64,000 nt of DNA. Origin: an uncultured Gemmatimonadales bacterium (GTDB lineage Bacteria > Gemmatimonadota > Gemmatimonadetes > Gemmatimonadales > GWC2-71-9). The position numbers were made by a program, and so were the translations under genes. Below the pieces are notes generated by a model. That model worked only from the letters and a program-made list of their open reading frames with translations. It did no database searches and was not told the DNA's origin. Within the stretch, counting starts at the first letter, position 1, and every line of letters starts with the position of its first letter. The stretch covers positions 32,001 through 96,000 of the forward strand of contig CAVSQW010000009.1 of the NCBI GenBank assembly GCA_963730185.1, in the 5' to 3' direction. This document shows, piece after piece, positions 1-64,000 of the stretch.

Positions 1-1879
1 GGGCTCCTGGTCGACGTGTTCCTGCCGCTGGGTCTTCCGATTGGCGGACTCCCGACCCCGGCGGGGCTCCGTCGGGTCGCGAACGCGGGCCTGGAGGCGG
101 TGGGCCGCCTCGCGCCGGGCATGACGATCCCGCGGGCGGAGCCGATCCTGGCGGCGGCCGGAGACCGGCTGCTCGCCGACGCGGGCGAGCCGGCCGACGC
201 CCGGTTTACGCCGGAGCTCTCGCCGTGGGGGCCGCTTCCGGCCGTCGTTCGAGGCCCGGCCCAGGCGTTCCTGGCGGTGCTGCTGGTGCTGGTCGTCCTG
301 GCGGTCGTGATGGGCGGGATCAACCTGACCACAATGTTGCTGGCGCACGCGGCCGAACAGGAGCGGGAGCTGGCGATTCGGCGCGCCTTGGGCGCCAGCC
401 CCGGTCGTCTGGGCCGTCAAGTCGTGGCCGAATCGGTGCTGGTCTTCCTCCTGGCCGGAGTGGTCGGGGTCCTGATCGCGGGATCGACCACCGGGTCTGG
501 CCCGGGGACTCCGGCTGCCCCTGCCCGTCCCCGGTCGGCTCGACCTCGACTTCCCCGTAGACCTTCGGGTCCTCATGCTGGCCCTGATCGGGTGTCTCGG
601 CGGGGGCGCCCTGTTCAGCCTGGCGCCCGCGATCCGGGCGGGACGGTTCCCCCTGCTGGCCGCGCTCAAGGTCGGGAGCGCGACCCCATCGGTCGGGAAG
701 AACCGGCTTCGCGCCACGCTGGTGGGCGGGCAGGTCGCGGTCACCACCCTGCTGCTGGTCGCCGCCGGGTTGTTCGTCCGGGCGCTGTCGCGATCCGAGC
801 TGGCGGGCGTCGGGTGGTCGATGGAGGGCGTCTGGGTCGGGTCGTTCGACTTGACGCTCGACGGAACCAACCCCGCGGCGGGCGAGACCTTCTACCAGGC
901 CCTGGTGGATCGCGCCCGGCGGCTGCCCGGAGTTACCGCTGCCGCCACCGCCGCGAAGCTGCCGTTGGGCGGCCGCTCCTCGTTCGGGACGATCACCGTC
1001 CCGGGCCTCGAGCCCCCGCCGGGCGAGGCGGGATATGAGGCCTACCTCAACCGGGTGTCGCCCGGATACTTCGCCACGCTCGGAATCAGATTGCTGGAAG
1101 GCCGGGACTTCGACCGGACGGACGTCGAGGGCTCACCGCTGGTCGCGATCGTGAACCGGACCATGGCGGCGCGGCTCTGGCCGGGCCAGGACCCGGTCGG
1201 GCGCCGGTTCGACATCGGGAGCGGACCGTTCGCGCACTCCTTCGAGGTGGTCGGCGTGGCCGACGACGTTCGCTCCCAGGGATTCGGCCGGCCGGTCACC
1301 AACTTCTACTACGTGGCCGCCCGGCAGTGGTACAACGCCGAGCAGACCATCCACCTCAAGGTGGCGCCCGGAGCCGAGTCGGGGGTGGTCGCCGGGCTTC
1401 GCGGGGTGGTGCACGAGCTGGATCCGAACCTTCCCGTCCCCGCGATTCGCCCCCTGACCGAGTCGCTCGCCGTGTTCTCGATGCCCCAGCGGATCGCCGC
1501 CCTTGGCGCCGGGGCGATGGGGCTCTTCGGTCTCCTGCTGGCCGTCATCGGCGTCGCCGGGATCACCGCCTTCGCGGCGACCCGACGGAACCGGGAAATC
1601 GGGATCCGGCTGGCGCTCGGCGCGACCCGGTGGCGGATCGTCGGGATGATGATGCGACAGATCGGGCTCGCCCCGGTCGTCGGGACCGTGATCGGCCTCG
1701 CGCTGGGCGCCGGGTTCACGATCGGTGCCGGCATCGCGGTGCCCGGGGTCCAGGCCGGCGACCCGGTGGCCCTCGGCGTCGCCCCGATGGTCGTCGCCGT
1801 CGCCGCCTTCGTCGCGATCGTGGTGCCGGTCTGGCGGGTGCTTCGCCGGAGCCCGATGGGCACCCTCCGCGAGGAGTGA
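1..1879 (+). CDS. ABC transporter permease (duplicated MacB-PCD/FtsX type), 5'-truncated by the window, one frameshift near 493-495
   Basis: Two FtsX motifs (ELAIRRALGAS in ORF 16..; EIGIRLALGAT in ORF 575..1879). Removing one G from GGG at 493-495 joins the frames through GLARGLRLPLPVPGRLDLDFPVDLRVL. Confidence 0.85.
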
Positions 1880-1886
1880 CGGCGCC

Positions 1887-2735
1887 TCAGGCGACCGCGT
1901 CCCGCCCGATCACCGCCAGGTCGAGCGCTCCGTCGCCCGCCGCGATCAGCTCGTCCATCCGGGCCGCGATTCCCGGCAGCACCATCATCGTCCGGTCACC
2001 GGCGGTCTCGAGCATCAGCCGCACGTCTTTCCGCGCCATCGTCAGCTCGAAGCTGGGCGAGAAGTCGCCCGACGCGAGGCTCTTGGCTCGCCCCGACAGA
2101 ATCGCCATCGGATTGAAGAAGTCGAACAAGCTGAGCATGTCGGCCGGCGGCACCTCCGCGCCGTTGGCGATCTGGAATACGTCGGCCAGGAGGGCGGTGA
2201 TCCCGATGATGAAGGCGTTGCCCGAGATCTTGTAGACCGCGGCCAGGTCGGGCCGCTCGCCGAGAAAGATCACCCGCGAGGCTTGCTGGGCGAGCGCCGG
2301 CTCCACCTGGTCGAACAGCGCCTGGGGCCCCGAGGCCAGGATGATCCCCTTCGATTGGCGAGCCGCCGCGGGGCCGATGAACACGGGGCAGTGGAGGTAT
2401 CGCACCCCGGCCGCGTTGAGCCGCGGGGCCCGCTCGGCCGTGAGCTCCGGCTGGGTGGTAGTGTGGTCCACGACGATGGCGTCCTTCTCCAGGCCGGGGC
2501 GGAGCTGGCCGACGATCTCCTCGACCACCGCGTCGTCCTTGAGCACCAGATGGACCCGATCGGCGCCGCGCACGGCATCGGCGGGAGTGGGGGCGACGGC
2601 AGCGCCGAGGGGGGCCAGGGCCGCCGCCTTCGCGGCGGTCCGGTTCCAGACGGTCACCTGGTCTCCTCGCTTCAGGGCGGCTTCGACGAAGGCCGCGCCC
2701 AGGAGGCCGGTTCCGAGATAGGCGATCTTGGTCAT
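1887..2735 (-). CDS. NAD(P)-dependent oxidoreductase, 3-hydroxyisobutyrate/6-phosphogluconate dehydrogenase family
   Basis: N-terminal Rossmann motif IAYLGTGLLG, VWNRT, DHTT and C-terminal FELTMARKDVRL. ATG at 2735. Confidence 0.9.
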   Translation of the reverse strand: MTKIAYLGTGLLGAAFVEAALKRGDQVTVWNRTAAKAAALAPLGAAVAPTPADAVRGADRVHLVLKDDAVVEEIVGQLRPGLEKDAIVVDHTTTQPELTAERAPRLNAAGVRYLHCPVFIGPAAARQSKGIILASGPQALFDQVEPALAQQASRVIFLGERPDLAAVYKISGNAFIIGITALLADVFQIANGAEVPPADMLSLFDFFNPMAILSGRAKSLASGDFSPSFELTMARKDVRLMLETAGDRTMMVLPGIAARMDELIAAGDGALDLAVIGRDAVA

Positions 2736-2889
2736 GGCTCGGAATCTAGGTGGGGCGCGTCCGAGGTGGTCTCGCGCCGGTGGCTCCGCCGCCCGGGCCA
2801 AGTGGCGACCCGACCGGGAATCCCTGCTCTGGTGACTGCCGTAAGGTCATGGAGATCGACCCCGACCCTTCCCAACCCCAAGGTCCGTC

Positions 2890-3699
2890 ATGACCCAGAC
2901 CGGCGTCGACGACCAGGCCGAGCCCGCTCGAGTCGGACCAGGCCTCAGTCGACGGCAGTTCGTCGGCGCGACCGCGGCGGCGGTGCTCACCGGTCTTGGC
3001 ACCGGCTGCATCTTCGGTCCGGGCCACGGCGACGGGCGGATCGACGCCCGGCCCGGTACCCCCACGCAGAGTGCCAAGCTGGGCCTCTCGGCCCTGGGGC
3101 TCGAGAACGACCGCGACGGCGCCTGGTACGTCCCCGCCAGCTACCGGGCGGACCACCCCATCCCGCTCCTGGTGTTCTGCCACGGTGCCGGTGGGAACGG
3201 CGGCGCCACCGCCGACGCCCTCGGCCCCTACGCGGAGGCGGGCGGCTTTGCCGTGCTGGCACCGGACTCTCGTCAGTCCACCTGGGATCTGATCGACAAG
3301 GGAAGTTTCGGTGACGACGTGGGCTTCCTGGACCGGGCTCTGACCCGGACCTTCGAGCGGCTGGCGGTCGACCCGGCAGGGCTGATCCTGGCCGGCTTTT
3401 CCGATGGCGGCACCTACGCCCTGTCGCTGGGCATCACCAACGGCGACTTCTTCGGTCGACTGATGGCCTTCTCGCCCGGATTTGTCCGGTACGCGAGCCG
3501 ACATGGATCGCCGGCCATCTACCTGGCGCACGGCACCGCCGACACCGTACTCCCGATCAACGCGACCAGTCGGGCGATCGTGCCCGAGCTCCGCGGCCTC
3601 GGGTACCAGGTGGAGTACCGCGAATTCGATGGCGGTCATCAACTGTATGCCAGCGAGGTGCAGGCGGCCGTCGACTGGCTGGGCCTGGGAGGAGCCTGA
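2890..3699 (+). CDS. Tat-exported alpha/beta hydrolase (phospholipase/carboxylesterase family), possible lipoprotein
   Basis: SRRQFV twin-arginine signal then GTGC. Nucleophile elbow GFSDG, HGTAD (Asp) and FDGGH (His). Confidence 0.85.
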   Translation: MTQTGVDDQAEPARVGPGLSRRQFVGATAAAVLTGLGTGCIFGPGHGDGRIDARPGTPTQSAKLGLSALGLENDRDGAWYVPASYRADHPIPLLVFCHGAGGNGGATADALGPYAEAGGFAVLAPDSRQSTWDLIDKGSFGDDVGFLDRALTRTFERLAVDPAGLILAGFSDGGTYALSLGITNGDFFGRLMAFSPGFVRYASRHGSPAIYLAHGTADTVLPINATSRAIVPELRGLGYQVEYREFDGGHQLYASEVQAAVDWLGLGGA

Positions 3700-3709
3700 G
3701 GCGACTGGG

Positions 3710-4693
3710 CTACCACTCCACCAGCTGGCCGACCTTCCCTCGCTCCGCCTCGCGGAAGATGTAGTCGGCGGAGACGAGATCCTCGGCCACCATCCCGAGC
3801 GACTTGAAGAGGGTGATGTCCTGGTCGGACGTGCGGCCGGCCGCCTTGCCGGTCAGCACGTCGCCGATCGAGCCGACGATGTGGTCGTCGGTCACGGCCC
3901 CGGCCTCTTTGGCCCGCCGGAAATCGCCGGCCAGGGCCAGAGCGCTGTCCTTGAAATCCACGTACAGTCGCGAGCGCGCCACGGTCTCGACGTCGATCTC
4001 CGACGTGGTCGGGATGCTCGAGCCCACCACGTTGAGGTGGTGACCGGGCCGGAGCCAGCGGGCCTCGAAGAAGGGCTCCGACGCCGCGGTCGTGGTGCAG
4101 AGTACGTCGGCGGCGGCCGCCTCGGCCGGCGTGGCCACGGCATCGACCGGAAAGTCGTGGTGGGCCGATTCGGCGGCGGCGAAGGCCCGCGCCTTGTCGA
4201 GGTCTCGGCCCCATACCAGGGCTCGCTCGAAGCGCCGGACGTGCGGCACCGCCTCCAGGTGGGTGTGCGCCTGCTCGCCGTAGCCGAAGATGCCGAGGGT
4301 CCGCACCGTGGCCGGGGCCAGCACGTCGGTGGCCGCGGCGGTCGAGGCCGCGGTCCGGATCGCGGTGATTTCCCGGCCGTCGAGGATCGCCATCGGCGAG
4401 CCGTTCTCGGGATCGAAGAGGAGCACCAGACCCTGATGGGATCCGAGACCGGTGCCGAAGTTCCCGGGAAAGACGGTGACCACCTTGACCCCGAGCGCCT
4501 CGGGGTCCGCCACGTAGCCGGGCATCAGGCTCATCAGCCCGCGGCGGTCGGGGCGCCAGAGCGCCTGGCGGATGGGCTGGAGGGTGCCGCCTTCGGTGGC
4601 CACCAGCGTCATGGCCTGGCGCATGAGATCGATGCACCGACCCATGGGCAGCAAGGTGCGAACGGCGTCGGCGTTGAGCAGGCGGATGACCAT
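3710..4693 (-). CDS. Ornithine cyclodeaminase / mu-crystallin family imine reductase
   Basis: GVKVVTVFPGN, ITAIRTAA, GIFGYGEQA, ITLFKSLG. ATG at 4693. Confidence 0.9.
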   Translation of the reverse strand: MVIRLLNADAVRTLLPMGRCIDLMRQAMTLVATEGGTLQPIRQALWRPDRRGLMSLMPGYVADPEALGVKVVTVFPGNFGTGLGSHQGLVLLFDPENGSPMAILDGREITAIRTAASTAAATDVLAPATVRTLGIFGYGEQAHTHLEAVPHVRRFERALVWGRDLDKARAFAAAESAHHDFPVDAVATPAEAAAADVLCTTTAASEPFFEARWLRPGHHLNVVGSSIPTTSEIDVETVARSRLYVDFKDSALALAGDFRRAKEAGAVTDDHIVGSIGDVLTGKAAGRTSDQDITLFKSLGMVAEDLVSADYIFREAERGKVGQLVEW

Positions 4694-4870
4694 GGCGAGC
4701 CCGGCGGAGTGGGAGTAAGGGGAGAAGAGGAAGCAACATAGGCGGCCCGATCCGGTTTCGTCAGCCGGGCCCCGGCTTGCCCATACGCCTCCAGCGACCG
4801 ATGTTCGACCAAACCGGAAGCCCAACGTTCGAGCGCCCGGGCAGACCGCTTACCTCACAGGAGCCCTGTC

Positions 4871-5599
4871 ATGACCCAACCGAGCGGACCGGCCGGCGAG
4901 ACCAAGGCCTCGCGCTGGGAGGACTACATCGACGTCTTCTTCTCGCCCGCCGAGCTCTTCCGGCGGCGCGCGGGCGGAGATTTCGGACTGGCCCTCCTGG
5001 TTTTCTTCATCGCGGCCACGGCCCTCTACTTCGCCACCCGCTCGTTCATGGCGCCGGTCTTCGACGCGGAATGGCAGCGGGCGATCCCGACGATGATGAA
5101 GGCCAACCCCAACCTCACGGCCGATCAGCTCGCCGGGGGCAAGCACATGGCGGAGACGTTCGGCGGGGTGGTCATCATCATCCTGGCGCCGATCGCCGCC
5201 CTCGTGCTCGGCGCCGTCGTGTGGATGATCGGCCGGGTGCTGGGCGCCCCGATGCGCTACGCCCAGGGCGCCACCATCGCGACCTTCGCGATGTTTCCGC
5301 GGCTGCTCGAATCCCTGGTCAATGCGGTCCAGGCGACCTTCATGGACGAGCGGTCGATCACCTCGCGGTTCAGCGTGAGTCTCGGCGTGGGCCGGTTCCT
5401 CCCGGCCGACCAGACGAACCCCCTGGTCCTGGCGCTCCTCGGACGGATCGACCTCTTCACCATCTGGATCACCGTGCTGATCGCGGTGGGGTTCAAGGTC
5501 ATCGGCAAGCGGACCACCGGCCAGGCGGCGTTGGGCGCCGTGCTGGTGTGGCTGATCGGGGCACTGCCGGCCTTGTTTCAGGCCTATCGGTCGATGTAG
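4871..5599 (+). CDS. Yip1 family membrane protein
   Basis: N-terminal FFSPxELF motif and about five hydrophobic segments. AGGAG RBS upstream. Confidence 0.75.
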   Translation: MTQPSGPAGETKASRWEDYIDVFFSPAELFRRRAGGDFGLALLVFFIAATALYFATRSFMAPVFDAEWQRAIPTMMKANPNLTADQLAGGKHMAETFGGVVIIILAPIAALVLGAVVWMIGRVLGAPMRYAQGATIATFAMFPRLLESLVNAVQATFMDERSITSRFSVSLGVGRFLPADQTNPLVLALLGRIDLFTIWITVLIAVGFKVIGKRTTGQAALGAVLVWLIGALPALFQAYRSM

Positions 5600-5673
5600 C
5601 GCGGGCCGGCTCCGGGCGCCTCGAAGCAGCATGCGGTCGAGCTGGTGGGTTCGACCCGTCCGCCGGGTCAGGG

Positions 5674-8100
5674 CTACTCCTCGCGGAGCACTCGGACCGG
5701 ATCGACACGGGCCGCCCGCCGCGCCGGAAGCCAGCTCGCCACGGTGGCCACCAGGGCGAGCAGCAAAGCGGCCGCCGCGTACGCTGCGACATCGGTCGGG
5801 GCGACCTCGAAGAGCAGTTGCCCGAAGGTCCGTGCCCCGAGCAGGCCCACCGTGAGTCCAGCTCCCGCCCCGACCGCTGCCAGGATCAGCGCCCGCCGGA
5901 TCACGGCGGCGGCGATCGCCTGGCTCTCGGCCCCGAGCGCCAGCCGGATCCCAAGCTCGCGGGTCCGGGCCGAGACGCTCTGGGAAACCACCCCGTAGAC
6001 GCCCACCGACGCCAAGGTCAGCGCCACCATGGCGAAAAGACCCAACAGGAGTGCGAAGAACCGGGGCTGCGCCAACGCGGAGGCATCCAGCTCACGGAGC
6101 GTCCGCACCTGATCGATCGGGAGGTTGGGATCGAGCTCGCGGAGCGCCGCGCGGGCCGGCCCGAACGCCGGGGGGTTCGAGCCGCCGCGCAGCACGAACG
6201 ACATCGACTCGATCGGCCACTGGTGATGCGCCAGGAACACCATCGGCCGAGGTGGCGCCGCCGGGCTCAGATCGTGCAGGTCGGCCACGACACCGACCAC
6301 CTCGCCACCGACGCGTCCCCGGTTTTGCCCCATCCCCGTGCCGAGCACAAGGTGATGCCCAAGCGGGCTCTGACCCGGCCAGAGGAGCCTGGCCGCCGCC
6401 TCGTTCACCACGAGGACTGGCGGCGCCCCGAAGCGATCCGTGGTCCCGAAGTCTCGACCCTCGACCAAGCGGGAGCCCAGCGCGGCAAAGTAACCCGGCG
6501 ATGCAACCCGAAGCTGGACGCTGAACCGAGCCTGTTCCCGGTCGGCGAGGAGTCGTCCGTCGAGGTCGTGGCCGGAGATCACGTAATCGGTCCCTGAAAG
6601 CGGCAGCCCGAAGCCCTCGCCGGCCGCGACGACCCCCGGCAGGGCCTGGAGCCGATCGAGCGCCGAAGCGAAGAACTGGGCCCGCTTCTCGGGCGTGTCG
6701 TAGGCCATCGCCGGGAGGTTCACTTGAAAGGTGAGCGCGCCCGAAGGCTCGAAGCCGAGATCCACCTGGGTCAAACGGTAGAGGCTTCGGCCGACGAGGC
6801 CCGCTCCGACCAGCAGCGCCGAGGCGAGCGCCAGCTCCGAGACCACCAGGAGATCACGGGTTCGCTGCCGGCCAGCGCCGGCCGTCGTGCCGGCCGCGTC
6901 GTCGCGGAGCCCCAAGCCGATCTCACCGGCGCGGGCACTCTGCCAGGCGGGCAACGCTCCGAACAGGGCACCGATGGCCAGCGAGAGCCCCACCGTGAAG
7001 GCAAGCACCGGTCCGTCGACTCGGGTCAGTTCGAGGAACGGAATCCCGCCCACCCCGAGATGGGCAACGATCCGGGTCCCCCAGAGGGCCAGCACCACGC
7101 CGAGGGCCCCGCCCGCCATCGACAGGAGCAAGCTCTCGACCAGCAGCGACCGGACCAGGGCGCCGCGGCTTGCACCGAGGGCCGCGCGCACGGTCAGCTC
7201 CCGGCGCCGGCGGAGACCCCGAACCAGGAGCAGTCCCGCCACATTGACGCCGGCCACCAGCAGGAGCAGCGCCACCGCACCAAGGGTCACCAGCAGTGGC
7301 CGGCCTACGTCACCCACCATGGCGTCGTGCAGGCCTTCCGCGGTGAGGGTGATATCGGTGTTGACCTGGGGATGGTCGGTCGCGAGACGGTGGCCGAGCC
7401 GGTCCAGGTCGGCCCGCGCCTGGGCCAGGTCCACGCCCGGTCGGAGTCGGCCGATGAGATTCAGGTATTTGGCACCACGCTGGGTCTCGAGGTCGTGCGC
7501 GCTGAAGACCAGCGGCGACCAGAGCTGGGCGCCATGGGGGAAGTCGAAGCCTCGGGGCATGACCCCGACGATCTGATAGGCGGTGCCGTCGAGCGTAATG
7601 GTTCGGCCGATCGCGGAGTCGTGACCGCCGAACCGTCGCTGCCAGAGTCCGTACCCGAGGACCACCGCGGGCCCGGCGCCCTCGCGGTCGTCGGCCTTGG
7701 TCAACGCTCTCCCGTGGCTGGCTCGGACCCCGAGGAGGTCGAAGAATCCACCGGTGACGATGGCAGCGGAGACCTGCTCGGGCTCGCCGTCACCGGTCAG
7801 CGCATACGAATTTTCGTAGTAGGCAACCAGGTCGGCGAGGGTGGTGTTCTGGGCCCGGAGGTCGACGAAATTGGGCGGCGACTGCGACGGATCGAAGTGC
7901 CCGTGGTAGCCGGTGAGCACTTGGACCAGGCGATCCGGCTCGGCAAAGGGCAGCGGACGAAGCAGCACCGCCCGAACCGCGCTGACGATGACCGTGGTCG
8001 CTCCGATACCAAGGGCGAGCGTGGTGAGCGCCACCACGGTGTAGGCGGGGCTCCGGATCAAGGATCGAACGGCGTGGCGGAGCTCGTGTCCGAGGGCCAT
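5674..8100 (-). CDS. ABC transporter permease (duplicated MacB-PCD/FtsX type)
   Basis: ELRHAVRSLIRSP...TLALGIGATT start, two FtsX motifs, C-terminal PARRAARVDPVRVLREE. ATG 8100 preferred over 8154. Confidence 0.9.
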   Translation of the reverse strand: MALGHELRHAVRSLIRSPAYTVVALTTLALGIGATTVIVSAVRAVLLRPLPFAEPDRLVQVLTGYHGHFDPSQSPPNFVDLRAQNTTLADLVAYYENSYALTGDGEPEQVSAAIVTGGFFDLLGVRASHGRALTKADDREGAGPAVVLGYGLWQRRFGGHDSAIGRTITLDGTAYQIVGVMPRGFDFPHGAQLWSPLVFSAHDLETQRGAKYLNLIGRLRPGVDLAQARADLDRLGHRLATDHPQVNTDITLTAEGLHDAMVGDVGRPLLVTLGAVALLLLVAGVNVAGLLLVRGLRRRRELTVRAALGASRGALVRSLLVESLLLSMAGGALGVVLALWGTRIVAHLGVGGIPFLELTRVDGPVLAFTVGLSLAIGALFGALPAWQSARAGEIGLGLRDDAAGTTAGAGRQRTRDLLVVSELALASALLVGAGLVGRSLYRLTQVDLGFEPSGALTFQVNLPAMAYDTPEKRAQFFASALDRLQALPGVVAAGEGFGLPLSGTDYVISGHDLDGRLLADREQARFSVQLRVASPGYFAALGSRLVEGRDFGTTDRFGAPPVLVVNEAAARLLWPGQSPLGHHLVLGTGMGQNRGRVGGEVVGVVADLHDLSPAAPPRPMVFLAHHQWPIESMSFVLRGGSNPPAFGPARAALRELDPNLPIDQVRTLRELDASALAQPRFFALLLGLFAMVALTLASVGVYGVVSQSVSARTRELGIRLALGAESQAIAAAVIRRALILAAVGAGAGLTVGLLGARTFGQLLFEVAPTDVAAYAAAALLLALVATVASWLPARRAARVDPVRVLREE

Positions 8101-8137
8101 GACGTGACTCGGCGGTTCAAGGATTGGAGCCCTGAAT

Positions 8138-8153
8138 TGCCAGTCGCGTGCCA
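8138..8153 (-). promoter_or_regulatory. Putative sigma54 (-24/-12) promoter of the ABC permease
   Basis: Minus strand reads TGGCACG-CGAC-TGGCA (GG-N10-GC), one mismatch to TGGCACG-N4-TTGCW, about 40 nt upstream of ATG 8100. Confidence 0.35.
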
Positions 8154-8516
8154 TCGAGGTAGTCTTACTAGTGTGTTGTCTCCGAAGGAGTTAGGGAAAC
8201 GGGGGCGGCTACCGGGACTGGTCGAGCGTCCCGAATCCGAACGGTCGGTGCCGAACCTGGAATCGAGGCAGGTGGAGGCCGCGATTCACACTGCTACCGA
8301 GCCAGTCATCGTGGTCTCGGCCGGTACCATTGCGGGCTCATCGAGTGGTGAACGGAGGGGTCGCTAGGGTCGGCGCTGCCGCGTCCCGCACGATGTGACC
8401 CCGACCGAGGTCGTCATGTTCCCGTCATCCGGGCCCTCTATCCCTTGACCCGCCGTGGTCGTGCCCGTCCGGGCCGCCCGAGGCGATCGCCGGCACGCTC
8501 GCGCCCAGGACCGGAG

Positions 8517-9968
8517 ATGACGGAGTCGAGACAACCCGCCGAGCTCGCCCGCCGCGGGCGCCACCTCCTGGCGCCCGCGCTGGCCGTGGTGCTGGTGACC
8601 GGGTGCGCGACCTATCACCCCCGACCCATCGCCCCGGCCCAGAGCCTGGAACACTTCGAGGCCCGCCGACTCGATGCCGCCGAGCTGGGTGCCTTTCTCC
8701 AGGCTCGGCGGGAGGCCGGCCAGTGGCCCCTCTCCCGCTGGGATCTCCGCACCCTGACCCTCGCCGCCTTTTTCTACAACCCCGATCTCGACGTCGCTCG
8801 GGCCCAGTGGGCGGTGGCCCGGGGTGGGGTGCTCACCGCCGGCGGCCGCACCAACCCGAACGTCACCGCCAAGGCCGGCTACAACGCCACCACCAACTCC
8901 AACCAGATCAGCCCCTGGATCCCCGAGGTGGCGCTCGAGCTGCCGCTGGGCATCGCGGGCAAGCGCGGCATCCGGGTCAAGGAGGCTCGGCAGCGCTCCG
9001 AGGCGGCCCGGCTCAACATCCTCACCGCGGCCTGGCAGGTCAGAAGCCAGGTGCGCCAGGCGTTTCTGGAGCTCTATGTCGCCCGGCAATCGGACTCGCT
9101 CCTGACCCGGCAGGTCCAGCTCCAGACCGAGATCGTCCGCCTGCTCGAGACCCAGGCCCGGGTGGGTGAGGTGTCGCCCTACGCGGTGACCCAGGCCCGG
9201 GTGGCCCTGGCCAACAGCCGGCTCGCCGGCCTCGACGCGGCCCAGCGGCAGGCCCGAGCCCGGAGCGCGCTCGCCACCGCGGTGGGTGTCCCCCCGGCGG
9301 CGCTCGACAGCCTGGCGTGGTCCTTCGAGCGCCTGGACAGCATCCCGGTGCCCCGCCCGCCGCTGGAGATTCGCCGCCAGGCGCTGGTGAACCGGTCCGA
9401 CGTCCGGGCGTCACTGGCGGAGTACGAAGCGGCCCAGGCCGCGCTCCAGCTCGAGATCCGGAAGCAGTATCCCGACCTCGTGCTCGGTCCCGGCTACCAG
9501 TTGGACCAGACCGACTCCAAGTGGACCCTGTCGCTCTCGTTCCCACTGCCGTTCCTCAACCGCAATCAGGGCCCCATCGCCGAAGCCCGGGCCCGCCGCG
9601 AGGAAGCCGCCGCGCGCTTCCTGTCGCTCCAGTCGCGGGTGCTGGCCGAGCTCGAGGGCGCCCTGGCCGCATCGCAGGCGGCGCTGGCCCAGGTCGACAA
9701 CGCCGCTTCACTGACCTCGAGCCTGACCGACCAGGAGCGCCTCGCCCAGCGATCGTACACCGTCGGGGAGAGTTCGCGGCTCGAGCTCCTCGGCGTCCAG
9801 AGCGAGCTGGTCACCTCCGCGCTCGCCCGGCTCGACGCCATCTCCAAGGCGCAGGAGGCGGTAGGCCAGCTGGAGGATGCGATGCAGAGCCCCCTCGACC
9901 TGGAGCCCTGGACGCTCGAGGCCCCCACCCGGGCGACCGAACCCGACACCAGCCGAGATGAGCGATGA
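8517..9968 (+). CDS. TolC-family outer membrane efflux lipoprotein
   Basis: Lipobox LVTGC, OEP helical repeats (NPDLDVARA, NRSDVRASLA, YPDLVLG). GGAG RBS before ATG 8517. Confidence 0.9.
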   Translation: MTESRQPAELARRGRHLLAPALAVVLVTGCATYHPRPIAPAQSLEHFEARRLDAAELGAFLQARREAGQWPLSRWDLRTLTLAAFFYNPDLDVARAQWAVARGGVLTAGGRTNPNVTAKAGYNATTNSNQISPWIPEVALELPLGIAGKRGIRVKEARQRSEAARLNILTAAWQVRSQVRQAFLELYVARQSDSLLTRQVQLQTEIVRLLETQARVGEVSPYAVTQARVALANSRLAGLDAAQRQARARSALATAVGVPPAALDSLAWSFERLDSIPVPRPPLEIRRQALVNRSDVRASLAEYEAAQAALQLEIRKQYPDLVLGPGYQLDQTDSKWTLSLSFPLPFLNRNQGPIAEARARREEAAARFLSLQSRVLAELEGALAASQAALAQVDNAASLTSSLTDQERLAQRSYTVGESSRLELLGVQSELVTSALARLDAISKAQEAVGQLEDAMQSPLDLEPWTLEAPTRATEPDTSRDER

Positions 9969-11026
9969 CGAGGCGAAATCTGATCCTGGCCGCCGCCGCC
10001 TTGGCCGTGGTGGTGCTGATCGTCCTCTGGCGCCGGGGCGGCGGCCCGACCGAAGCCGAGATCGTTACCGACGTCGCGGTGCACGTGGCGCCGCTCGAGC
10101 GGGCGACCGTGCGGCGCTATGTCACGGCCTACGGATACGTGCAACCGGAGCCGGCCCACGACGGGGGGCCGGCGGCCGGCGCCGAGCTGTCGCCGTTCAC
10201 CTCGGGCGTCCTGGCCGAGATCGACGCCGTCGAGGGGCGGCGGGTCGCCGCCGGGACGGTGCTCTTCCGGCTCGACAGCCGGATGGCGAAAGTGGCGGTC
10301 GAGCGGGCCCAGCAGGAAGTGGACTTCGCCGACCAGGCCTTTCAGCGTCAGCAGGCCCTCCTCCCCGGCGACGGAACCTCGCAGCGCGTCTTTCAGGAGG
10401 CGAAGCAGCGGCTCGACGACGCCCGGAGCAACCTGGCGACCGCCCGGACCCAGCTCGCCTACCTCGAGATCACGGCGCCGGTCTCGGGCACGATCGGCCA
10501 GGTCAAGGCCCGGGTGGGACAAGCGGTCGACGCGAATACGGTCCTGGCGACCATCGTCGACCTGAACCGGCTGGTCGTGGCCGCCGACGTCCCGGCCGGC
10601 GAGGTCGAGGGACTGAAGGTCGGTAACCCGGTGCTGATCGGCGCGGACAGCGCCGCGCCCCGAGGCCGGTTGATCATCCTCGGCAAGGACGTGGACCCGT
10701 CGACCGGCACCGCCCGGGTCTACGTCTCGGTCCCGGCCAACGCGAGACTCGCGTCGGGGCAGTTCACCGATCTCCGGATCGTGGCGGCCGAACACCCCGA
10801 CGTGCTGGTCGTGCCGGACGTGGCGCTGGTGACCCAGGCCGGGACCGGCAGCTGGGTCATGGTGGCCCGGGGCGACTCCGCGACGCGAACCATGGTGACC
10901 GTCGGGATCCGGGACGGCGGCCGGGTGGAGGTTGCCGGACCGGGACTCGAGCCGGGCACCTCGATCGTCACCGACGAGGCCTACAGCCTTCCGGAGACGA
11001 CCAAGATCCACCTGGTGGAGCGGTAG
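9965..11026 (+). CDS. RND efflux periplasmic adaptor (membrane fusion protein)
   Basis: N-terminal TM segment, lipoyl-like halves (EITAPVSGTIG), VDPSTGT. ATGA overlap with the TolC-family gene. Confidence 0.9.
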   Translation: MTRRNLILAAAALAVVVLIVLWRRGGGPTEAEIVTDVAVHVAPLERATVRRYVTAYGYVQPEPAHDGGPAAGAELSPFTSGVLAEIDAVEGRRVAAGTVLFRLDSRMAKVAVERAQQEVDFADQAFQRQQALLPGDGTSQRVFQEAKQRLDDARSNLATARTQLAYLEITAPVSGTIGQVKARVGQAVDANTVLATIVDLNRLVVAADVPAGEVEGLKVGNPVLIGADSAAPRGRLIILGKDVDPSTGTARVYVSVPANARLASGQFTDLRIVAAEHPDVLVVPDVALVTQAGTGSWVMVARGDSATRTMVTVGIRDGGRVEVAGPGLEPGTSIVTDEAYSLPETTKIHLVER

Positions 11027-11030
11027 ACCG

Positions 11031-14000
11031 GTGATCGGACGCTTCGCGACCCGCTCGTCGCTCTCGATCGTCTTCATCTGCGCCGCGCTTTGCCTGGCCG
11101 GCGGCTACGCGGCGTTCTCGGTCGCGTCGTCGGTCTTCCCGCAGACCGACTTTCCCCGGGTCGTGATCCTGGTCGACAATGGGGTCATGCCGGGCGACGA
11201 GATGATGGCCCGGATCACCCGCCCGATCGAAGAGGCGATGAAGGACATCCGCGGCGTCACCACGGTGAAGTCCGCCACCGGTCGCGGCTCGGCCGAGATC
11301 AACGTGTTCTTCACCTGGAACGTCGACATGATCCAGTCGGAGCTCTATGTCCTGAGCCGACTGGGCCAAATCCGGAGCACCCTGCCCGCCAGCGCGACCA
11401 CGACCGTCTATCGGCTCACCTTCGCCGCGTTTCCGATCGTCGGCGTCAGCCTCACCAGCGATACCCGGGACATCACCGAGCTCTGGGAGACGGCCCGCTA
11501 CAACCTGAAGCTCCGCTTCCTCCAGATCCCGGGCGTGGCCCGGGTGGATCTGGTGGGCGGCCGGGCCCCCGAATACCACGTCGTCGTCGACCCCCTCCGG
11601 CTCTCGGCGGCCCACCTGAGCCTGAGCGACGTGACCGCCGCGCTCGACGCCAACAACCTGGTGGCCCCGGCCGGGATGCATCAGGAGAACCACACCCTCT
11701 ACCTGACCGTGGTGGATGGACGGGTCCACTCCATCCGGGATCTCGAGGACTTCGTCGTCACTTCCGCGGGCGGCCACCCGGTCCGGATCCGCGATTTCGC
11801 CACCGTGCGGCGGGGACCGGAGCCGGTCTTCAACGTGGTCACGGCCGACGGGCACAACGCCGTCCTGCTCAACGTCCGGAGCCAGCCCGACGGCAGCACG
11901 CTGAACATCGCGAACGCGCTCCGGGCCCAGATCACCGAGCTCCGGCAAGAGCTTCCGCCGGACATGAAGCTCGCCTTCTTCTACGACCAGTCGGAGATCG
12001 TCCGGGCATCGGTCGACAGCGTCTGGGAAGCGATCCTCTTCGGGCTGGTGCTGTCGGTGCTGATCCTCTACTCGTTCCTCAAGAGCTGGAGCACCACCCT
12101 GGTCGCGACCATGGTCATCCCGGTCACGGTGCTGATCACTCTGGTCGCGATGAAGCTCACCGGACTCACCTTCAACCTGATGACGCTCGGCGGGATCGCG
12201 GCCGCCATCGGCCTGGTGATCGACGACGCCATCGTCGTGGTCGAGGCGATTCACACCCGGAGCGCCGGAGGCGGGAGCCGGGAGGAGGCGGTCGAACAGG
12301 GCATCGGCGAGATCTTCCGCCCGCTGGTCGGGTCGACCCTGACCCCAGTGGTGGTCTTCATCCCGCTGGCGTTTCTCTCGGGGATCACCGGTGTGTTTTT
12401 CCGGGCCCTGGCGCTCACCATGGTGGTGTCGCTGCTCACCTCACTGGTGTTGGCGGTGACCCTCACCCCCTCGCTCGCGGCCTGGCTCATCCGCCCCCGG
12501 CGAGGCGCCCCGGCCGGGGAGCCGACCGAGCAGGCCGGACCGATCCTGACCCGGGTGATCGACCTCTACGAGCGCGCGGTCCGCCCCGCGCTCCGGCACC
12601 CGTGGCGCATCATGGGCGCCTCGGCGCTCATTCTCGTCGCCGGCGTCGTGGTCTATCGCCAGCTCGACAGCGAGTTCCTTCCGCCCATGGACGAGGGCGG
12701 GTTCGTGATCGACTACTTCACCCCGCCCGGCACCAGCTTGGAGGAAACCAACCGCCAGCTGCTCGGGGCGGAGCGGATCCTCCGGTCGGTCCCGGAGGTG
12801 GAGAGCTACTCCCGCCGGACCGGCGCGCGGCTGGCCCTCGCGATCGCCGAACCCAACACCGGCGACTTCCTGGTCAAGCTCAGGTCCGACCGGAAGCGGT
12901 CCACCGACGAGGTCATTTCCGAGCTCCGGCACCGGTTCAACACCGAGCTTCCCGGCGCCAACTGGGAGTTTCCCGGAATCCTCGGCGACCTGATCGGCGA
13001 CCTCATGTGGGCCCCCCAACCGATCGAGATCAAGCTCTACTCCACCGATCAGACCTGGCTGGAGCGGAAGGCGCCGGAAGTGGCGGCCCGGCTGGAAAAG
13101 ATGCCCGGAGTCGTCGACGTCTTCGACGGACTGGTCTACACCGGCCCCGACATCAGCCTCCGGACCCGCCCGCTCGACGCCCGCCGCTTCGGCCTCACCG
13201 CCGACGACATCGCCAACGCGGCGAATACGGCGATGCTGGGCCAGACCGCGTCGTCGGTGTTGGAGGGGGATCGGATCGTCGACGTCCGGGTCAAGGTCGA
13301 CACCACCCGGCTCACCCGGCTCGCCGACATCGAGAACCTGCCGATCCGCACCGCGCAGGGGACGCTGGTCAAGCTCTCCCAGGTGGTGGACGTACTGGAG
13401 GAGCCCGGTCAGCTCGAACGGCGGCGCGAGGATGGGCGGCAGGACGTGGCGGTCACCGCGCGGCTCGAGGGCCGGGACATGGGCAGCGCCATGCAGGAGA
13501 TCCGTCAGGTGCTGGGCGCCGACCAGTCCATCCCACCCGGCACCATCGAGTACGGGGGTCTCTATCAGCAGCAGCAGGAGTCGTTTCGGAACCTGGTCGT
13601 CGTCCTGATGATGGCGATCACCTTGGTCTTCACCGTGCTGCTGCTCGAATTCGGTTCCTTCGCCGAGCCCCTGGCGATCGTCTTCGGGGCGGTCCTGGCC
13701 CTCTTCGGGACGGTGCTGGCGCTCTGGCTCACCGGCACGTCCTTCAACGTGGTCTCGTTTCTCGGCGCCATCATCGGGGTCGGCATCGTCGCCAAGAACG
13801 GGATCCTGATGCTCGATTTCGTGAAGCACCTTCGGGCCGACGGGCTCGACCTGGCCGAGGCGCTGGTCCGGTCGGGCCGGCGGCGTCTCCGGCCGGTGCT
13901 GATGACCTCCTTCGCGGCCGCGCTCGGGATGCTGCCGCTGGCGTGGGGCATCGGCTCGGGCGCGGACATGCTCCGGCCCCTGGCCATCGCGGTGATCGGC

Positions 14001-14084
14001 GCCCTGGCGATCTCGGTGCTCTTGTCGCTGGTGGCGACGCCGGCCCTCTACTACCTCCTGGTCCGGCGGCGCGCGGTAGCCTAA
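11031..14084 (+). CDS. RND efflux permease (CusA/CzcA/AcrB superfamily)
   Basis: GLVIDDAIVVVE (TM4), FLPPMDEG, KNGILM, RRLRPVLMT. GTG at 11031. Confidence 0.92.
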   Translation: MIGRFATRSSLSIVFICAALCLAGGYAAFSVASSVFPQTDFPRVVILVDNGVMPGDEMMARITRPIEEAMKDIRGVTTVKSATGRGSAEINVFFTWNVDMIQSELYVLSRLGQIRSTLPASATTTVYRLTFAAFPIVGVSLTSDTRDITELWETARYNLKLRFLQIPGVARVDLVGGRAPEYHVVVDPLRLSAAHLSLSDVTAALDANNLVAPAGMHQENHTLYLTVVDGRVHSIRDLEDFVVTSAGGHPVRIRDFATVRRGPEPVFNVVTADGHNAVLLNVRSQPDGSTLNIANALRAQITELRQELPPDMKLAFFYDQSEIVRASVDSVWEAILFGLVLSVLILYSFLKSWSTTLVATMVIPVTVLITLVAMKLTGLTFNLMTLGGIAAAIGLVIDDAIVVVEAIHTRSAGGGSREEAVEQGIGEIFRPLVGSTLTPVVVFIPLAFLSGITGVFFRALALTMVVSLLTSLVLAVTLTPSLAAWLIRPRRGAPAGEPTEQAGPILTRVIDLYERAVRPALRHPWRIMGASALILVAGVVVYRQLDSEFLPPMDEGGFVIDYFTPPGTSLEETNRQLLGAERILRSVPEVESYSRRTGARLALAIAEPNTGDFLVKLRSDRKRSTDEVISELRHRFNTELPGANWEFPGILGDLIGDLMWAPQPIEIKLYSTDQTWLERKAPEVAARLEKMPGVVDVFDGLVYTGPDISLRTRPLDARRFGLTADDIANAANTAMLGQTASSVLEGDRIVDVRVKVDTTRLTRLADIENLPIRTAQGTLVKLSQVVDVLEEPGQLERRREDGRQDVAVTARLEGRDMGSAMQEIRQVLGADQSIPPGTIEYGGLYQQQQESFRNLVVVLMMAITLVFTVLLLEFGSFAEPLAIVFGAVLALFGTVLALWLTGTSFNVVSFLGAIIGVGIVAKNGILMLDFVKHLRADGLDLAEALVRSGRRRLRPVLMTSFAAALGMLPLAWGIGSGADMLRPLAIAVIGALAISVLLSLVATPALYYLLVRRRAVA

Positions 14085-14175
14085 GGGCCGAGAGCCTCGC
14101 CGTGACCCCGCTCGACTAGGCCGAACGAGTTCGCCAAGCGGATCGGGAGGATCGATCGGCGGGGGCGGCCCCTCG

Positions 14176-14952
14176 TCAGGCCCGGGCCGGCCGACGATCG
14201 ATCCAGACCAGCCCCACCCCCAGCACCACTTTGAGCAGCGCGTCGCCCATGGCCGGCCCGAACAGATCGGTGGGAATCACCAGCCCCATGGCGGCGGTCG
14301 CGTTGGTCATGGCGTGCATCATCAGACAGAGAAGGACGCTCCCCGTTCGGGCGTAGAGCCACGCCAGCAGGAAGGCCTGCCCGACCACGCCGACCGCGAA
14401 GACCGCGAAGCTGGTCCCGTACTGGCCCACTCCGGGAATCGAGAACAGCGGCAGGTGCCACGCCGCCCAGACCAGGCCAACCAGCAATGCCGCCCGGGCC
14501 CGGCTCATCCGCCGCTCCAGCTCGGGCTGGGCGACCCCCCGCCAACCCAGCTCCTCCAGGCCACCCCCGATGATCATCGTCAGGAAGAGCGGCACCAGCT
14601 GGCCCCACGGCTTGAACGCGACCCGGTCCGCGAAGCTGGGCTCCACGGCCATGGTGGCCCGGACCGACACGAAGCCAATCGCGAAGGGGAGACCGAGGGC
14701 GACCAGGTACCAGACCGGGTTCACCCGCCACCGGAAGAGCCGCCGGTGGTACTCCGAGAGCGGTGCCTCGGCCCGGGTCGCGATCACCGCCACGTAGGCC
14801 GCGATGGTCGGCCCGAACCCGCCCAAGAGATAGAATGTCATGAAGAGGGGCTGGCCGTAGCTCATCGCGCCCCGGCCGGTGAGCCAGGCGAGCGACCACC
14901 AGCACCCCCAGGTGATCACGAACGTCGTCAGGAAGAAGATCCGAACTCGCAC
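14176..14952 (-). CDS. CPBP (CAAX protease/Abi) family intramembrane glutamic endopeptidase
   Basis: EELGWRG, WAAWH and HAMTN motifs in a multi-TM protein. Confidence 0.9.
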   Translation of the reverse strand: MRVRIFFLTTFVITWGCWWSLAWLTGRGAMSYGQPLFMTFYLLGGFGPTIAAYVAVIATRAEAPLSEYHRRLFRWRVNPVWYLVALGLPFAIGFVSVRATMAVEPSFADRVAFKPWGQLVPLFLTMIIGGGLEELGWRGVAQPELERRMSRARAALLVGLVWAAWHLPLFSIPGVGQYGTSFAVFAVGVVGQAFLLAWLYARTGSVLLCLMMHAMTNATAAMGLVIPTDLFGPAMGDALLKVVLGVGLVWIDRRPARA

Positions 14953-14990
14953 GGTGTCCCCCTCGGCCGCCCGATGCGGCGCTCAGGCGT

Positions 14991-16415
14991 TCAACGGATC
15001 CCGACTTGGCCTTTGGCCGCCGCGATCAGCGCCGGCGAATCGAACCCCCAACCATCCTTCAGAACCAGCTCCACCTTCCGGATGTCCCCGATCCGGACGG
15101 CCGGGTTCCCGTCGATCACGACGAGGTCGGCGGCCTTCCCGGCCTCGACGGTACCGGTCCGGTCCAGGATGCCCAGGGCCCGCGCGCCGTTGGCGGTCGC
15201 GATCCGGATCGCCTCCACCACCGAGAAGCCGCCTTCCACCAGCAGCTCGAGGTTCCGCTGATCGCCGAATCCGAACAAGGCCCCGCCGCTCCCGGTGGGA
15301 TCGACCCCGGCGGCGAGGTTCCCGCCCGCCTTCACGAAGGCCTGCTCGTACCGGCGCCCGGTGTCGAACAGCGACGGCGGCAGGCCGGACTCCGGCTTCG
15401 CCGCCAGGGCAGCCCGCGCGGCCAGGTACTCTTCCCGCGCCTCGGGGGAGAGCGCGTCGAGCACCCGCTGATCCAGCGGGGGCCGATCGGGAAGGTAGAG
15501 CTCGATCACCGCGAGGGTGGAGGTCAGGGTGACGCCGTGCGAGATCAGGTCCCGGAAGGTCGCCTGGACCGGCTCGCTCGTCAGGTCGAGTCCCCTCAGG
15601 CTCGAGATGAGATTCGGCGAGCAGCGATCCGGCGTCCGGGTCCGATCGTAGTCGGCATTCGCGAAGAGGCCGTGCTCCAGGCCGTCGATCCCGAGCGCCA
15701 CCGCCTCCCGGTACGACACCGAGCAGAGATGCCCGGTGAACTTGAGGCCCCGGCGGTGGCCTTCGTCGATGGCCGCCTTCATCGCCGCCCGGCTGATGGT
15801 CGTGTAGAACTTGATCCACTGCACCCCTTCGTCCGCCCAATACGCCACCACCCGACGGGCCTCGTCCTCGCTCGTGATCTCCACCATCGTGCTGCCCCGG
15901 CCGGACCCGGGCCCGGTCAGGTACGGGCCGGTGATGAACATGTGCGGACCGGGAAAGGCGCCAGCATCGATCGACCGCTTGAGGTTGATCTCGGCATAGG
16001 GGCTGTTGGCCCCGGTGGTCCGGATCGTGGTCACGCCGGCGGCGAGATAGAGGAGCGGCGACGTGTAGCTCGACTGGACCACCCGCCCGGCCGTGGTGTA
16101 GAAAGAATGGTCGTGGAGCCCAACCAGGCCCGGGATCACCGTCTTGCCAGTCAGGTCCAGCACCGTGGCGCCGCCCGGGATCCTGGCCGCCCCGGCCGAT
16201 CCCACCCAGGCGATCGATCCGTCGGACACCACCACGGTCTGATCCTCCCGGGGCGGAGCCCCGGTCCCGTCGATCACCCGGACGTGGGTCAGCGCCACGA
16301 CCGGCGCGCCGACCCGGACGTACTTCATCGTCTCGGGCGACAGGGTCGGCCGCTGGGCCCGGATCGGCGAGACGATGGCGGCGACGAGGCCCGCCAGGGC
16401 GAGAGAAGTACGCAT
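14991..16415 (-). CDS. Secreted amidohydrolase family protein
   Basis: Signal peptide, PGLVGLHDH metal motif, GVTTIRT, GTVEAGKAADLVVIDGNP. Confidence 0.9.
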   Translation of the reverse strand: MRTSLALAGLVAAIVSPIRAQRPTLSPETMKYVRVGAPVVALTHVRVIDGTGAPPREDQTVVVSDGSIAWVGSAGAARIPGGATVLDLTGKTVIPGLVGLHDHSFYTTAGRVVQSSYTSPLLYLAAGVTTIRTTGANSPYAEINLKRSIDAGAFPGPHMFITGPYLTGPGSGRGSTMVEITSEDEARRVVAYWADEGVQWIKFYTTISRAAMKAAIDEGHRRGLKFTGHLCSVSYREAVALGIDGLEHGLFANADYDRTRTPDRCSPNLISSLRGLDLTSEPVQATFRDLISHGVTLTSTLAVIELYLPDRPPLDQRVLDALSPEAREEYLAARAALAAKPESGLPPSLFDTGRRYEQAFVKAGGNLAAGVDPTGSGGALFGFGDQRNLELLVEGGFSVVEAIRIATANGARALGILDRTGTVEAGKAADLVVIDGNPAVRIGDIRKVELVLKDGWGFDSPALIAAAKGQVGIR

Positions 16416-16421
16416 CGAAAT

Positions 16422-16450
16422 AAAGTATCAACTGTTTCTTATTATCGCAA
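16422..16450 (-). promoter_or_regulatory. Sigma70 promoter of the amidohydrolase with an overlapping imperfect palindrome (candidate TetR operator)
   Basis: TTGCGA(16450-16445)-17 bp-TACTTT(16427-16422), ATG 6 nt downstream. AAGTATCAACTGTTTCTT (16423-16440) is an imperfect palindrome in an AT-rich patch. Confidence 0.6.
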
Positions 16451-17077
16451 TCGACCGCCGGTCGTCCGCCGCGTCGACGGTCGGGTGGGCCGGAACAGCT
16501 TGGCGAGATGGATTCGGATCAACCGCCGCTGCCGGGTGGGCGCGTATCGGTTCGGTTGGGCGACGTGACTTACGCCCAGTCCATCGGTCAGGGCCATGAG
16601 GATGTCGGTCTCGGCGACCAGGTCGAGGCCGTCCCTGAGCTCGCCGGCCGCGGCGAGGGCCTCGAGCTCCTGGAGCACCCGGCCTCGGATCTCGCTCAGG
16701 CGGCTCTGCATCGACCGGCGGAGCCGCTCGTTCTGGGCGGCGGCTTCGAGGTAGGCCAGCCAGATCCGCCAGCCGACCTCGCTCGACTCCTCGAGGGGCA
16801 CCATGGTGTCGAGCAGGGCCACCAGCCGGCGCCGCCCCCGCTTCGGAGCCACGTGCTCGTCGATCGAGGCGATCAGCCGTTCGGCGAAGCGGGTCCCGCC
16901 GAAGAGGATCAGGTCTTCCTTGTCGCGGAAATAGTACGTCACTACCCGGAGCGTCGCCCCGAGCTCGGCGGCTACCGCGCGGAGCGTGGCACCTTGGAGG
17001 CCGTCCCGCCGGATCACCCGCCACGCCGCCCGGGCGACCGCATCACGACTGAAGGTTCGTCCCGCGACTCGGGCCAC
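16442..17077 (-). CDS. TetR/AcrR family regulator (BetI-like C-terminal domain)
   Basis: HTH region GLQGATLRAVAAELGATLRVVTYYFRDKEDL. GTG 17077 with GGAG RBS. Confidence 0.88.
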   Translation of the reverse strand: MARVAGRTFSRDAVARAAWRVIRRDGLQGATLRAVAAELGATLRVVTYYFRDKEDLILFGGTRFAERLIASIDEHVAPKRGRRRLVALLDTMVPLEESSEVGWRIWLAYLEAAAQNERLRRSMQSRLSEIRGRVLQELEALAAAGELRDGLDLVAETDILMALTDGLGVSHVAQPNRYAPTRQRRLIRIHLAKLFRPTRPSTRRTTGGRLR

Positions 17078-17134
17078 CGGCGTGCTCCAGCAGGAGGATG
17101 CGCCCCAATCTACCAGGGATGGGCGAGGGTCCCG

Positions 17135-17172
17135 AAAAAACCACGACCCCGGTCGTCGGGCGACCAGGGTCG
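17135..17172 (-). terminator. Rho-independent terminator downstream of tRNA-Phe
   Basis: 12-bp stem CGACCCTGGTCG/CGACCGGGGTCG (one G-U pair), 5-nt loop, then TGGTTTTTT on the minus strand. Confidence 0.75.
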
Positions 17173-17222
17173 ATGCTGCCAATGGGCCTAAGCTGTTTCA
17201 GATCAACGGTCTGTACGACAAG

Positions 17223-17295
<73 letters not shown>

Positions 17296-17401
17296 TCGGG
17301 GGCGGGGAATATATAGAATATCCCCGCTCCTCTGCCAGATCGTCGTACAGGATCGACCGGCCTGCTCCGCCCGGTGACGTTGCCCCCCGAGGGGGAGTCT
17401 C

Positions 17402-18820
17402 TTGAGACACCTACGTCCCGGGAGTGGCGGTCTGCGCCTCCGTATCCCCGTCGTCCAGGTCCTGCTCCTCGCCGCCGGCGCCCTCTTGGCCGGCTGCCAG
17501 GGCCGCGAGCCGACTGCCCCACCACCGCCACCCGGCCCACCGCACCTGAGCGCCGCCGGCGGGGACTTCCAGATCGGCGAGCCGGGTGAGCTCCTGACCG
17601 ACGCGCTGGTGGTCCAAGCCATGGACCCCAAGGGCCGCCCGGTTCCCGGAGTGCCGGTTCGCTGGCAGGCGGAGCTCAACGGCACCCTCGAGTCGGCCGA
17701 CGCAACCACCCGGGCCGACGGCCGGGCCGAGGCTCGGTTCCGCCTCGGCACCACCACCGGGAACGCCGCGGCCTCGGCGGCGATCGAGAGCGCGACCCAG
17801 ACCGCCGCGGCGACCTTCACGTTGGCGGCCGTCCCCACCTCCGCCTCCCTCGAGCCGGGCGAGCGGCTCGGCCTCCATTTCGCCACCTTCGAGGGCTCGG
17901 GTCAGGTGGTCCATCCCGACTACGCCGCGACCCCGGGCTGGCACGTACCCCGCCACCTGGCCATCACCCCCTACCCCAACGGCAGCTCGGCCCGCGAGCT
18001 GCCGTCGCTCTTCGGCAGCTGGAGCGCGGTCGACTGGATCGTCCCGCCCGGCGCGCCCAACCCGGTCATACCAGCCCCCGACGACGGGTATCTCTCGGAC
18101 CCCGATCTGGTCTTCGTGCCGGAGGCCCACGAGCTCTGGCTCTACTACCGGGCCGTGACCATCCGGAACCTGATCTACCTGGTCCGCACCAGCGACGGAG
18201 GCCGGCACTGGACCGAGCCCGAGCTGGTGGTGACCACCCCCAACCACGAGATCATCTCACCGGCCGTGGTCCGGCGGGCGAGCGGCGACTGGTGGATGTG
18301 GTCGGTGAACGGCGGGCCGATCGGCTGCAACGCGAAGACCACCGGTGTGGAGCTCCGCCGCTCGATGGACGGCCACCACTGGGGCCCGCCGGAGCCGCTG
18401 GCGCTGGGCGACCAGACCCTCTGGCCCTGGCACCTCGACGTCCAGTGGATCCCGAGCCGAGAGGAGTTCTGGGCCCTCTACAACGCCAAAATCGCCGGCA
18501 ACTGCGCCACCCCGGCGCTGCTGCTGGCAACCAGTCGCGACGGCCGGATCTGGACCACCGCCGCCCGCCCGGTGATGCTGAAGGGAGACCTCGAGGCTTT
18601 CCGGGACATCGTCTACCGGTCCACGTTCGACTACCGCCCGGCCAGCGACGACGTGATCCTCTGGTACTCGGGGGCCACCTTCATCGGCGGGAGCTGGACC
18701 TGGAGCGCGGTGGTGGAACGGCGGGCGCGGAGCGATCTCTTCGCTCCCCTGACGGCCGGGCCGCTGGCGGCTCGGATCGCCGCGCTCCCACCGTCACCGC
18801 CGCTGGTCGACTGGCCCTGA
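17402..18820 (+). CDS. Lipoprotein with Ig-like (Big_1-type) domain and a glycoside-hydrolase-like beta-propeller domain
   Basis: Lipobox LLAGC, Pro linker, Ig-like GRPVPGVPVRW...TTRADGRA, then HPD/SDPD motifs and Asp-box-like repeats (TSDGGRHW, SMDGHHW, SRDGRIW). Confidence 0.6.
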   Translation: MRHLRPGSGGLRLRIPVVQVLLLAAGALLAGCQGREPTAPPPPPGPPHLSAAGGDFQIGEPGELLTDALVVQAMDPKGRPVPGVPVRWQAELNGTLESADATTRADGRAEARFRLGTTTGNAAASAAIESATQTAAATFTLAAVPTSASLEPGERLGLHFATFEGSGQVVHPDYAATPGWHVPRHLAITPYPNGSSARELPSLFGSWSAVDWIVPPGAPNPVIPAPDDGYLSDPDLVFVPEAHELWLYYRAVTIRNLIYLVRTSDGGRHWTEPELVVTTPNHEIISPAVVRRASGDWWMWSVNGGPIGCNAKTTGVELRRSMDGHHWGPPEPLALGDQTLWPWHLDVQWIPSREEFWALYNAKIAGNCATPALLLATSRDGRIWTTAARPVMLKGDLEAFRDIVYRSTFDYRPASDDVILWYSGATFIGGSWTWSAVVERRARSDLFAPLTAGPLAARIAALPPSPPLVDWP

Positions 18821-18832
18821 GCCAGTCCCGCG

Positions 18833-19972
18833 TTACTGCGCCAGCCGAGCCAGAACCAGCGCCACAGGGTCGTCCGGCCCCGCCGGGGCGGCGCAGGCGC
18901 TCTGACGGGTCTGCCAGATGTGTTCGGCCAGATCCAGGTTGGCTTCGTACGCCCGCCGCTGCCGGGCCGGGCGCACGGTCCTGGCCAGGAACGCCTTGGC
19001 GCTGTCGATCGTGGCCCGGGCCGCCGAGCCGGCCGCCGGCCGGGCGCACCGCTCCAGCTCCTGGCTCGCCAGCTCCAACAGGGTCCGGCTCCGGCGGTGC
19101 TGCTCAGCCGTGGCTAACCCGCGCTGGGTTGGATCGAGCGACAGGACCTCGTCCACCAGAGCCAGCCGCTCCGTGATGGTCGAGTCATCCGGCGCCAGCC
19201 GGGCCGCGGTGAGGAGCGAGGTCCGCGCGGTCCGGTAGTTGCCCCGGGCGAACGCCGCCTCGCCGAGACCGGCGTGGGCGTCGGCGTCGTCCGGGTTGTG
19301 GCGCAGGATGTCCTGGAAGATCGACGTGGCCCGGGTGGGCGACCCGGCCAGCACGAAGAGGTGGCCCAGCCGCTCCCGGAGCGGGAGCGAGTCGGGCGCC
19401 TCGTCGAGCAGGGGCAGGAGCTCTGCCAACAGGTCCTGGCGGGAGTTCTGCCGGACCAGGAGGTCGATCAGCTCGAACCGGGTCCGGACCCGACTCTCGG
19501 CGGCGTCGTTCTCCCATTGGCCGTAGATGGCCCGGTGATAGTACGAGGTGGCCTCCGCGAACCGGCGCTCGTTGACCAGGGTGCGCGCCATGGCCAGGTT
19601 GGCCGGCCCCCAGGTGGCGTTCCGTTGCAGCACCTCGGCGAGCTGGGCCTCGGCGTCCGAGTACTTGCCGGCGTCGACCAGGGCGTCGGCCAACGCCAGC
19701 TGATAGTCGCGGTTGCCTCGGGCCGCGATCGACGCCGAGCGAAACCGGTCGATCGCCTCGCGGTAGTCGCCCGCCGCGGCCAGCCGCGTTCCTTCCTGGT
19801 AGAGGTTGGCGGCTTCGGAGCGGGATTCCCGCTGATCGATCCCCGCCAGGAAGGTGTCGAACGAAAACAGCAGGGCGATACCGACGAAGATCAGGACGAA
19901 CGTCGTCCAGAAAGCCTGCGGGGTCGGGGGCGCCTCCGGTCGCCGGCCGGGGCGGGCGGCGCCGTCAGCCAC
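18833..19972 (-). CDS. Membrane-anchored tetratricopeptide-repeat protein
   Basis: Single N-terminal TM segment followed by TPR-like helices (e.g. PDDADAHAGLGEAAFARGNY). Start overlaps the ClC stop. Confidence 0.8.
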   Translation of the reverse strand: MADGAARPGRRPEAPPTPQAFWTTFVLIFVGIALLFSFDTFLAGIDQRESRSEAANLYQEGTRLAAAGDYREAIDRFRSASIAARGNRDYQLALADALVDAGKYSDAEAQLAEVLQRNATWGPANLAMARTLVNERRFAEATSYYHRAIYGQWENDAAESRVRTRFELIDLLVRQNSRQDLLAELLPLLDEAPDSLPLRERLGHLFVLAGSPTRATSIFQDILRHNPDDADAHAGLGEAAFARGNYRTARTSLLTAARLAPDDSTITERLALVDEVLSLDPTQRGLATAEQHRRSRTLLELASQELERCARPAAGSAARATIDSAKAFLARTVRPARQRRAYEANLDLAEHIWQTRQSACAAPAGPDDPVALVLARLAQ

Positions 19973-21755
19973 CGGGCCCGTCCGGTTTCGGCCCGTCCAC
20001 GCCGTACACCTTGAGCACGTCGTCGAGGGTGATCACCCCGAGGAGCTGACGCACGTTGCCGCGGCTGACGACGGGGAGGACGTTCCGGCGCGTGGTCCCC
20101 ATCCGCTCGAGCGCCACGCTCAGGCTGTGATCGGGATGGAGGTGAGGGAACTCCGGCCCTTCCTCCATCTCCTCGCCCACGGGGAACTCCTCGGCGATCG
20201 TCGCCACCGTCCGGTCGCCCTCGCCCTTGGCCTGGGCTTCGGCCAGGTCGGCGCTGCGGACCACCCCCCGGAGCCCCTGCTGGTCCGAGACCGGCCACGA
20301 GTCGAGCTCCCGATCGCGAATCCGCTCCCAGGCCTCGGAGATCTTCATGTCGGGCGCCAGCACCACCGGGGCGGCCCGGACCGCCGCGCTGACCCGGTGG
20401 CGGCCCAGCCCATCACGCGAAATGGCACCGGGGAGGTGGATCCCATCCTGAAGCGAGAGCGCCTCGTAGATCGGCTCGCGCTGCAACCGGTAGGAGATGA
20501 AGAACGCGATCAGGTTCGCGATCATCAGCGGGACGATGATGGTGTAGTCCCGGGTCACCTCGAAGATCATGATCACCGAGGTGAGCGGCGTCCGCACGAT
20601 CCCCGCGAACGCGGCGCCCATGCCCACCAGCGCGTACGCTCCGGGACCGGCGGTGTATTGCGGCAGGAGCAGGTGCGCCACCTGTCCCACACCCGCGCCC
20701 AGCATCGCCCCGATGAAGAGGCTCGGACCGAAGATGCCGCCCGCGTTACCGGAGGCGTAACAGGCGGCGCTGGCCACCAGCTTGAGCCCGGCCAGGAGCA
20801 GCACGGTCCGGAGGATCAGGTCGCCGTTCAGAGCCTTCTCCACCACGTCGTACCCGACGCCCATGACTTCGGGGAGGAAGAGGCCCATCACCCCGACCAC
20901 CAAGCCCCCGATCGCCGGCTGCCACCACTGGGTGCTGGCCGGCATGGCCATGAACCGGCGGCGGAGATAGAGCAGGAGCTTGACGAACGCCACCGAGCCC
21001 AGGCCACCCACCACCCCGAGGAAGGCGTAGGCGCCGAACTCGATCGGGTTCACCAGGTGGTACCCGGCCACGTGGAACAGCGGCTCGTCGCCCAGCACCA
21101 GGTGGAGCACCATCCACGACGTGGCCGAGCTCAGCACGACCGAGCCGAGCACCGGGGCGTGGAGGTCGCCCATGATCTCTTCGAGGGAGAAGAGCACCGC
21201 GGCGATCGGGGTGTTGAAGGCCGCGGCCAGCGCCGCCGAGCCGCCGATCGGCACCAGCGCCTTGATCTGCTCCTTGCTCAGACCGAGCCGCCGCCCGATG
21301 ACCGAAGCCAGCCCCGCCCCGATCTGCACCGAGGGGCCCTCGCGGCCCAGCGCGATCCCGCTGGCCAGCGACGCCGAGCAGTTGAAGAACTTCCCGAAGG
21401 CGGTCTTGAAGGAGATGTAGCCGTCATTGATGAAGATGGCGGCCTTGGTCTGGGGGACCCCGCTTCCCCGAGCATCGGGGAAGTACTTCTGGATCAGGTA
21501 GCCGGTGCCCAGCGCGCCCAGGATCGGGACCAGGAGCCGCCGGAAGCCGGAGCCGCCGGCCGGGTACATCCTGGCGGCCAGGCGACCGGTGAGCAGGATG
21601 AACGCCACAACCACTAGACCCACGAGCGCACCGATCACCAGACTCATCAGGAGCGCGAGCTGACTCTCCCGCTGGCGGAGCTCGTCGAGCCACGCCCATA
21701 CCCGTTTGGTCCAGTGGTCGCTTGTTTCGGCCGGCGACTGCGGAGAAGATGCCAC
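19965..21755 (-). CDS. ClC family chloride transporter with C-terminal CBS domains
   Basis: GSGVP, GREGP, AAFNTPIA, FSLEE and GIFGPS motifs; CBS pair at the C-terminus. GTG 21755. Confidence 0.93.
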   Translation of the reverse strand: MASSPQSPAETSDHWTKRVWAWLDELRQRESQLALLMSLVIGALVGLVVVAFILLTGRLAARMYPAGGSGFRRLLVPILGALGTGYLIQKYFPDARGSGVPQTKAAIFINDGYISFKTAFGKFFNCSASLASGIALGREGPSVQIGAGLASVIGRRLGLSKEQIKALVPIGGSAALAAAFNTPIAAVLFSLEEIMGDLHAPVLGSVVLSSATSWMVLHLVLGDEPLFHVAGYHLVNPIEFGAYAFLGVVGGLGSVAFVKLLLYLRRRFMAMPASTQWWQPAIGGLVVGVMGLFLPEVMGVGYDVVEKALNGDLILRTVLLLAGLKLVASAACYASGNAGGIFGPSLFIGAMLGAGVGQVAHLLLPQYTAGPGAYALVGMGAAFAGIVRTPLTSVIMIFEVTRDYTIIVPLMIANLIAFFISYRLQREPIYEALSLQDGIHLPGAISRDGLGRHRVSAAVRAAPVVLAPDMKISEAWERIRDRELDSWPVSDQQGLRGVVRSADLAEAQAKGEGDRTVATIAEEFPVGEEMEEGPEFPHLHPDHSLSVALERMGTTRRNVLPVVSRGNVRQLLGVITLDDVLKVYGVDGPKPDGPGG

Positions 21756-21809
21756 GGAGCCAATATAGGTACCCCGCGCGGATATCAAGCCCGCCGCGGG
21801 ATCACGCCC

Positions 21810-22805
21810 TCAGAGTGGACCGCCGGGGCCCGACTTCTCCTGACCTCCGTCGTACCCGCTGGCGGCCAGGAACCGGTCCGCGTCCCTCATCGTGATGATC
21901 TCGGCGATCGCGGCCCGCTTGTCCTCGGCCCGGTCGTAGTAGGCCTCGGTGATCCGGTAGCCGATGTAGTACCCCAGGTCGGGCGGCCGGTCGACCGACT
22001 GGTCGCCTTGGTACATCCACGCACTCACGTCCCGGCCGTGCATCACCTTCCGGAACTCGTCCCAGAGGGCCGCCTCGTGCGCGTCGCCATACAGGTGCTG
22101 GATCCGGTTGATGATCCCGCCGGAGATCAACTGGCCGAGGAAGTCGGCCGAGCCCTCCCGGAGGGCCTGGTCGAGGAGGGTCAGCGATCCCTTCGCCTCC
22201 GGCTGCTGAAAGTGGATCAGCTCGTGGGCGACGATGCTCGGTAGCACGTCGGACGAGGTGACCACCGCCTTCTCCCACGGGGTCAGCTCGTCGGTCGGGG
22301 TGCCCAGGTCACGGGCGTACATCTCCGCCCCGATGATCAGGCCGACCTCGCCCGCCGTTCCCCCCGAGTTGAGCCGGCCGATCACGAAGTAGACGTTCGG
22401 GAACACCGCCTCGGAGTAGAGATCCGCCAGGCGGTGGAAGCTGGCCCGGATTCGGGCTTTCACGGCCCCCGCGGTGTCGACCGCCAGGGTGGTACCCCGG
22501 ATGGCGGCGTAGTAGCGCGGGCGGGCCGCCACCGTACCCGCCAGGGCCCGGGCGTTGACGATCCGGCCCCGAAGAAACGCCTTGAGCCCCGGCGTCCCCG
22601 GCTCGAGGTAGAGGTGTTGGAAGCGATCGGCCCCGTCCAGCAGGGTGGCGCCGTCGAGCGCCGACCAGAACCGGGGAATGTCCTCGGTTACCAGCCGGGC
22701 GGCATCGGGGTCGTGATTTCGGACCGCCTCCTGGGCAGCCACCGGCCGGCCGAAAAACCCCGCCCCGAGGAGCAGAACGAGCCACCCGGACAACCCGGAG
22801 CTCAC
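21810..22805 (-). CDS. Secreted putative Zn-dependent peptidase (DUF2268-like)
   Basis: Signal peptide ending VAA-Q, HELIH motif, EGSADF, DLGYYIGY. GTG overlaps the upstream stop (GTGA). Confidence 0.75.
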   Translation of the reverse strand: MSSGLSGWLVLLLGAGFFGRPVAAQEAVRNHDPDAARLVTEDIPRFWSALDGATLLDGADRFQHLYLEPGTPGLKAFLRGRIVNARALAGTVAARPRYYAAIRGTTLAVDTAGAVKARIRASFHRLADLYSEAVFPNVYFVIGRLNSGGTAGEVGLIIGAEMYARDLGTPTDELTPWEKAVVTSSDVLPSIVAHELIHFQQPEAKGSLTLLDQALREGSADFLGQLISGGIINRIQHLYGDAHEAALWDEFRKVMHGRDVSAWMYQGDQSVDRPPDLGYYIGYRITEAYYDRAEDKRAAIAEIITMRDADRFLAASGYDGGQEKSGPGGPL

Positions 22806-23146
22806 GACCGCAGCTCGAGCAGCCGCTCCGGCGGCCGCCCCACGACGGCCCGGTCGCCCAGGACGCCGATCGGCCGGGCCAGGAGGGTCGGATGCTTGGC
22901 GATCAGGGGTACGAGCGCCGAGTCGCTCTCGGTGCCGGTCAGGCCCAGCGCCTGGTAGGCGGCATCGTTCTTCCGGAGGAGCGTCCGCGCCGGCACGCCG
23001 AGTAGCCCGACCAGGCGCTTCAGCTCGGCCGCCGACAGCGGCTCCTTCCGGTAGTCCCGGTAGCGATACCCCACCGAGTGTTGGTTCAGCAAGGCGACCG
23101 CCTTGCGGCAGGTGCTTCAGGTCCGGGTGCAGATCAACTCGATCAT
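22802..23146 (-). CDS. ArsC/Spx-family thioredoxin-fold protein, probable selenoprotein (UxxC; TGA at codon 10)
   Basis: AGGAGG RBS 7 nt before ATG 23146. Reads MIELICTRT-TGA-STCRKAVALL and continues in frame into the ArsC-like body (LLRK, HPTLLARPI, VGRPPE). SECIS-like hairpin follows the TGA. Confidence 0.88.
23089..23106 (-). promoter_or_regulatory. Candidate bacterial SECIS element
   Basis: Perfect 7-bp stem GCAAGGC-GGUC-GCCUUGC starting 10 nt after the UGA. The apical loop starts 17 nt after the UGA and begins with G. Confidence 0.75.
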
Positions 23147-23182
23147 GCCGACGCCTCCTGGTGCGAAACGGGACCATGATGA

Positions 23183-23211
23183 ATTCTAGCCTTGGGCGGA
23201 CCGGTCGTCAC
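23183..23211 (-). promoter_or_regulatory. Sigma70-type promoter of the arsC-like/peptidase operon
   Basis: GTGACG-17 bp-TAGAAT on the minus strand, upstream of the AGGAGG RBS. Confidence 0.55.
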
Positions 23212-23329
23212 GATCCCGGGGGGCGGGCTTGCTCCTTTCCCAGCCCGGGATAGCATTGTCAATCGTTCGGGCGGGCCGGTCCAGCCGGCGACGCCCGGTG
23301 CCCGTTTCGACCCGCCTCCCCGGTGCGTC

Positions 23330-23692
23330 ATGTCCTACCTCCTCAACGCGGTTCCGGTGCTCGCCGTGGACGACCTCGATCAGGCCATCGCGTTCTATCA
23401 GCACCGGCTTGGCTTCGACCTGGTTTGGACCTGGGGCGAGCCGGCCACCGTCGCGGCCGTCGTTCGGGACGACGTGGAGGTGAACCTGGCCCGCCGGGGC
23501 GTCAACGGCTCGCGCGGCGCCTCGAGCGTCTACCTCCGGCTCACGGACGTCGACGAGTTCTACGCCGAGTGCGAGCGGCGGGGTGCCAGCCCGGCGGGGC
23601 CGCCCGAAGACCAGCCCTACGGCATGCGGGAGTTCTCCCTGATCGACTCGAGCGGGAACAAGCTGAGCTTCGGGGAAGCCGTGGTCGAATGA
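23330..23692 (+). CDS. VOC (glyoxalase/bleomycin resistance) family protein
   Basis: VPVLAVDDLDQAIAFY...LGF and DQPYGMREFSLIDSSGNKLSF. Confidence 0.88.
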   Translation: MSYLLNAVPVLAVDDLDQAIAFYQHRLGFDLVWTWGEPATVAAVVRDDVEVNLARRGVNGSRGASSVYLRLTDVDEFYAECERRGASPAGPPEDQPYGMREFSLIDSSGNKLSFGEAVVE

Positions 23693-24933
23693 GGGGTCGG
23701 CCCGGCGCCCGGATCGGGTGGCTTGGAGCCCTGGTCGGGCTCCTCGCCGCGCTGGTCGGCTGCCGGGGTCCGGCGCCGAGCGTCGCCCCCAAGCAGCCCC
23801 CGACGGTCGTGCTGGTGGGATTGGACGGGTTTCGGGCCGACTACCTCGACCGGCCCGGGGCCGTCACCCTCCGGCGGTTGGCGGACGAAGGCGTCCGGGC
23901 GGTTCGGATGGTGCCATCCTTCCCGACCAAGACCTACCCGAACTTCTATACCCTCGCGACCGGCCTCTACCCCGAGCACCACGGGCTCGTCGCCAACACC
24001 ATGTACGACCCCACCTTCAAGGCCTGGTTTCGGCTGAGCGACCGTTCGGCGGTCCAGGATCCCCGGTGGTGGGGCGGCGAACCGATCTGGAACACGGCCG
24101 TGAAGCAGGGACGGAAGGCCATGGTGTTCTTCTGGCCTGGCTCCGAAGCGCCGGTCCAGGGGATGCACCCGACCGAGTACCGGATCTACGACGAGAAGAT
24201 CCCGAACACGGTCCGGGTCCGGCAGGTGCTCGACTGGGCCTCGCGGACCGGCGCCGAACGGCCGGCGCTGGTGGCGATGTATCTGAACGATACCGACGAC
24301 GCCGGCCACTGGGCCGGGCCCGACTCACCCGCCGTGGACTCGGCGATCGCGCGAATGGACTCCGCCGTGGCCCGGCTGGTCGCGGGCTTCGACGCCCGGG
24401 GCCTCACCGGCAAGATCAATCTGGTGATCGTGGCCGACCACGGAATGACCGCTCTCGACCCGAGCCGCCAGATCTTCCTGGACGACTACCTCCCGCTCTC
24501 GGCCGCCAGGATCGTGGACCTGGCGCCGGTGACCGGGCTGGCGCCCCGCGGCGAGTCGGTCGATCAGATCGTGGCCCGGCTTCGGGGGAAGCCCCACGTC
24601 TCGGTCTACCGCCGGAGCGAAACCCCCGCCCGGTGGCACTATCGCGACAACCCCCGGATTCCCCCGATCATCCTCGTCGCCGACGACGGCTGGCAGCTCA
24701 CCACTCACGCGCTGAGCCGGCGGACCCCGTTCCCCGGCGGGAACCATGGCTACCCGCCCGACTGGCCCTCGATGGGGGCGGTCTTCGTGGCCTGGGGACC
24801 CGCCTTCAAGCGAGGGCTGGTCGTCCCGCCCTTCCAGAACATCCACGTCTATCCGCTGCTGGCCCACCTGATGCACGTCGAGCCGGCCCCAACCGATGGC
24901 CGGCTCGACTCCGTGCGGGCAATGCTGCGTTAG
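23689..24933 (+). CDS. Ectonucleotide pyrophosphatase/phosphodiesterase (NPP family) lipoprotein
   Basis: Lipobox LVGC, LDGFRADY, catalytic FPTKTYPN, DDAGH, ADHGM, GNHGY. ATG 23689 overlaps the VOC stop. Confidence 0.9.
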   Translation: MRGRPGARIGWLGALVGLLAALVGCRGPAPSVAPKQPPTVVLVGLDGFRADYLDRPGAVTLRRLADEGVRAVRMVPSFPTKTYPNFYTLATGLYPEHHGLVANTMYDPTFKAWFRLSDRSAVQDPRWWGGEPIWNTAVKQGRKAMVFFWPGSEAPVQGMHPTEYRIYDEKIPNTVRVRQVLDWASRTGAERPALVAMYLNDTDDAGHWAGPDSPAVDSAIARMDSAVARLVAGFDARGLTGKINLVIVADHGMTALDPSRQIFLDDYLPLSAARIVDLAPVTGLAPRGESVDQIVARLRGKPHVSVYRRSETPARWHYRDNPRIPPIILVADDGWQLTTHALSRRTPFPGGNHGYPPDWPSMGAVFVAWGPAFKRGLVVPPFQNIHVYPLLAHLMHVEPAPTDGRLDSVRAMLR

Positions 24934-25913
24934 GGGATATGGGGCTTCTTGAAGAGGCCCTTGAGCTTGCTGGTGGCCTTGTGCTTCGCCTCGTCGACCG
25001 CCGCTTGCTTCATCGCCTCCACCATCGCGTTGCCGGCCGCCGCGAGCACCTTGTTCATGTCGAGATTCTTGATGACGTTGCAGGCCGCTTCCATCTGCTG
25101 CTTGTCGGCCTCCGTCATCTCGGTCGGCTTGCCCTCCGCCTGCGCCTTGGCCCGGGCCGCCTCGAGCTCCGTCTTGGCCTTGGCCAGTGAGTCGGAAAGC
25201 TCCTGGCTGGCCAAATAGCCCACGAAGCCCCGGGCCGCGGAGTCGGCGTTCTCGGCGACGGGCGCGACCTCGAACGTCACCCCGGCCGGCTTCTCGAAGG
25301 CCGTCGCCGGTGGCGGCGCCAACGACACCGACGTCGCCGTCTCCTCGAACTTGAAGCAGAGCAGGTTCCCGGAGGTGTGGAGCGAGATCTGGGGCTCCTT
25401 CTTCATGGTGCAGACGTCGAACCCCATCATCTGACGCTCCTCGCACACTTGGCCCGCGTAGGTCTTCTCGCCCATCGACTTGGCGCTGGACGCGATCGAC
25501 GGGACGTCGAAGACCCGGCTGAACATCGTGCCCATTTCCTGGATGTTCTGGTGGAATCGCTGCTTGCCCGACTTGTCGAGCCCGTCGTAAGCCTTGGCCA
25601 TGTGCGGGAGCAGGTTGGGGGCTTGGGTTCCCCGCTTCTTGATCAGGTCGGCGTTGTACATCGAATCCGGCGTGACCAGCATCCAAGTGGACGACTTGGT
25701 CTCCTTCCCCATCATCTTGATGGTCGACGTGTTGGTCGTCACCATCCGGTCCCCGTCGAACGCCCGCGATGCCGTTCCCTTGGAATCGCCCCCGAGCTGG
25801 TACTCGACCTGCCCCTTGAGGTTGGATTTCGGGAGCTTGAAGGGGTTCTGCTGCGCCGCGGCCGGCGCCGCGAGCGCCACCGCGCCCAGGACTGCCATGA
25901 CTTCTCGCCGCAT
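24930..25913 (-). CDS. Secreted hypothetical protein (DUF4412-like)
   Basis: Signal peptide (APAAA-Q), beta-rich body with GEKTYAGQVCE, C-terminal KLKGLFKK. GGAG RBS before ATG 25913. Confidence 0.6.
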   Translation of the reverse strand: MRREVMAVLGAVALAAPAAAQQNPFKLPKSNLKGQVEYQLGGDSKGTASRAFDGDRMVTTNTSTIKMMGKETKSSTWMLVTPDSMYNADLIKKRGTQAPNLLPHMAKAYDGLDKSGKQRFHQNIQEMGTMFSRVFDVPSIASSAKSMGEKTYAGQVCEERQMMGFDVCTMKKEPQISLHTSGNLLCFKFEETATSVSLAPPPATAFEKPAGVTFEVAPVAENADSAARGFVGYLASQELSDSLAKAKTELEAARAKAQAEGKPTEMTEADKQQMEAACNVIKNLDMNKVLAAAGNAMVEAMKQAAVDEAKHKATSKLKGLFKKPHIP

Positions 25914-26059
25914 TGCTATCTCCAGTCTTTTCCAATGGTTAGAGGTACTCTGCCACCCGGCGGAAGGCGATCCGGGTGGGCCCATCTCGGGGTAACGAGG
26001 CGGTCGGCCGACCCGATTCCCCTGCCCCGGTCGCGATCCTGGCCCCATATTCTCCCTCC

Positions 26060-26698
26060 ATGTCCGACTACCCCAACCTCACCGTCCTGGATCACCCGCT
26101 GATCCAGCACAAGCTCGCGATCCTCCGGGACCGTTCGACGGCCACGAAGAACTTCCGGCAGTTGGTGGGCGAGATCGCCATGTTGATGACGTATGAGGTT
26201 ACCCGCAATCTACCCACGGAACCCGTCGAGGTCGAAACCCCGCTGGAGGTGATGACGGCCCGGCGGGTGGCGGGGAAGAAGCTCGCGCTGGTCCCGATTC
26301 TCCGGGCCGGTCTGGGCATGGTGGACGGAATCTTGCAGCTCATTCCCTCCGCCCGGGTCGGGCACGTCGGGCTCTTTCGGGACCACGACACCCTGAAGCC
26401 GGTGAGTTACTACTTCAAGGTACCGGCCGCCGAGGCCGATCGGGACTTGCTGGTGCTGGACCCGATGCTCGCCACCGGCGGGTCGGCGGTCGCGGCGATC
26501 AGCACCCTCAAGGAGACCGGCGCCTCGCGGATTCGCTTCCTCTGCCTGGTGGCCGCGCCGGAAGGAGTGAGAACCATGAACCAAGCCCATCCCGACGTGC
26601 CGGTCTACGCGGCCTCCCTGGACCGGAAGCTCAACGACGTCGGCTACATCCTGCCCGGCCTCGGCGACGCCGGCGACCGGCTCTTCGGGACCCGATGA
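26060..26698 (+). CDS. upp: Uracil phosphoribosyltransferase
   Basis: [43 protein letters not shown]. Confidence 0.97.
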
Positions 26699-28086
26699 GT
26701 ATTCGAGTCACCTTCTGGGGCGCGGCCGGCGAGGTCACCGGCTCGATGCACCTGCTCGAGGCGGCCGGCGCCCGGATCCTCCTCGACGGTGGGCTGTTCC
26801 AGGGCCGTCGCGCCGAAGCGGCGCGCAAGAACCGCGAGCTCCCGTTCGACGCCCGGCGGATCGACGCCGTGATCCTGAGCCACGCCCACATCGACCATTC
26901 CGGGCGGCTGCCGCTCCTGGTGCGGCACGGATTCCACGGCCCCATCCACGCCACCCCGGCTACCCGTGACCTCTGCGCGGTGATGCTCGCCGACGCGGCC
27001 CACATCCAGATGAAGGATGCCGAGTTTCTGACCCGCCACGGCCGGCCGCGGGGACCGGAGAGCGAGCCGCTCTATACCATCGCCGACGCAATGGGCGTCC
27101 AGGATCTGATGGTCGGCCTGCCCTATCGCCGGGTGAACCACCTCCGGAAACACCTCGCCTTCGAGTTCGCCGAGGCTGGTCACATCCTCGGCTCGGCCTC
27201 GGTGGTGCTCCGGCTCACCGAGGACGGCGGCCGCCGGATCGTCTTCTCCGGCGACATCGGCCGGTTCGGGCTCCCGATCATTCGCGACCCCGATCCGCCC
27301 GCCGGGCCGATCGACGCCTTGATCGTCGAGTCCACCTATGGCAACCGGGAGCACGAGTCCACCGGCGACGCCGAGCGTCGCCTCGGCGAGATCATCCGGA
27401 GGACGGCGGCCCGGGGCGGCAAGGTACTGGTCCCGTCCTTCGCCCTGGGCCGGACCCAGGAGCTGGTCTACGCCCTCCACCAGATGTACCGAGCCGGGAC
27501 CATCCCCGAGATCCCGATCTATGTCGATAGCCCCCTGGCCATCGATGCCACCTCGGTCTTCCGGATGCACCCCGAAGTGTTCGACCGCCGGGAGAAGCTG
27601 ATCGAGCGGACCGACCATATCTTCGACTTCCCCCTGGTCCACTACACCCGCGACGTCGAGGAGTCGAAGCGGCTCAACTCGCTTCACGGACCGGCGGTCA
27701 TCATCGCGGCCTCCGGCATGGCCGAGTCGGGCCGAATCCTCCACCACCTGGCCAACCACATCGGCAACCACCGAAACTGCGTGCTCTTCGTCGGATTCCA
27801 GGCCGAGCACACCCTGGGTCGCCGGATCCTCGAGGGCCAGAAGCAGGTCAAGATCTTCGGTGAGCTGGTCGAGCGCCGGGCCGAGGTGGAGAGCATCGGC
27901 GGGTACTCGGCCCACGCCGACAAGCACGAGCTCCGGACCTGGGTCAAGCGGCTGGGGGGCCCGATCCGAAGGGCATTCGTGGTCCACGGCGAGCCCGACG
28001 CCGCTCAGGCGATGGGTCAGATCCTGACCGAGGAAGGCGTGGGCGAGGTGGTCATTCCCCAACTGGGCCAGTCGTTCGACCTGTGA
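26695..28086 (+). CDS. MBL-fold metallo-hydrolase with beta-CASP domain (RNA-processing exonuclease family)
   Basis: [50 protein letters not shown]. Confidence 0.92.
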
Positions 28087-28681
28087 GCCGCCGGCTGCTC
28101 CGGCTCGGAGGGCTGGTGCTCGGAGTCCTCGTGGCGGGTTACGTCGCGCTCCTTGGCTGGGTCTACCAGGTGAGCCGGGAAGACCAGGCTCGGCCCGTCG
28201 ACGCCATCGTCGTGCTCGGGGCCGCGCACTACAACGGCAAGCCCTCCCCGTCCTCCGGGGCCGGCTCGACCACGCCCTGAGCCTCTACCGGCAAGGCCTC
28301 GCCCCTCATCTAGTGGTGACCGGCGGCACCCACCCCGGCGACCGGGAGAGCGAAGCCGCCGTCCAGCGCCATTACCTGCTCGAACACCAGGTGCCGGACT
28401 CGGTGATCGTCCCCCTCGACCGGGGCAGCTCGACCGAAGAGTCGATCATCGCCCTCGGTGACTGGATGCACGGCCACGGTCTCCACTCCGCGCTCCTGGT
28501 GAGCGACGGATTCCACCTGGGACGGCTCCGGATCGAAGCCCGCCGGCTCCAGCTCGAGGCGTATACCTCACCCACCCCGGCGAGCGCCATCGCCCCCGGC
28601 AGCCGGCTCGAATGGGACTTCCTGGCCAAGGAAGCCCTCAAGGTACCGGTCGCCTGGGCCCGCCAGGTCACGGGTTGGTAG
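28083..28681 (+). CDS. YdcF/DUF218 family protein, frameshifted near 28246-28250
   Basis: DAIVVLGAA...PSP in one frame continues as (V)LRGRLDHALSLY...VVTGG...VSDGFHL in the -1 frame, consistent with one missing base. Confidence 0.8.
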
Positions 28682-28705
28682 CCCGGAACCCCAACCACGA
28701 CTGCC

Positions 28706-29242
28706 ATGCTGCTCTCCACCGAACGCTGTTATACCGGCCGGGTCATCAACGTCGAGCACGACCAGGTCGAGTTCCCCGACGGCTCCCGGGCCATGCTCGA
28801 GATGGTCCGCCACCCCGGCGCCGCCGCGGTGGTGCCCTTCCTCGACGATCCGGCCGAGGCCGACCCGCGGATCCTCCTGATTCGACAGTTCCGGCATGCG
28901 GCCGACGACTTCATCTGGGAGATCCCGGCGGGTACCCTGGGCCGGGGCGAGGACCCCGAGGCCTGCGCCTACCGGGAGCTGGAGGAGGAGGCCGGCTGGC
29001 GGGCGGCTCAGGTCCGCCACCTCACCACCGTGTATACCACCCCCGGGTTCACCGACGAGAGGATCCATCTCTATCTAGCCACCGGACTCTCGCCGTCCGC
29101 CGCCCAGCCCGAACCCGACGAATTCATCAGCGTGCATGAGGTCCGCTGGTCGGAGGTCGGACGGATGATCCGCCAGGGCGAGATCCGCGACGCCAAGACC
29201 CTCTGCACCCTGTTCTACGTCCAGGCGTTCTTGCGCCGCTGA
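28706..29242 (+). CDS. NUDIX hydrolase (ADP-ribose pyrophosphatase-like)
   Basis: RHPGA, WEIPAG, Nudix box GEDPEACAYRELEEEAG, TPGFTDE, IRDAKT. Confidence 0.9.
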   Translation: MLLSTERCYTGRVINVEHDQVEFPDGSRAMLEMVRHPGAAAVVPFLDDPAEADPRILLIRQFRHAADDFIWEIPAGTLGRGEDPEACAYRELEEEAGWRAAQVRHLTTVYTTPGFTDERIHLYLATGLSPSAAQPEPDEFISVHEVRWSEVGRMIRQGEIRDAKTLCTLFYVQAFLRR

Positions 29243-29263
29243 TCCGGCTGTAGATTGGCGGGC

Positions 29264-30315
29264 ATGGCGGCGCCTTCCTTCGACTCCTTCTTCCGAGGCC
29301 TCCTCAAGGGCGAGGTCCCACCCGCCGTGTACCTCTACGGACCCGAAGACGTCCTGAAAGAGGAAGCGGTGAGCGAGCTGCTCGAGCGGACGCTCGACCC
29401 CTCGCTCCGCGACTTCAACCTCGACGAAGTCTCGGCCACGTCACTAGATCCGGAACGGGCCGAGACGCTGTGCACCACCCTGCCGATGATGGCCGAGCGG
29501 CGGGTAGTGATCGTCCGGGAGGTCGAAGCCTGGAACCGGCGGGCCAAGGCCAAGGGAGTGATCCTTCGCTATCTGGAGCACCCCGCCCCCGAAACCGTGC
29601 TGGTGTTGGTGCAGAGTGCGGGCGACGCCGCCCCCGACAAGGAGCTCGCGGCCCGGACCATGGCCGTCTCCGCCGACCCGCTGCCGCCCCAACGGGCGCT
29701 CAAGTGGCTTCTCCGGCACGCCAAGCGGCTCGGGGTGACGCTCGACGAGGACGCGGCAGACCACCTGGTCCGGGCCACCGACGCCAGCCTGAGCCTCCTC
29801 CGGACCGAACTGGCCAAGCTCAGTGGACTGGCCGGCGACGAGCCCCTGAGCCTTGACCGGGTGGCTGCGCTCCTGGGTGTTCGCCACGGCGAGACCCAGT
29901 TCGACTGGCGCGATCTCGTCCTCGGGGTCAGACGGCCAAGGCGGTGACGGTACTGCCGCACCTCCTGGCCCAGAGCGGGGTGACCGGGGTGTCGCTGGTG
30001 ATGATGCTCGGGACCAGTCTCGTCGGTCTCGGGTTGGCCCGGGCCCATTACGATCGGGGCGCCCAGGGAAGCGCGCTGGCGGGAGCCGTCAAACGATCGC
30101 TGTTCCAGGCCCGTCCCGCGCGAGTGAGCTACGACGCCGCGGCGCGGGAGTGGAGCGCCTTGGCACCGGAGTGGCCGGCCCGCCGGATCGAAGCGGCTCT
30201 CCGCGCGACGCTCGCCGCCGACGAGCGTCTCAAGAGTACGACCGTGTCGGACGAACGGGGGATCCTGATGGATCTGATTCTCGAGCTGGGCTGGTCCCGG
30301 AAGGCGGCCGCATGA
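29264..30315 (+). CDS. holA: DNA polymerase III delta subunit, frameshifted at GGGG 29924-29927
   Basis: YLYGPEDVL, DFNLD, TLPMMAERRVVIV, ELAKL. The C-terminal part (ADERLKST) lies in the -1 frame (ORF 29944..30315). Confidence 0.88.
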
Positions 30316-31229
30316 CCCGATGGATGTCGATCACCACCGGCGTCGCGCTGGCCCTGATGGGGCTCGCCGCCGGGGGGCGGCCCGCAGTCGCTCAAACCGA
30401 CAGCCGCCTCGCCACCGTGGTGCGCCTGGCCCAAGACGGCCTGGCCGACTCCGCCCGGGCCGAATTGCAGCGGGTCATGGGCGATCTGACTCCCACCGAC
30501 TCGCTCTATCCCCAGGCCCTCTATACCGAGGCTTTGGTGGCCGTGACCGACGGCGAGCGGAGGCTCGCGCTCCGTAAGATCGTCGTCGAGTACTCCCGGT
30601 CGTCCTGGGCGGACGACGCCATCCTCTTGCTCGGTCAGCTGGAGTATGCCAACGGCAACGCCGGCGGTACCGTCACCCAGATCACGAAGCTCCTGAACGA
30701 CTACCCCCTGAGCCCGCTCCGGGCCAGCGCGGCCTTCTGGGGCGCTCGGGCGGCCAGCGACCTGGGCAACGGCCCCCTGGCCTGCAAGTGGGTGGACATC
30801 GGCCTCGGCGCCCCGACCAACGACGTGGAGCTCACGAACCGGCTCGACTACCAGAAGCAGCGGTGCCAAGGCCTCGTGGCGATCGCGGCCGACTCCGCCA
30901 AAAGCGCCCCGACGCCCGTGCCCACGCCGGCTCCACCCCCGGCGCCTGCCCCTGCCCCGGCACCCTCTCCGTCGCCGCCAAGCCGGGCCGGCCCAGCCAA
31001 GGCCGGACCGGGCTACTACGTCCAGATCGTCGCGGCCCCGAGCCGTGACGCGGCCCAGGAACAGGAGAACAAGCTCAAGCGCCTCAATTATCCCAGCGTG
31101 ATCGTCGAGGAGGGTGGCTACTTCAAGGTGCGGGCGGGCCCCTTCACCAACCGGTCCGACGCTCAGAGCGCCCTCGACCGGATCGCTCGGGAGCTCGGCA
31201 TCAAGCCGTTCGTCGTGTCGGTGAAGTAA
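30312..31229 (+). CDS. Secreted TPR-like + SPOR domain protein
   Basis: Signal peptide, helical repeats, Pro-rich linker, SPOR domain (YYVQIVA...YFKVRAGPF). Confidence 0.85.
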   Translation: MTRWMSITTGVALALMGLAAGGRPAVAQTDSRLATVVRLAQDGLADSARAELQRVMGDLTPTDSLYPQALYTEALVAVTDGERRLALRKIVVEYSRSSWADDAILLLGQLEYANGNAGGTVTQITKLLNDYPLSPLRASAAFWGARAASDLGNGPLACKWVDIGLGAPTNDVELTNRLDYQKQRCQGLVAIAADSAKSAPTPVPTPAPPPAPAPAPAPSPSPPSRAGPAKAGPGYYVQIVAAPSRDAAQEQENKLKRLNYPSVIVEEGGYFKVRAGPFTNRSDAQSALDRIARELGIKPFVVSVK

Positions 31230-31230
31230 T

Positions 31231-32472
31231 TCACTCCATCCCGACCACCGTCTCCAGGTGGTCGCGGACCGACTCGTCCGGGGCCGCCGTCGGTGAGACA
31301 GGCGGCCCCTCTTCCTTGAGCAGCAGCCCGGGCAGCAGGGTGTTGCCGAGGGTATAGACGATGAGCCCGCCGAAGAGGTGGGGTGTCAGCCCGAATTGGT
31401 CGCGGAGGATCTCGGCGATCACCAACCCGAACACCAGCGTCGGCACCATCGCCAGGCCGATCCGGACCCCCGGCGTCCACGCCTCCCGGAGCGCCAGGCG
31501 CCGATGGGCCGCCACCAGACCGATCCGGAGCGGGGTGACCAGGGCCAGGAACCCGAAGCCGATCTCGAGCGCCTCGAGCGAGAAGTCGTCTCGGCTCAGG
31601 TGGAGGCCGGCGTTGAAGAAGTAGAACGGCACGAACACCGACGCGAAGACTTCCATGGCGTGGAGCATCTGCTCCGACGCCATCGCCGGGAGCCGCTTCC
31701 GAAAGCTCTGGGCCACCAGTCCCACGACGAAGGCGCCCACCAGGTAGTACACCCCGAGCCGCCGGGTCACCATCGCGGCAAGGGTCGCCAGCATCAGCAG
31801 GAAGGCGAACTCCGACTTGGGGGCGTAGGGCACCACGACCCGCGCGAACCACCGGAAGATCACCGGCAAGAGCGCCACCATCAGCAACAGCACGCCCGTG
31901 GACACGCCCAGCCGGGTCGTACTCTCCGACTGCAGGGTGAAGAAGAGCGCCCCGAACGCGACCAGCTCGGTCGCGATCGCCTTCGACTTGACCCAGAACC
32001 GCTCCCGCTCGTTGAGGCCGAACCGGTGCAGGGAGTCGAGGATGAACCCGGTCGACGGGGTCAGGAGCGCGAGCGAGACGAGGAGCGAGGGCCGGAGGTC
32101 GAGCTCGAACAGGTGTTGCACTAGGTAGGCGCCGACGAAGAGAGCGGCGACGCCCACCGCCAAGTGTTGGATCAAAACCCGCGCCTCGCGGCGGAGCACC
32201 GCGAAGTCGACCTCGAGTCCGGCAAAGAGAAAGAGGGAAACGATCCCGAGCGTCGCCAGGAGGCCGATGGTCGAGTCGCCGTGATAGAGGTGGAAGGCCA
32301 GCCCGAACAGCGCCCCCAGCCCGACGCTGGTGATCGCCTGCGGCAACCGATACCGTTGAAGAAACCGGGGCAGCACGAAGAGGACGAACAGCAACAGCAC
32401 GTAGCCGAGCTCCGAACGGAGGGCATCGGCGATCGCGGTGGTCCCGCTCAGGAGCTGGCTGATGGCATCCAT
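31231..32472 (-). CDS. Cation:proton antiporter (CPA2/Kef-type membrane domain)
   Basis: LFLFAGLEVD, LVGAFVVGL, FVPFYFFNAGL; multi-TM protein. Confidence 0.8.
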   Translation of the reverse strand: MDAISQLLSGTTAIADALRSELGYVLLLFVLFVLPRFLQRYRLPQAITSVGLGALFGLAFHLYHGDSTIGLLATLGIVSLFLFAGLEVDFAVLRREARVLIQHLAVGVAALFVGAYLVQHLFELDLRPSLLVSLALLTPSTGFILDSLHRFGLNERERFWVKSKAIATELVAFGALFFTLQSESTTRLGVSTGVLLLMVALLPVIFRWFARVVVPYAPKSEFAFLLMLATLAAMVTRRLGVYYLVGAFVVGLVAQSFRKRLPAMASEQMLHAMEVFASVFVPFYFFNAGLHLSRDDFSLEALEIGFGFLALVTPLRIGLVAAHRRLALREAWTPGVRIGLAMVPTLVFGLVIAEILRDQFGLTPHLFGGLIVYTLGNTLLPGLLLKEEGPPVSPTAAPDESVRDHLETVVGME

Positions 32473-32574
32473 GGGCTCGATCTCGGGCGGAAGCTACCGC
32501 CGGGCCCCGGCCCGAGGCCAGCCACGCCGACTCCCGTTTGGGACTACATTTCCGGTCCAAACACCCGAGAGCCA

Positions 32575-35145
32575 GTGACGCTTTCCGTATCCGACGACAC
32601 CCCTCTGCTCAGGCAGTATCGGGACATCAAGTCGCGCCACCGCGACAAGATCCTCTTTTTCCGGATGGGGGACTTCTACGAGATGTTCTACGACGACGCC
32701 GAGGTGGCGTCGCGCGTCCTGAACATCACCCTCACCGCCCGGGGTGACGGGGTGCCCTTGGCGGGCGTGCCGGTCAAGGCGGCCCAAGAGTACCTCCGTC
32801 AGTTCGTCGCCCAGGGCTACCGGGTGGCCATCTGCGAACAGGTGGAGGACCCCAAGAAGGCCAAGGGAATCGTCAAGCGCGAGGTGATCGAGACCATCAC
32901 GCCTGGGGCGCTCCTGGAGGAAGACTGGGTTCCGGGCGGTCGCAACAACTTCATCGTGGCGGTGAGCCCCGCGGCCCGGGGGACGGCCGGACTGGCGGCG
33001 ATCGACCTTACCACGGGCGAGTTCCTGCTCGAGTGCGTCCCGGGCGAGCGGGTGGCCGAGGCGCTAGGTCGCCTGGCGCCGGCCGAGGTCGTGTCGGTCG
33101 GCGGGGCCGCGACACCGGCTGAGCCCGAAGCCATGCGGACGGCCCGGGAAGCCTGGGAGTTCGACGCCGAGCTGGCCGCCGACGAGCTGACCCGGCGCTT
33201 CGGCCTGGCCTCCCTGGACGGGCTCGGCCTCGGAGCAAACGACGCCCCCGCCGTCGGCGCGGCGGGCGCCCTGCTCCGCTACCTGTCCGAGCTCAAGCCC
33301 GGCGGGCTGCCCCACCTCCTCCGACCGACCGTCCGCCGGCCCGATCACTACCTCTGGCTCGACGAGATGACCCGCCGGAACCTGGAGCTGGTGGAGCCGC
33401 TCCGCGCCGGGGCCCGCGGGGTCACCCTGCTCGAGGTGCTCGACCGGACCCTCACCCCGATGGGGGCGCGCCTGCTTCGGGCCTGGCTGCTCTCTCCCCT
33501 CCGCGACGTGGCTGCGATCGACCGACGGCTCGACGCCGTCGCAACCGCCGTGGAGCGAACCGAGCCCCGCGCCGCGGTGCGCGAGGCCCTGGACGGGGTC
33601 CGCGACCTGGAGCGCCTGGCCGGACGGGCGGCGGCGGGTCGGGCCAACCCCCGCGAGCTGGCGGCCCTGCGCGACTCGTTCCACCGGCTTCCGGGCGTGC
33701 TGGCCGGCCTGGACCAGCTGGGCCCGGACGCCGCCGCGCTGGCCGAGGCGAGGGTCGAGCTCGATCCGCTCGAGGACCTGGCGGCGGAGCTGAGCCGGGC
33801 CCTCGAGGACCGCCCCCCGGTCAATCTCGTCGACGGCGGAGTGATCAAACCAGGTTATGACAACGACCTCGACGAGGCCCGCTCGCTCCGGGACGGCGGC
33901 CGACGGTTCATCGCCTCGCTCCAGGAGCGGGAGCGGGAACGGACCGGCATCGGCTCGCTCAAGGTCGGGTACAACAGGGTCTTCGGATACTACCTCGAGG
34001 TCACCAAGACCCACGCCGGCCGGGTGCCGCCCGACTACGAGCGTCGCCAGACCCTCACCTCCGCCGAGCGGTACGTCACCCCCGAGCTCAAGGACTACGA
34101 GGCCAGGGTGCTCGGCGCCGAAGAGCGGATGACGAGTCGCGAGGCCGAGCTGTTCGCTGCCCTCCGAAGCCGGGTCGGCGCCGCCATCGGCCGGATCCAG
34201 CACACCGCCCGGGTGCTGGCCCAGCTCGACGTCTGGTGCGGCCTGGCCGAGGCCGCGGTGCAGAACCGCTACGTGCGCCCGGTGATCACCGCCGACTACC
34301 AGCTCCGGCTGACCGCCAGCCGGCACCCCGTGATCGAACGGATGATGCCGCGCGAGTCGTTCATCCCGAACGACGTTCAGTTCGATCAAGCCAGCCGGGT
34401 CCAGCTGGTCACCGGACCCAACATGGCCGGCAAGTCCACCATCCTCCGGCAGATCGGCGTCGTGGTCATCATGGCCCAGATGGGCTCATTCGTCCCGGCG
34501 GAGGCCGCGACCATCGGGGTCACCGACCGCTTGTTCACCCGAGTCGGCGCCAGCGACAACCTGGCCCGGGGCCAGTCGACCTTCATGGTCGAGATGAGCG
34601 AGACCAGCGCCATCCTCCACAACGCTACCGCTCAGAGCCTCGTGCTGCTCGACGAGATCGGCCGGGGAACCTCGACCTATGACGGCGTGGCGATTGCCTG
34701 GGCGGTCACCGAGCACTTGCACGACCAGATCGGCTGCAAGACCATGTTCGCCACCCATTACCACGAGCTGATGCAGCTCCCGGAGCGGCTGGCCCACGCC
34801 CGAAACCTCAACGTGGCGGTCCGCGAGACCGGCGACACCGTGGTCTTCCTGCACCGGCTCGAGCCCGGTGGCACCGATCGGTCCTACGGCATCCACGTGG
34901 GCCAGCTGGCCGGGTTGCCCGCCGAGGTCGTCCGCCGGGCCGAAGCCGTGCTCCTCACGCTCGAAGGCGAGCACCGGGTCGTCCCCGGCGAGGTGCCCGA
35001 GCCCGATACCCGGCAGCTCGCCCTCTTCGCCGAAGCCGACCCGGTGCGGGACGAGCTCTCCACCCTCGACCTGAACGCGCTGACGCCCCTCGAGGCGTTG
35101 AACCGGCTGGCCGACCTCCAGCGGAAAGCCCGGGAACCCAAGTGA
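32575..35145 (+). CDS. mutS: DNA mismatch repair protein MutS
   Basis: TPLLRQY, FRMGDFYEMF, TGPNMAGKST, STFMVEM, DEIGRGTST, SYGIHV. C-terminal clamp motif QLALF at 35014-35028. Confidence 0.97.
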   Translation: MTLSVSDDTPLLRQYRDIKSRHRDKILFFRMGDFYEMFYDDAEVASRVLNITLTARGDGVPLAGVPVKAAQEYLRQFVAQGYRVAICEQVEDPKKAKGIVKREVIETITPGALLEEDWVPGGRNNFIVAVSPAARGTAGLAAIDLTTGEFLLECVPGERVAEALGRLAPAEVVSVGGAATPAEPEAMRTAREAWEFDAELAADELTRRFGLASLDGLGLGANDAPAVGAAGALLRYLSELKPGGLPHLLRPTVRRPDHYLWLDEMTRRNLELVEPLRAGARGVTLLEVLDRTLTPMGARLLRAWLLSPLRDVAAIDRRLDAVATAVERTEPRAAVREALDGVRDLERLAGRAAAGRANPRELAALRDSFHRLPGVLAGLDQLGPDAAALAEARVELDPLEDLAAELSRALEDRPPVNLVDGGVIKPGYDNDLDEARSLRDGGRRFIASLQERERERTGIGSLKVGYNRVFGYYLEVTKTHAGRVPPDYERRQTLTSAERYVTPELKDYEARVLGAEERMTSREAELFAALRSRVGAAIGRIQHTARVLAQLDVWCGLAEAAVQNRYVRPVITADYQLRLTASRHPVIERMMPRESFIPNDVQFDQASRVQLVTGPNMAGKSTILRQIGVVVIMAQMGSFVPAEAATIGVTDRLFTRVGASDNLARGQSTFMVEMSETSAILHNATAQSLVLLDEIGRGTSTYDGVAIAWAVTEHLHDQIGCKTMFATHYHELMQLPERLAHARNLNVAVRETGDTVVFLHRLEPGGTDRSYGIHVGQLAGLPAEVVRRAEAVLLTLEGEHRVVPGEVPEPDTRQLALFAEADPVRDELSTLDLNALTPLEALNRLADLQRKAREPK

Positions 35146-35558
35146 GTCGGGCCCGGCGCATCCTCTTGACCGCGGCCCTGATTCTCGGGGCCTGTCGGGC
35201 CAAGCCCGACTCCACCATGACCCTGCCGGTCGACCAGCCGGCGGCGACCCCGGCCCGGGGGGACGAGCCGCCCGTCCCGCTCAATGCCCATACTCCGGCC
35301 GACTACCCGCCGGCCCTGCTCAGCCAGCGGATCGGCGGCACCGTGCTGCTCCGGCTGTTCTTGAGCGACTCGGGGACCGTCGTCCCGGAGTCCACCCGGG
35401 TGCAGGAGTCCAGCGGCTATCCCGCCCTCGATTCGGCCGCGCTCGCGGCCGTGCCCCGACTGCGGTATGCTCCGGCACTGCGCGACGGTCGGCCCGTCGC
35501 CAGCGGTTTTCTCCAACCCTTCAACTTCCGCGCGCCGGGCGCGGGGCCGGCCCCATGA
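35142..35558 (+). CDS. Small TonB C-terminal domain lipoprotein
   Basis: Lipobox LGAC, YPP...GTVLL, SSGYPALDSAAL, YAPALRDGRPV. Confidence 0.8.
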   Translation: MSRARRILLTAALILGACRAKPDSTMTLPVDQPAATPARGDEPPVPLNAHTPADYPPALLSQRIGGTVLLRLFLSDSGTVVPESTRVQESSGYPALDSAALAAVPRLRYAPALRDGRPVASGFLQPFNFRAPGAGPAP

Positions 35559-36946
35559 AACCACAACACCTCGAGCCCTACGAGTCCGTCCTCGACACGA
35601 TCGGGTGGACCCCGCTGATTCGGCTGGCCCGGATCGGTGCCGGGGTCCGGACCCCCATCTACGGCAAGGCCGAGTACGTGAACCCCGGGGCGTCGGTCAA
35701 GGACCGGATCGGTCTGGCCATCATCGAAGCCGCCGAGGCCACCGGCGAGCTCCTTCCCGGGGGCACCATCGTCGAGGGCACCTCCGGCAACACCGGCGTC
35801 GGCCTCGCGATCGCAGCGGCCCTCAAGGGCTATCACTGCATTTTCACCATGCCCGACAAGATGTCGCAGGAGAAGGTCCGGCTCCTCAAGGCGTTCGGGG
35901 CCGAGGTGGTGACCACCCCGACGGCGGTGCCGCCCGACCACCCCGACAACTACGTCATGAAGGCCAAGCAGATCGTCAAGGACACCCCCGGCGCGATCCT
36001 GGCCAATCAGTTCTACAACCAGGTCAATCCGGACTCGCACTACCGGACTACCGGACCCGAGATCTGGGAGCAGACCAAAGGCAAAGTGACCCATTTCGTC
36101 GCCGGCGCCGGCACCGGGGGCACCGTGAGCGGAGCCGGCAAGTTCTTGAAGGAGAAGAACCCCGCCGTCCGGGTCGTCGGCGGCGATCCGGTGGGCTCCA
36201 TCTACTCGGCCTACGGCCAGACCGGGTCAACGTCGGTGGAGGGCTCGCCGTACAAGGTCGAGGGTATCGGCGGCGACAAGATCCCCACGACCATCTGGTG
36301 GGACGTGATCGACGAGTGGCGGCAGCTTTCCGATCGCGACGCCTTGGGAATGGCGCGGCGCCTGGCGCGCGAGGAAGGCCTCCTGGTCGGTGGCAGCGCA
36401 GGCCTCAACGTAGGTCTGGCCCTGGACTTGGCCCGCGAGATCGACGACCCCGACGCCTGCGTCGTCACCATCCTCTGCGACACCGGCGAGCGCTATCTGT
36501 CCAAGATCTTCAACGACGACTGGATGCACGAAAATCAGCTCCTCGACGTCCCCCGGCTCTCTATCGCCGATCTCCTGACGCGGCGGCAGAAGAAGGCGCC
36601 CGCCCTGGTCAGCGTGTCCCCCACCTCGGCCGTCCGGCAGGCGCTCAACCTGATGAGCAGCTGGGACGTGAGCCAGCTCCCAGTGATCGAGAACGACGAG
36701 GCGGTTGGGAGCCTGCTCGAAGGCACCCTCATGACCCGGGCCCTGGCCCAGCCGGCGCTGCTCGACCGGCCGGTTCGCGAGGTGATGGACGCTCCGTTTC
36801 CCACGGTCGACGGCAACTTCCCGGTCGACCGGCTCGGCCCCATGCTCACCAAGGAAAATCCCGCCGTCCTGGTCCAACAGGGCGGCCGGCTGGTGGGCCT
36901 GGTGAGCCGCTACGACGTGCTCCAGCAGCTGATCGGCACCCGCTGA
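35555..36946 (+). CDS. Cystathionine beta-synthase-type PLP enzyme with C-terminal CBS domains
   Basis: NPGASVKDR (PLP Lys), TSGNTG, PDKMSQEK, GTGGT, YKVEGIG, then a CBS pair. Confidence 0.9.
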   Translation: MKPQHLEPYESVLDTIGWTPLIRLARIGAGVRTPIYGKAEYVNPGASVKDRIGLAIIEAAEATGELLPGGTIVEGTSGNTGVGLAIAAALKGYHCIFTMPDKMSQEKVRLLKAFGAEVVTTPTAVPPDHPDNYVMKAKQIVKDTPGAILANQFYNQVNPDSHYRTTGPEIWEQTKGKVTHFVAGAGTGGTVSGAGKFLKEKNPAVRVVGGDPVGSIYSAYGQTGSTSVEGSPYKVEGIGGDKIPTTIWWDVIDEWRQLSDRDALGMARRLAREEGLLVGGSAGLNVGLALDLAREIDDPDACVVTILCDTGERYLSKIFNDDWMHENQLLDVPRLSIADLLTRRQKKAPALVSVSPTSAVRQALNLMSSWDVSQLPVIENDEAVGSLLEGTLMTRALAQPALLDRPVREVMDAPFPTVDGNFPVDRLGPMLTKENPAVLVQQGGRLVGLVSRYDVLQQLIGTR

Positions 36947-36948
36947 CC

Positions 36949-37965
36949 GTGCGGATCACCGTTCTCACCGGCGGCACCTCGTCCGAGCGCGACGTCGCCA
37001 TCGCCTCGGCAATCCAAGTCGTCGCGGCGCTTCGGTCCCGGGGCCACGAGGTGGCGGTGGTCGACACCGCCCGGGGATTCGTGCCTGCGGCCGAGGAACC
37101 CCGCTGGCTGGGCGGCGGCGGGGTCGGAAACGAGCCCCCGTCGATCGAGCACCTGATCGAGCTCGAGCGAGGCGTCCTGCTCTCCAGCTTGGCCACCCTG
37201 CCGGTGATCCGGCACGCCGACGTGGTCTTTCTAGCCCTCCACGGTGGCCGGGGAGAGGACGGCACCCTGCAGTCCGTGTTGGATGTCCTCGACGTTCCCT
37301 ATACCGGCAGCGGCGCCCTGGCGAGCGGCATCGCCATGGACAAGGACATCTCCAAACACCTGTTCCAGGCCGCCGGGGTGCCTACCGCCTCCTGGATCAT
37401 GGCGCCCACCACCGCGGCCGACGTCGGGGCGCGCCTGGGCTGGCCAGTCGTCGTGAAACCCAGCAAGCAGGGGTCCACCGTAGGGTTACGGGTGGTCGGC
37501 GGGGCGGAAGAACTGGCCGGAGCGATCGCCTTCGCGGCCGAATATGACGACGAGGTCATGATCGAGGCCTACGTGGCGGGACGCGAGCTTACCGTCGGAA
37601 TCCTGGACGGCCAGGCGCTGGCCGTGGGCGAAATCGTGCCCCGGCACGAGATTTTCGACTACGAGTGCAAGTACACGCCGGGGATGGCGATCGAGACCTT
37701 TCCGGCCGACCTGCCCGACGAGGTGGCGGATCGGTGTCGCAAATTGGGTCTGTCGGCTCACCGGGCCCTCAAGCTGCACGGCTACAGCCGGGTCGACTTT
37801 CGCTTGACAGCCTCGGGCGAACTGTTCTGTTTAGAAGTGAACACCCTGCCGGGCATGACGGCTACCAGCTTGATGCCCCAGTCCGCCCGCGCAGCAGGCA
37901 TTGAGTTCCCGGAGTTGTGCGAGCGGATTTGCCGGGCCGCCCGGAGGGGAGTACGGAGCAGCTGA
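36949..37965 (+). CDS. ddl: D-alanine--D-alanine ligase
   Basis: GGTSSERDV, LHGGRGEDG, MDKDISK, GSTVG, FDYECKY, EVNTLPGMT. GTG at 36949. Confidence 0.95.
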   Translation: MRITVLTGGTSSERDVAIASAIQVVAALRSRGHEVAVVDTARGFVPAAEEPRWLGGGGVGNEPPSIEHLIELERGVLLSSLATLPVIRHADVVFLALHGGRGEDGTLQSVLDVLDVPYTGSGALASGIAMDKDISKHLFQAAGVPTASWIMAPTTAADVGARLGWPVVVKPSKQGSTVGLRVVGGAEELAGAIAFAAEYDDEVMIEAYVAGRELTVGILDGQALAVGEIVPRHEIFDYECKYTPGMAIETFPADLPDEVADRCRKLGLSAHRALKLHGYSRVDFRLTASGELFCLEVNTLPGMTATSLMPQSARAAGIEFPELCERICRAARRGVRSS

Positions 37966-37966
37966 T

Positions 37967-38818
37967 ATGGAAGGTCCCGGAACCTCCCGCTTGACGCCGT
38001 GGGTCGGCCGCTTGATGATCGTCAACGCGGTTGTCCTGCTGCTGTTGAGCACCGTCTTCACCGCTCCCCGGTTCGTCACCGCCCTGGCGTTCGATCCGGC
38101 GAACTTCCTGAGCCGCCCCTGGACGGCGCTCACCTACATGTTCGTCCACGGTGGGCTCCTCCACCTGGGCTTCAACACCTTGATGCTGTTCGTCTTCGGC
38201 CCGCCCGTCGAGCGCCGGCTGGGCGGCCGGGCGTTCATCACCTTCTACCTCTATGCCGGCGTCGGAGCCGCCCTCTTCTCGCTCGGCATGTCCGGTGTGC
38301 TTCCCGTCAATCCCTTCGTCGGGTCCTCGGGTGCCCTGTTCGGCGTCATGGCCGCCTTCGTGCTTCACTGGCCCGAGGCCGAGCTGGCGATGTTCCCGTT
38401 CCCGTTGCCGATGAGCGCCCGATCTCTGTTCTTCGGACTGATCGTGTTCGACGCCTTGATCGGCGTCATGGCAGCCACTCTCGGCACCGCGAGCGGGATC
38501 GCCCACTTCGCCCACGTCGGCGGCGCGGCGGCCGGCTATCTCTTCTTCCGGATCCAGGCGTTCACCACGCCAAAGCCCCCGCCCCGACCGATCAACGTGG
38601 CCCGGCGCCCCGTCGTCACCCCGATGCGCATGCACGAGGCCGTGACCGAGGTCCGGCCCGCCGTGGCGCCGATCGAGCATCACGGTCCCGACTTCAGCGA
38701 AGAGGCCGTCGATCGCCTGCTCGAAAAGATCAGCCGCTCCGGAATCGACAGTCTCACCTCCCAGGAACGGCAGTTCTTGTCCGACGCTTCCGAACGGAAA
38801 CGCAAGGGACAACCCTAG
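37967..38818 (+). CDS. Rhomboid intramembrane serine protease with C-terminal DUF6576-like tail
   Basis: HLGFNTL, GSSG (catalytic Ser), AHVGG (catalytic His), VDRLLEKISRSGIDSLT. Confidence 0.92.
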   Translation: MEGPGTSRLTPWVGRLMIVNAVVLLLLSTVFTAPRFVTALAFDPANFLSRPWTALTYMFVHGGLLHLGFNTLMLFVFGPPVERRLGGRAFITFYLYAGVGAALFSLGMSGVLPVNPFVGSSGALFGVMAAFVLHWPEAELAMFPFPLPMSARSLFFGLIVFDALIGVMAATLGTASGIAHFAHVGGAAAGYLFFRIQAFTTPKPPPRPINVARRPVVTPMRMHEAVTEVRPAVAPIEHHGPDFSEEAVDRLLEKISRSGIDSLTSQERQFLSDASERKRKGQP

Positions 38819-38859
38819 CGCATCTTGATTTTGTCCACGGGATTCCGGTATTGTGTCCC

Positions 38860-39804
38860 GTGCTCATCAACTTGCTTCCCGAATTCATCGATATCCTGGG
38901 GTCGTCGAACCGGGAAGCAGCCTACCAACGCTATTTCGAAGCGCATCGCGCAGTCTTGTCGGCGTATTGGAACAATTACGTCCTCGACCCCGAAAGCCCG
39001 CACGCCGCCGAGGTCATTGCCACCACACTCCGGGCCGATCGCAGCGACCTCAGATCGCTGCTCCAGGCCACGCCGGTGACCGAGATCGCCGACTCGGCGA
39101 TCACCCGCGCGACCGAGCTGCTCAAGATCGACCGGCCAACCGACGTCTACCTGATGGTCGGCGTGGGTGCCGCCAACGCCGGCGAGCTGGTGGTCAACGG
39201 CCGAGGAGTCGCGTTCATCTGCGTCGAGCACTTCACCGGCCGGGTCAACGCGTCGACCTACGGCCTCGGACTGGCCCCCGACCTGATCCCGCTCTGGATC
39301 GGCCACGAGCTCGCCCACGCCGTGCGGTACACCTCGCCGGACAGCCAGAGCGACCTCCGGCGGCTGATCGAGGAGAACGGAGGCCAGTACGACTACTGGA
39401 TGACCGGCAGCCGGGCCCCGCTCCGCGAGCTGCTGGTCAACGAAGGCCTGGCGGTCCATGCCGCGGAACAAGTCGCCCCCGGCTTCGACCAGTCCGATTA
39501 CTTCGGGTATCCCAAGCGGCAGTTCCAGCGAATGCGTGAGTTGGAGGCCTTCCTCCGACGGGCGGCGCACCACGACCTCGACCGGTCCGGAATCGGCCTC
39601 CGGCTCCGGTTCCTCTCCGGCGGCATGAGCCCCTCGTCCCGCCTCGCCCTCGGCCGCGTCCTTCCGGAGCGCTCCGGGTACTACCTCGGCTACCGCATGG
39701 CCGAAGCCCTGGTTCGAGACCACGGCATCGCGGCCGCCCTCCGGGCCGGGGCCAAGGACTTCGACTCGGCCGACGAGACGCTCAGCGACATCCGCTCCGC
39801 ATGA
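38860..39804 (+). CDS. Putative cytoplasmic Zn-dependent peptidase (DUF2268-like)
   Basis: HELAH, NEGLA, SGYYLG. GTG 38860 follows TTGATT-18 bp-TATTGT. Confidence 0.72.
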   Translation: MLINLLPEFIDILGSSNREAAYQRYFEAHRAVLSAYWNNYVLDPESPHAAEVIATTLRADRSDLRSLLQATPVTEIADSAITRATELLKIDRPTDVYLMVGVGAANAGELVVNGRGVAFICVEHFTGRVNASTYGLGLAPDLIPLWIGHELAHAVRYTSPDSQSDLRRLIEENGGQYDYWMTGSRAPLRELLVNEGLAVHAAEQVAPGFDQSDYFGYPKRQFQRMRELEAFLRRAAHHDLDRSGIGLRLRFLSGGMSPSSRLALGRVLPERSGYYLGYRMAEALVRDHGIAAALRAGAKDFDSADETLSDIRSA

Positions 39805-39905
39805 CCGACGAGGCTGCAGCCGAGACGAGGCCGTTTTGCGACGGCGCCCACAAAGCCTGCCTCCCCACCGATCCGAGCCAAGCGGTCATGTAGTAGTACC
39901 GGTAG

Positions 39906-41237
39906 CTACTTCCCGACGCAGAACCTCGAAAAGACCCGGTCAAGCACTTCGTCGACGTCCACCGACCCCAACAGCTCGTCCAGCGCCGTTACCGCCCGCC
40001 GGACGTGGTGCGAGGCCAGCACCGGATCTCCCTCGCGGTCGAGCTCCGGGCGGGCATCGCCGAGCGCGGCCGCGGCCGTCTCGAGCGCCAGTCGGTGGCG
40101 CTCGCGGGTCAACATCGGCTCGTCAGCCGTGCCGCCTCCCATCCGTCCGAAGAGCTGGTCGGAGAGCAACGCCCGCAGCTCTCCCAGCCCTTCGCCGGTG
40201 ACGACCGAGACCGAGAGGTCACGCCGGGTCGGCTCGAGATCGGCTTTGGTGCGGATCAAGAGCGCCGACCCGGTTTCCAGTAGCGCCCGCTCGTCGGAAT
40301 CCAGGTCGCGATCGCCCTCGACGCAGAGAAGAACGAGATCCGCGGCCGCCAGGTAGCGCCGGCTCACCTCGATCCCGAGACGTTCGATCCGGTCGGTGGA
40401 CTCCCGGAGCCCGGCGGTGTCGGCCAGCCGCACCGGCCATCCCTCGACCTCCACCGTGGCCTCGATGGTGTCGCGGGTGGTCCCCGGCACCTCGCTCACG
40501 AGTGCCCTGTCGCGGCCGAGGAGGGCGTTGAACAGCGAGCTCTTCCCCGCGTTGGGACGGCCGGCGAGAACCACGAGCGCCCCATCGTGGAGCCGCTCGC
40601 CGAGCGGCGCGGTGGCCAGGAGCAACTGGATCGCGCTCGCCGCCCGCTCGAGGCCAGTGAGCAGCCGGTTCCGATCGAGAGGTCCGTCGTCCTCTTCGGG
40701 AAAATCGATGTCGTAGCTCAGCAAGGCCAGGAGATCCACGAGCTCGGTCCGGAGCGTGTCGATCCGCCGGGACAGGCCGCCCTCGAGCTGGTGGAGCGCG
40801 GCCCGGCCCTGAGCCGGCGCCGTGGCATCGATCAAGTCGCCGACCGCCTCCGCCTGCACCAGATCGAGCTTGCCGTTGAGGACCGCCCGCCGGGTAAACT
40901 CGCCGGGTTTCGCGAGCCGCGCCCCGAAGGACTGTAGAGCCCCCAACAGCTGCGCCGGGACCAGGAGGCCCCCGTGACACGACAGCTCGGCCAGGTCCTC
41001 GCCGGTGTAGCTCCTGGGACCGGGAAAGAGCGTGACCATACCCCGGTCGATGACCACCCCGTTGGCCCCATGGAAGTCGGCGAGCGTGGCGCGCCTCGCG
41101 GCCGGCAGATCGTCCGGGCGCCCGAGCTCGAGCAGCCGACGCAGGATCTCGAACCCGCCCCGGCCGCTCAACCGGATGACCGCCAGCCCGGCCCGGCCGG
41201 GTGGCGTGGCGAGTGCGCAGATGGGATCGGACAGCAT
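39906..41237 (-). CDS. mnmE: tRNA modification GTPase MnmE
   Basis: ALATPPG, SYTGED, GRPNAGKSS, GTTRD, DTAGLR, C-terminal FCVGK. Confidence 0.97.
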   Translation of the reverse strand: MLSDPICALATPPGRAGLAVIRLSGRGGFEILRRLLELGRPDDLPAARRATLADFHGANGVVIDRGMVTLFPGPRSYTGEDLAELSCHGGLLVPAQLLGALQSFGARLAKPGEFTRRAVLNGKLDLVQAEAVGDLIDATAPAQGRAALHQLEGGLSRRIDTLRTELVDLLALLSYDIDFPEEDDGPLDRNRLLTGLERAASAIQLLLATAPLGERLHDGALVVLAGRPNAGKSSLFNALLGRDRALVSEVPGTTRDTIEATVEVEGWPVRLADTAGLRESTDRIERLGIEVSRRYLAAADLVLLCVEGDRDLDSDERALLETGSALLIRTKADLEPTRRDLSVSVVTGEGLGELRALLSDQLFGRMGGGTADEPMLTRERHRLALETAAAALGDARPELDREGDPVLASHHVRRAVTALDELLGSVDVDEVLDRVFSRFCVGK

Positions 41238-41295
41238 CGATGAAAATTACCCCCGGGTGGGCCTGCCCCGGGGGGCCTCGCTGGAAAACGGCCCG

Positions 41296-43032
41296 TCAGC
41301 CTTGGTCTGGCTTGGGTTTCTTTCGAGCCGGCTTGGGCTTGGCAAGCGGCTGGGCGCCGGCCGCCTGGTTCCGGAGCCGTTCCTGAGCCACCATCCACTG
41401 CTGCGGGATGCTCGCGAGGTTGACGGTCGCGTAGTACAGGTTGAGGCCCGACGCCAACCCCAGGAAGAACACGATCATCATCCCCGGCATCAGGTAGAGC
41501 ATCACCTTCATCTGCGGATTCGGCGGCAAGCCGATCTGGCCCACCTTGGTCACCGCGAACATCGAGACACCCATCAGGACTGGAATGATGTACGTCGGAT
41601 CCGGTCGCGCGAGGTCCGGGAGCCAAAGGAACGCGGCTCCGCGCAGCTCGATGGTGTTCTGGAACACGAAGAAGAGCGCGATCAGGATCGGCCAGGGCAG
41701 CAGCAAGGGCCAGCACCCGCTGAAGGGGTTGACCTTGTGCTCCTTGTAGATCTTGAACATCTCCTGCTGGAGCTTCTGCGGCTCGTCCTTGTGCTTGTCC
41801 TGGATCTCCTTGAGCAACGGCTGGATGGCCTGCATCTGCATGCCGGCCCGCATCGCCTTCTGGTTGAGCGGCCAGAGGACGACCCGGATCAGGATGCCGA
41901 TCAGGATCAGGCCAAGTCCATAAGCCAAGTGCAGTCGGTCGTGGAACCAGACCAGGAGCCAGCGGGCGCCGATCGCCACCGGGCGGATGATCGGACGGAG
42001 CCACGACCAGCCGTACGGATTGATGTCGTCGAATCCGTGACCGATCGCGTTGAGCCGAGGATACTCCATCGGTCCGACGTAGAGCGAGAAGTCCACCGCG
42101 CCCGTCGCCGGCACGCCCAGGCTCGCCCAGATCGTGGCGGCCTCGGGTGTCTTGTGCCGGGTGTCGGTCGCCGACACCTGGACGCCACCGATCCCTCCGT
42201 GACCCGCCCGGGTGGTGTCGAGTGCCAGCAGCGCGGTCGCGAAGTACTTCGACTTGACCGCGACCCACTCGAACGGACCGGGCAGGGCAACCGGCTCGCC
42301 CACCTTGAGCTTGCTGAAGTGCGTCAGGTCCGACCGGGTGGCCCGGGTGACGATCCCCAGCTCCCGGGAGTGCTCGACGCTGTCGGACTCGGTGTTCCGG
42401 AGCCCCGGGCCCATTCCGAGAAGGAGCGTCCCACCTTCCGGGCCGACGCCGGTGACAGAACCGGTGACGTCGATCTTGTAGCTGTCGGGGCGGAAGTGAT
42501 AGGTGAACTCGATGCTGACGCCCGAGTCCCGAGCCGCGGTGAAGGTCAGCGTGGGAGTGTTCGCCACGTCGACCTGGAGCGACGACGGGGTGAACTGCCA
42601 GTCGTCGGCCCGCACGGTGTCCCGGCCGATGAGCACCATCGGCGCCAGGAAGTCACTCTCGTCGGGAAGGATCTCCGCCTGACGGTCCTTCTCGCCCGGC
42701 CGCATCGACTGGTACTTGAACAGCGTGGCGCTCACCATCCGGGCGCCACGGGTCGAGAACTCGAAACGGTAGAGAGGGGAGGTGACCTGAACGATCGACT
42801 GCGGCACAGTGTCCTGCGCCAACGCGGCCGGCTCCTGGCTGGTCGGCGCCAGCACCGCAGGCGGTCGAGCCGGCGTGACCGAAGTGCCGGGCACGGGCGC
42901 CACCTCCGTCGATGTCGACGAGGCCGCGGTCTGCTGACCGGCCGGCGGTGTCGATCGGCGGTTCAGGATCAGCGGCGGCAGCAACAACACGGCCATCATC
43001 AACACGATGGCCAGCACGAATCGACGGTCCAT
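41296..43032 (-). CDS. yidC: Membrane protein insertase YidC
   Basis: Large periplasmic domain, IRVVLWPL, YKEHKVNPFSGC, FLWLPDL; canonical position. Confidence 0.96.
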   Translation of the reverse strand: MDRRFVLAIVLMMAVLLLPPLILNRRSTPPAGQQTAASSTSTEVAPVPGTSVTPARPPAVLAPTSQEPAALAQDTVPQSIVQVTSPLYRFEFSTRGARMVSATLFKYQSMRPGEKDRQAEILPDESDFLAPMVLIGRDTVRADDWQFTPSSLQVDVANTPTLTFTAARDSGVSIEFTYHFRPDSYKIDVTGSVTGVGPEGGTLLLGMGPGLRNTESDSVEHSRELGIVTRATRSDLTHFSKLKVGEPVALPGPFEWVAVKSKYFATALLALDTTRAGHGGIGGVQVSATDTRHKTPEAATIWASLGVPATGAVDFSLYVGPMEYPRLNAIGHGFDDINPYGWSWLRPIIRPVAIGARWLLVWFHDRLHLAYGLGLILIGILIRVVLWPLNQKAMRAGMQMQAIQPLLKEIQDKHKDEPQKLQQEMFKIYKEHKVNPFSGCWPLLLPWPILIALFFVFQNTIELRGAAFLWLPDLARPDPTYIIPVLMGVSMFAVTKVGQIGLPPNPQMKVMLYLMPGMMIVFFLGLASGLNLYYATVNLASIPQQWMVAQERLRNQAAGAQPLAKPKPARKKPKPDQG

Positions 43033-43050
43033 ACTCCAGTCGCTGTGAAG

Positions 43051-43284
43051 TCAGGGGATCGGGTCGTAGCCACCCGGATGAAACGGGTGGCATTTGATCA
43101 ACCGGCGCAGTCCGAGCCACGATCCCTTCAACAGTCCGTAGCGCTCCACCGCCTCGAGCGTGTACTGCGAACAGCTGGGACTGAACCGGCACCGGGCGGG
43201 CAACCCCGGCGAGACATACCGCTGGTAGGCCCGGATCAAGCCGGCGCCCATCCGCTGCGGTACCCGGATCAGATCGGCAATCAT
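43051..43284 (-). CDS. yidD: Membrane protein insertion efficiency factor
   Basis: [28 protein letters not shown]. Confidence 0.95.
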
Positions 43285-43637
43285 CCTGCCCCACTGTGCT
43301 GCCGAGCCGCCCACGAGAGCAACTCGTCCCGAAGCTGATCGAACCCCGCGCCGTAGGCTTCACGCCGGGTTCGGATCACGAGATCCAGGGGGCCGACCTC
43401 GCCCCGCAACCGCCGCCGCCAAATTTCCTTGAGGCGGCGGCGCAAACGATTGCGGGCCACCGCCGTGGACTGGAACTTCGGGACGATCAGTCCCAGTCTC
43501 GGGTAGCCCGCCTCATTCACCGCCCAGACGAGATCCACGTGCGACAAGCGCCGCCGCCGGCCTCGGTCGAATACCCGCTGATAGTCGTCCGCTTTCCCCA
43601 GCCGACCGGCCGGCGAAAGACGCTCGGACGACGTTAC
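43281..43637 (-). CDS. rnpA: Ribonuclease P protein component (start codon uncertain)
   Basis: [32 protein letters not shown] (RNR motif); lies between rpmH and yidD. Confidence 0.9.
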
Positions 43638-43795
43638 CGACCTCCGTGCTTCGAGGCGATGCGGACGGTGAGCCGTTTCCGCCCCTTTTTCCGGCGGCGG
43701 CTGAGCACGGCACGACCCCAACGATCGGCCATCCGGGCACGGAACCCGTGACGGTTCACTCGTTTGCGATTTCGGGGCCGGTAGGTCGGCTGCAT
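43634..43795 (-). CDS. rpmH: 50S ribosomal protein L34 (absent from the ORF track)
   Basis: Manual translation [62 protein letters not shown]. Confidence 0.97.
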
Positions 43796-43826
43796 ATTAC
43801 TCCTCGACGCCTCCAGTGAGCCCGAA

Positions 43827-43856
43827 AAGCTAGCCCAGCCACGGGCTTGCGGTCAA
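43827..43856 (-). promoter_or_regulatory. Putative rpmH operon promoter
   Basis: TTGACC(43856-43851)-18 bp-TAGCTT(43832-43827), back-to-back with the dnaA promoter. Confidence 0.5.
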
Positions 43857-43858
43857 GG

Positions 43859-43887
43859 TTGACTTTTCCACACGCGGGTCGTAGAAT
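43859..43887 (+). promoter_or_regulatory. dnaA promoter with an embedded perfect DnaA box
   Basis: TTGACT(43859-43864)-17 bp-TAGAAT(43882-43887). TTTTCCACA at 43864-43872 matches TTWTNCACA. Confidence 0.8.
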
Positions 43888-43939
43888 CGCCTCCCCCTTC
43901 CGACCTTCCCCTACGAGTCAGGGTTTGCACCGAGGCGAA

Positions 43940-45334
43940 ATGCAGCTCTCCCCCAAAGAGGCGTGGAAGCGCATTCTCGACGAGGCCCGCCGCGAGCTTC
44001 CCGAGCAGGCCGTCGCCACCTGGCTGGCCCCGGCCGAGCCGCTCGAGCTCCAGGACGGCAAGCTCACCCTCGGGGTTCCGGACGAATTCGCGGTCAAGTG
44101 GAACGAGACCAAGCACGGCTCCCTGCTGTCCCGGCTGGCCGAACAGGTCGTGGGTCAACGGATCACCGTGGCCTTCCGGGTGCCGGATGACCGGTTCCAG
44201 CGCCCCCAGATCGACTTCTTCGTAGCCCAACCGGACGACGACGGGCCGGTCACGCCGGCCGTCCGCCCGACCCACTCGCCGCTCCCGCTCAACGAGCGTT
44301 ACACCTTCGATTCGTTCGTGATCGGCAAGTCCAACGAGCTCGCGGCGGCCGCCGCTTATGCGGTCGCCGAGACCCCCGGCAAGACCTACAACCCGCTGTT
44401 CATCTACGGCGGCACCGGCCTTGGCAAGACGCACCTGATGCAGGCCATCGCCCACGCGGTTCTCGGGAAGGCCCCGGGAACCCGTCTGGTCTACGTCGGC
44501 GCCGAGCATTTCATCAACGAGGTGATCGAGGGCATCCACGGTCGGACCATGCCGGAGCTCCGGCGACGATACCGCACCGAGGTGGACCTGTTCCTCGTCG
44601 ACGACGTGCACTTCCTGGAAGGCAAGGAGGCAACCCAGGAGGAGTTCTTCCATACGTTCAACACGCTGTACGAGGCCCAGAAGCAGATCGTCCTGACCTC
44701 GGACCGGCCCCCGAAGGACATGCCCGGACTCGAGGCACGCCTGGTCAGCCGGTTCGAATGGGGCATGGTCGCCGACATCGGCCAGCCCGACTTGGAACAC
44801 CGGATCGCCATCCTCCGGAAGAAACAAGAGCAGGACCACCTCGAGACCACGATTCCCGACGAGGTCCTGAGCTTCATTGCGGAACATGTGTTTTCGAATG
44901 TCCGGGAGCTCGAGGGTTGCATCATCAAGCTGCTCCTCTACGCCTCGCTCCGGCATCGCGAGGTCACCATCGACCTGGCCCGAGAAGCCCTCGCGGATCG
45001 GATTCGTCCCGGGCCCCAGCTCCACGAGGGCACGCCCAAGGCCTTGCCGACGATCGACAAGGTGCAAGACGTCGTGGCCCGCCGGTGGGGCGTGACGCCG
45101 GAGGGACTCCGCTCGAAGGCGCGGATCAAGAGCTTGACGGTGCCCCGACAGATCGCGATGTACCTCGCCCGCGAGGTGTTGAACATGCAGCTGGTCGAGA
45201 TCGGGCAGGCGTTCGGCGGGCGCGATCACTCGACCGTCATTCACAGTGTGGACAAGGTCCAGCGGCAGCTGTCGCGCGACCGTGCATTCCGAGACCGAGT
45301 CGACTCGGCGCGGGCCGAGTTGACGAGCGGGTGA
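43940..45334 (+). CDS. dnaA: Chromosomal replication initiator DnaA
   Basis: YTFDSFV, YNPLFIYGGTGLGKTHL, DDVHFL, NVRELEG, GGRDHSTV. ATG 43940. Confidence 0.98.
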   Translation: MQLSPKEAWKRILDEARRELPEQAVATWLAPAEPLELQDGKLTLGVPDEFAVKWNETKHGSLLSRLAEQVVGQRITVAFRVPDDRFQRPQIDFFVAQPDDDGPVTPAVRPTHSPLPLNERYTFDSFVIGKSNELAAAAAYAVAETPGKTYNPLFIYGGTGLGKTHLMQAIAHAVLGKAPGTRLVYVGAEHFINEVIEGIHGRTMPELRRRYRTEVDLFLVDDVHFLEGKEATQEEFFHTFNTLYEAQKQIVLTSDRPPKDMPGLEARLVSRFEWGMVADIGQPDLEHRIAILRKKQEQDHLETTIPDEVLSFIAEHVFSNVRELEGCIIKLLLYASLRHREVTIDLAREALADRIRPGPQLHEGTPKALPTIDKVQDVVARRWGVTPEGLRSKARIKSLTVPRQIAMYLAREVLNMQLVEIGQAFGGRDHSTVIHSVDKVQRQLSRDRAFRDRVDSARAELTSG

Positions 45335-45392
45335 AGGCGAGAGAACCCGCGTCACCCGCCAGAGTGTTCGCAGCGATGGGGAGTGTGATCGC

Positions 45393-46505
45393 ATGAAGTT
45401 CACCATCACCCGAGAGAAGCTGCACGAGGGCCTGGGAGCGGTGGCCGGAAGCGTGCCGTCCAAAGCCACGCTTCCGGTCCTCTCTCACCTTCTCGTGGAA
45501 GCCACCAAGGATGGGATCCGCCTGTCCGGCACGGATCTGGACATCGCCGTCACCACGGTGATCCCGGCCGAGGTCAACCAGGAGGGGGCCGCGATGGTGC
45601 CCGCCCGGAAGCTCGCCGAGATCGTGCGGGAGCTGCCCAGCGCCGCGATTCGGGTCACCAGCTCGGGCGAGCAGCGAGTCCAGATCGAGTGTGGACGCTC
45701 GCGTTTCAAGTTGCTCGGTCTCTCCCGCGAGGAGTTTCCGGCCTTTCCGGCCGTCACGTTCGAAGGCGGCTGGAACGTCGTGGCCAGGGACCTTCAAAAG
45801 CTCATCACCCATGTGGCCTTCGCGGCCAGCACCGAGGAGAGCCGCCCGATCCTGAACGGGGTGCTCTGGGAGCTCCGAAGCGACCGGATGCGGATGGTCG
45901 CCACCAACGGGCATCGGCTGGCCCGCATGGACATGCCGCTCAAGGGTGCCGGCCAGGCCGACCTGATCGTGCCGCCCAAGGCCCTCGATCAGATCCGCCG
46001 ACTCTTCGGCCCGGACGAAGAGGTCGAGATCGCCCGGAGTGACAACCACCTCGGATTTCGCTCGGCCGCAACTCAGGTGTTCACCCGGCTCATCGAGGGG
46101 CCGTACCCGCCCTTGGAGGTTCTCGACAAGCTACTGCGCGAGAACGACAAGATCGTGACGGTGGACCGGACCGCCTTCACGTCGGCCATCCGGCGGATGA
46201 GCATCGTCGCCAGCGACCAGACCCACCGGATCCGCCTGGCGTTCTCCAACGGGGCCTGCAAGCTCTCGGTCACCACGCCTGATCTGGGCGACGCCCAGGA
46301 AGAGATGTCCGTCTCCTACGACGGCGATCCCCTGGAGATTGGATTCAACGCCTCGTACCTGTTGGAGGTCCTCAAGTTCATGCCGACCGACGAGGTAAGG
46401 CTGAGGTTCAAGGCTCCTGAACGCGGGGCCACGTGTGAGCCGGTGGGCTGGGACGACCCGGCGAGCTACCTCGCCCTGGTAATGCCTCTCCGGTTGCTCG
46501 ATTAG
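45393..46505 (+). CDS. dnaN: DNA polymerase III beta clamp, copy 1 (variant pocket segment)
   Basis: GTDLD, PARKL, RPILNG, ATNGHRL, GFNASY, VMPLRL. The usual PxYxxVIP segment is replaced by PPLEVLDKLL. Confidence 0.95.
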   Translation: MKFTITREKLHEGLGAVAGSVPSKATLPVLSHLLVEATKDGIRLSGTDLDIAVTTVIPAEVNQEGAAMVPARKLAEIVRELPSAAIRVTSSGEQRVQIECGRSRFKLLGLSREEFPAFPAVTFEGGWNVVARDLQKLITHVAFAASTEESRPILNGVLWELRSDRMRMVATNGHRLARMDMPLKGAGQADLIVPPKALDQIRRLFGPDEEVEIARSDNHLGFRSAATQVFTRLIEGPYPPLEVLDKLLRENDKIVTVDRTAFTSAIRRMSIVASDQTHRIRLAFSNGACKLSVTTPDLGDAQEEMSVSYDGDPLEIGFNASYLLEVLKFMPTDEVRLRFKAPERGATCEPVGWDDPASYLALVMPLRLLD

Positions 46506-46530
46506 GTCGATCCGACTGAAACAGCAATGG

Positions 46531-46654
46531 TTCCGCGGTCGCGCCTCACTCGACTGTGTTTCTTACGGTGTGGACAAAGGTCGCGCTTCGGTTGTCGCCC
46601 GACCACGCGCTCCGACAACGAGTTGACTCGGCTCGCGGGCAAGCCGACCAAGTG
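46531..46654 (+). pseudogene. Degenerate remnant of the dnaA 3' end (domain IV)
   Basis: DNA aligns to 45212-45334. Translation HSTVFLTVWTKVALRLSPDHALRQRVDSARGQ versus DnaA HSTVIHSVDKVQRQLSRDRAFRDRVDSARAE, with indels. Confidence 0.85.
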
Positions 46655-46870
46655 GCCGACCATGCTGGGTCGTGTGAGTTGCTGTGGGTGACGTGGAAGA
46701 CGCTGGAAAACCCCACGCCTCTCCACGAAATCCGCACTGCCAACAAACGACGTTCTGGCGATGGGGACGGTAAGCATCGTGCCGGTGGGGAGTTGGGCGA
46801 CCGCTCAACAATGGCGCCCCTCTACGATTACTACGAGTTCTATTAAACTGTTGCAGTCTTGTAGAAATAT
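46569..46870 (+). other. Candidate oriC (DnaA-box cluster, GC spacer, DnaA-trio-like repeats, AT-rich tract)
   Basis: TGTGGACAA 46569-46577. Degenerate boxes at 46683, 46692, 46702, 46719, 46728. GGCGCCCC 46813-46820 then CTACGATTACTACGA 46822-46836 and an AT-rich stretch to about 46870. Confidence 0.6.
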
Positions 46871-46894
46871 GGCGAGTTCGCGGAGCGTGAGCGC

Positions 46895-48004
46895 ATGAAG
46901 TTCACCATCACCCGAGAGAAGCTGCACGAGGGTCTGGGAGCGGTGACCGCAAGCGTGCCGTCCAAGACCACGCTTCCGGTGCTCTCCAACATCCTCGTGG
47001 AGGCCACCCAGGACGGGATTCGCCTGTCCGGCACCGACCTGGACATCGCCGTGACGACGGTGATCCCGGCCGAAGTCGATCAGGAGGGTGCCACCACCCT
47101 CCCTGCCCGGAAGCTTGCCGAGATCGTGCGGGAGCTGCCCAGCGCCGCGATTCGGGTCACCAGCTCGGGCGAGCAACGGGTCCAGATCGAATGCGGCCGA
47201 TCGCGGTTCAAGCTGCTCGGACTATCGCGGGAGGAGTTTCCCTCGTTTCCGGCGGTTAAGTTCGAGGGCGGCTGGAACGTCGTGGCCAAGGACCTTCAAA
47301 AGCTCATCACCCATGTGGCCTTCGCGGCCAGCACCGAGGAGAGCCGCCCGATCCTGAACGGGGTGCTCTGGGAGCTCCGGAGCGACCGGATGCGGATGGT
47401 CGCCACCAACGGGCATCGCCTGGCCCGCATGGACGTGCCGCTCAAGGGTGCCGGGGGTCAGGCCGACCTGATCGTGCCGCCCAAGGCCCTCGATCAGATC
47501 CGCCGCCTTTTCAGGCCGGACGAGGAGATCGAGATCGCCCGGAGCGACAATCACCTGGGGTTTCGATCGGCGGGCACCCAGGTGTTCACCCGACTCATCG
47601 AGGGGCCCTACCCGCCTTACGAGCAGGTCATTCCCCGCGAGAACGATAAGATCGTGACGGTGGACCGGACCGCCTTCGCGTCGGCCATCCGGCGGATGAG
47701 CATCGTCGCCAGCGACCAGACTCACCGGATCCGCCTGGCGTTGACCAACGGGGCCTGCAAGCTTTCGGTCACCACGCCCGACCTGGGCGACGCCCAGGAA
47801 GAGATGTCCGTCTCCTACGACGGCGACCCCCTCGAGATTGGGTTCAACGCCTCGTACCTGCTCGAGATCTTGAAGGCAATGCCGACCGACGAGGTTCGGA
47901 TGACCTTCAAGGCGCCGGAGCGCGCGGCCACCTGTGAGCCCGTCGGCTGGGACGACCCGGCTAGCTACCTGTCGTTGGTGATGCCACTCCGCCTGCTGGA
48001 CTAG
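46895..48004 (+). CDS. dnaN: DNA polymerase III beta clamp, copy 2 (canonical)
   Basis: All clamp motifs present, including RLIEGPYPPYEQVIP and VMPLRL. Confidence 0.97.
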   Translation: MKFTITREKLHEGLGAVTASVPSKTTLPVLSNILVEATQDGIRLSGTDLDIAVTTVIPAEVDQEGATTLPARKLAEIVRELPSAAIRVTSSGEQRVQIECGRSRFKLLGLSREEFPSFPAVKFEGGWNVVAKDLQKLITHVAFAASTEESRPILNGVLWELRSDRMRMVATNGHRLARMDVPLKGAGGQADLIVPPKALDQIRRLFRPDEEIEIARSDNHLGFRSAGTQVFTRLIEGPYPPYEQVIPRENDKIVTVDRTAFASAIRRMSIVASDQTHRIRLALTNGACKLSVTTPDLGDAQEEMSVSYDGDPLEIGFNASYLLEILKAMPTDEVRMTFKAPERAATCEPVGWDDPASYLSLVMPLRLLD

Positions 48005-48835
48005 CGCGACCCGTTCGAGTCGGATTCCGGATCGTCGCTGTCGAGTGGAACCCGGATCGGTTCTCCCTGCATCCGTCGGAGAATCAGTTGCTGGCGCCAC
48101 CGCATCCGGCCCGCCCGATAGCGAGGGTTTGAGCTGAGCGGGAAGGGGAGCGTTCCAGCGAGAGCCGCGGCCTCGTCGGCGGTCAGGTTGGCGGCCGGCC
48201 GGCCGAAGTAGTACCGGCTGGCAGCCTCCACCCCCCAGATCTCCGGGCCGAACTCGACGACGTTGAGGTAGAGCTCCAACACCCGGTTCTTGCCAAGCGC
48301 CCACTCCAACCGATAGGCCGTCACCGCCTCCTTCGCTTTCCGAAGTGGGTTCCGCGAGGGGGAGAGGTACAGGTTCTTGGCGAGCTGTTGGGTTATCGTG
48401 CTGGCTCCTCGGATCCGATCCCGGCGCGACCACGCCCGTCCCAAATCCCGGAGCATCTCGTCGCGATCCCGCGGATTGGTCCAGGTGAAGTCGTCCCTCC
48501 GGTAGCCGAGCGCCTCCCGGATCGCTTGGTAGTCGATTCCGCCGTGTTCGTAGAAGCGGTGGTCCTCCGCCACGATCGCGGCCGCTAGGACGCCGGGTGC
48601 GATCGCGCTGAGGGGCACCGGCTGATAGAGGCGCGGAAGGACCCCGTCCTTGGCGTCACGACGGCGCTCCGGATGGGACGCCATCTGGGCTGCCTGGGAT
48701 CGTCGGAGGCTCATGAACGCGGTCTGATGGGGCCAGAACCAGCGGTACCAGATTGGGGGAGGCCAGACCGCCACCAGCCAGAGCGCGAAAGCGGCCCCGA
48801 ACAGGAGAGCGAGCTTGACCAGGGCCCTTGGCCAC
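48001..48835 (-). CDS. mtgA: Monofunctional peptidoglycan transglycosylase (start uncertain)
   Basis: GT51 motifs EDHRFYEHGGID, GASTITQQLAKNLYL, RKAKE, LELYLN. The in-frame upstream start lies beyond a terminator; an out-of-frame GTG at 48835 may be the start. Confidence 0.88.
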
Positions 48836-48887
48836 CTGCGCCGGATCGGCCGTTCAGGAGCACCAACAGCTACTACTAATTTGTCAG

Positions 48888-48927
48888 GAGAAGCAAAGGG
48901 GCGCTCTGTCTCCGAGCGCCCCTTTGC
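48888..48927 (-). terminator. Stem-loop terminator after the 48962-49744 gene
   Basis: Perfect 14-bp stem GCAAAGGGGCGCTC (48893-48906)/GAGCGCCCCTTTGC (48914-48927); weak U-tail. Confidence 0.65.
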
Positions 48928-48961
48928 GGTTGTCGTGGACCCGAACACGACGACGGCGCCG

Positions 48962-49744
48962 CTACTGCACGACGGTGGTGGTGCTGGTGCGGGACGTCGT
49001 GACCGGGATCGGGTCGGGCATCATCGAGACGCTGAGCTTCGCGTTACTCTTGGCTGTCGTCTTGCCGCCGAGGAAGCGGCCGTCCGGGGCCACGTACAGC
49101 ACCGATGTGCCGGTCTCGGTCGACTCGAGCGTCATTGGCCCGGCCATTGGGTTCTGGACCGTACCGGTGATCGTGTTGGTGAAGCTGGCGTCGAGGTGTC
49201 GAGCGCTGGCTCCGCCGATGGTCTCCTGCCCGGCGGCCGTGTAGGAGGTGACGACCTGGCTCTTGGTGGCCTGAGCGGGGCTCTTGCTCTCGACCATGGT
49301 GGTATCGGTCCAGGTGTCCCCCGCCTTCATCCCCGACTTGATCCTTGGGAAGAAAGTGCGGAGGGTAGCGCGGATTTGGGCCAGCACCTCCGAGGAGTCG
49401 TTCGAGGTCGCGACCATTGTCGTCCGGTTGGAGGGGTCCATGAAGCCGTGGAGCCAGGCACCCTTGAGCAGAGCCAGGTCCGCCGCCGGGGGCGGCACCA
49501 TTGCATCGACGGCGACCGAATCCACGACCACGTGCATGGCCTTGCCGCCCGTGGAGTCCTTGAGAGACACCGTGAAGATGGCGACCATGGTCACCTTGGT
49601 CTCTTGGGTCGGTTGCCCGGGCACTGAGATCGTCTGCTCCAACTGGTTCTCCAGTCGGTAGGTGGTCTTGGACGGGGCCGTCGTACCGGCCCCCGCCGTC
49701 ACCAAGGCCGCCATCGAACCCAGGATGATCGTTCGTCCTACCAT
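48962..49744 (-). CDS. Secreted Thr-rich beta-strand hypothetical protein (DUF6263-like)
   Basis: Signal-peptide-like N-terminus, MKAGDTWTDT motif, host-like codon usage, GAGG RBS. Confidence 0.6.
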   Translation of the reverse strand: MVGRTIILGSMAALVTAGAGTTAPSKTTYRLENQLEQTISVPGQPTQETKVTMVAIFTVSLKDSTGGKAMHVVVDSVAVDAMVPPPAADLALLKGAWLHGFMDPSNRTTMVATSNDSSEVLAQIRATLRTFFPRIKSGMKAGDTWTDTTMVESKSPAQATKSQVVTSYTAAGQETIGGASARHLDASFTNTITGTVQNPMAGPMTLESTETGTSVLYVAPDGRFLGGKTTAKSNAKLSVSMMPDPIPVTTSRTSTTTVVQ

Positions 49745-49775
49745 GTGCACCTCGACGTGCCTGGCGGTGATAGGA

Positions 49776-49814
49776 CAACCCCCTCGCGTCCCGCCGGAAC
49801 GCTCGAGGGGGTTG
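49776..49814 (-). terminator. Hairpin immediately downstream of rnpB
   Basis: CAACCCCCTCG (49776-49786)/CGAGGGGGTTG (49804-49814) inverted repeat. Confidence 0.55.
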
Positions 49815-49816
49815 GT

Positions 49817-50197
49817 GGAGGGCGGGCCGTAAGCCGAGTTCTGTTCGGTCGCTAGGACCGGATGGTCATCCCTCTGGGATGGCCGTTGCCGACCATCTCG
49901 TGCGGCCTACCCGCGGCTCGTCCCGAAGGACGTTGTCGGTGTGGGTCACACCTCGCCGCTTATTTGGCCTTGCTCCGGCTGGGGGTTGCCATGCCGCCAT
50001 CGTTACCGATGGCGCGGTGGGCTCTTACCCCACCTTTTCACCCTTACCCCACCGGAGTGACCCGGTGTGGCGGTTCGTTTTCTGTGGCCCTCTCCGTCGC
50101 CTTGCAGCGCCCAGGCGTTACCTGGCAGCCTACCCGTTGGAGCTCGGACTTTCCTCGAACGGCGCGAAGCCGCCCGCGACCAATCCCACCCGCCCCC
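49817..50197 (-). ncRNA. rnpB: RNase P RNA (bacterial class A)
   Basis: Minus strand has GAGGAAAGTCCGAGCTCC, GCCACAGAAAA, GGGTGAAAAGGTGGGGTAAGAGCCCACC, GGCAACCCCC and ACAGAACTCGGCTTAC. The ends pair as P1. Confidence 0.96.
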
Positions 50198-50258
50198 ACG
50201 GAGGAAAGCTAACGACGGCCGGAGAGGGTACAAAGCACCGCCGCTGGGAGCAAAGGGG

Positions 50259-53200
50259 TCAGCCGCGAGCGCCTTCGAGGCGTGCCAGGCCGGCCCTCGC
50301 TTCCTGAACCACCGGCAGCAGCTCGGCGTCGGCATCAGCCCACTGTGCGATGACTGCCCGGTATTCGGCCACGGCGAGTGGTCGTTGTCCCAACTGCTCA
50401 TAGGCGGCGCCACGGAGCAGGCGAACTCTGGGAAGAACCGCCCACCGGGGGTCGAACCCGCGGGTGCCGAACTCGGAGGTGTCGAAGTTCCGGAGCACCG
50501 CAATGACTTTGGCGTAGTCGCCGAGCTCGTAGTGGGCCTCAGCCACGACCGGCCGGAGGTCGCCCCAGCCAGGCAGATACGGATCGAGCTTCGCCGGGTC
50601 GCTGGCGGCCGAGTCGGCTGCGGCCAGCTCGTGGCGGGCCGCCGTGGAATCGCCCCGGCGGAGCGCAACCAGGGCGGCCACCGGACGGGGCCAGGGGCGC
50701 CCGGTGAGCTTCCGAAGCTCGTTCAGCAGGCTGGAGTCGGCCTCTGGTCCCAGGAAGACGCCCAGGGCCGCTGGCGTGATCGACGAGGCGAATCCGTCGC
50801 GCTGGCGGGCCTTGGCCCGCTGGGCGAGCGCCAGGCCCCGATCCCAAACGGCGCGGAGCCGCGACGGTGCCGGCCCCGGTGGCGCTCAGCAGGTGGGCGA
50901 GCCGGCCCAGCTCCCACGAGTCGGCCATCTCCTCTCGGCCGGCCGGGTCGATCGCCAGGTGGAGCGCGAGCTCCAGCCCTCTGGTCAGCTGGATCACTCG
51001 GGTCGCGCCTCCCAGGTCGCCCTCATAGGCGAGGGCGCTCGCGCCGGTCATCAGCTCCAGTCGGGTCTCGTAGGCGTAGTCCAGTTGGGCGACTGCCTCG
51101 GGGTGCACCAGCGGCAGGGTGCGCCGGACCGTCTCGGCCGCCCCGGCTAGGTCCCCCCCGACCAGTTGGGCCCGGGCGTCGAAGAACCCGAAGACCGGCT
51201 GGAGCGAGTCCGGATACATCGCTCGGAGCTCGCCGACCTCCTGCCGCGCCTCGGCGACCCGGCCTCCCGCGAGCAGCGCCTTGTACAGGTGATAGTGCGC
51301 CCGCGGGGTTCCGGGCTGGTTGCGGATCCAGGCTTCGGCGCCGGCGACTGCCTGGCGCTGGGCGGACAGTCGCGCGGCTCGGCGCGTCGCGGAATCCGCC
51401 AGCGCCGCTGACGCCAGGGAGTCGCGTCCGACCAGGATGAAGCTGGCGCCGCGATTGCCGGCATCAGTCAGGAGCTGGCCCATGTGCTCGTAGGCGAGCG
51501 AATAGCTGGAGTCGAGAGCGACCACCCTGCGGAAGCCGCGGAGCGATTGACTCAGCCAGGGGATGGCGTCCTTGGTGTAGCCGCCGTGGAACGACGCATC
51601 GGCGAGCCCATACCAGGCGTCGACGTCGCTCGAGTCACGGTCCACCAAGGCGCGATAGAGGCCGAGGCTCTCCTGGTAGCCACCCTCGAGAAAAGTGCGA
51701 TAAGCGTCGATCAGCCGGCGCTCGCGGTCGGGAAGCCGCTCGGAGGTGCGGGCGGCGCGGCGGATGGCCACCATGCCCAGCGTATCGAACGGGCTCAGCC
51801 AGCCCCGGGTCAGGGCCAGCTTGTAGTGCGCCAGGCTGAAGGTCGAGTCGATCGTGACGGCGTGCTCGAGGTCGTCGCTGGCCTCGCTCAACCGCCAGTG
51901 ATTCAGCGCCTCGACGCCGCGCAGGTAGGCCCGGTACGCCTCGACCGAGCCGGTCGTCGCGGAGGCCAGCGTCGTCCGGCCGTCGTCCGGCGCGCCGCTC
52001 AGGTCCAGGAGTTGGGTGGCCAGGGCGTCGAACACGGGCCGGACGTCCTCACCCGTGACCCCGCTCACGGGGATTACCTCGAGGCGGCGGCCGCTGGCCA
52101 CGTCGTAGGTGCGAGCCACGACGAAGAGCGAGTCGCCGACCCGGCTGAAGTCGCCCATCACGACGGTCCAGGCGCCGCTCGAACGGGCCAGTTTCCGGGC
52201 CAGCTCCAGCCCGATCGGCTGGCCATCTTCGTGGTGCGCCGCGGCCAGAAGATCGTGGACCCGCTCCTGGTCGACCACCGTGAGATCGCGCCACTGCCCG
52301 AGCGCCAGCGACAGCATGTTGACGCTGCCATCGCGGAGCCACTCGACGCCCGCGTCCTCGCGGAGGTTGTCGAACGGGAGCACCAGGATGGAATGCCGGG
52401 GATCCACCCCGTCGGGTGGCCCCGGAGAGCGGGTGGCCCAGTAGGTCCCGGCGACAGCCAGGAGCACGGCCGCGACGGCCGCAGCACCCCACCGCCGGAG
52501 CGTGCCGCTGCGCCTGGCTGGGAGGGAGGGCGGGGTCGGAATCTCCCCGAGCAGCGCTTGGCGGAAGGACGCCCCGTCCTGCCACCGATCGTCGGGGGTC
52601 TTGGTCAGCGACCTCATGACGGCGCGCCCGACGCCCGACGGCACGTCGGGTCGAATCGTCTCGATCGGCGTCGGCGGATCCAAAATCTGCTTCGAGATCA
52701 CCACCCGGTTCGGACCGGCGAACGGTGGCGCACCGGTGAGCATCTCGTAAGCGACCACCCCCAGCGAGTAGAGGTCGCTCCGACCGTCGACCGGCTCGCC
52801 GGCCGCCTGCTCGGGACTCATGTAGGCCGGGGTGCCCATGACGGCCCCCGGTCCGGTATGGCCCCCGCCTTCCTCGAGCAGCCGAGCGATTCCGAAATCG
52901 GTCAGCAGCGCGTGGGGTTCGTCGGCCGGCCCCTCGAGCAGAATGTTCTCGGGCTTGAGATCGCGGTGGACCACGCCGGCGCGGGCGGCGGCGTCGAGCG
53001 CCGCGGCGATGCCCGAGGCGATGCCGACGGCCAGCTCCCAGGGGAGCCGACCGACCCGGGCGAGTCGCTGGCGAAGCGTCTCCCCGGGGAGATAGTCCAT
53101 CACGTAGTAGAGCTGGCCGTCGACCTCGCCCGCCGAGTGAACCGCCACGATGCCGGGATGACGGAGTCGGGCGATGGTGCGCGCCTCGGCCAGAAATCGG

Positions 53201-53382
53201 CTGGCGATGGTGCGATTGGTGGAGAGATCGGGATGGACGACTTTGACCGCTACCAGGCGGTCCAGGGTTACGTCCCGGGCCAGGTAGACGATCCCCATCC
53301 CGCCCCGACCGAGCTCGCGCTCGATCCGGTACTGGCTACCCAGGGCGGCCTGCAGGCGCTCGGCCTCGAGGTGATCCGTCAC
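50259..53382 (-). CDS. Hanks-type Ser/Thr kinase with TM segment, TolB-N-like domain and TPR tail; frameshift near 50870-50877
   Basis: LGRGGMG, VAVK, HRDLKPEN, DFG, YMSPE, ILVLPFDN. Removing one base near 50875 joins the main ORF to 50259..50681 via RLRAVWDRGLAL...PRPVAAL. Confidence 0.9.
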
Positions 53383-53610
53383 GGCCTCCGGTACCTTCGC
53401 TTCCGTCCCTTAGAAGATATACAGTATCCGGCGGACAGCCCTCCGGGAACCAGTCGGCCCGAAACCCAAGGGGGTACCGGTATGAGATGACCAGTCAGCG
53501 GTCCGCGTTGCACGGCTACCGGTTGGCAGCTTTCCGGTTCGGGACCCCGGTTGAGGGTCGGTTGACGGTCGAATCCCATCGTTCTCTCCGTTCCGGCCCC
53601 GAGACCTCAG

Positions 53611-54528
53611 ATGCCCTTGTCAGCTCCGAGCGCCCGTCCGCGGGTTACCGTCGCCGCCGTCGTGTCCCAGGTCGAGCGCTCGCAGCTCGACGCGGCAGGG
53701 GCCGGCTGCTTCGCGGTGCTCCACCAACCCTCGGTGCCCGAGACCATGCGAGTGGTTCGAGAGCGCTCGATCGACGCCGTCGTGCTCTCGGTCCACCACT
53801 GCGGCAAGGATGCGGTGGCGGCCGTCGATCGTCTGGTTCGCAGGTTCCCCGAGATCCCCACGGTCGCCCTCGTCAGTCGGCCCGATCCCGGGATGCCCGA
53901 GATGCTGCTCCGGATGGGCGCCACCGGGGTTCGCCACGTGGTGGACGTCTCGGTTCCGGCCGGCTGGAGTCGGCTTCGTCAGCTACTGCTCGAACCGGCC
54001 TCCCGCCCGGCGTCCCGAATCCTGGCTCGGTTCTTCGAGTATCTGGCCGAGCTACCGGCCGATACCCGTCTATTCCTCGAGCTTCTCGTTCGGGTCGCGC
54101 CCGAAACCCCGACGGTCCGCCAGCTAGCGCTCCAGACCCGAGTTCGGCCCAGCACCCTGATGTCTCGGTTCAACCGGGCCGGGCTCCCCTCTCTCAAGAC
54201 GTATTTGGCCGGCATCCGGTTGCTATACGCGGCGCAGTACTTCGAGCAAGACGGGCTCTCGGTGGCCGATGTGGCCTACCGGCTCGACTGCTCCTCGCCC
54301 CAGAGCTTCGGGCGCCATCTCCGAGCGATGCTCGGTGTGACCGCCGGCGAGTTTCGGCGCCGGTATCCCTTCGAGGTGGCGATTGAACGTTTCGGACGGG
54401 TGCTCCTGGAGCCCTACCGGGGTGAGTGGAGCGCTTTTCACCCGCTGGAGGCCGCTCGCCTGGCGAGAAGTCCGCTGCCGCCGGGCGGTCGGGCAAGGCA
54501 AGGGGCTATGCGCCTAGCCTCGAAATAG
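53611..54528 (+). CDS. AraC-family regulator with receiver-like N-terminal domain
   Basis: C-terminal LSVADVAYRLDCSSPQSFGRHLRAMLGVTAGEFR. The N-terminus has a receiver-like pattern (IDAVVLS...PTVALVS...LLRMGA). Confidence 0.85.
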   Translation: MPLSAPSARPRVTVAAVVSQVERSQLDAAGAGCFAVLHQPSVPETMRVVRERSIDAVVLSVHHCGKDAVAAVDRLVRRFPEIPTVALVSRPDPGMPEMLLRMGATGVRHVVDVSVPAGWSRLRQLLLEPASRPASRILARFFEYLAELPADTRLFLELLVRVAPETPTVRQLALQTRVRPSTLMSRFNRAGLPSLKTYLAGIRLLYAAQYFEQDGLSVADVAYRLDCSSPQSFGRHLRAMLGVTAGEFRRRYPFEVAIERFGRVLLEPYRGEWSAFHPLEAARLARSPLPPGGRARQGAMRLASK

Positions 54529-55054
54529 TAGTTATCGACACAACCTCTACTCCGGCGCCGAGGATGGCATCCCGGCCGCCCTGTTCCCGGTCGACCACCG
54601 CCAAGACGCCCAGGACTTTGGCGCCTTCGGAGCGGACCGCCTCGATGGCCTGGAGGGCCGAACCGCCGGAGGTGATCACATCCTCGATGACCACCACCGG
54701 GGCCCCCGGGGTGAAGTTGCCCTCGATCAACCGGCGGGTGCCGTGGTGCTTGGCCGCTTTACGGACGCTGAAGGCGTCGAGCTCGGGGGGCGACGCGAGG
54801 CTGGCGTTGGCCACGGCGTAGGCGACGGGGTCGGCACCCATCGTCAGGCCCCCGACCGCGCGGGGCTCCCAGCCTTGGTGACGAATCAAGTCGAGACCCA
54901 GCCGGCCGATCAGAGAAAAGCCGCGGGCCGACATGGTGGTCTTGCGGGCGTCGATGTAGTAGGTCGACCGCTGGCCGCTCGAAAGGACGAAATCGCCGTG
55001 GGTGAGGGACCGGCTTCGGAGGAGCGCCTCCAGGGCCTCGAGGTCGGCGCTCAA
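54506..55054 (-). CDS. pyrE: Orotate phosphoribosyltransferase
   Basis: GDFVLSSGQRSTYYID, GLTMGADP, RKAAKHHG, IEDVITSGGS, VVDRE. TTG overlaps the upstream stop. Confidence 0.95.
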   Translation of the reverse strand: MSADLEALEALLRSRSLTHGDFVLSSGQRSTYYIDARKTTMSARGFSLIGRLGLDLIRHQGWEPRAVGGLTMGADPVAYAVANASLASPPELDAFSVRKAAKHHGTRRLIEGNFTPGAPVVVIEDVITSGGSALQAIEAVRSEGAKVLGVLAVVDREQGGRDAILGAGVEVVSITTISRLGA

Positions 55055-55950
55055 TCTCGCTTCCGGCGGAAGAGCGACGACAGAAGGCCGCCCCTGGCCT
55101 TCGGCTCGCCCCGGGCCGCTTCGCAAAAGGCCTTCGCGAATTCGCCGACGTTCTTGAACCGTTTGGCGAGATCGCGCTCCAACCCGCGAGCCACCGCCGC
55201 TTCGAGGTCGCTCGAGAACTTGAGCCCGCGGACCGCCTGGTTGAGCGGGACGGGCGGCTTCGAGAGTAGTTGTTGGAACAACTCCCTCGGATTCTTGCCC
55301 GGATACGGAAGCTGACCAGTCAGCAGGTGGTACGCGATCGTGGCCAGGCTATAGACGTCCGCCTGCTCGCTGACCAGCTCGCCGCTCAGGGCTTCCGGCG
55401 CCACGTACTGCAGGGTCCCCACGAAGAAGCCGGCCCGGGTCAGCCGCTGAGCCGGGTCGTCGTCGGCATCGCGCGCGATCCCGAAGTCGAGCAGGCGGGC
55501 GGTCTGGGTCACCGAGTCGTACATGATGTTCGCCGGCTTCAGATCGCGGTGGATGATGCCCTCTCGGTGTGCCGCACCGAGGGCATGCCCCAACTGTTCG
55601 ATGATAGTGGCCGCCAGCTCGGGCGCGAGTGGACCGGTCGCCGTCAAGAAGTTGGCCAGTGGCTCGCCCTTGGCCCACTCGAGGGCAAGGTAGTACAGGC
55701 CTTCGGCCTCGCCGTACTCGTAGGTCTGGACGATGTTGGGGTGCTTGACCCGGGCGCCGAACTCCGCCTCCCGCAGAAACCGTTTGACGGCAATGGGGTC
55801 GGCGCTCATCCGCGAGCGGAGGATTTTGACCGCGGCCAAGCCACGCTCGGGATGCTGCGCCCGATAAACGGTCGCAGTGCCACCCTCGCCGACATGAGCG
55901 AGGAGGGAGTATCCGGCCACCGTCCGGCCGACGAGGTTATCTTGGCTCAT
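55051..55950 (-). CDS. Stand-alone cytoplasmic Hanks-type Ser/Thr kinase
   Basis: VGEGGTA, AAVK, HRDLKPAN, DFG, YVAPE; no TM segment or sensor domain. ATG 55950. Confidence 0.92.
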   Translation of the reverse strand: MSQDNLVGRTVAGYSLLAHVGEGGTATVYRAQHPERGLAAVKILRSRMSADPIAVKRFLREAEFGARVKHPNIVQTYEYGEAEGLYYLALEWAKGEPLANFLTATGPLAPELAATIIEQLGHALGAAHREGIIHRDLKPANIMYDSVTQTARLLDFGIARDADDDPAQRLTRAGFFVGTLQYVAPEALSGELVSEQADVYSLATIAYHLLTGQLPYPGKNPRELFQQLLSKPPVPLNQAVRGLKFSSDLEAAVARGLERDLAKRFKNVGEFAKAFCEAARGEPKARGGLLSSLFRRKRD

Positions 55951-56068
55951 GGAAGTGAGTTGAAGGTACACCCCGCTGTAGGGGCCCAGCAAGATGACGG
56001 TGTCGTCGGGAGAGAGCTGCGGGTCGCTCGTGTCCCGCTCGATACGGTCGCGTTTCAAGGACGGACGT

Positions 56069-57430
56069 ATGGCGACGGTTCGCCGCTTGGCAGTCTTGTT
56101 GCCGCTCCTCGTCGCCCTGGGCTGCGGCGCGGGTCGGGTGTCTCCAGCCGGAACCCCCGCAGCCCAGACCGATCAGACCCTCAGTCAGCTGTTCAATCTT
56201 TCGGCGGTGTACCACCGGCTGGGGCGAATCGCCGGTAGCGGGTCGGTACCCTTCGTCGGCAACATCGGCTACTTCGCCGCCAGCGGCGACTCCACCACCG
56301 CGACCCTGGGGCTGTCCTTCGAGAATCGTGCTCTCTCGTTTCAGCGGGACGCCGGGGCCTTCGTGGCTCGCTATCGCGTCGAGGTCTCGCTCGAGCGTCC
56401 GGGTGCCGAGCCGATCCAAGTCACCCGGAACGAGCTGGTCCGGGTGGGGAGCTTCCAGGAAACGCAGCGAAGCGACGAGACGATCTTCTTCCAGCAGCCC
56501 TTCCGGCTCGCTGCTGGAAGCTACACCATGCGGGTCGTCGTGCGAGACCCGGTGTCGACCGGGTTGGGCCAGGCCGTGGACTCGATCCAGGTGCCGGCCT
56601 ACCAGCCGGGCTCGATCTCGCAGCCCACCATGGTCTACGAGGTCCGGCCCCGCCGGAACGTCTCCGACTCCCTGTATCTGGTGCTCAACCCGCGCGGCAC
56701 CGTCGCCCATGGTGGCGCCGATACCCTGCTGGTCTACGTCGAGGGGTACGGTCTTCCGGGTCCCACCACCTTCCCCGTCGAAGTGAAGGACGAGCGCGAC
56801 AGCGTGGTCTACCGCACCCAGGTGGCGTTTACTGGAGGGCGGAGCGCCGAGGGTCACGTGGTCCGCCTCGCGGCCGACACCCCGCCGCTGGGCCAGCTCA
56901 CGATCTCGATCGGATCGGGAGCGGATGCTCGGACCACCACGGCGCTGGTGTCGTTCGCGCGTGGCTGGGTGGTGACCAACTACGACAATCTGCTTTCGCT
57001 GCTCCGGTACTTCCCGTACGAGCCGGGGCTCTTGAACCAACTCCGTGGCGCCAAGCCGTCCGACCGGCCGGCCCTTTGGAAGGAGTTCTGGGCCAAGACC
57101 GATCCGGTGCCCGAGACCCCGGAGAACGAGGCCCTCGACCGATACTTCTCGCGGATCGCGATCGCCAACGATCGGTTCCGGGACGAGGGCGGGGAGGGCT
57201 GGCGGACGGACCGCGGCGAGGTCTTCGTCACCCTGGGCGAGCCGGACCAGGCCTACGAGACGCCGCCGTCGAGCGACCACCGCTACGTGCAGTGGATCTA
57301 CAACGAGTATCGCGCGTCGATCATCTTCGAGGGCACCCTCGGCTTCTCCCGGATGCGGATGACCCCGCAGTCGCGGGCCGAGTTCGCCCGGGCCCGGTCG
57401 CAGCTGCTCCGGGAGCACTGGAGTCGCTGA
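56069..57430 (+). CDS. GWxTD domain lipoprotein
   Basis: Lipobox ALGC; FWAKTDP...ENE...YFSRI...GWRTDRG...GEPD. Confidence 0.88.
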   Translation: MATVRRLAVLLPLLVALGCGAGRVSPAGTPAAQTDQTLSQLFNLSAVYHRLGRIAGSGSVPFVGNIGYFAASGDSTTATLGLSFENRALSFQRDAGAFVARYRVEVSLERPGAEPIQVTRNELVRVGSFQETQRSDETIFFQQPFRLAAGSYTMRVVVRDPVSTGLGQAVDSIQVPAYQPGSISQPTMVYEVRPRRNVSDSLYLVLNPRGTVAHGGADTLLVYVEGYGLPGPTTFPVEVKDERDSVVYRTQVAFTGGRSAEGHVVRLAADTPPLGQLTISIGSGADARTTTALVSFARGWVVTNYDNLLSLLRYFPYEPGLLNQLRGAKPSDRPALWKEFWAKTDPVPETPENEALDRYFSRIAIANDRFRDEGGEGWRTDRGEVFVTLGEPDQAYETPPSSDHRYVQWIYNEYRASIIFEGTLGFSRMRMTPQSRAEFARARSQLLREHWSR

Positions 57431-57434
57431 CGGT

Positions 57435-60224
57435 TTGGCTCATCATGATCCGCCGCAGTTCTTTCTGGTCGACGGGCATGCGCTGATCTATCGCGCGTTC
57501 TTCGCGCTGATCGCCCGGCCGCTGCGCACCTCGCGGGGCGAGAACACCTCCGCGGCGTGGGGGGTGGCAAACTTCCTGATCCGGCTCCGCGAGAAATTCC
57601 ACCCGGACTACCTGGTCTGGGTGCTCGACAAGGGCGATTCCTTCCGAACCGCCACCTATCCTGACTACAAGTCGACCCGCGAAAAGCTCGACGCCGAGTT
57701 GCAGCAGGACTTCGACCTCGCGCTGGAACAGGTCACGGAGTTGCTGGCCGCGTTCCGGGTGCCGATCGTCACTCTGGACGGCTACGAGGCGGACGACGTG
57801 ATCGGAACCCTGGCCACCCGAGAGGCGGCTCAGGGTCTTCAGGTGGTGATCGTGTCGGGCGACAAGGACTTCTACCAGTTGATCGGGCCCCGGGTGGCCC
57901 TGCTCAACCCCGGCCGCGGTGGGCCGGCCGGCGTGGAGGAGCAGTGGGTCGACGAGTCGAACGCCGATGAGCGCCTGGGCGTGCCGCCGGCGCAGGTGAT
58001 CGACTACCTGGCCCTGGTCGGCGACGCCTCCGACAATGTGCCCGGCGTGAAGGGAATCGGCGGGAAGACGGCTTCCAAGCTGTTGGCCGAGTACGGCTCG
58101 CTCGACGAGGTGCTGGCCCAGGCGGCCGACCTCCCCGGCAAGCGGGCGCGGGAGGCACTCTTGGCGGAGCGCGACCGGGCGGTGCTGTCGCGGCAGCTGG
58201 TGACGATCCATCGCGACGTCCCGGTCGAGATCGACCGAGACGCGGCCGTGGTACAGGAGCCTGATCACGCGGCCCTGATCTCGGTGCTGACCCGGCTCGA
58301 GTTCCACTCGCTGGTCGGGCGTCTCGGATTGGAGGCGCCGGTCGGCGACCCCTCGGGAGCGCCTGGCGGCCGCGATCCGGACGGTGGAGACGCTGTCGAG
58401 GTCGTGACGATCGACGATCCGGGTCGGCTGCCTGAGATCGTGGGCCGGCTCCGGGCGGCCGACCTGGTGGCCCTCGACACCCTGGCCAGCTCACGAGAGC
58501 CTCACGACGCCGCCCTCGTCGGCCTCGCGCTCGCGGCGAGCCCGACCGAGGTCTGGTACCTGCCGTTCGGTCATCGGCCGCGGGTGGGTGAGCTGGCGGC
58601 GCCGGCTCCGGTTCGGAACCTGCCCCCACTCGACGACCCGGCGTGCGCGCCCCTGGTGGCGCTGCTCAGCGATCCGGGCGTGCCCAAGGCCGGCCATGAT
58701 CTCAAGTACGACTGGCAGGTGTTCCGCGGAGCGGGGATCGAGCTCGCCGGGGTTCGCTACGATGCCATGCTGGCCAGCTTCGTGCTCGATCCGGGCCGCC
58801 GGTCACACGGCTTGGATATGCTGAGCCTCGACCATCTAGGTCGGCCGCTCCCGCGGTTGCCCGAGCCGGGGCGTGGCAAACCGGCGCTTCCGGCCGCCGA
58901 GGTCGAGGTGCCGCTCGCGGCCCAGGTAACCGGCGGCGAGGCGGCGACCGTACTGGCCTTGGAGGCCTACTTGGCGCCCCGGCTCCGCGATGCCGAGCTG
59001 GTCCCGCTCCTGGCGGAGATCGAGATCCCGCTGATCGAGGTCCTGGTCGACATGGAATGGACCGGGATCGCGATCGACCGAGCGGTCTTCGACCGCCTGG
59101 CCCGCGAGCTGACGAGCGAGCTCTTCCGGCTCGAGGCCGAGATCGCGACCGCCGCCGGCGGATCGATCAATCTCAACAGCCCCAAGCAGCTGGCCGCCGT
59201 GCTGTTCGACAAGCTCCAACTACCGGTGCTGAAGCGGACCAAGACCGGTCCGTCGACCGACGCGGACGTGCTGGAGCAGCTTGCCGCGATGGGGCACGAC
59301 GTTCCTCGGTTGCTGCTCGAGTACCGGGAGCTGATCAAGCTCAAGTCCACCTACGTCGACGTCCTGCCGGGCCGGGTCAATCCGCGGACCGGACGGATTC
59401 ATACCAGTTTCAACCAGACCGGCGCGGCGACTGGGCGGCTCTCCTCCTCCGATCCGAATCTCCAGAACATTCCGGTCCGCTCGCCCCGGGGCGAAGAGAT
59501 CCGACGGGGCTTCGTGCCAAGCGAAGGGTGGAGCTTCGTCGTGGCCGACTACTCGCAGATCGAGCTTCGCCTGCTGGCGCACCTGTCCGGCGATCCCGCC
59601 TTCGTCGAGGCCTTCCGGGCCGGCGGCGACATCCATCGACAGACCGCGGCGATCATCTTCGGGGTGGCGCTGGACGACGTGACGCCGGAAATGCGGGCTC
59701 GGGCCAAGACCATCAACTTCGCCACGATCTACGGCCAGGGCCCCTTCGCCCTGAGTCGCCAGCTCGGCATCACGATCGACGAGGCGAAGACGTTCATCGG
59801 CGAGTACTTCGAGCGCTTCGCCGGGGTCCGGGCCTATCTCGATCGCCAGGTGGAGCTGGCTCGGCGGCAGGGATGGGTCGAGACTCTCTTCAAGCGGCGC
59901 CGCTATATCCCCGAGATCCGGGACAAGAACTTCAACACCCGAGCCTTCGGGGAACGGCTCAGCCAGAACTCCCCGCTCCAGGGCTCGGCGGCCGATCTGA
60001 TCAAGATTGCGATGGTGCGGATCCATCGGGCCTTCCGGACCGAGGGACTGGCGGCCCGGCTGCTGCTGCAGGTGCACGACGAACTGGTCGCCGAAGCGCC
60101 GACGGGCGATGTGGACCGGGTGGTGGCCCTGCTCCGTGAGCACATGGAGGGCGCCGCCACCCTGGACGTCCCCTTGGTGGTCGACCTGGGGGTGGGGCCC
60201 AACTGGCTGGACGCGAAACGCTAG
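57435..60224 (+). CDS. polA: DNA polymerase I
   Basis: LVDGHALIYRAF, YEADDVIG, TATGR-like AATGRLSSSDPNLQNIP, DYSQIELR, KTINFATIYG, LQVHDEL. Confidence 0.98.
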   Translation: MAHHDPPQFFLVDGHALIYRAFFALIARPLRTSRGENTSAAWGVANFLIRLREKFHPDYLVWVLDKGDSFRTATYPDYKSTREKLDAELQQDFDLALEQVTELLAAFRVPIVTLDGYEADDVIGTLATREAAQGLQVVIVSGDKDFYQLIGPRVALLNPGRGGPAGVEEQWVDESNADERLGVPPAQVIDYLALVGDASDNVPGVKGIGGKTASKLLAEYGSLDEVLAQAADLPGKRAREALLAERDRAVLSRQLVTIHRDVPVEIDRDAAVVQEPDHAALISVLTRLEFHSLVGRLGLEAPVGDPSGAPGGRDPDGGDAVEVVTIDDPGRLPEIVGRLRAADLVALDTLASSREPHDAALVGLALAASPTEVWYLPFGHRPRVGELAAPAPVRNLPPLDDPACAPLVALLSDPGVPKAGHDLKYDWQVFRGAGIELAGVRYDAMLASFVLDPGRRSHGLDMLSLDHLGRPLPRLPEPGRGKPALPAAEVEVPLAAQVTGGEAATVLALEAYLAPRLRDAELVPLLAEIEIPLIEVLVDMEWTGIAIDRAVFDRLARELTSELFRLEAEIATAAGGSINLNSPKQLAAVLFDKLQLPVLKRTKTGPSTDADVLEQLAAMGHDVPRLLLEYRELIKLKSTYVDVLPGRVNPRTGRIHTSFNQTGAATGRLSSSDPNLQNIPVRSPRGEEIRRGFVPSEGWSFVVADYSQIELRLLAHLSGDPAFVEAFRAGGDIHRQTAAIIFGVALDDVTPEMRARAKTINFATIYGQGPFALSRQLGITIDEAKTFIGEYFERFAGVRAYLDRQVELARRQGWVETLFKRRRYIPEIRDKNFNTRAFGERLSQNSPLQGSAADLIKIAMVRIHRAFRTEGLAARLLLQVHDELVAEAPTGDVDRVVALLREHMEGAATLDVPLVVDLGVGPNWLDAKR

Positions 60225-60234
60225 CCGGGCTGGC

Positions 60235-62499
60235 TCAAGGCTCCTTGGGGTGGAACCGCCGCCCGCCGGGCCACCAGTTCCAGCGCCCCATCAGCTGCAT
60301 GAAGGCCGGCACCAGCACCATCCGGATCACGGTGGCATCGAGCAGCACGGCGAGCGCCAGACCGAAGCCGAGGAACTGCATCGCCAGGACCCGGGCGAAC
60401 GCAAAGGCCCCGAACACGCTGATCATGATCAGCGCCGCGGAGGTGATGACCGACGCGGTCGCGCTCAGTCCCTCCATCGTCGCTTCGGTGTTCCGTCCGG
60501 TCCGGTCGAAGGCCTCCTTGATCCGACTCAGCAGGAAGACCTCGTAGTCCATGCTCAGCCCGAACACCACGGCGAAGACCAGCACCGGAATCACGACGAA
60601 GATTGCCTCGGTCGCGCCGTCGAGCCCAAAGAGCGTCGCCCCGTAGCCGTGCTGGAAGACCAGCACGATCAGGCCGAAGGTCGCGCTCACCGACAGCGAG
60701 TTCATCAACACCGCCTTGAGCGGCACCAGCACGGACCGGAACGCCACGGCGAGCATCACGGCGGTGGCGGCCAGGACCAGACCGATGAGCAGCGGGAATC
60801 GGTCCAACAAGTCGTCCTGACTGTCGAGGCTGGCGGCCACGTAGCCACCCACCCTGACGCGGGCATCGCGGAGCTGCCGAATCCCGGTGGAATCGGTCAG
60901 CGTCCGGGCTCGGCGCACCACGTCCATCGCGGTCAGGAGCGAGGTGGTGTCCCGAAGGATCACGTCCACCAGGGTGACCCGGTCGTCGCGGCCGAGGTAG
61001 GCGTCGAGAAAGTCGGCGTGCTTGGCCCGGGCGGAATCGAGGTCGGCGTAGAGCAGGGAGTAGGCGAGGATCGACGTATTCGGCTCGAGGTCGACAATGC
61101 TGCGCACGTCCATGACTCGGGGATCGGCCCGCATCGAGTCGGAGAGCGCTCGAAGGCCCCGGAGGGTGAAGGCCTGCGTCGCGGCCCGCCCTTTCGGCAC
61201 CTCCACCACCACCCGGATCGGAGTGATGTAGCCGGCGACCCCCATCTTGGAGAGCGTTTCGAGCCCGGCGCCGGCCTCGGTCCCGGCCGGCCACCAGTTG
61301 CGGGCCGGGAGGCCGATCCGAATCCAGAATACCGGGAGGGTCAACACGGTGACGATGACGCCGCCGAAGACCAGGGCCCGAACCGGATGTCGGGCCAGCG
61401 ACCGGGCCCATTTCTCCCACACCTGCGGCGCGTGATACCAGGTCAGGCGGCGAGCCAGCCAGCGGGGCCGGTCGATCGAGCGGCCGAGCGTCGCCAGGAG
61501 GGCGGGGAGGAGGGTGATCGAGAGCAGCACGGCGACCCCCACCACCACCAGACCACCGAGACCGACGCTCCGGGTCTCCACCAAGGGGGTGAACAGCAGC
61601 GCTCCGAAGCCGACCACGACCGTCAGGCCCGAGTTGAACACCGCGACGCCCGCAGTCATCAGGGTTCGCTCGGCCGCCTCCCGGCGGCGGGCGCCGCGGA
61701 CCAGCTCCTCTCGGAAGCGGGTTACCATCAGCAACGAGTAGTCGATTCCGACGCCCAGCCCGACCATCGTCGTCAGGTTGAGGAGGAAGACTGACATCGG
61801 GGTCGTTCGCGCGATCAGGCCGATGATGGTGAGCGAGACCGCGCCGACCAAGATGCCGATGGTGAGCGGCAGAAGCGCGGCGACCAGGGCGCCGAAGGCG
61901 AGCACCAGAATCACCCCGGTCACGGGCAGGAGCCGGGTCTCAATCCGACGAGCGTCCTCGGTGCTCACGGTCCGAACGTCGAGATCGAGGGGCGAGCGCC
62001 CCGTTACCTCCAGGCGGTACGCCGGACGATTGGGAATCCGGGAGAGCGCGCGACTCAACTCGGCCCGGAACGGCCGGACCAAGCCGCCCGTGCTGTCGCC
62101 GTCCACGCCGAGGGAAACCAGGAAGAACGTGGTCCGCTCGTCGTGGCTCAGGAACAGCGAGTCCTGCTGGGTAAGCCAGGAGACCACCGCTTCGACGTAG
62201 GGAAGCCGTCGGGCGGTGCTCGTGAGCGAGTCGAGCACATCGTGCGCCGCTCCGCTGCGGAACGAAGCGGGGCCTTGAAGGGTGACCGCAAAGTACTCAC
62301 CGAAGGGGCGAGCGAATCGCTCCGAGAGGAGGCGGTCCGCCTCTCGCGCCTCGGTCTCGCGGTCGCTCCCGCCCCGGAGCGCGAGAAGGTCGGGAGTCTG
62401 CGGGGCCCGAATGAATGCCACCGCGCCGATCGCGCCCCAAATGGCGATGACGAGCCAGCGCCAGCGGATCAGTCCCCGGGCCACGGCGCGGAGGATCAC
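60235..62499 (-). CDS. MMPL family transporter
   Basis: GLGVGIDYSLL, GLSMDYEVFLLSRIKE, VITSAALIM, DATVIR, WNWWP. Confidence 0.92.
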   Translation of the reverse strand: MILRAVARGLIRWRWLVIAIWGAIGAVAFIRAPQTPDLLALRGGSDRETEAREADRLLSERFARPFGEYFAVTLQGPASFRSGAAHDVLDSLTSTARRLPYVEAVVSWLTQQDSLFLSHDERTTFFLVSLGVDGDSTGGLVRPFRAELSRALSRIPNRPAYRLEVTGRSPLDLDVRTVSTEDARRIETRLLPVTGVILVLAFGALVAALLPLTIGILVGAVSLTIIGLIARTTPMSVFLLNLTTMVGLGVGIDYSLLMVTRFREELVRGARRREAAERTLMTAGVAVFNSGLTVVVGFGALLFTPLVETRSVGLGGLVVVGVAVLLSITLLPALLATLGRSIDRPRWLARRLTWYHAPQVWEKWARSLARHPVRALVFGGVIVTVLTLPVFWIRIGLPARNWWPAGTEAGAGLETLSKMGVAGYITPIRVVVEVPKGRAATQAFTLRGLRALSDSMRADPRVMDVRSIVDLEPNTSILAYSLLYADLDSARAKHADFLDAYLGRDDRVTLVDVILRDTTSLLTAMDVVRRARTLTDSTGIRQLRDARVRVGGYVAASLDSQDDLLDRFPLLIGLVLAATAVMLAVAFRSVLVPLKAVLMNSLSVSATFGLIVLVFQHGYGATLFGLDGATEAIFVVIPVLVFAVVFGLSMDYEVFLLSRIKEAFDRTGRNTEATMEGLSATASVITSAALIMISVFGAFAFARVLAMQFLGFGLALAVLLDATVIRMVLVPAFMQLMGRWNWWPGGRRFHPKEP

Positions 62500-62645
62500 C
62501 CTAGCTCCATCTCTTGGTCTGGCAACGAGTTCGCATGCAGGGCAGGGGTCGAAACTCGGGCAATGTAGGGGAGCCGGGGAGCGGACGCCAGCGGCATCCG
62601 GAGCGGTGGCGGCGACCGGCGCTCATATTGCAGACGAGGCGAAGA

Positions 62646-63479
62646 ATGGCCAGGACGTTTCTCATCCTCCTTGCGGGGCTGTCGCTCCTCCTGCTGGTGA
62701 GCCGGATGAGCCAGGGCGGGCCGTCGGCCCCGGAGCCGACGGCCGTGGTCGATTCGCCGCACCTGGCCCGGAGCGCGGCCCACCTGGCTCCGCCGCCCGC
62801 CCCGCCCCCGCCCCCCCCTGACGCCGCCACCGAGACCGACGAGAGTCGGACCCCGGTGATCGAGCGGATGGCCCGACTCGAGGCCCGTCGCCGGGTATTC
62901 CGGTTCAGCCGTTACACCTACGTCGACTCGATGCTGACCGGCACCGACTCCCTGATCCGCCGATGGCCCGACCGGCCGGAAGGCGCCCTGCGGGTCTCGG
63001 CCATCCCCTCGCCGGCGCTGGCCGAGTGCGCCGCCCGGTGTCGGCGCGCGCTCACCACGGCGCTCGAACGGTGGCACGGCCTGGGGATCGGCTTGGCGTT
63101 CCAGATGGTCGACGACTCGACCCAGGCCGACATCGCGGTCCATTGGATCGAGAAGTTCGACCTGGACCGGTCCGGTCAGGCGGACGTTCAATGGAGCCAC
63201 GACGGCACGATCCAGTTCGCTCGCGTGACCCTGGCCGTGCAGGCCGTCGACGGCCGGCCGCTCAGCGATCAGGAGCTGGCCATCGTGGCGACCCACGAGA
63301 TCGGTCACGCGCTCGGACTCCCGCACTCCGGTCGCGCTACCGACGTGATGTTCCCGACCGCCCGTCTCGACGGCCTCTCGGATCGGGACCGGGCCACGAT
63401 CACCCTGCTCTATTCGATTCCTCCGGGCTCCCTGCGCGAGGGCGGCGGCGGTGCGTTGCGGGGTGTCGACATCCGATAG
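62646..63479 (+). CDS. Matrixin-family (M10) zinc metalloprotease
   Basis: HEIGHALGLPH plus Met-turn DVMFP; N-terminal signal/TM segment and Pro linker. Confidence 0.88.
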   Translation: MARTFLILLAGLSLLLLVSRMSQGGPSAPEPTAVVDSPHLARSAAHLAPPPAPPPPPPDAATETDESRTPVIERMARLEARRRVFRFSRYTYVDSMLTGTDSLIRRWPDRPEGALRVSAIPSPALAECAARCRRALTTALERWHGLGIGLAFQMVDDSTQADIAVHWIEKFDLDRSGQADVQWSHDGTIQFARVTLAVQAVDGRPLSDQELAIVATHEIGHALGLPHSGRATDVMFPTARLDGLSDRDRATITLLYSIPPGSLREGGGGALRGVDIR

Positions 63480-63519
63480 TACGTTCCCCGAGTCGATTCG
63501 CGCTCTCCCCGAGGTTGCC

Positions 63520-63816
63520 ATGATCACTCCGGATGCCGTTCGCAAGGCTCTTCGCGCCGTCAAAGACCCGGAGCTCGGGCTCAACATCATCGACATCGGA
63601 CTCGTGTACGACGTCGAGATTTCCGACGCCAGCGACGTGCATGTCAAGATGACGCTCACCTCGCCCGGATGTCCCGCCGGCCCCGAAATCCTCGAAGACG
63701 CCCGCCTGGTCGTGGAGCGGATGGAGGGGGTCAACAGTGCCGAAATCGAGTTGGTCTGGGAGCCCTACTGGACCCCCGACCGGATGGACCCCCGGGTCCG
63801 GGCCTTCCTCGGCTGA
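63520..63816 (+). CDS. Metal-sulfur cluster assembly factor (SufT/DUF59)
   Basis: DPELGLNIIDIGLVY, MTLTSPGCP, LVWEPYW. Confidence 0.93.
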   Translation: MITPDAVRKALRAVKDPELGLNIIDIGLVYDVEISDASDVHVKMTLTSPGCPAGPEILEDARLVVERMEGVNSAEIELVWEPYWTPDRMDPRVRAFLG

Positions 63817-63819
63817 TCG

Positions 63820-64000
63820 TCAGGCGGCTCCCGCCAGCGCGCCGAGGAGCCGATCCCCGAAGGCTACCACCTGCCACCGCCGTATCCCCGGGGTCGCCGC
63901 CAAGTCGTCCGGCGAACCGGGCTCGCCGCGGGCGATTGCCTCGAGCGTGGCGTTCGGGCAGAGCAGTCCCGGAGCGAGCGCGTACTCCGTCGCCAAGTCG
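63820..64000 (-). CDS. C-terminal HRDC domain, probably ribonuclease D (partial)
   Basis: Manual translation ...DLATEYALAPGLLCPNATLEAIARGEPGSPDDLAATPGIRRWQVVAFGDRLLGALAGAA*. Confidence 0.65.
   Translation of the reverse strand, partial: DLATEYALAPGLLCPNATLEAIARGEPGSPDDLAATPGIRRWQVVAFGDRLLGALAGAA

Follow-up and report, generated by a model that had tools for sequence, protein, structure and literature searches.

Locus layout and candidate origin

The window, a 64,000-nucleotide stretch of DNA from an uncultured Gemmatimonadales bacterium, carries the gene order dnaA - dnaN1 - dnaA remnant - candidate oriC - dnaN2 (Table 1). As the first-pass annotation had reported, two full-length dnaN genes start 1502 bp apart (45393 and 46895); both are intact, are the sole dnaN matches in the 5.27-Mb assembly, and agree at 337/371 amino acids and 980/1104 nucleotides (88.8%, against the ~90% noted earlier). 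The DnaA box TTTTCCACA (43864-43872) overlaps the putative dnaA promoter, which likely drives both dnaA and dnaN1, and no terminator-like site was found in 43600-48200. The dnaA-dnaN intergenic region measures ~230-250 bp in single-copy congeners, compared with 58 bp for spacer 1.

Table 1. Features of the dnaA-dnaN locus (positions in the window)
Feature	Position	Strand	Description
sigma70-like dnaA promoter TTGACT-17-TAGAAT	43859..43887	+	putative, sequence pattern
dnaA	43940..45334	+	intact, 464 aa; TIGR00362 500 bits vs cut-off 343.9
QIDFF, DnaA residue 90	44207..44221	+	putative clamp-binding-motif-like peptide; sequence motif
spacer 1	45335..45392	+	58 bp; what is left of a collapsed dnaA-dnaN intergenic region, with an RBS but no origin module
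dnaN1	45393..46505	+	370 aa, pocket-altered beta clamp; TIGR00663 297.6 bits vs cut-off 137.65
rewritten loop LEVLDKLL for YEQVIP, +2 aa	46113..46136	+	at the rim of subsite I, near the equivalent of E. coli R246/V247
dnaN1 3' tail	46344..46502	+	groups with G010/G003 upstream copies, not own dnaN2
dnaA 3' end remnant	46524..46659	+	decayed, frameshifted; box TGTGGACAA retained at 46569
oriC (candidate)	46660..46894	.	collinear with ancestral dnaA-dnaN intergenic region
dnaN2	46895..48004	+	369 aa, canonical beta clamp (PYEQVIP); TIGR00663 325.3 bits vs cut-off 137.65

A misassembly or strain chimera had been named at the outset as a finding that would overturn this picture. The tandem layout recurs in 3/22 genomes of the genus (the genome under study, G000, together with G010 and G003, both on single contigs), which argues against misassembly. 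That dnaN copies of two strains were joined during assembly thus appears extremely improbable: among the contigs listed none bridges the dnaA-dnaN1 junction, the dnaN1 stop-remnant junction or the whole stretch, but independent soil contigs, ~90-97% identical to it, run across the dnaN1 loop and over the remnant-spacer and spacer-dnaN2 junctions, and assembly contamination is 0.37% (completeness 82%). The sequencing-run comparison took in 4/7 runs, no RNA data set was among those listed, and two zero-difference pieces from one study (X2 and X5), maybe of the same strain, were excluded from the independent evidence.

The presence of a decayed dnaA 3' end between the dnaN copies was borne out. 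Searching the 389-bp inter-dnaN spacer against the whole genome (blastn) returned 111 nt with 75.7% identity to the dnaA 3' end (E 2.3e-11), and the remnant aligns locally to dnaA 45205-45334 with a strict score of 102, where shuffled sequences reach 35 at most; under gap-permissive scoring, a weak test, the values are 123.5 and 120. The two spacers do share GCGATGGGGA (45373 and 46758), as previously noted, with modest shuffle support: a common 10-mer arises in 0.85% of 2000 shuffles, and the spacer 1-spacer 2 local alignment score is matched by 8/300.

Origin-like elements are confined to the second spacer, in agreement with the earlier reading. They comprise a box-like TCAACA (46805), a GC-rich gap, a DnaA-trio-like run (46820-46835, reading as GTA repeats on the minus strand) and an AT-rich tract from 46836; the 100-bp bin of lowest GC is 46800-46899, and the cumulative GC-skew minimum of contig C9 falls at position 45048 of the window. 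A box-gap-trio pattern, which is our own and was fitted to these same sequences, occurs in 16/18 single-copy congeners and, among the tandem genomes, before copy 2 in 3/3 and before copy 1 in 0/3. One report describes basal unwinding system (BUS) origins as a DnaA box, a 6-16-bp gap, at least 3 trios and an AT-rich tract (PMC8287927). On our fitted pattern, 46660-46894 has the box, a gap of at most 16 bp and at least 3 trios, and the arrangement upstream of dnaN2 resembles a BUS origin in its box-like site, gap, trios and AT-rich tract, with the differences that the box is degenerate and that an extra gene lies between origin and dnaA. We regard the region as a probable oriC, judging from its sequence.

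Distribution and history of the duplication

A single dnaN is found in 18/22 genus genomes, including G017; in G019 the contigs end at dnaN, such that copy number there is not readable. In the rpoB tree, (G000,(G017,(G003,G010))), G017 joins G003/G010 with support 0.98-0.99 and the addition of G000 is supported at 0.64-0.70. With 18 of 22 genomes carrying one gene, the nested G017 among them, the second clamp is dispensable or easily lost, a point against the reading that we prefer below. We also surveyed 401 genomes of the family, eight of them unpublished (G051, G104, G169, G221, G232, G270, G316 and G406, which enter this tally and no other result): 374 gave a match and 35 besides G000 gave at least two, and no tandem full-length pair was found in the 15 of these 35 that were examined (those with a best E < 1e-175). 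Tandem dnaN likewise occurred in 0/80 metagenome loci.

Across the tandem genomes the dnaN body clusters by species and the last ~160 nt by paralog, with a breakpoint at the dnaN1 tail (max-chi p<0.0002; bootstrap 90); an AU test on the tail favours grouping by paralog, grouping by species not being rejected (p=0.09). The two copies also share a 90-codon tract of low divergence (p=0.0002). Because body and tail group differently, these patterns suggest either one old duplication followed by gene conversion or repeated duplications. Candidate dnaA remnants in G010 and G003 score 24 and 27 against shuffle maxima of 36 and 34, which is not significant, so a shared duplication breakpoint lacks support. 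Of the first-pass proposal that a unit of dnaA 3' end, origin and dnaN was duplicated, the duplication itself holds, with the origin kept before copy 2 only, while the loss of dnaA from copy 2 stays conjectural; the unit may have held at most the last ~130 nt of dnaA from the outset. The accompanying prediction that the copies are sisters applies to the gene body and not clearly to the last ~160 nt.

The rewritten pocket loop and selection on dnaN1

The main feature of the locus, overlooked in the first-pass annotation, is that dnaN1 carries LEVLDKLL in place of the near-invariant pocket loop YEQVIP. Of 116 other clamps, 104 retain Y242, 110 V245, 114 P247 and 115 the loop length, and dnaN1 departs at all four. 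Canonical subsite I comprises among others P242, R246 and V247 (PMC11139829), and dnaN1 lacks this loop. At the remaining 10 subsite I positions and the 8 subsite II positions checked, dnaN1 and dnaN2 are the same. So are 13/13 dimer-interface positions, under an approximate mapping that partly follows E. coli numbering. An AlphaFold2 model of DnaN1 (mean pLDDT 96.6, pTM 0.91; a single-sequence model of pLDDT 33.7 was discarded) has the three-domain clamp fold and matches solved clamps at TM 0.88-0.93 (~0.91 to E. coli and P. aeruginosa), with the rewritten loop predicted as a 9-residue helix (242-250) that forms the model's least confident block (pLDDT 87). DnaN1 is like canonical DnaN (TIGR00663; E. 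coli 3PWE/7AZC, P. aeruginosa 6AMS) in fold, family score, dnaA adjacency, subsite II and interface, and unlike it in that two copies flank oriC and that the Y-x-x-V-I-P loop is replaced, with a 2-residue insertion. We considered whether the loop was templated from the similar downstream stretch LEVLKFM, but 157/1000 shuffles were as good, which is not significant, and we dropped the idea.

The same six-residue motif is changed in three branches. The upstream copies of G010 and G003, together with three metagenome proteins, read YEPGIP, and two further proteins on a separate branch (P0057 and P0287) read YEQGIP. A DNA pattern for YExGIP was found among genome contigs in G003 and G010 alone, and in 0 viral contigs. 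A literature search reaching few subscription journals turned up no report of tandem dnaN genes with an altered pocket from Gemmatimonadota.

Between dnaN1 and dnaN2, dN/dS is 0.12 and dS 0.39. On the dnaN1 branch outside the loop, we counted 41 synonymous versus 21 non-synonymous changes with G010 copy 2 as outgroup and 30 versus 22 with G017, a ratio of ~0.18-0.26 (282 synonymous, 795 non-synonymous sites); derived residues number 23 in dnaN1 and 8 in dnaN2 (p=0.01). The contig of a related soil strain retains the LEVLDKLL loop, gap-free and with a synonymous change at 46124, and 7/8 of its listed differences are synonymous (p=0.0005). By these sequence comparisons dnaN1 is under purifying selection, weaker but real; its faster evolution and its changes outside the pocket, which include the well-kept sites T68M and A344G, also fit relaxed selection.

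A rival account is that dnaN1 is a redundant copy in slow decay, maintained by conversion or because of its dosage, its loop tolerating damage thanks to the working pockets of DnaN2. The faster protein evolution and the patchy distribution (3/22) would suit this account, and conversion from dnaN2, as in the 90-codon tract, can mimic purifying selection. We consider it unlikely, as three branches were hit in the same motif with other pocket residues intact, the upstream copies of G010 and G003 show a dN/dS of 0.059 at dS 0.38, and no frameshifted or truncated upstream dnaN occurs across the three tandem genomes.

A proposed pocket-altered second clamp subunit

The upstream copy probably works as a second, specialised subunit of the clamp and is neither a spare nor a drug-resistance amplification. 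Our preferred reading, to which we give slightly less than an even chance, is that DnaN1 serves as the pocket-altered subunit of one-pocket mixed rings. In this mechanism, a tandem duplication at the origin yielded the present gene order, DnaN2 is the ordinary clamp, and selection keeps DnaN1 as a second subunit; sequence and model show its subsite I rim to be rebuilt, with no change in the ring, the dimer interface or subsite II. Given that rim, DnaN1 is expected to bind partners of the QLxLF type either poorly or with altered selectivity, and mixed rings with one normal pocket each are expected because the two sequences agree at 91% and expression of both is probable. By analogy with an engineered E. 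coli heterodimer, in which one cleft is enough for loading and Pol III replication and insufficient for unloading (PMC2685083), such rings might still load and support Pol III, unload slowly, and limit second partners such as translesion polymerases, mobile-element or toxin proteins, or possibly DnaA through its QIDFF. Gene conversion may keep the copies compatible while the loop changes repeatedly. What weighs against this reading is that the lesions differ from lineage to lineage, a pattern more in keeping with lost binding than with the gain of a specific partner, and that a look at gene content covering Hda and NRPS identified no partner gene confined to the tandem genomes.

Rings of unlike subunits are known from that beta+/betaC one-cleft heterodimer, which shares the proposed principle and is artificial (PMC2685083), and from Sulfolobus PCNA and the 9-1-1 heterotrimers, which are archaeal and eukaryotic (PMC9690074), while the mixed rings here are predicted. 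Bacillus DnaN-2 is likewise a second clamp beside the canonical one, described as supporting replication, deficient in repair functions and ~40% similar to DnaN-1 (Yang and Miller 2008, as cited in PMC3290774); the present pair, in contrast, is 91% identical, tandem at the origin, nested in the genus clamps and different mainly in one pocket loop.

A more speculative extension, which we hold to be doubtful, is that heterodimeric beta clamps arose naturally in bacteria on repeated occasions, through a paralog next to dnaA that conversion kept compatible with the normal clamp and in which selection rewrote the subsite I loop alone, giving rings whose one closed or re-specified pocket tunes partners (possibly DnaA), this genome being a second independent rewriting after conversion restored the loop. 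The bacterial clamp is usually viewed as a single-gene homodimer whose pocket is too constrained to change, and hence as a drug target; if true, selected natural paralogs differing mainly in one pocket loop would make the two-pocket 'toolbelt' model readily testable and reveal how such a hub is rewired, with LEVLDKLL, YEPGIP and YEQGIP on a near-identical scaffold allowing a simple binding comparison.

Griselimycin-type amplification, raised in the first-pass annotation, is not supported for this locus. Two reports describe GriR/MypR self-resistance clamps and multiplication of an oriC-dnaN unit in griselimycin-resistant M. smegmatis (PMC10817943, PMC6761567), and the likeness lies in the extra dnaN; here, rather than a fresh multi-copy array, there are only two old copies (dS 0.39) and one origin module, dnaN1 sits between dnaA and oriC rather than inside an NRPS cluster, and the NRPS condensation domain (PF00668) was found in 0/5 genomes searched (completeness 73-98%). 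A broader possibility is that DnaN1 is an escape allele, evading a pocket inhibitor (a SocB/RipA-like toxin, a phage protein or a griselimycin-like peptide from soil neighbours) and sustaining some replication as a homo- or heterodimer. Toxin suppressors do fall in this pocket (RipA: H183, L185, Y249, Y333 and L371 of pneumococcal DnaN; SocB: the same pocket; PMC12795458), and an arms race would be in keeping with repeated and differing damage to a single loop. However, the RipA sites, placed by numbering offset without alignment, appear to match residues unchanged in DnaN1, YEPGIP is fixed across G010/G003 (dS 0.38) and three further proteins, unlike a running arms race, and the 0/5 domain count makes self-resistance to an NRPS product unlikely; we judge escape improbable overall.

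Finally, DnaN1 could act in initiation control, with Gemmatimonadales DnaA docking on the clamp via its own QIDFF, without Hda, and a DnaN1 co-transcribed with dnaA neither capturing nor inactivating DnaA. We rate this as quite improbable: the motif does not differ between tandem genomes and those with one dnaN, and hence shows no co-evolution. In its favour, dnaN1 lies within the putative dnaA transcript, a match above the Hda cut-off occurs in 0/5 genomes, and Q[IM]D[FIL]F is present in 81/83 distinct DnaA segments from the fetched loci.

Tandem clamp genes and the probable origin

Going by the names of close proteins, the window is the origin region of a Gemmatimonadales genome. Two intact dnaN genes follow dnaA in the window, an upstream copy (dnaN1) and a downstream copy (dnaN2), and they are the only dnaN matches in the assembly that holds the window (G000). 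They are identical at 337 of 371 amino acids and at 88.8% of nucleotides, close to the 90% estimated in the first-pass annotation; 74 of the codons that differ do so synonymously and 31 non-synonymously. At the genus loci examined, mtgA follows dnaN, and recF or gyrB does so in none.

Genes of the origin region, in window coordinates
Gene	Coordinates	Strand	Remark
mnmE, yidC			upstream of dnaA
dnaA	43940-45334		
dnaN1	45393-46505		
dnaN2	46895-48004		
mtgA-like transglycosylase gene	48001-48948	minus	converges on dnaN2, 4-bp overlap

The tandem is extremely improbable as an assembly artefact, since the layout recurs in two congeners: G010 has two full-length copies on one contig, and in G003 one contig carries copy 1 with the 5' part of copy 2, whose 3' part lies on a second contig. 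Independent soil-run contigs likewise span the dnaN1 loop without gaps (45954-46169), span the dnaA remnant and spacer (46553-46821) and cross the spacer-dnaN2 junction (46819-47297; 46752-47136), with none of those listed bridging the dnaN1 stop or dnaA-dnaN1. Synteny and soil contigs thus bear out the tandem as genuine. It occurs in 3 of 22 genus genomes, with 18 having single-copy dnaA-dnaN-mtgA and G019 broken at dnaN; outside the genus, no tandem pair was found in the 15 multi-hit family genomes checked (35 multi-hit in all), and none in 80 metagenome loci. One fetched locus (L185, G236:C201, ~2560-3100) has a ~300-bp segment, made up of the dnaN 3' end and the sequence downstream of it, duplicated in tandem, so that a short, broken C-terminal copy remains. 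Three other loci in family genomes (L171, G313:C10; L172, G096:C117; L181, G192:C32), not at the origin, carry additional remote dnaN homologues (31-40% identity), possibly on mobile elements.

The 389-bp spacer between dnaN1 and dnaN2 opens, as previously proposed, with a decayed dnaA 3' end, whose alignment is significant (genome-wide blastn, E 2.3e-11; strict score 102 versus a shuffle maximum of 35) and whose best partner among 21 dnaA genes is that of G000 itself (runner-up score 87). The remainder is collinear with the stretch between dnaA and dnaN in single-copy relatives. A box-gap-trio pattern, which we devised and fitted to the same sequences in which it was counted, is present in 16/18 single-copy congeners and, in the tandem genomes, before copy 2 in 3/3 and before copy 1 in 0/3; this module agrees with the definition of the basal unwinding system in the available text of PMC8287927. 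The cumulative GC-skew minimum of the contig falls at 45048, and the 58-bp spacer before dnaN1 still shares with the long spacer the RBS and a 10-mer (seen in 0.85% of shuffles), matching its earlier description as sharing sequence without origin-like elements. Together, these features indicate that oriC most likely lies between the clamp genes. The trio run (46820-46835) is GATTAC in each of the three tandem genomes and GACTAC in G017, which hints weakly at a common history of the locus.

The rebuilt subsite I loop of DnaN1

DnaN1 carries LEVLDKLL in place of YEQVIP. Alignment to P. aeruginosa 6AMS, together with the distance from the G-x-[YF]-P motif, places this loop at the P242-R246-V247 stretch, which belongs to subsite I (PMC11139829, available text). 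Among the 116 other clamps in our protein alignment, 104 retain Y, 110 V, 114 P and 115 the loop length. The two copies agree at all further pocket and interface positions compared (10 in subsite I, 8 in subsite II, 13 at the interface; positions approximate). AlphaFold2 with this alignment predicts a complete clamp fold (pLDDT 96.6; TM ~0.91 to solved clamps) in which residues 242-250 form a helix, the block of lowest confidence (87).

Y-x-QVIP is found in 112 of 120 close proteins. Four of the other eight have YEPGIP, three have YEQGIP, YEGVIP and TEQVIP respectively, and DnaN1 is the last. In G010 and G003 it is the upstream copy that bears YEPGIP, and close proteins P0057 and P0287 (YEQGIPRDND) form their own branch adjoining canonical relatives. 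Equal contig sizes suggest two further tandems, P0287 with canonical P0288 (both 3256 bp) and P0059 (YEPGIP) with canonical P0284 (both 8512 bp). P0052 and P0050 are further single-site variants (YEGVIPRDND, TEQVIP).

dN/dS is 0.12 between dnaN1 and dnaN2; comparing the G010 and G003 upstream copies gives 0.059 at dS 0.38. Derived residues number 23 in dnaN1 versus 8 in dnaN2 (p=0.01); outside the loop, the dnaN1 branch carries 41 synonymous and 21 non-synonymous changes, or 30 and 22 with another outgroup (~0.18-0.26), and of the 8 listed differences in the soil contig over the loop, 7 are synonymous, including one within the loop itself (14 in total, 6 unlisted; depth <5). On these grounds dnaN1 is constrained, more loosely than dnaN2, although gene conversion could inflate the apparent constraint. 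Relaxed redundancy of dnaN1 would be an unlikely explanation.

Mosaic history of the pair

Whole-gene trees join the G000 copies as sisters, as anticipated (support 100 nt, 95 aa), and pair the G010/G003 copies by position. Single-copy G017 nests between G000 and G010/G003. The sister relationship is less clear in the tail, where the tree unites all upstream copies (bootstrap 90): informative sites shift near nt 960, with species versus paralog patterns at 68 versus 7 before and 2 versus 7 after (max-chi p<0.0002). AU tests reject the by-paralog topology in the middle of the gene (p=4e-5) and prefer it in the tail, with by-species retained (p=0.09). A low-divergence tract within the G000 pair (p=0.0002) points to gene conversion.

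We lean slightly towards a single old duplication followed by conversion, and by loss in G017. The remnant, fresh and G000-like in G000 and below significance in G010 and G003, counts against this, and separate duplications are a serious possibility. Under either history the G000 loop does not derive from YEPGIP, since it is embedded in G000-specific context (PP, REN), so that the loop was altered at least twice.

Possible roles of a second clamp

Second clamps are already known as a kind, including Bacillus DnaN-2 (~40%; PMC3290774), GriR/MypR inside biosynthetic clusters (PMC10817943) and oriC-dnaN multiplication under griselimycin (PMC6761567). The dnaN1/dnaN2 tandem lacks the defining features of all three as given in the available portions of these sources, and PF00668 was found in 0/5 genomes searched; the griselimycin-type amplification raised in the first-pass annotation is unsupported. 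A tandem dnaN with a rebuilt loop is real and out of the ordinary, and a literature search of partial coverage, excluding supplements, found no description of a tandem pocket-altered dnaN arrangement. Two things are new in the window: the loop has been rewritten a second time, in a different way, and the pair has a mosaic history.

With the intact gene, clamp fold, rebuilt loop, selection and recurrence established here, function is what we infer. DnaN1 would be co-expressed from the dnaA promoter, bind QL[S/D]LF-type motifs weakly or with changed preference, and form mixed rings with DnaN2. Since an engineered one-cleft E. coli heterodimer loads, supports Pol III and unloads poorly (PMC2685083, available text), a natural one-pocket ring would be workable and would ration second partners; by this analogy we tentatively propose such a role for DnaN1/DnaN2 rings. 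Escape of DnaN1 from a pocket-binding toxin or antibiotic (PMC12795458, available text) is a doubtful alternative. Control of initiation through the DnaA QIDFF motif, in genomes without detectable Hda, would be quite improbable. The motif (44207-44221) is clamp-binding-like, and 81 of the 83 distinct DnaA segments retrieved contain Q[IM]D[FIL]F; Hda scored above cut-off in 0/5 genomes searched. A 1030-aa open frame at G000:C2:89986-91890 contains two DnaA/Hda-like AAA+ stretches under the Hda cut-off and adjoins ORFs that we take to be MglA/MglB-like; similar two-domain matches occur in G003, G007 and G017.

Follow-up and report, generated by a model that had tools for sequence, protein, structure and literature searches.

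The Locus

The window analysed here, a stretch of 64,000 nucleotides from the genome of an uncultured Gemmatimonadales bacterium (G000), carries two genes for the beta sliding clamp next to the gene of the replication initiator. The initiator gene, dnaA (43940..45334, PF00308), is followed after 58 bases by dnaN1 (45393..46505, 370 residues), whose product is a clamp with an altered partner pocket, and further downstream by dnaN2 (46895..48004, 369 residues), which encodes a canonical clamp; all three lie on the forward strand. DnaN1 matches TIGR00663 over its full length (residues 1-368) with 297.6 bits against a cut-off of 137.65, DnaN2 reaches 325.3 bits, and a tblastn search found exactly these two dnaN copies in the genome. 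Upstream of dnaA, on the same strand, a sigma70-like match, TTGACT-17-TAGAAT (43859..43887; one found, 0.4 expected in shuffled sequences), may be the promoter of dnaA-dnaN1; a search of 43300-48300 for terminator-like sites found none.

The space between the two clamp genes holds two features. The first is a decayed, forward-strand copy of the dnaA 3′ end, covering its last ~120 bases (46524..46650; 75% identical, with 4-5 gap positions). Its alignment score of 272 compares with a maximum of 140 among shuffles (0 of 1000), and blastn gives it an E-value of 2e-11. The second, at 46651..46894, shows homology to the sequence separating dnaA from dnaN in single-copy relatives and contains an AT-rich stretch; it is the likely oriC. 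Imperfect DnaA-trio-like repeats are seen within it at 46822-46837 (consensus from the available part of PMC8287927), and the cumulative GC-skew minimum of the contig falls at window position 45048, 1.6 kb away. A DnaA-box-like TTGTCCACA has been retained inside the dnaA remnant (46569..46577, reverse strand) and a second one lies in dnaA at 45247-45255, while the pattern is not enriched across the window (6 found, 6.4 expected).

Judged by its sequence, the layout dnaA-dnaN1-(dnaA remnant, likely oriC)-dnaN2 is a tandem duplication, and the remnant appears to mark the junction. The duplicated unit would have consisted of the dnaA end, the origin and dnaN, with the first origin lost afterwards, leaving the short gap in front of dnaN1 and a single origin between the two clamp genes. 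Recombination between the copies would then remove the sole origin, which presumably keeps the pair from collapsing in the usual way.

Neither recF nor gyrB follows dnaN in the neighbourhood of 46005-48004. A convergent open reading frame starts at 48001, and its product resembles a monofunctional transglycosylase. Elsewhere in the genome (G000:C2:88858-91950) lies the gene of a protein in which a DnaA-type AAA+ domain occurs twice in tandem, a possible regulator of initiation, which was matched in three of the four relatives searched (G003, G015 and G017).

The Altered Pocket Wall

The two clamp proteins are 90.8% identical. An alignment of 371 codons has 263 identical positions, 74 with a silent difference and 34 with a different residue or a gap, and seven of these 34 are packed into a segment of eight codons at 46113..46136 (forward strand). 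There dnaN1 reads, in frame, TTG GAG GTT CTC GAC AAG CTA CTG, or LEVLDKLL, where dnaN2 has TAC GAG CAG GTC ATT CCC, or YEQVIP; the flanks, PYPP before and RE after, are common to both. The codon alignment thus confirms the in-frame replacement with two added residues described in an earlier note on this DNA, and the codons which that note had singled out as atypical, TTG, GTT and CTA, are indeed rare within their families in 1837 long open reading frames (5.6%, 4.4% and 0.7%). The motifs ATNGHRL and VMPLRL are the same in both copies, as had been said.

Aligned with the E. coli gene, the segment corresponds to Y244-P249, and the changes in DnaN1 are Y244L, Q>V at the R246 equivalent, V247L, I>L at the L248 equivalent, P249L, and the two-residue insertion. 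The proposed correspondence therefore holds for Y244, R246, V247, L248 and P249; P242, which had been counted with them, is itself retained. DnaN1 lacks the canonical pocket feature formed by Y244, V247 and P249 (Y>L, V>L, P>L, two inserted residues). Of the 18 other pocket positions checked it keeps 17, the exception being A>G at the S346 equivalent. At the positions that we take to form the dimer interface, the segments are identical or nearly so in the two proteins. The view that the segment lines the partner pocket is supported by the available parts of PMC7261172 and bioRxiv 2025.08.20.671105, which place V247 and Y244 in that pocket. As to where the segment came from, it resembles an LEVLK stretch further along the gene no more than chance would allow (p 0.14 and 0.38), and the genome holds no match to it with fewer than five mismatches.

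Assembly error had to be excluded for this segment because frameshift-type errors occur in other genes of the assembly. The clamp-loader delta gene holA (G000:C9:61243-62100, window ~29243-30100) is frameshifted after ~226 residues, probably by an assembly error since the gene is essential, and dnaE2 (G000:C3:33514-36761) is broken in two near residue 518 by a shift of one frame, which may be an error or a pseudogene. In addition, DnaN1 (P0001) is a singleton among ~15 billion proteins. Both points would favour an artefact, whether compensating indels or a false duplication. The evidence on the other side comes from strain X1, ~93% identical and sequenced in another run, in which a contig of 216 bases (depth 4.7, 14 letters different) spans the segment without a gap and encodes the same LEVLDKLL with three silent changes, the rare CTA being CTG there. 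Eleven of the 14 differences are listed; ten of them are silent, including all three inside the segment, and the only non-silent one restores the consensus glycine at 226. The predominance of silent changes has a p of 0.018 for the segment and 1e-5 for the whole contig. Other contigs cover the remnant-bearing spacer, neither alternative frame of dnaN1 restores YEQVIP, and the 74 silent codon differences argue against a false duplication. Within the limit of one low-depth contig, the segment is not an assembly error on this sequence evidence: the indel error that the earlier note had named as a possible undoing of its claim is refuted, and we regard an artefact of any kind as vanishingly improbable.

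Tandem Pairs and Altered Pockets in Relatives

The search for the variant in relatives, which had been proposed at the outset, was successful in part: LEVLDKLL is present in strain X1, but the region search returned P0001 alone among 130 candidates. The same wall is nevertheless changed in other genomes. Of 22 genomes of the genus, three have the tandem layout (G000, G010 and G003), 18 have a single full-length clamp and one has a partial gene. G010 and G003 have the same gene order as G000, and their upstream copy reads NYEPGIPRD, that is, V247G. V247 is present in all 27 single-copy loci read (0 of 27 changed). The segment is readable in 219 close homologues: 208 have YEQVIP, three carry other single changes, and eight are changed at V247, five of them with EPGIP, two with EQGIP, and DnaN1. 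Three of these eight were shown to be upstream tandem copies. Two more, P0060 and P0137, are probably members of tandem pairs, as each lies on a contig equal in length to that of a canonical partner, and the other three came without genomic context. The further EPGIP proteins cluster in one clade with the G010 and G003 copies, the two EQGIP proteins fall elsewhere in the tree, and EPGIP is identical in five proteins across a dS of 0.38. The 130 distant clamps compared all have V, I or A at position 247; 127 of them keep P249, and none has an indel within 242-249.

Some smaller variations of the linker were also seen. P0053, P0051 and P0153 (G009) read PYEGVIPRD, NTEQVIPRE and NCDQVIPRE, the last coming from a single-copy genome. 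The V247G copies P0137, P0057, P0056, P0060 and P0062, which belong to two distant clades, have E251D in common, and several of them end in LLA rather than LLD; this may reflect either a shared ancestry of the allele or convergence. A region search with P0058 gave no new variant in the best 120 of 1114 matches.

Across the order, 388 of 401 genomes were matched; the 20 others seen with at least two matches have split genes or unlinked distant copies and no close tandem pair. A scan for the tandem pattern was too loose, such that among the loci listed, at least 231 (119 metagenome, 112 genome), three held dnaN and two were tandem, namely L174 (the same as G003) and L251 (G010-like). Chance loci led to five unrelated genomes, two of which have tandem dnaN genes. 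In the gammaproteobacterium G418 (L279/L275, G418:C100:14545-16821) the order is dnaA-dnaN-dnaN, and the dnaA-proximal copy, 50% identical, carries H175Q, V247A and M362S, while its neighbour is canonical. In the poribacterium G416 (L283/L280, G416:C1:5606691-5609148) there are five dnaN matches, among them a tandem pair that is 82% identical, with both pockets altered.

The history of the Gemmatimonadales pairs can be read in two ways. Trees in which DnaN1 and DnaN2 are sisters (support 100/96), together with the dnaA remnant, first pointed to an independent duplication in the G000 lineage. This reading has been weakened by a quartet analysis: over codons 1-320 the sites group the copies by genome (68 vs 7 vs 6), whereas over codons 321-372 they group by copy, placing the upstream copy of G000 with that of G010 (7 vs 2 vs 1; Fisher p 2e-5). 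The dnaA tree leaves the question unsettled (support 39) and the age of the remnant is ambiguous. From these sites and the probable conversion tract in G000, one older duplication followed by gene conversion seems at least as likely as a separate duplication in G000. Whichever history is correct, two different changes at one pocket wall are, as far as the sequences tell, fixed in upstream copies. The earlier note's idea of a specialised clamp gains from the finding that other upstream copies are altered at the same valine; its interpretation as a whole is only partly supported.

Selection and Probable Gene Conversion

Between the two copies dS is 0.39 and dN 0.048. When changes are polarised with outgroups and the segment is left out, the dnaN1 branch shows 18 replacements of a residue and 27 silent changes, which departs from neutrality with a p of 1e-6. 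The dnaN2 branch shows 8 and 32, and 15 silent changes stay unassigned to either copy. These counts give branch omega estimates of ~0.18 for dnaN1 and ~0.07 for dnaN2, the former being looser with a Fisher p of 0.06. Purifying selection thus acts on both copies, more relaxed on dnaN1, and the neutral evolution that would have emptied the earlier claim of its meaning is not what the substitution counts indicate.

The two genes have probably also exchanged sequence. A near-identical tract at 45788..45916 (forward strand), with runs of 90 and 38 bases (permutation p 0.005), is likely the result of gene conversion. The segment itself is an island of divergence, for its flanks match dnaN2 at 33 of 36 bases upstream and 102 of 105 downstream, compared with 88% overall, and the codon directly before it has a G000-specific state in both copies; the flanks were probably converted as well. 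Selection on dnaN1 extends to the segment and the C-terminal MPLRL, and the segment has stayed different between its nearly identical flanks.

These data bear on whether dnaN1 is simply a trapped duplicate in early decay, with the segment as a tolerated lesion. DnaN1 departs from the consensus of close homologues at 17 conserved columns, DnaN2 at 3, and the higher omega points in the same direction. However, the changes inside the segment in strain X1 are exclusively silent, most of the other DnaN1 changes are common in distant clamps (N32H in 17 of 130, V70 in 66 of 130), and other lineages have fixed changes at the same site. Decay is, in our view, a very improbable account of the pair.

Predicted Structure and Partner Binding

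An AlphaFold2 model of DnaN1 built with 140 sequences is an intact three-domain clamp (pLDDT 96.7), which superposes on the P. aeruginosa clamp 6PTH with a TM of 0.92 and an rmsd of 2.1; with a shallow alignment the fold reached a pLDDT of 44 only. The segment is predicted to form an alpha-helix at 242-249, the least confident block of the model (85), and the segment region, searched by itself against the PDB, gave no match. A complex prediction of DnaN1 with the QGSLF peptide of the genome's own DnaE scored 0.56, compared with 0.00 for the best control; at least 80% of the contacts agree between runs, and the pLDDT of the partner is at least 56. The mark for such a score is reached by 116 of 157 solved pairs and 2 of 215 mismatched ones, and at or below 0.60 by 18 of the 157 and by both mismatches. 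The predicted complex lends weak support to partner-peptide binding by DnaN1, and as similar complexes have been solved it may reflect memory.

The prediction leans, to the same slight degree, against the notion that DnaN1 is a filler subunit with a dead pocket, which would give the cell more rings without more active pockets, the helix being conserved only for folding. Such a role is conceivable, since subsite 1 could be occluded by the two extra residues together with the absence of Y244 and P249, the trapped origin accounts for the retention of the copy without any new function, and the upstream pocket of G418 is heavily degraded. On the other hand, every altered Gemmatimonadales copy checked retains H175, L177, M362, P363 and R365. 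This includes the pocket residues at the 3′ end, a part without conversion in which drift would be expected if the pocket were dead; the last 16 codons of dnaN1 and dnaN2 differ silently at ten positions and by a residue at one. We consider the filler role unlikely.

Comparison with Known Clamps

By HMM and fold DnaN1 is a beta clamp, and it perhaps works like GriR or Bacillus DnaN-2 while belonging to neither group. With the canonical clamps (TIGR00663; E. coli 1MMI, P. aeruginosa 6AMS and 6PTH) it shares the pocket floor, subsite 2, the C-terminal strand and the dimer interface; it differs in the replaced Y244-P249 wall, in an insertion found in 0 of 130 distant clamps, and in being a second copy that adjoins a canonical one. 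GriR and MypR of the griselimycin and mycoplanecin producers (available parts of PMC11621423, PMC10817943 and PMC10760148; PMC3335792 was also drawn on in part for these comparisons) are likewise second dnaN genes, and the linker altered in DnaN1 is the one contacted by griselimycin (PMC11621423). This comparison covers gene context and copy number. The differences are that G000 is not an actinobacterial producer and that dnaN1, a 91% identical tandem copy, sits between dnaA and the likely origin rather than in a biosynthetic cluster. With no such cluster beside it, dnaN1 is not of the GriR type, and the producer-like context that had been drawn from GriR finds no support.

The second chromosomal clamp of Bacillus, DnaN-2, is thought to differ in the functions that it supports, but it is ~40% similar to DnaN-1 according to the accessible text of PMC3290774, whereas the pair described here differs mainly at one pocket wall. 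The engineered E. coli beta+/betaC heterodimer, as described in the accessible text of PMC2685083, illustrates how a mixed ring might behave, with normal loading and replication and poor unloading. It is artificial, and its pocket was removed by deletion of the C-terminus, which DnaN1 keeps. The amplification of dnaN in M. smegmatis under griselimycin, cited in the part of PMC11621423 available, resembles our locus in that the dnaN region was gained in tandem. Its copies are identical and do not last, while those of G000 are old, diverged and fixed.

A Proposed Weakening of Subsite 1

Since strain X1 keeps the wall at the protein level, dnaN1 likely encodes a specialised clamp which would shed some pocket-binding molecules. 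The reading that we place first, tentatively and somewhat short of an even chance, is that DnaN1 is an intact, selected second subunit whose rebuilt wall likely weakens subsite 1, so that core replication would still be served while ligands with no hold beyond the pocket would be shed, an antagonist that binds the clamp being the likeliest of them. Removal of a valine in some lineages and insertion of a longer helix here would be opposite physical changes with a common result, weaker binding at subsite 1, and this would fit the loss of a contact better than the acquisition of a single new partner. Weakening of the pocket would cost ligands held by one motif more than partners that also touch the clamp elsewhere. 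Pol III and the clamp loader, having further contacts, could then keep working on DnaN1/DnaN1 or DnaN1/DnaN2 rings when DnaN2 is blocked by an antibiotic, a toxin, or a phage or transposon protein.

A foreign antagonist is ranked first because of the patchy distribution of the pair, which at 3 of 22 genomes of the genus fits an ecological pressure, and because of precedents. The ring of griselimycin occupies subsite 1, where it lies against this linker; griR is itself a second dnaN gene; and dnaN amplification is another route to resistance (PMC11621423, in the part available). In viable cells, the RipA toxin is suppressed by substitutions in the pocket, Y249N among them (PMC12795458); by residue offsets, this Y249 is probably the equivalent of F241, which adjoins the segment and is not in it. 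The amplicon of griselimycin-resistant M. smegmatis, mentioned above, reportedly includes the origin.

Several findings speak against the antagonist reading. The G000 genome, 82% complete, has no NRPS condensation domain (PF00668, 0 of 1 genome) and no SocA-family gene. The identity of EPGIP in five proteins gives no sign of an ongoing arms race. The V247 recurrences may not be independent, given that codons 321-372 group the G000 and G010 upstream copies, and the relaxation of dnaN1 relative to dnaN2 counts against it as well. In Rickettsia typhi, position 247 is a phenylalanine that makes more contacts with griselimycin (available part of PMC11621423), so a bulkier residue there need not weaken binding. 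The far more broken pocket of the G418 upstream copy fits a housekeeping or a pocket-dead role better.

The housekeeping role would be a division of labour. DnaN1, co-expressed with DnaA, would form mixed rings with DnaN2 that have one normal and one filtered pocket; Pol III would use the normal pocket, and the access of accessory partners (Pol IV, DnaE2/ImuB, MutS/L, and delta for unloading) would be limited. The near identity of the dimer interfaces is in keeping with this, as is the placement of the altered copy next to dnaA in G000, G010, G003 and G418, and so is the long stasis of the EPGIP motif. Precedents come from the one-pocket heterodimer of E. coli, which loads, supports Pol III normally and unloads poorly (PMC2685083), and from Bacillus DnaN-2, which supports replication and not some repair (PMC3290774), each as far as the available text goes. 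Yet 18 of the 22 genomes of the genus manage with a single full-length clamp, and the partner set (dnaE, dnaE2, the IMS family and holA) looks the same in three tandem and two single-copy genomes, a small sample in which no partner duplication specific to the tandem genomes was found. We rank such partner sorting second, only a little less likely than the shedding of an antagonist.

Possible Asymmetric Clamps and Their Occurrence

Among the papers listed in searches of the open literature, none deals with tandem chromosomal dnaN genes, with Gemmatimonadota clamps or with phage proteins that bind the pocket. As a drug target, the clamp pocket is considered almost unable to mutate and keep its function (PMC11621423, in the part available), and here rebuilt versions of one pocket wall have been kept by selection in a spare clamp copy, in at least two different ways. 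Because the pair differs almost only at the wall, it could serve as a natural experiment on ligands that depend on Y244-P249. It also bears on whether bacteria use asymmetric clamps, which is the long-standing toolbelt question. A broader possibility, one we think rather unlikely as it stands, is that natural clamps of a two-subunit type have evolved repeatedly in several phyla, a dnaA-proximal paralogue with a filtered pocket joining a normal subunit in asymmetric rings which would select among polymerases or keep inhibitors out. The Gemmatimonadales pair would then be locked in place by the flanking origin, with its wall shielded from gene conversion by selection.

Second clamp genes of another kind exist in the same order. 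Four genomes (G283, G357, G152 and G226; loci L270-L273) have an unlinked, distant second dnaN that is 31-48% identical and has no dnaA nearby, and in the one from G226 NGKQL replaces NGHRL.
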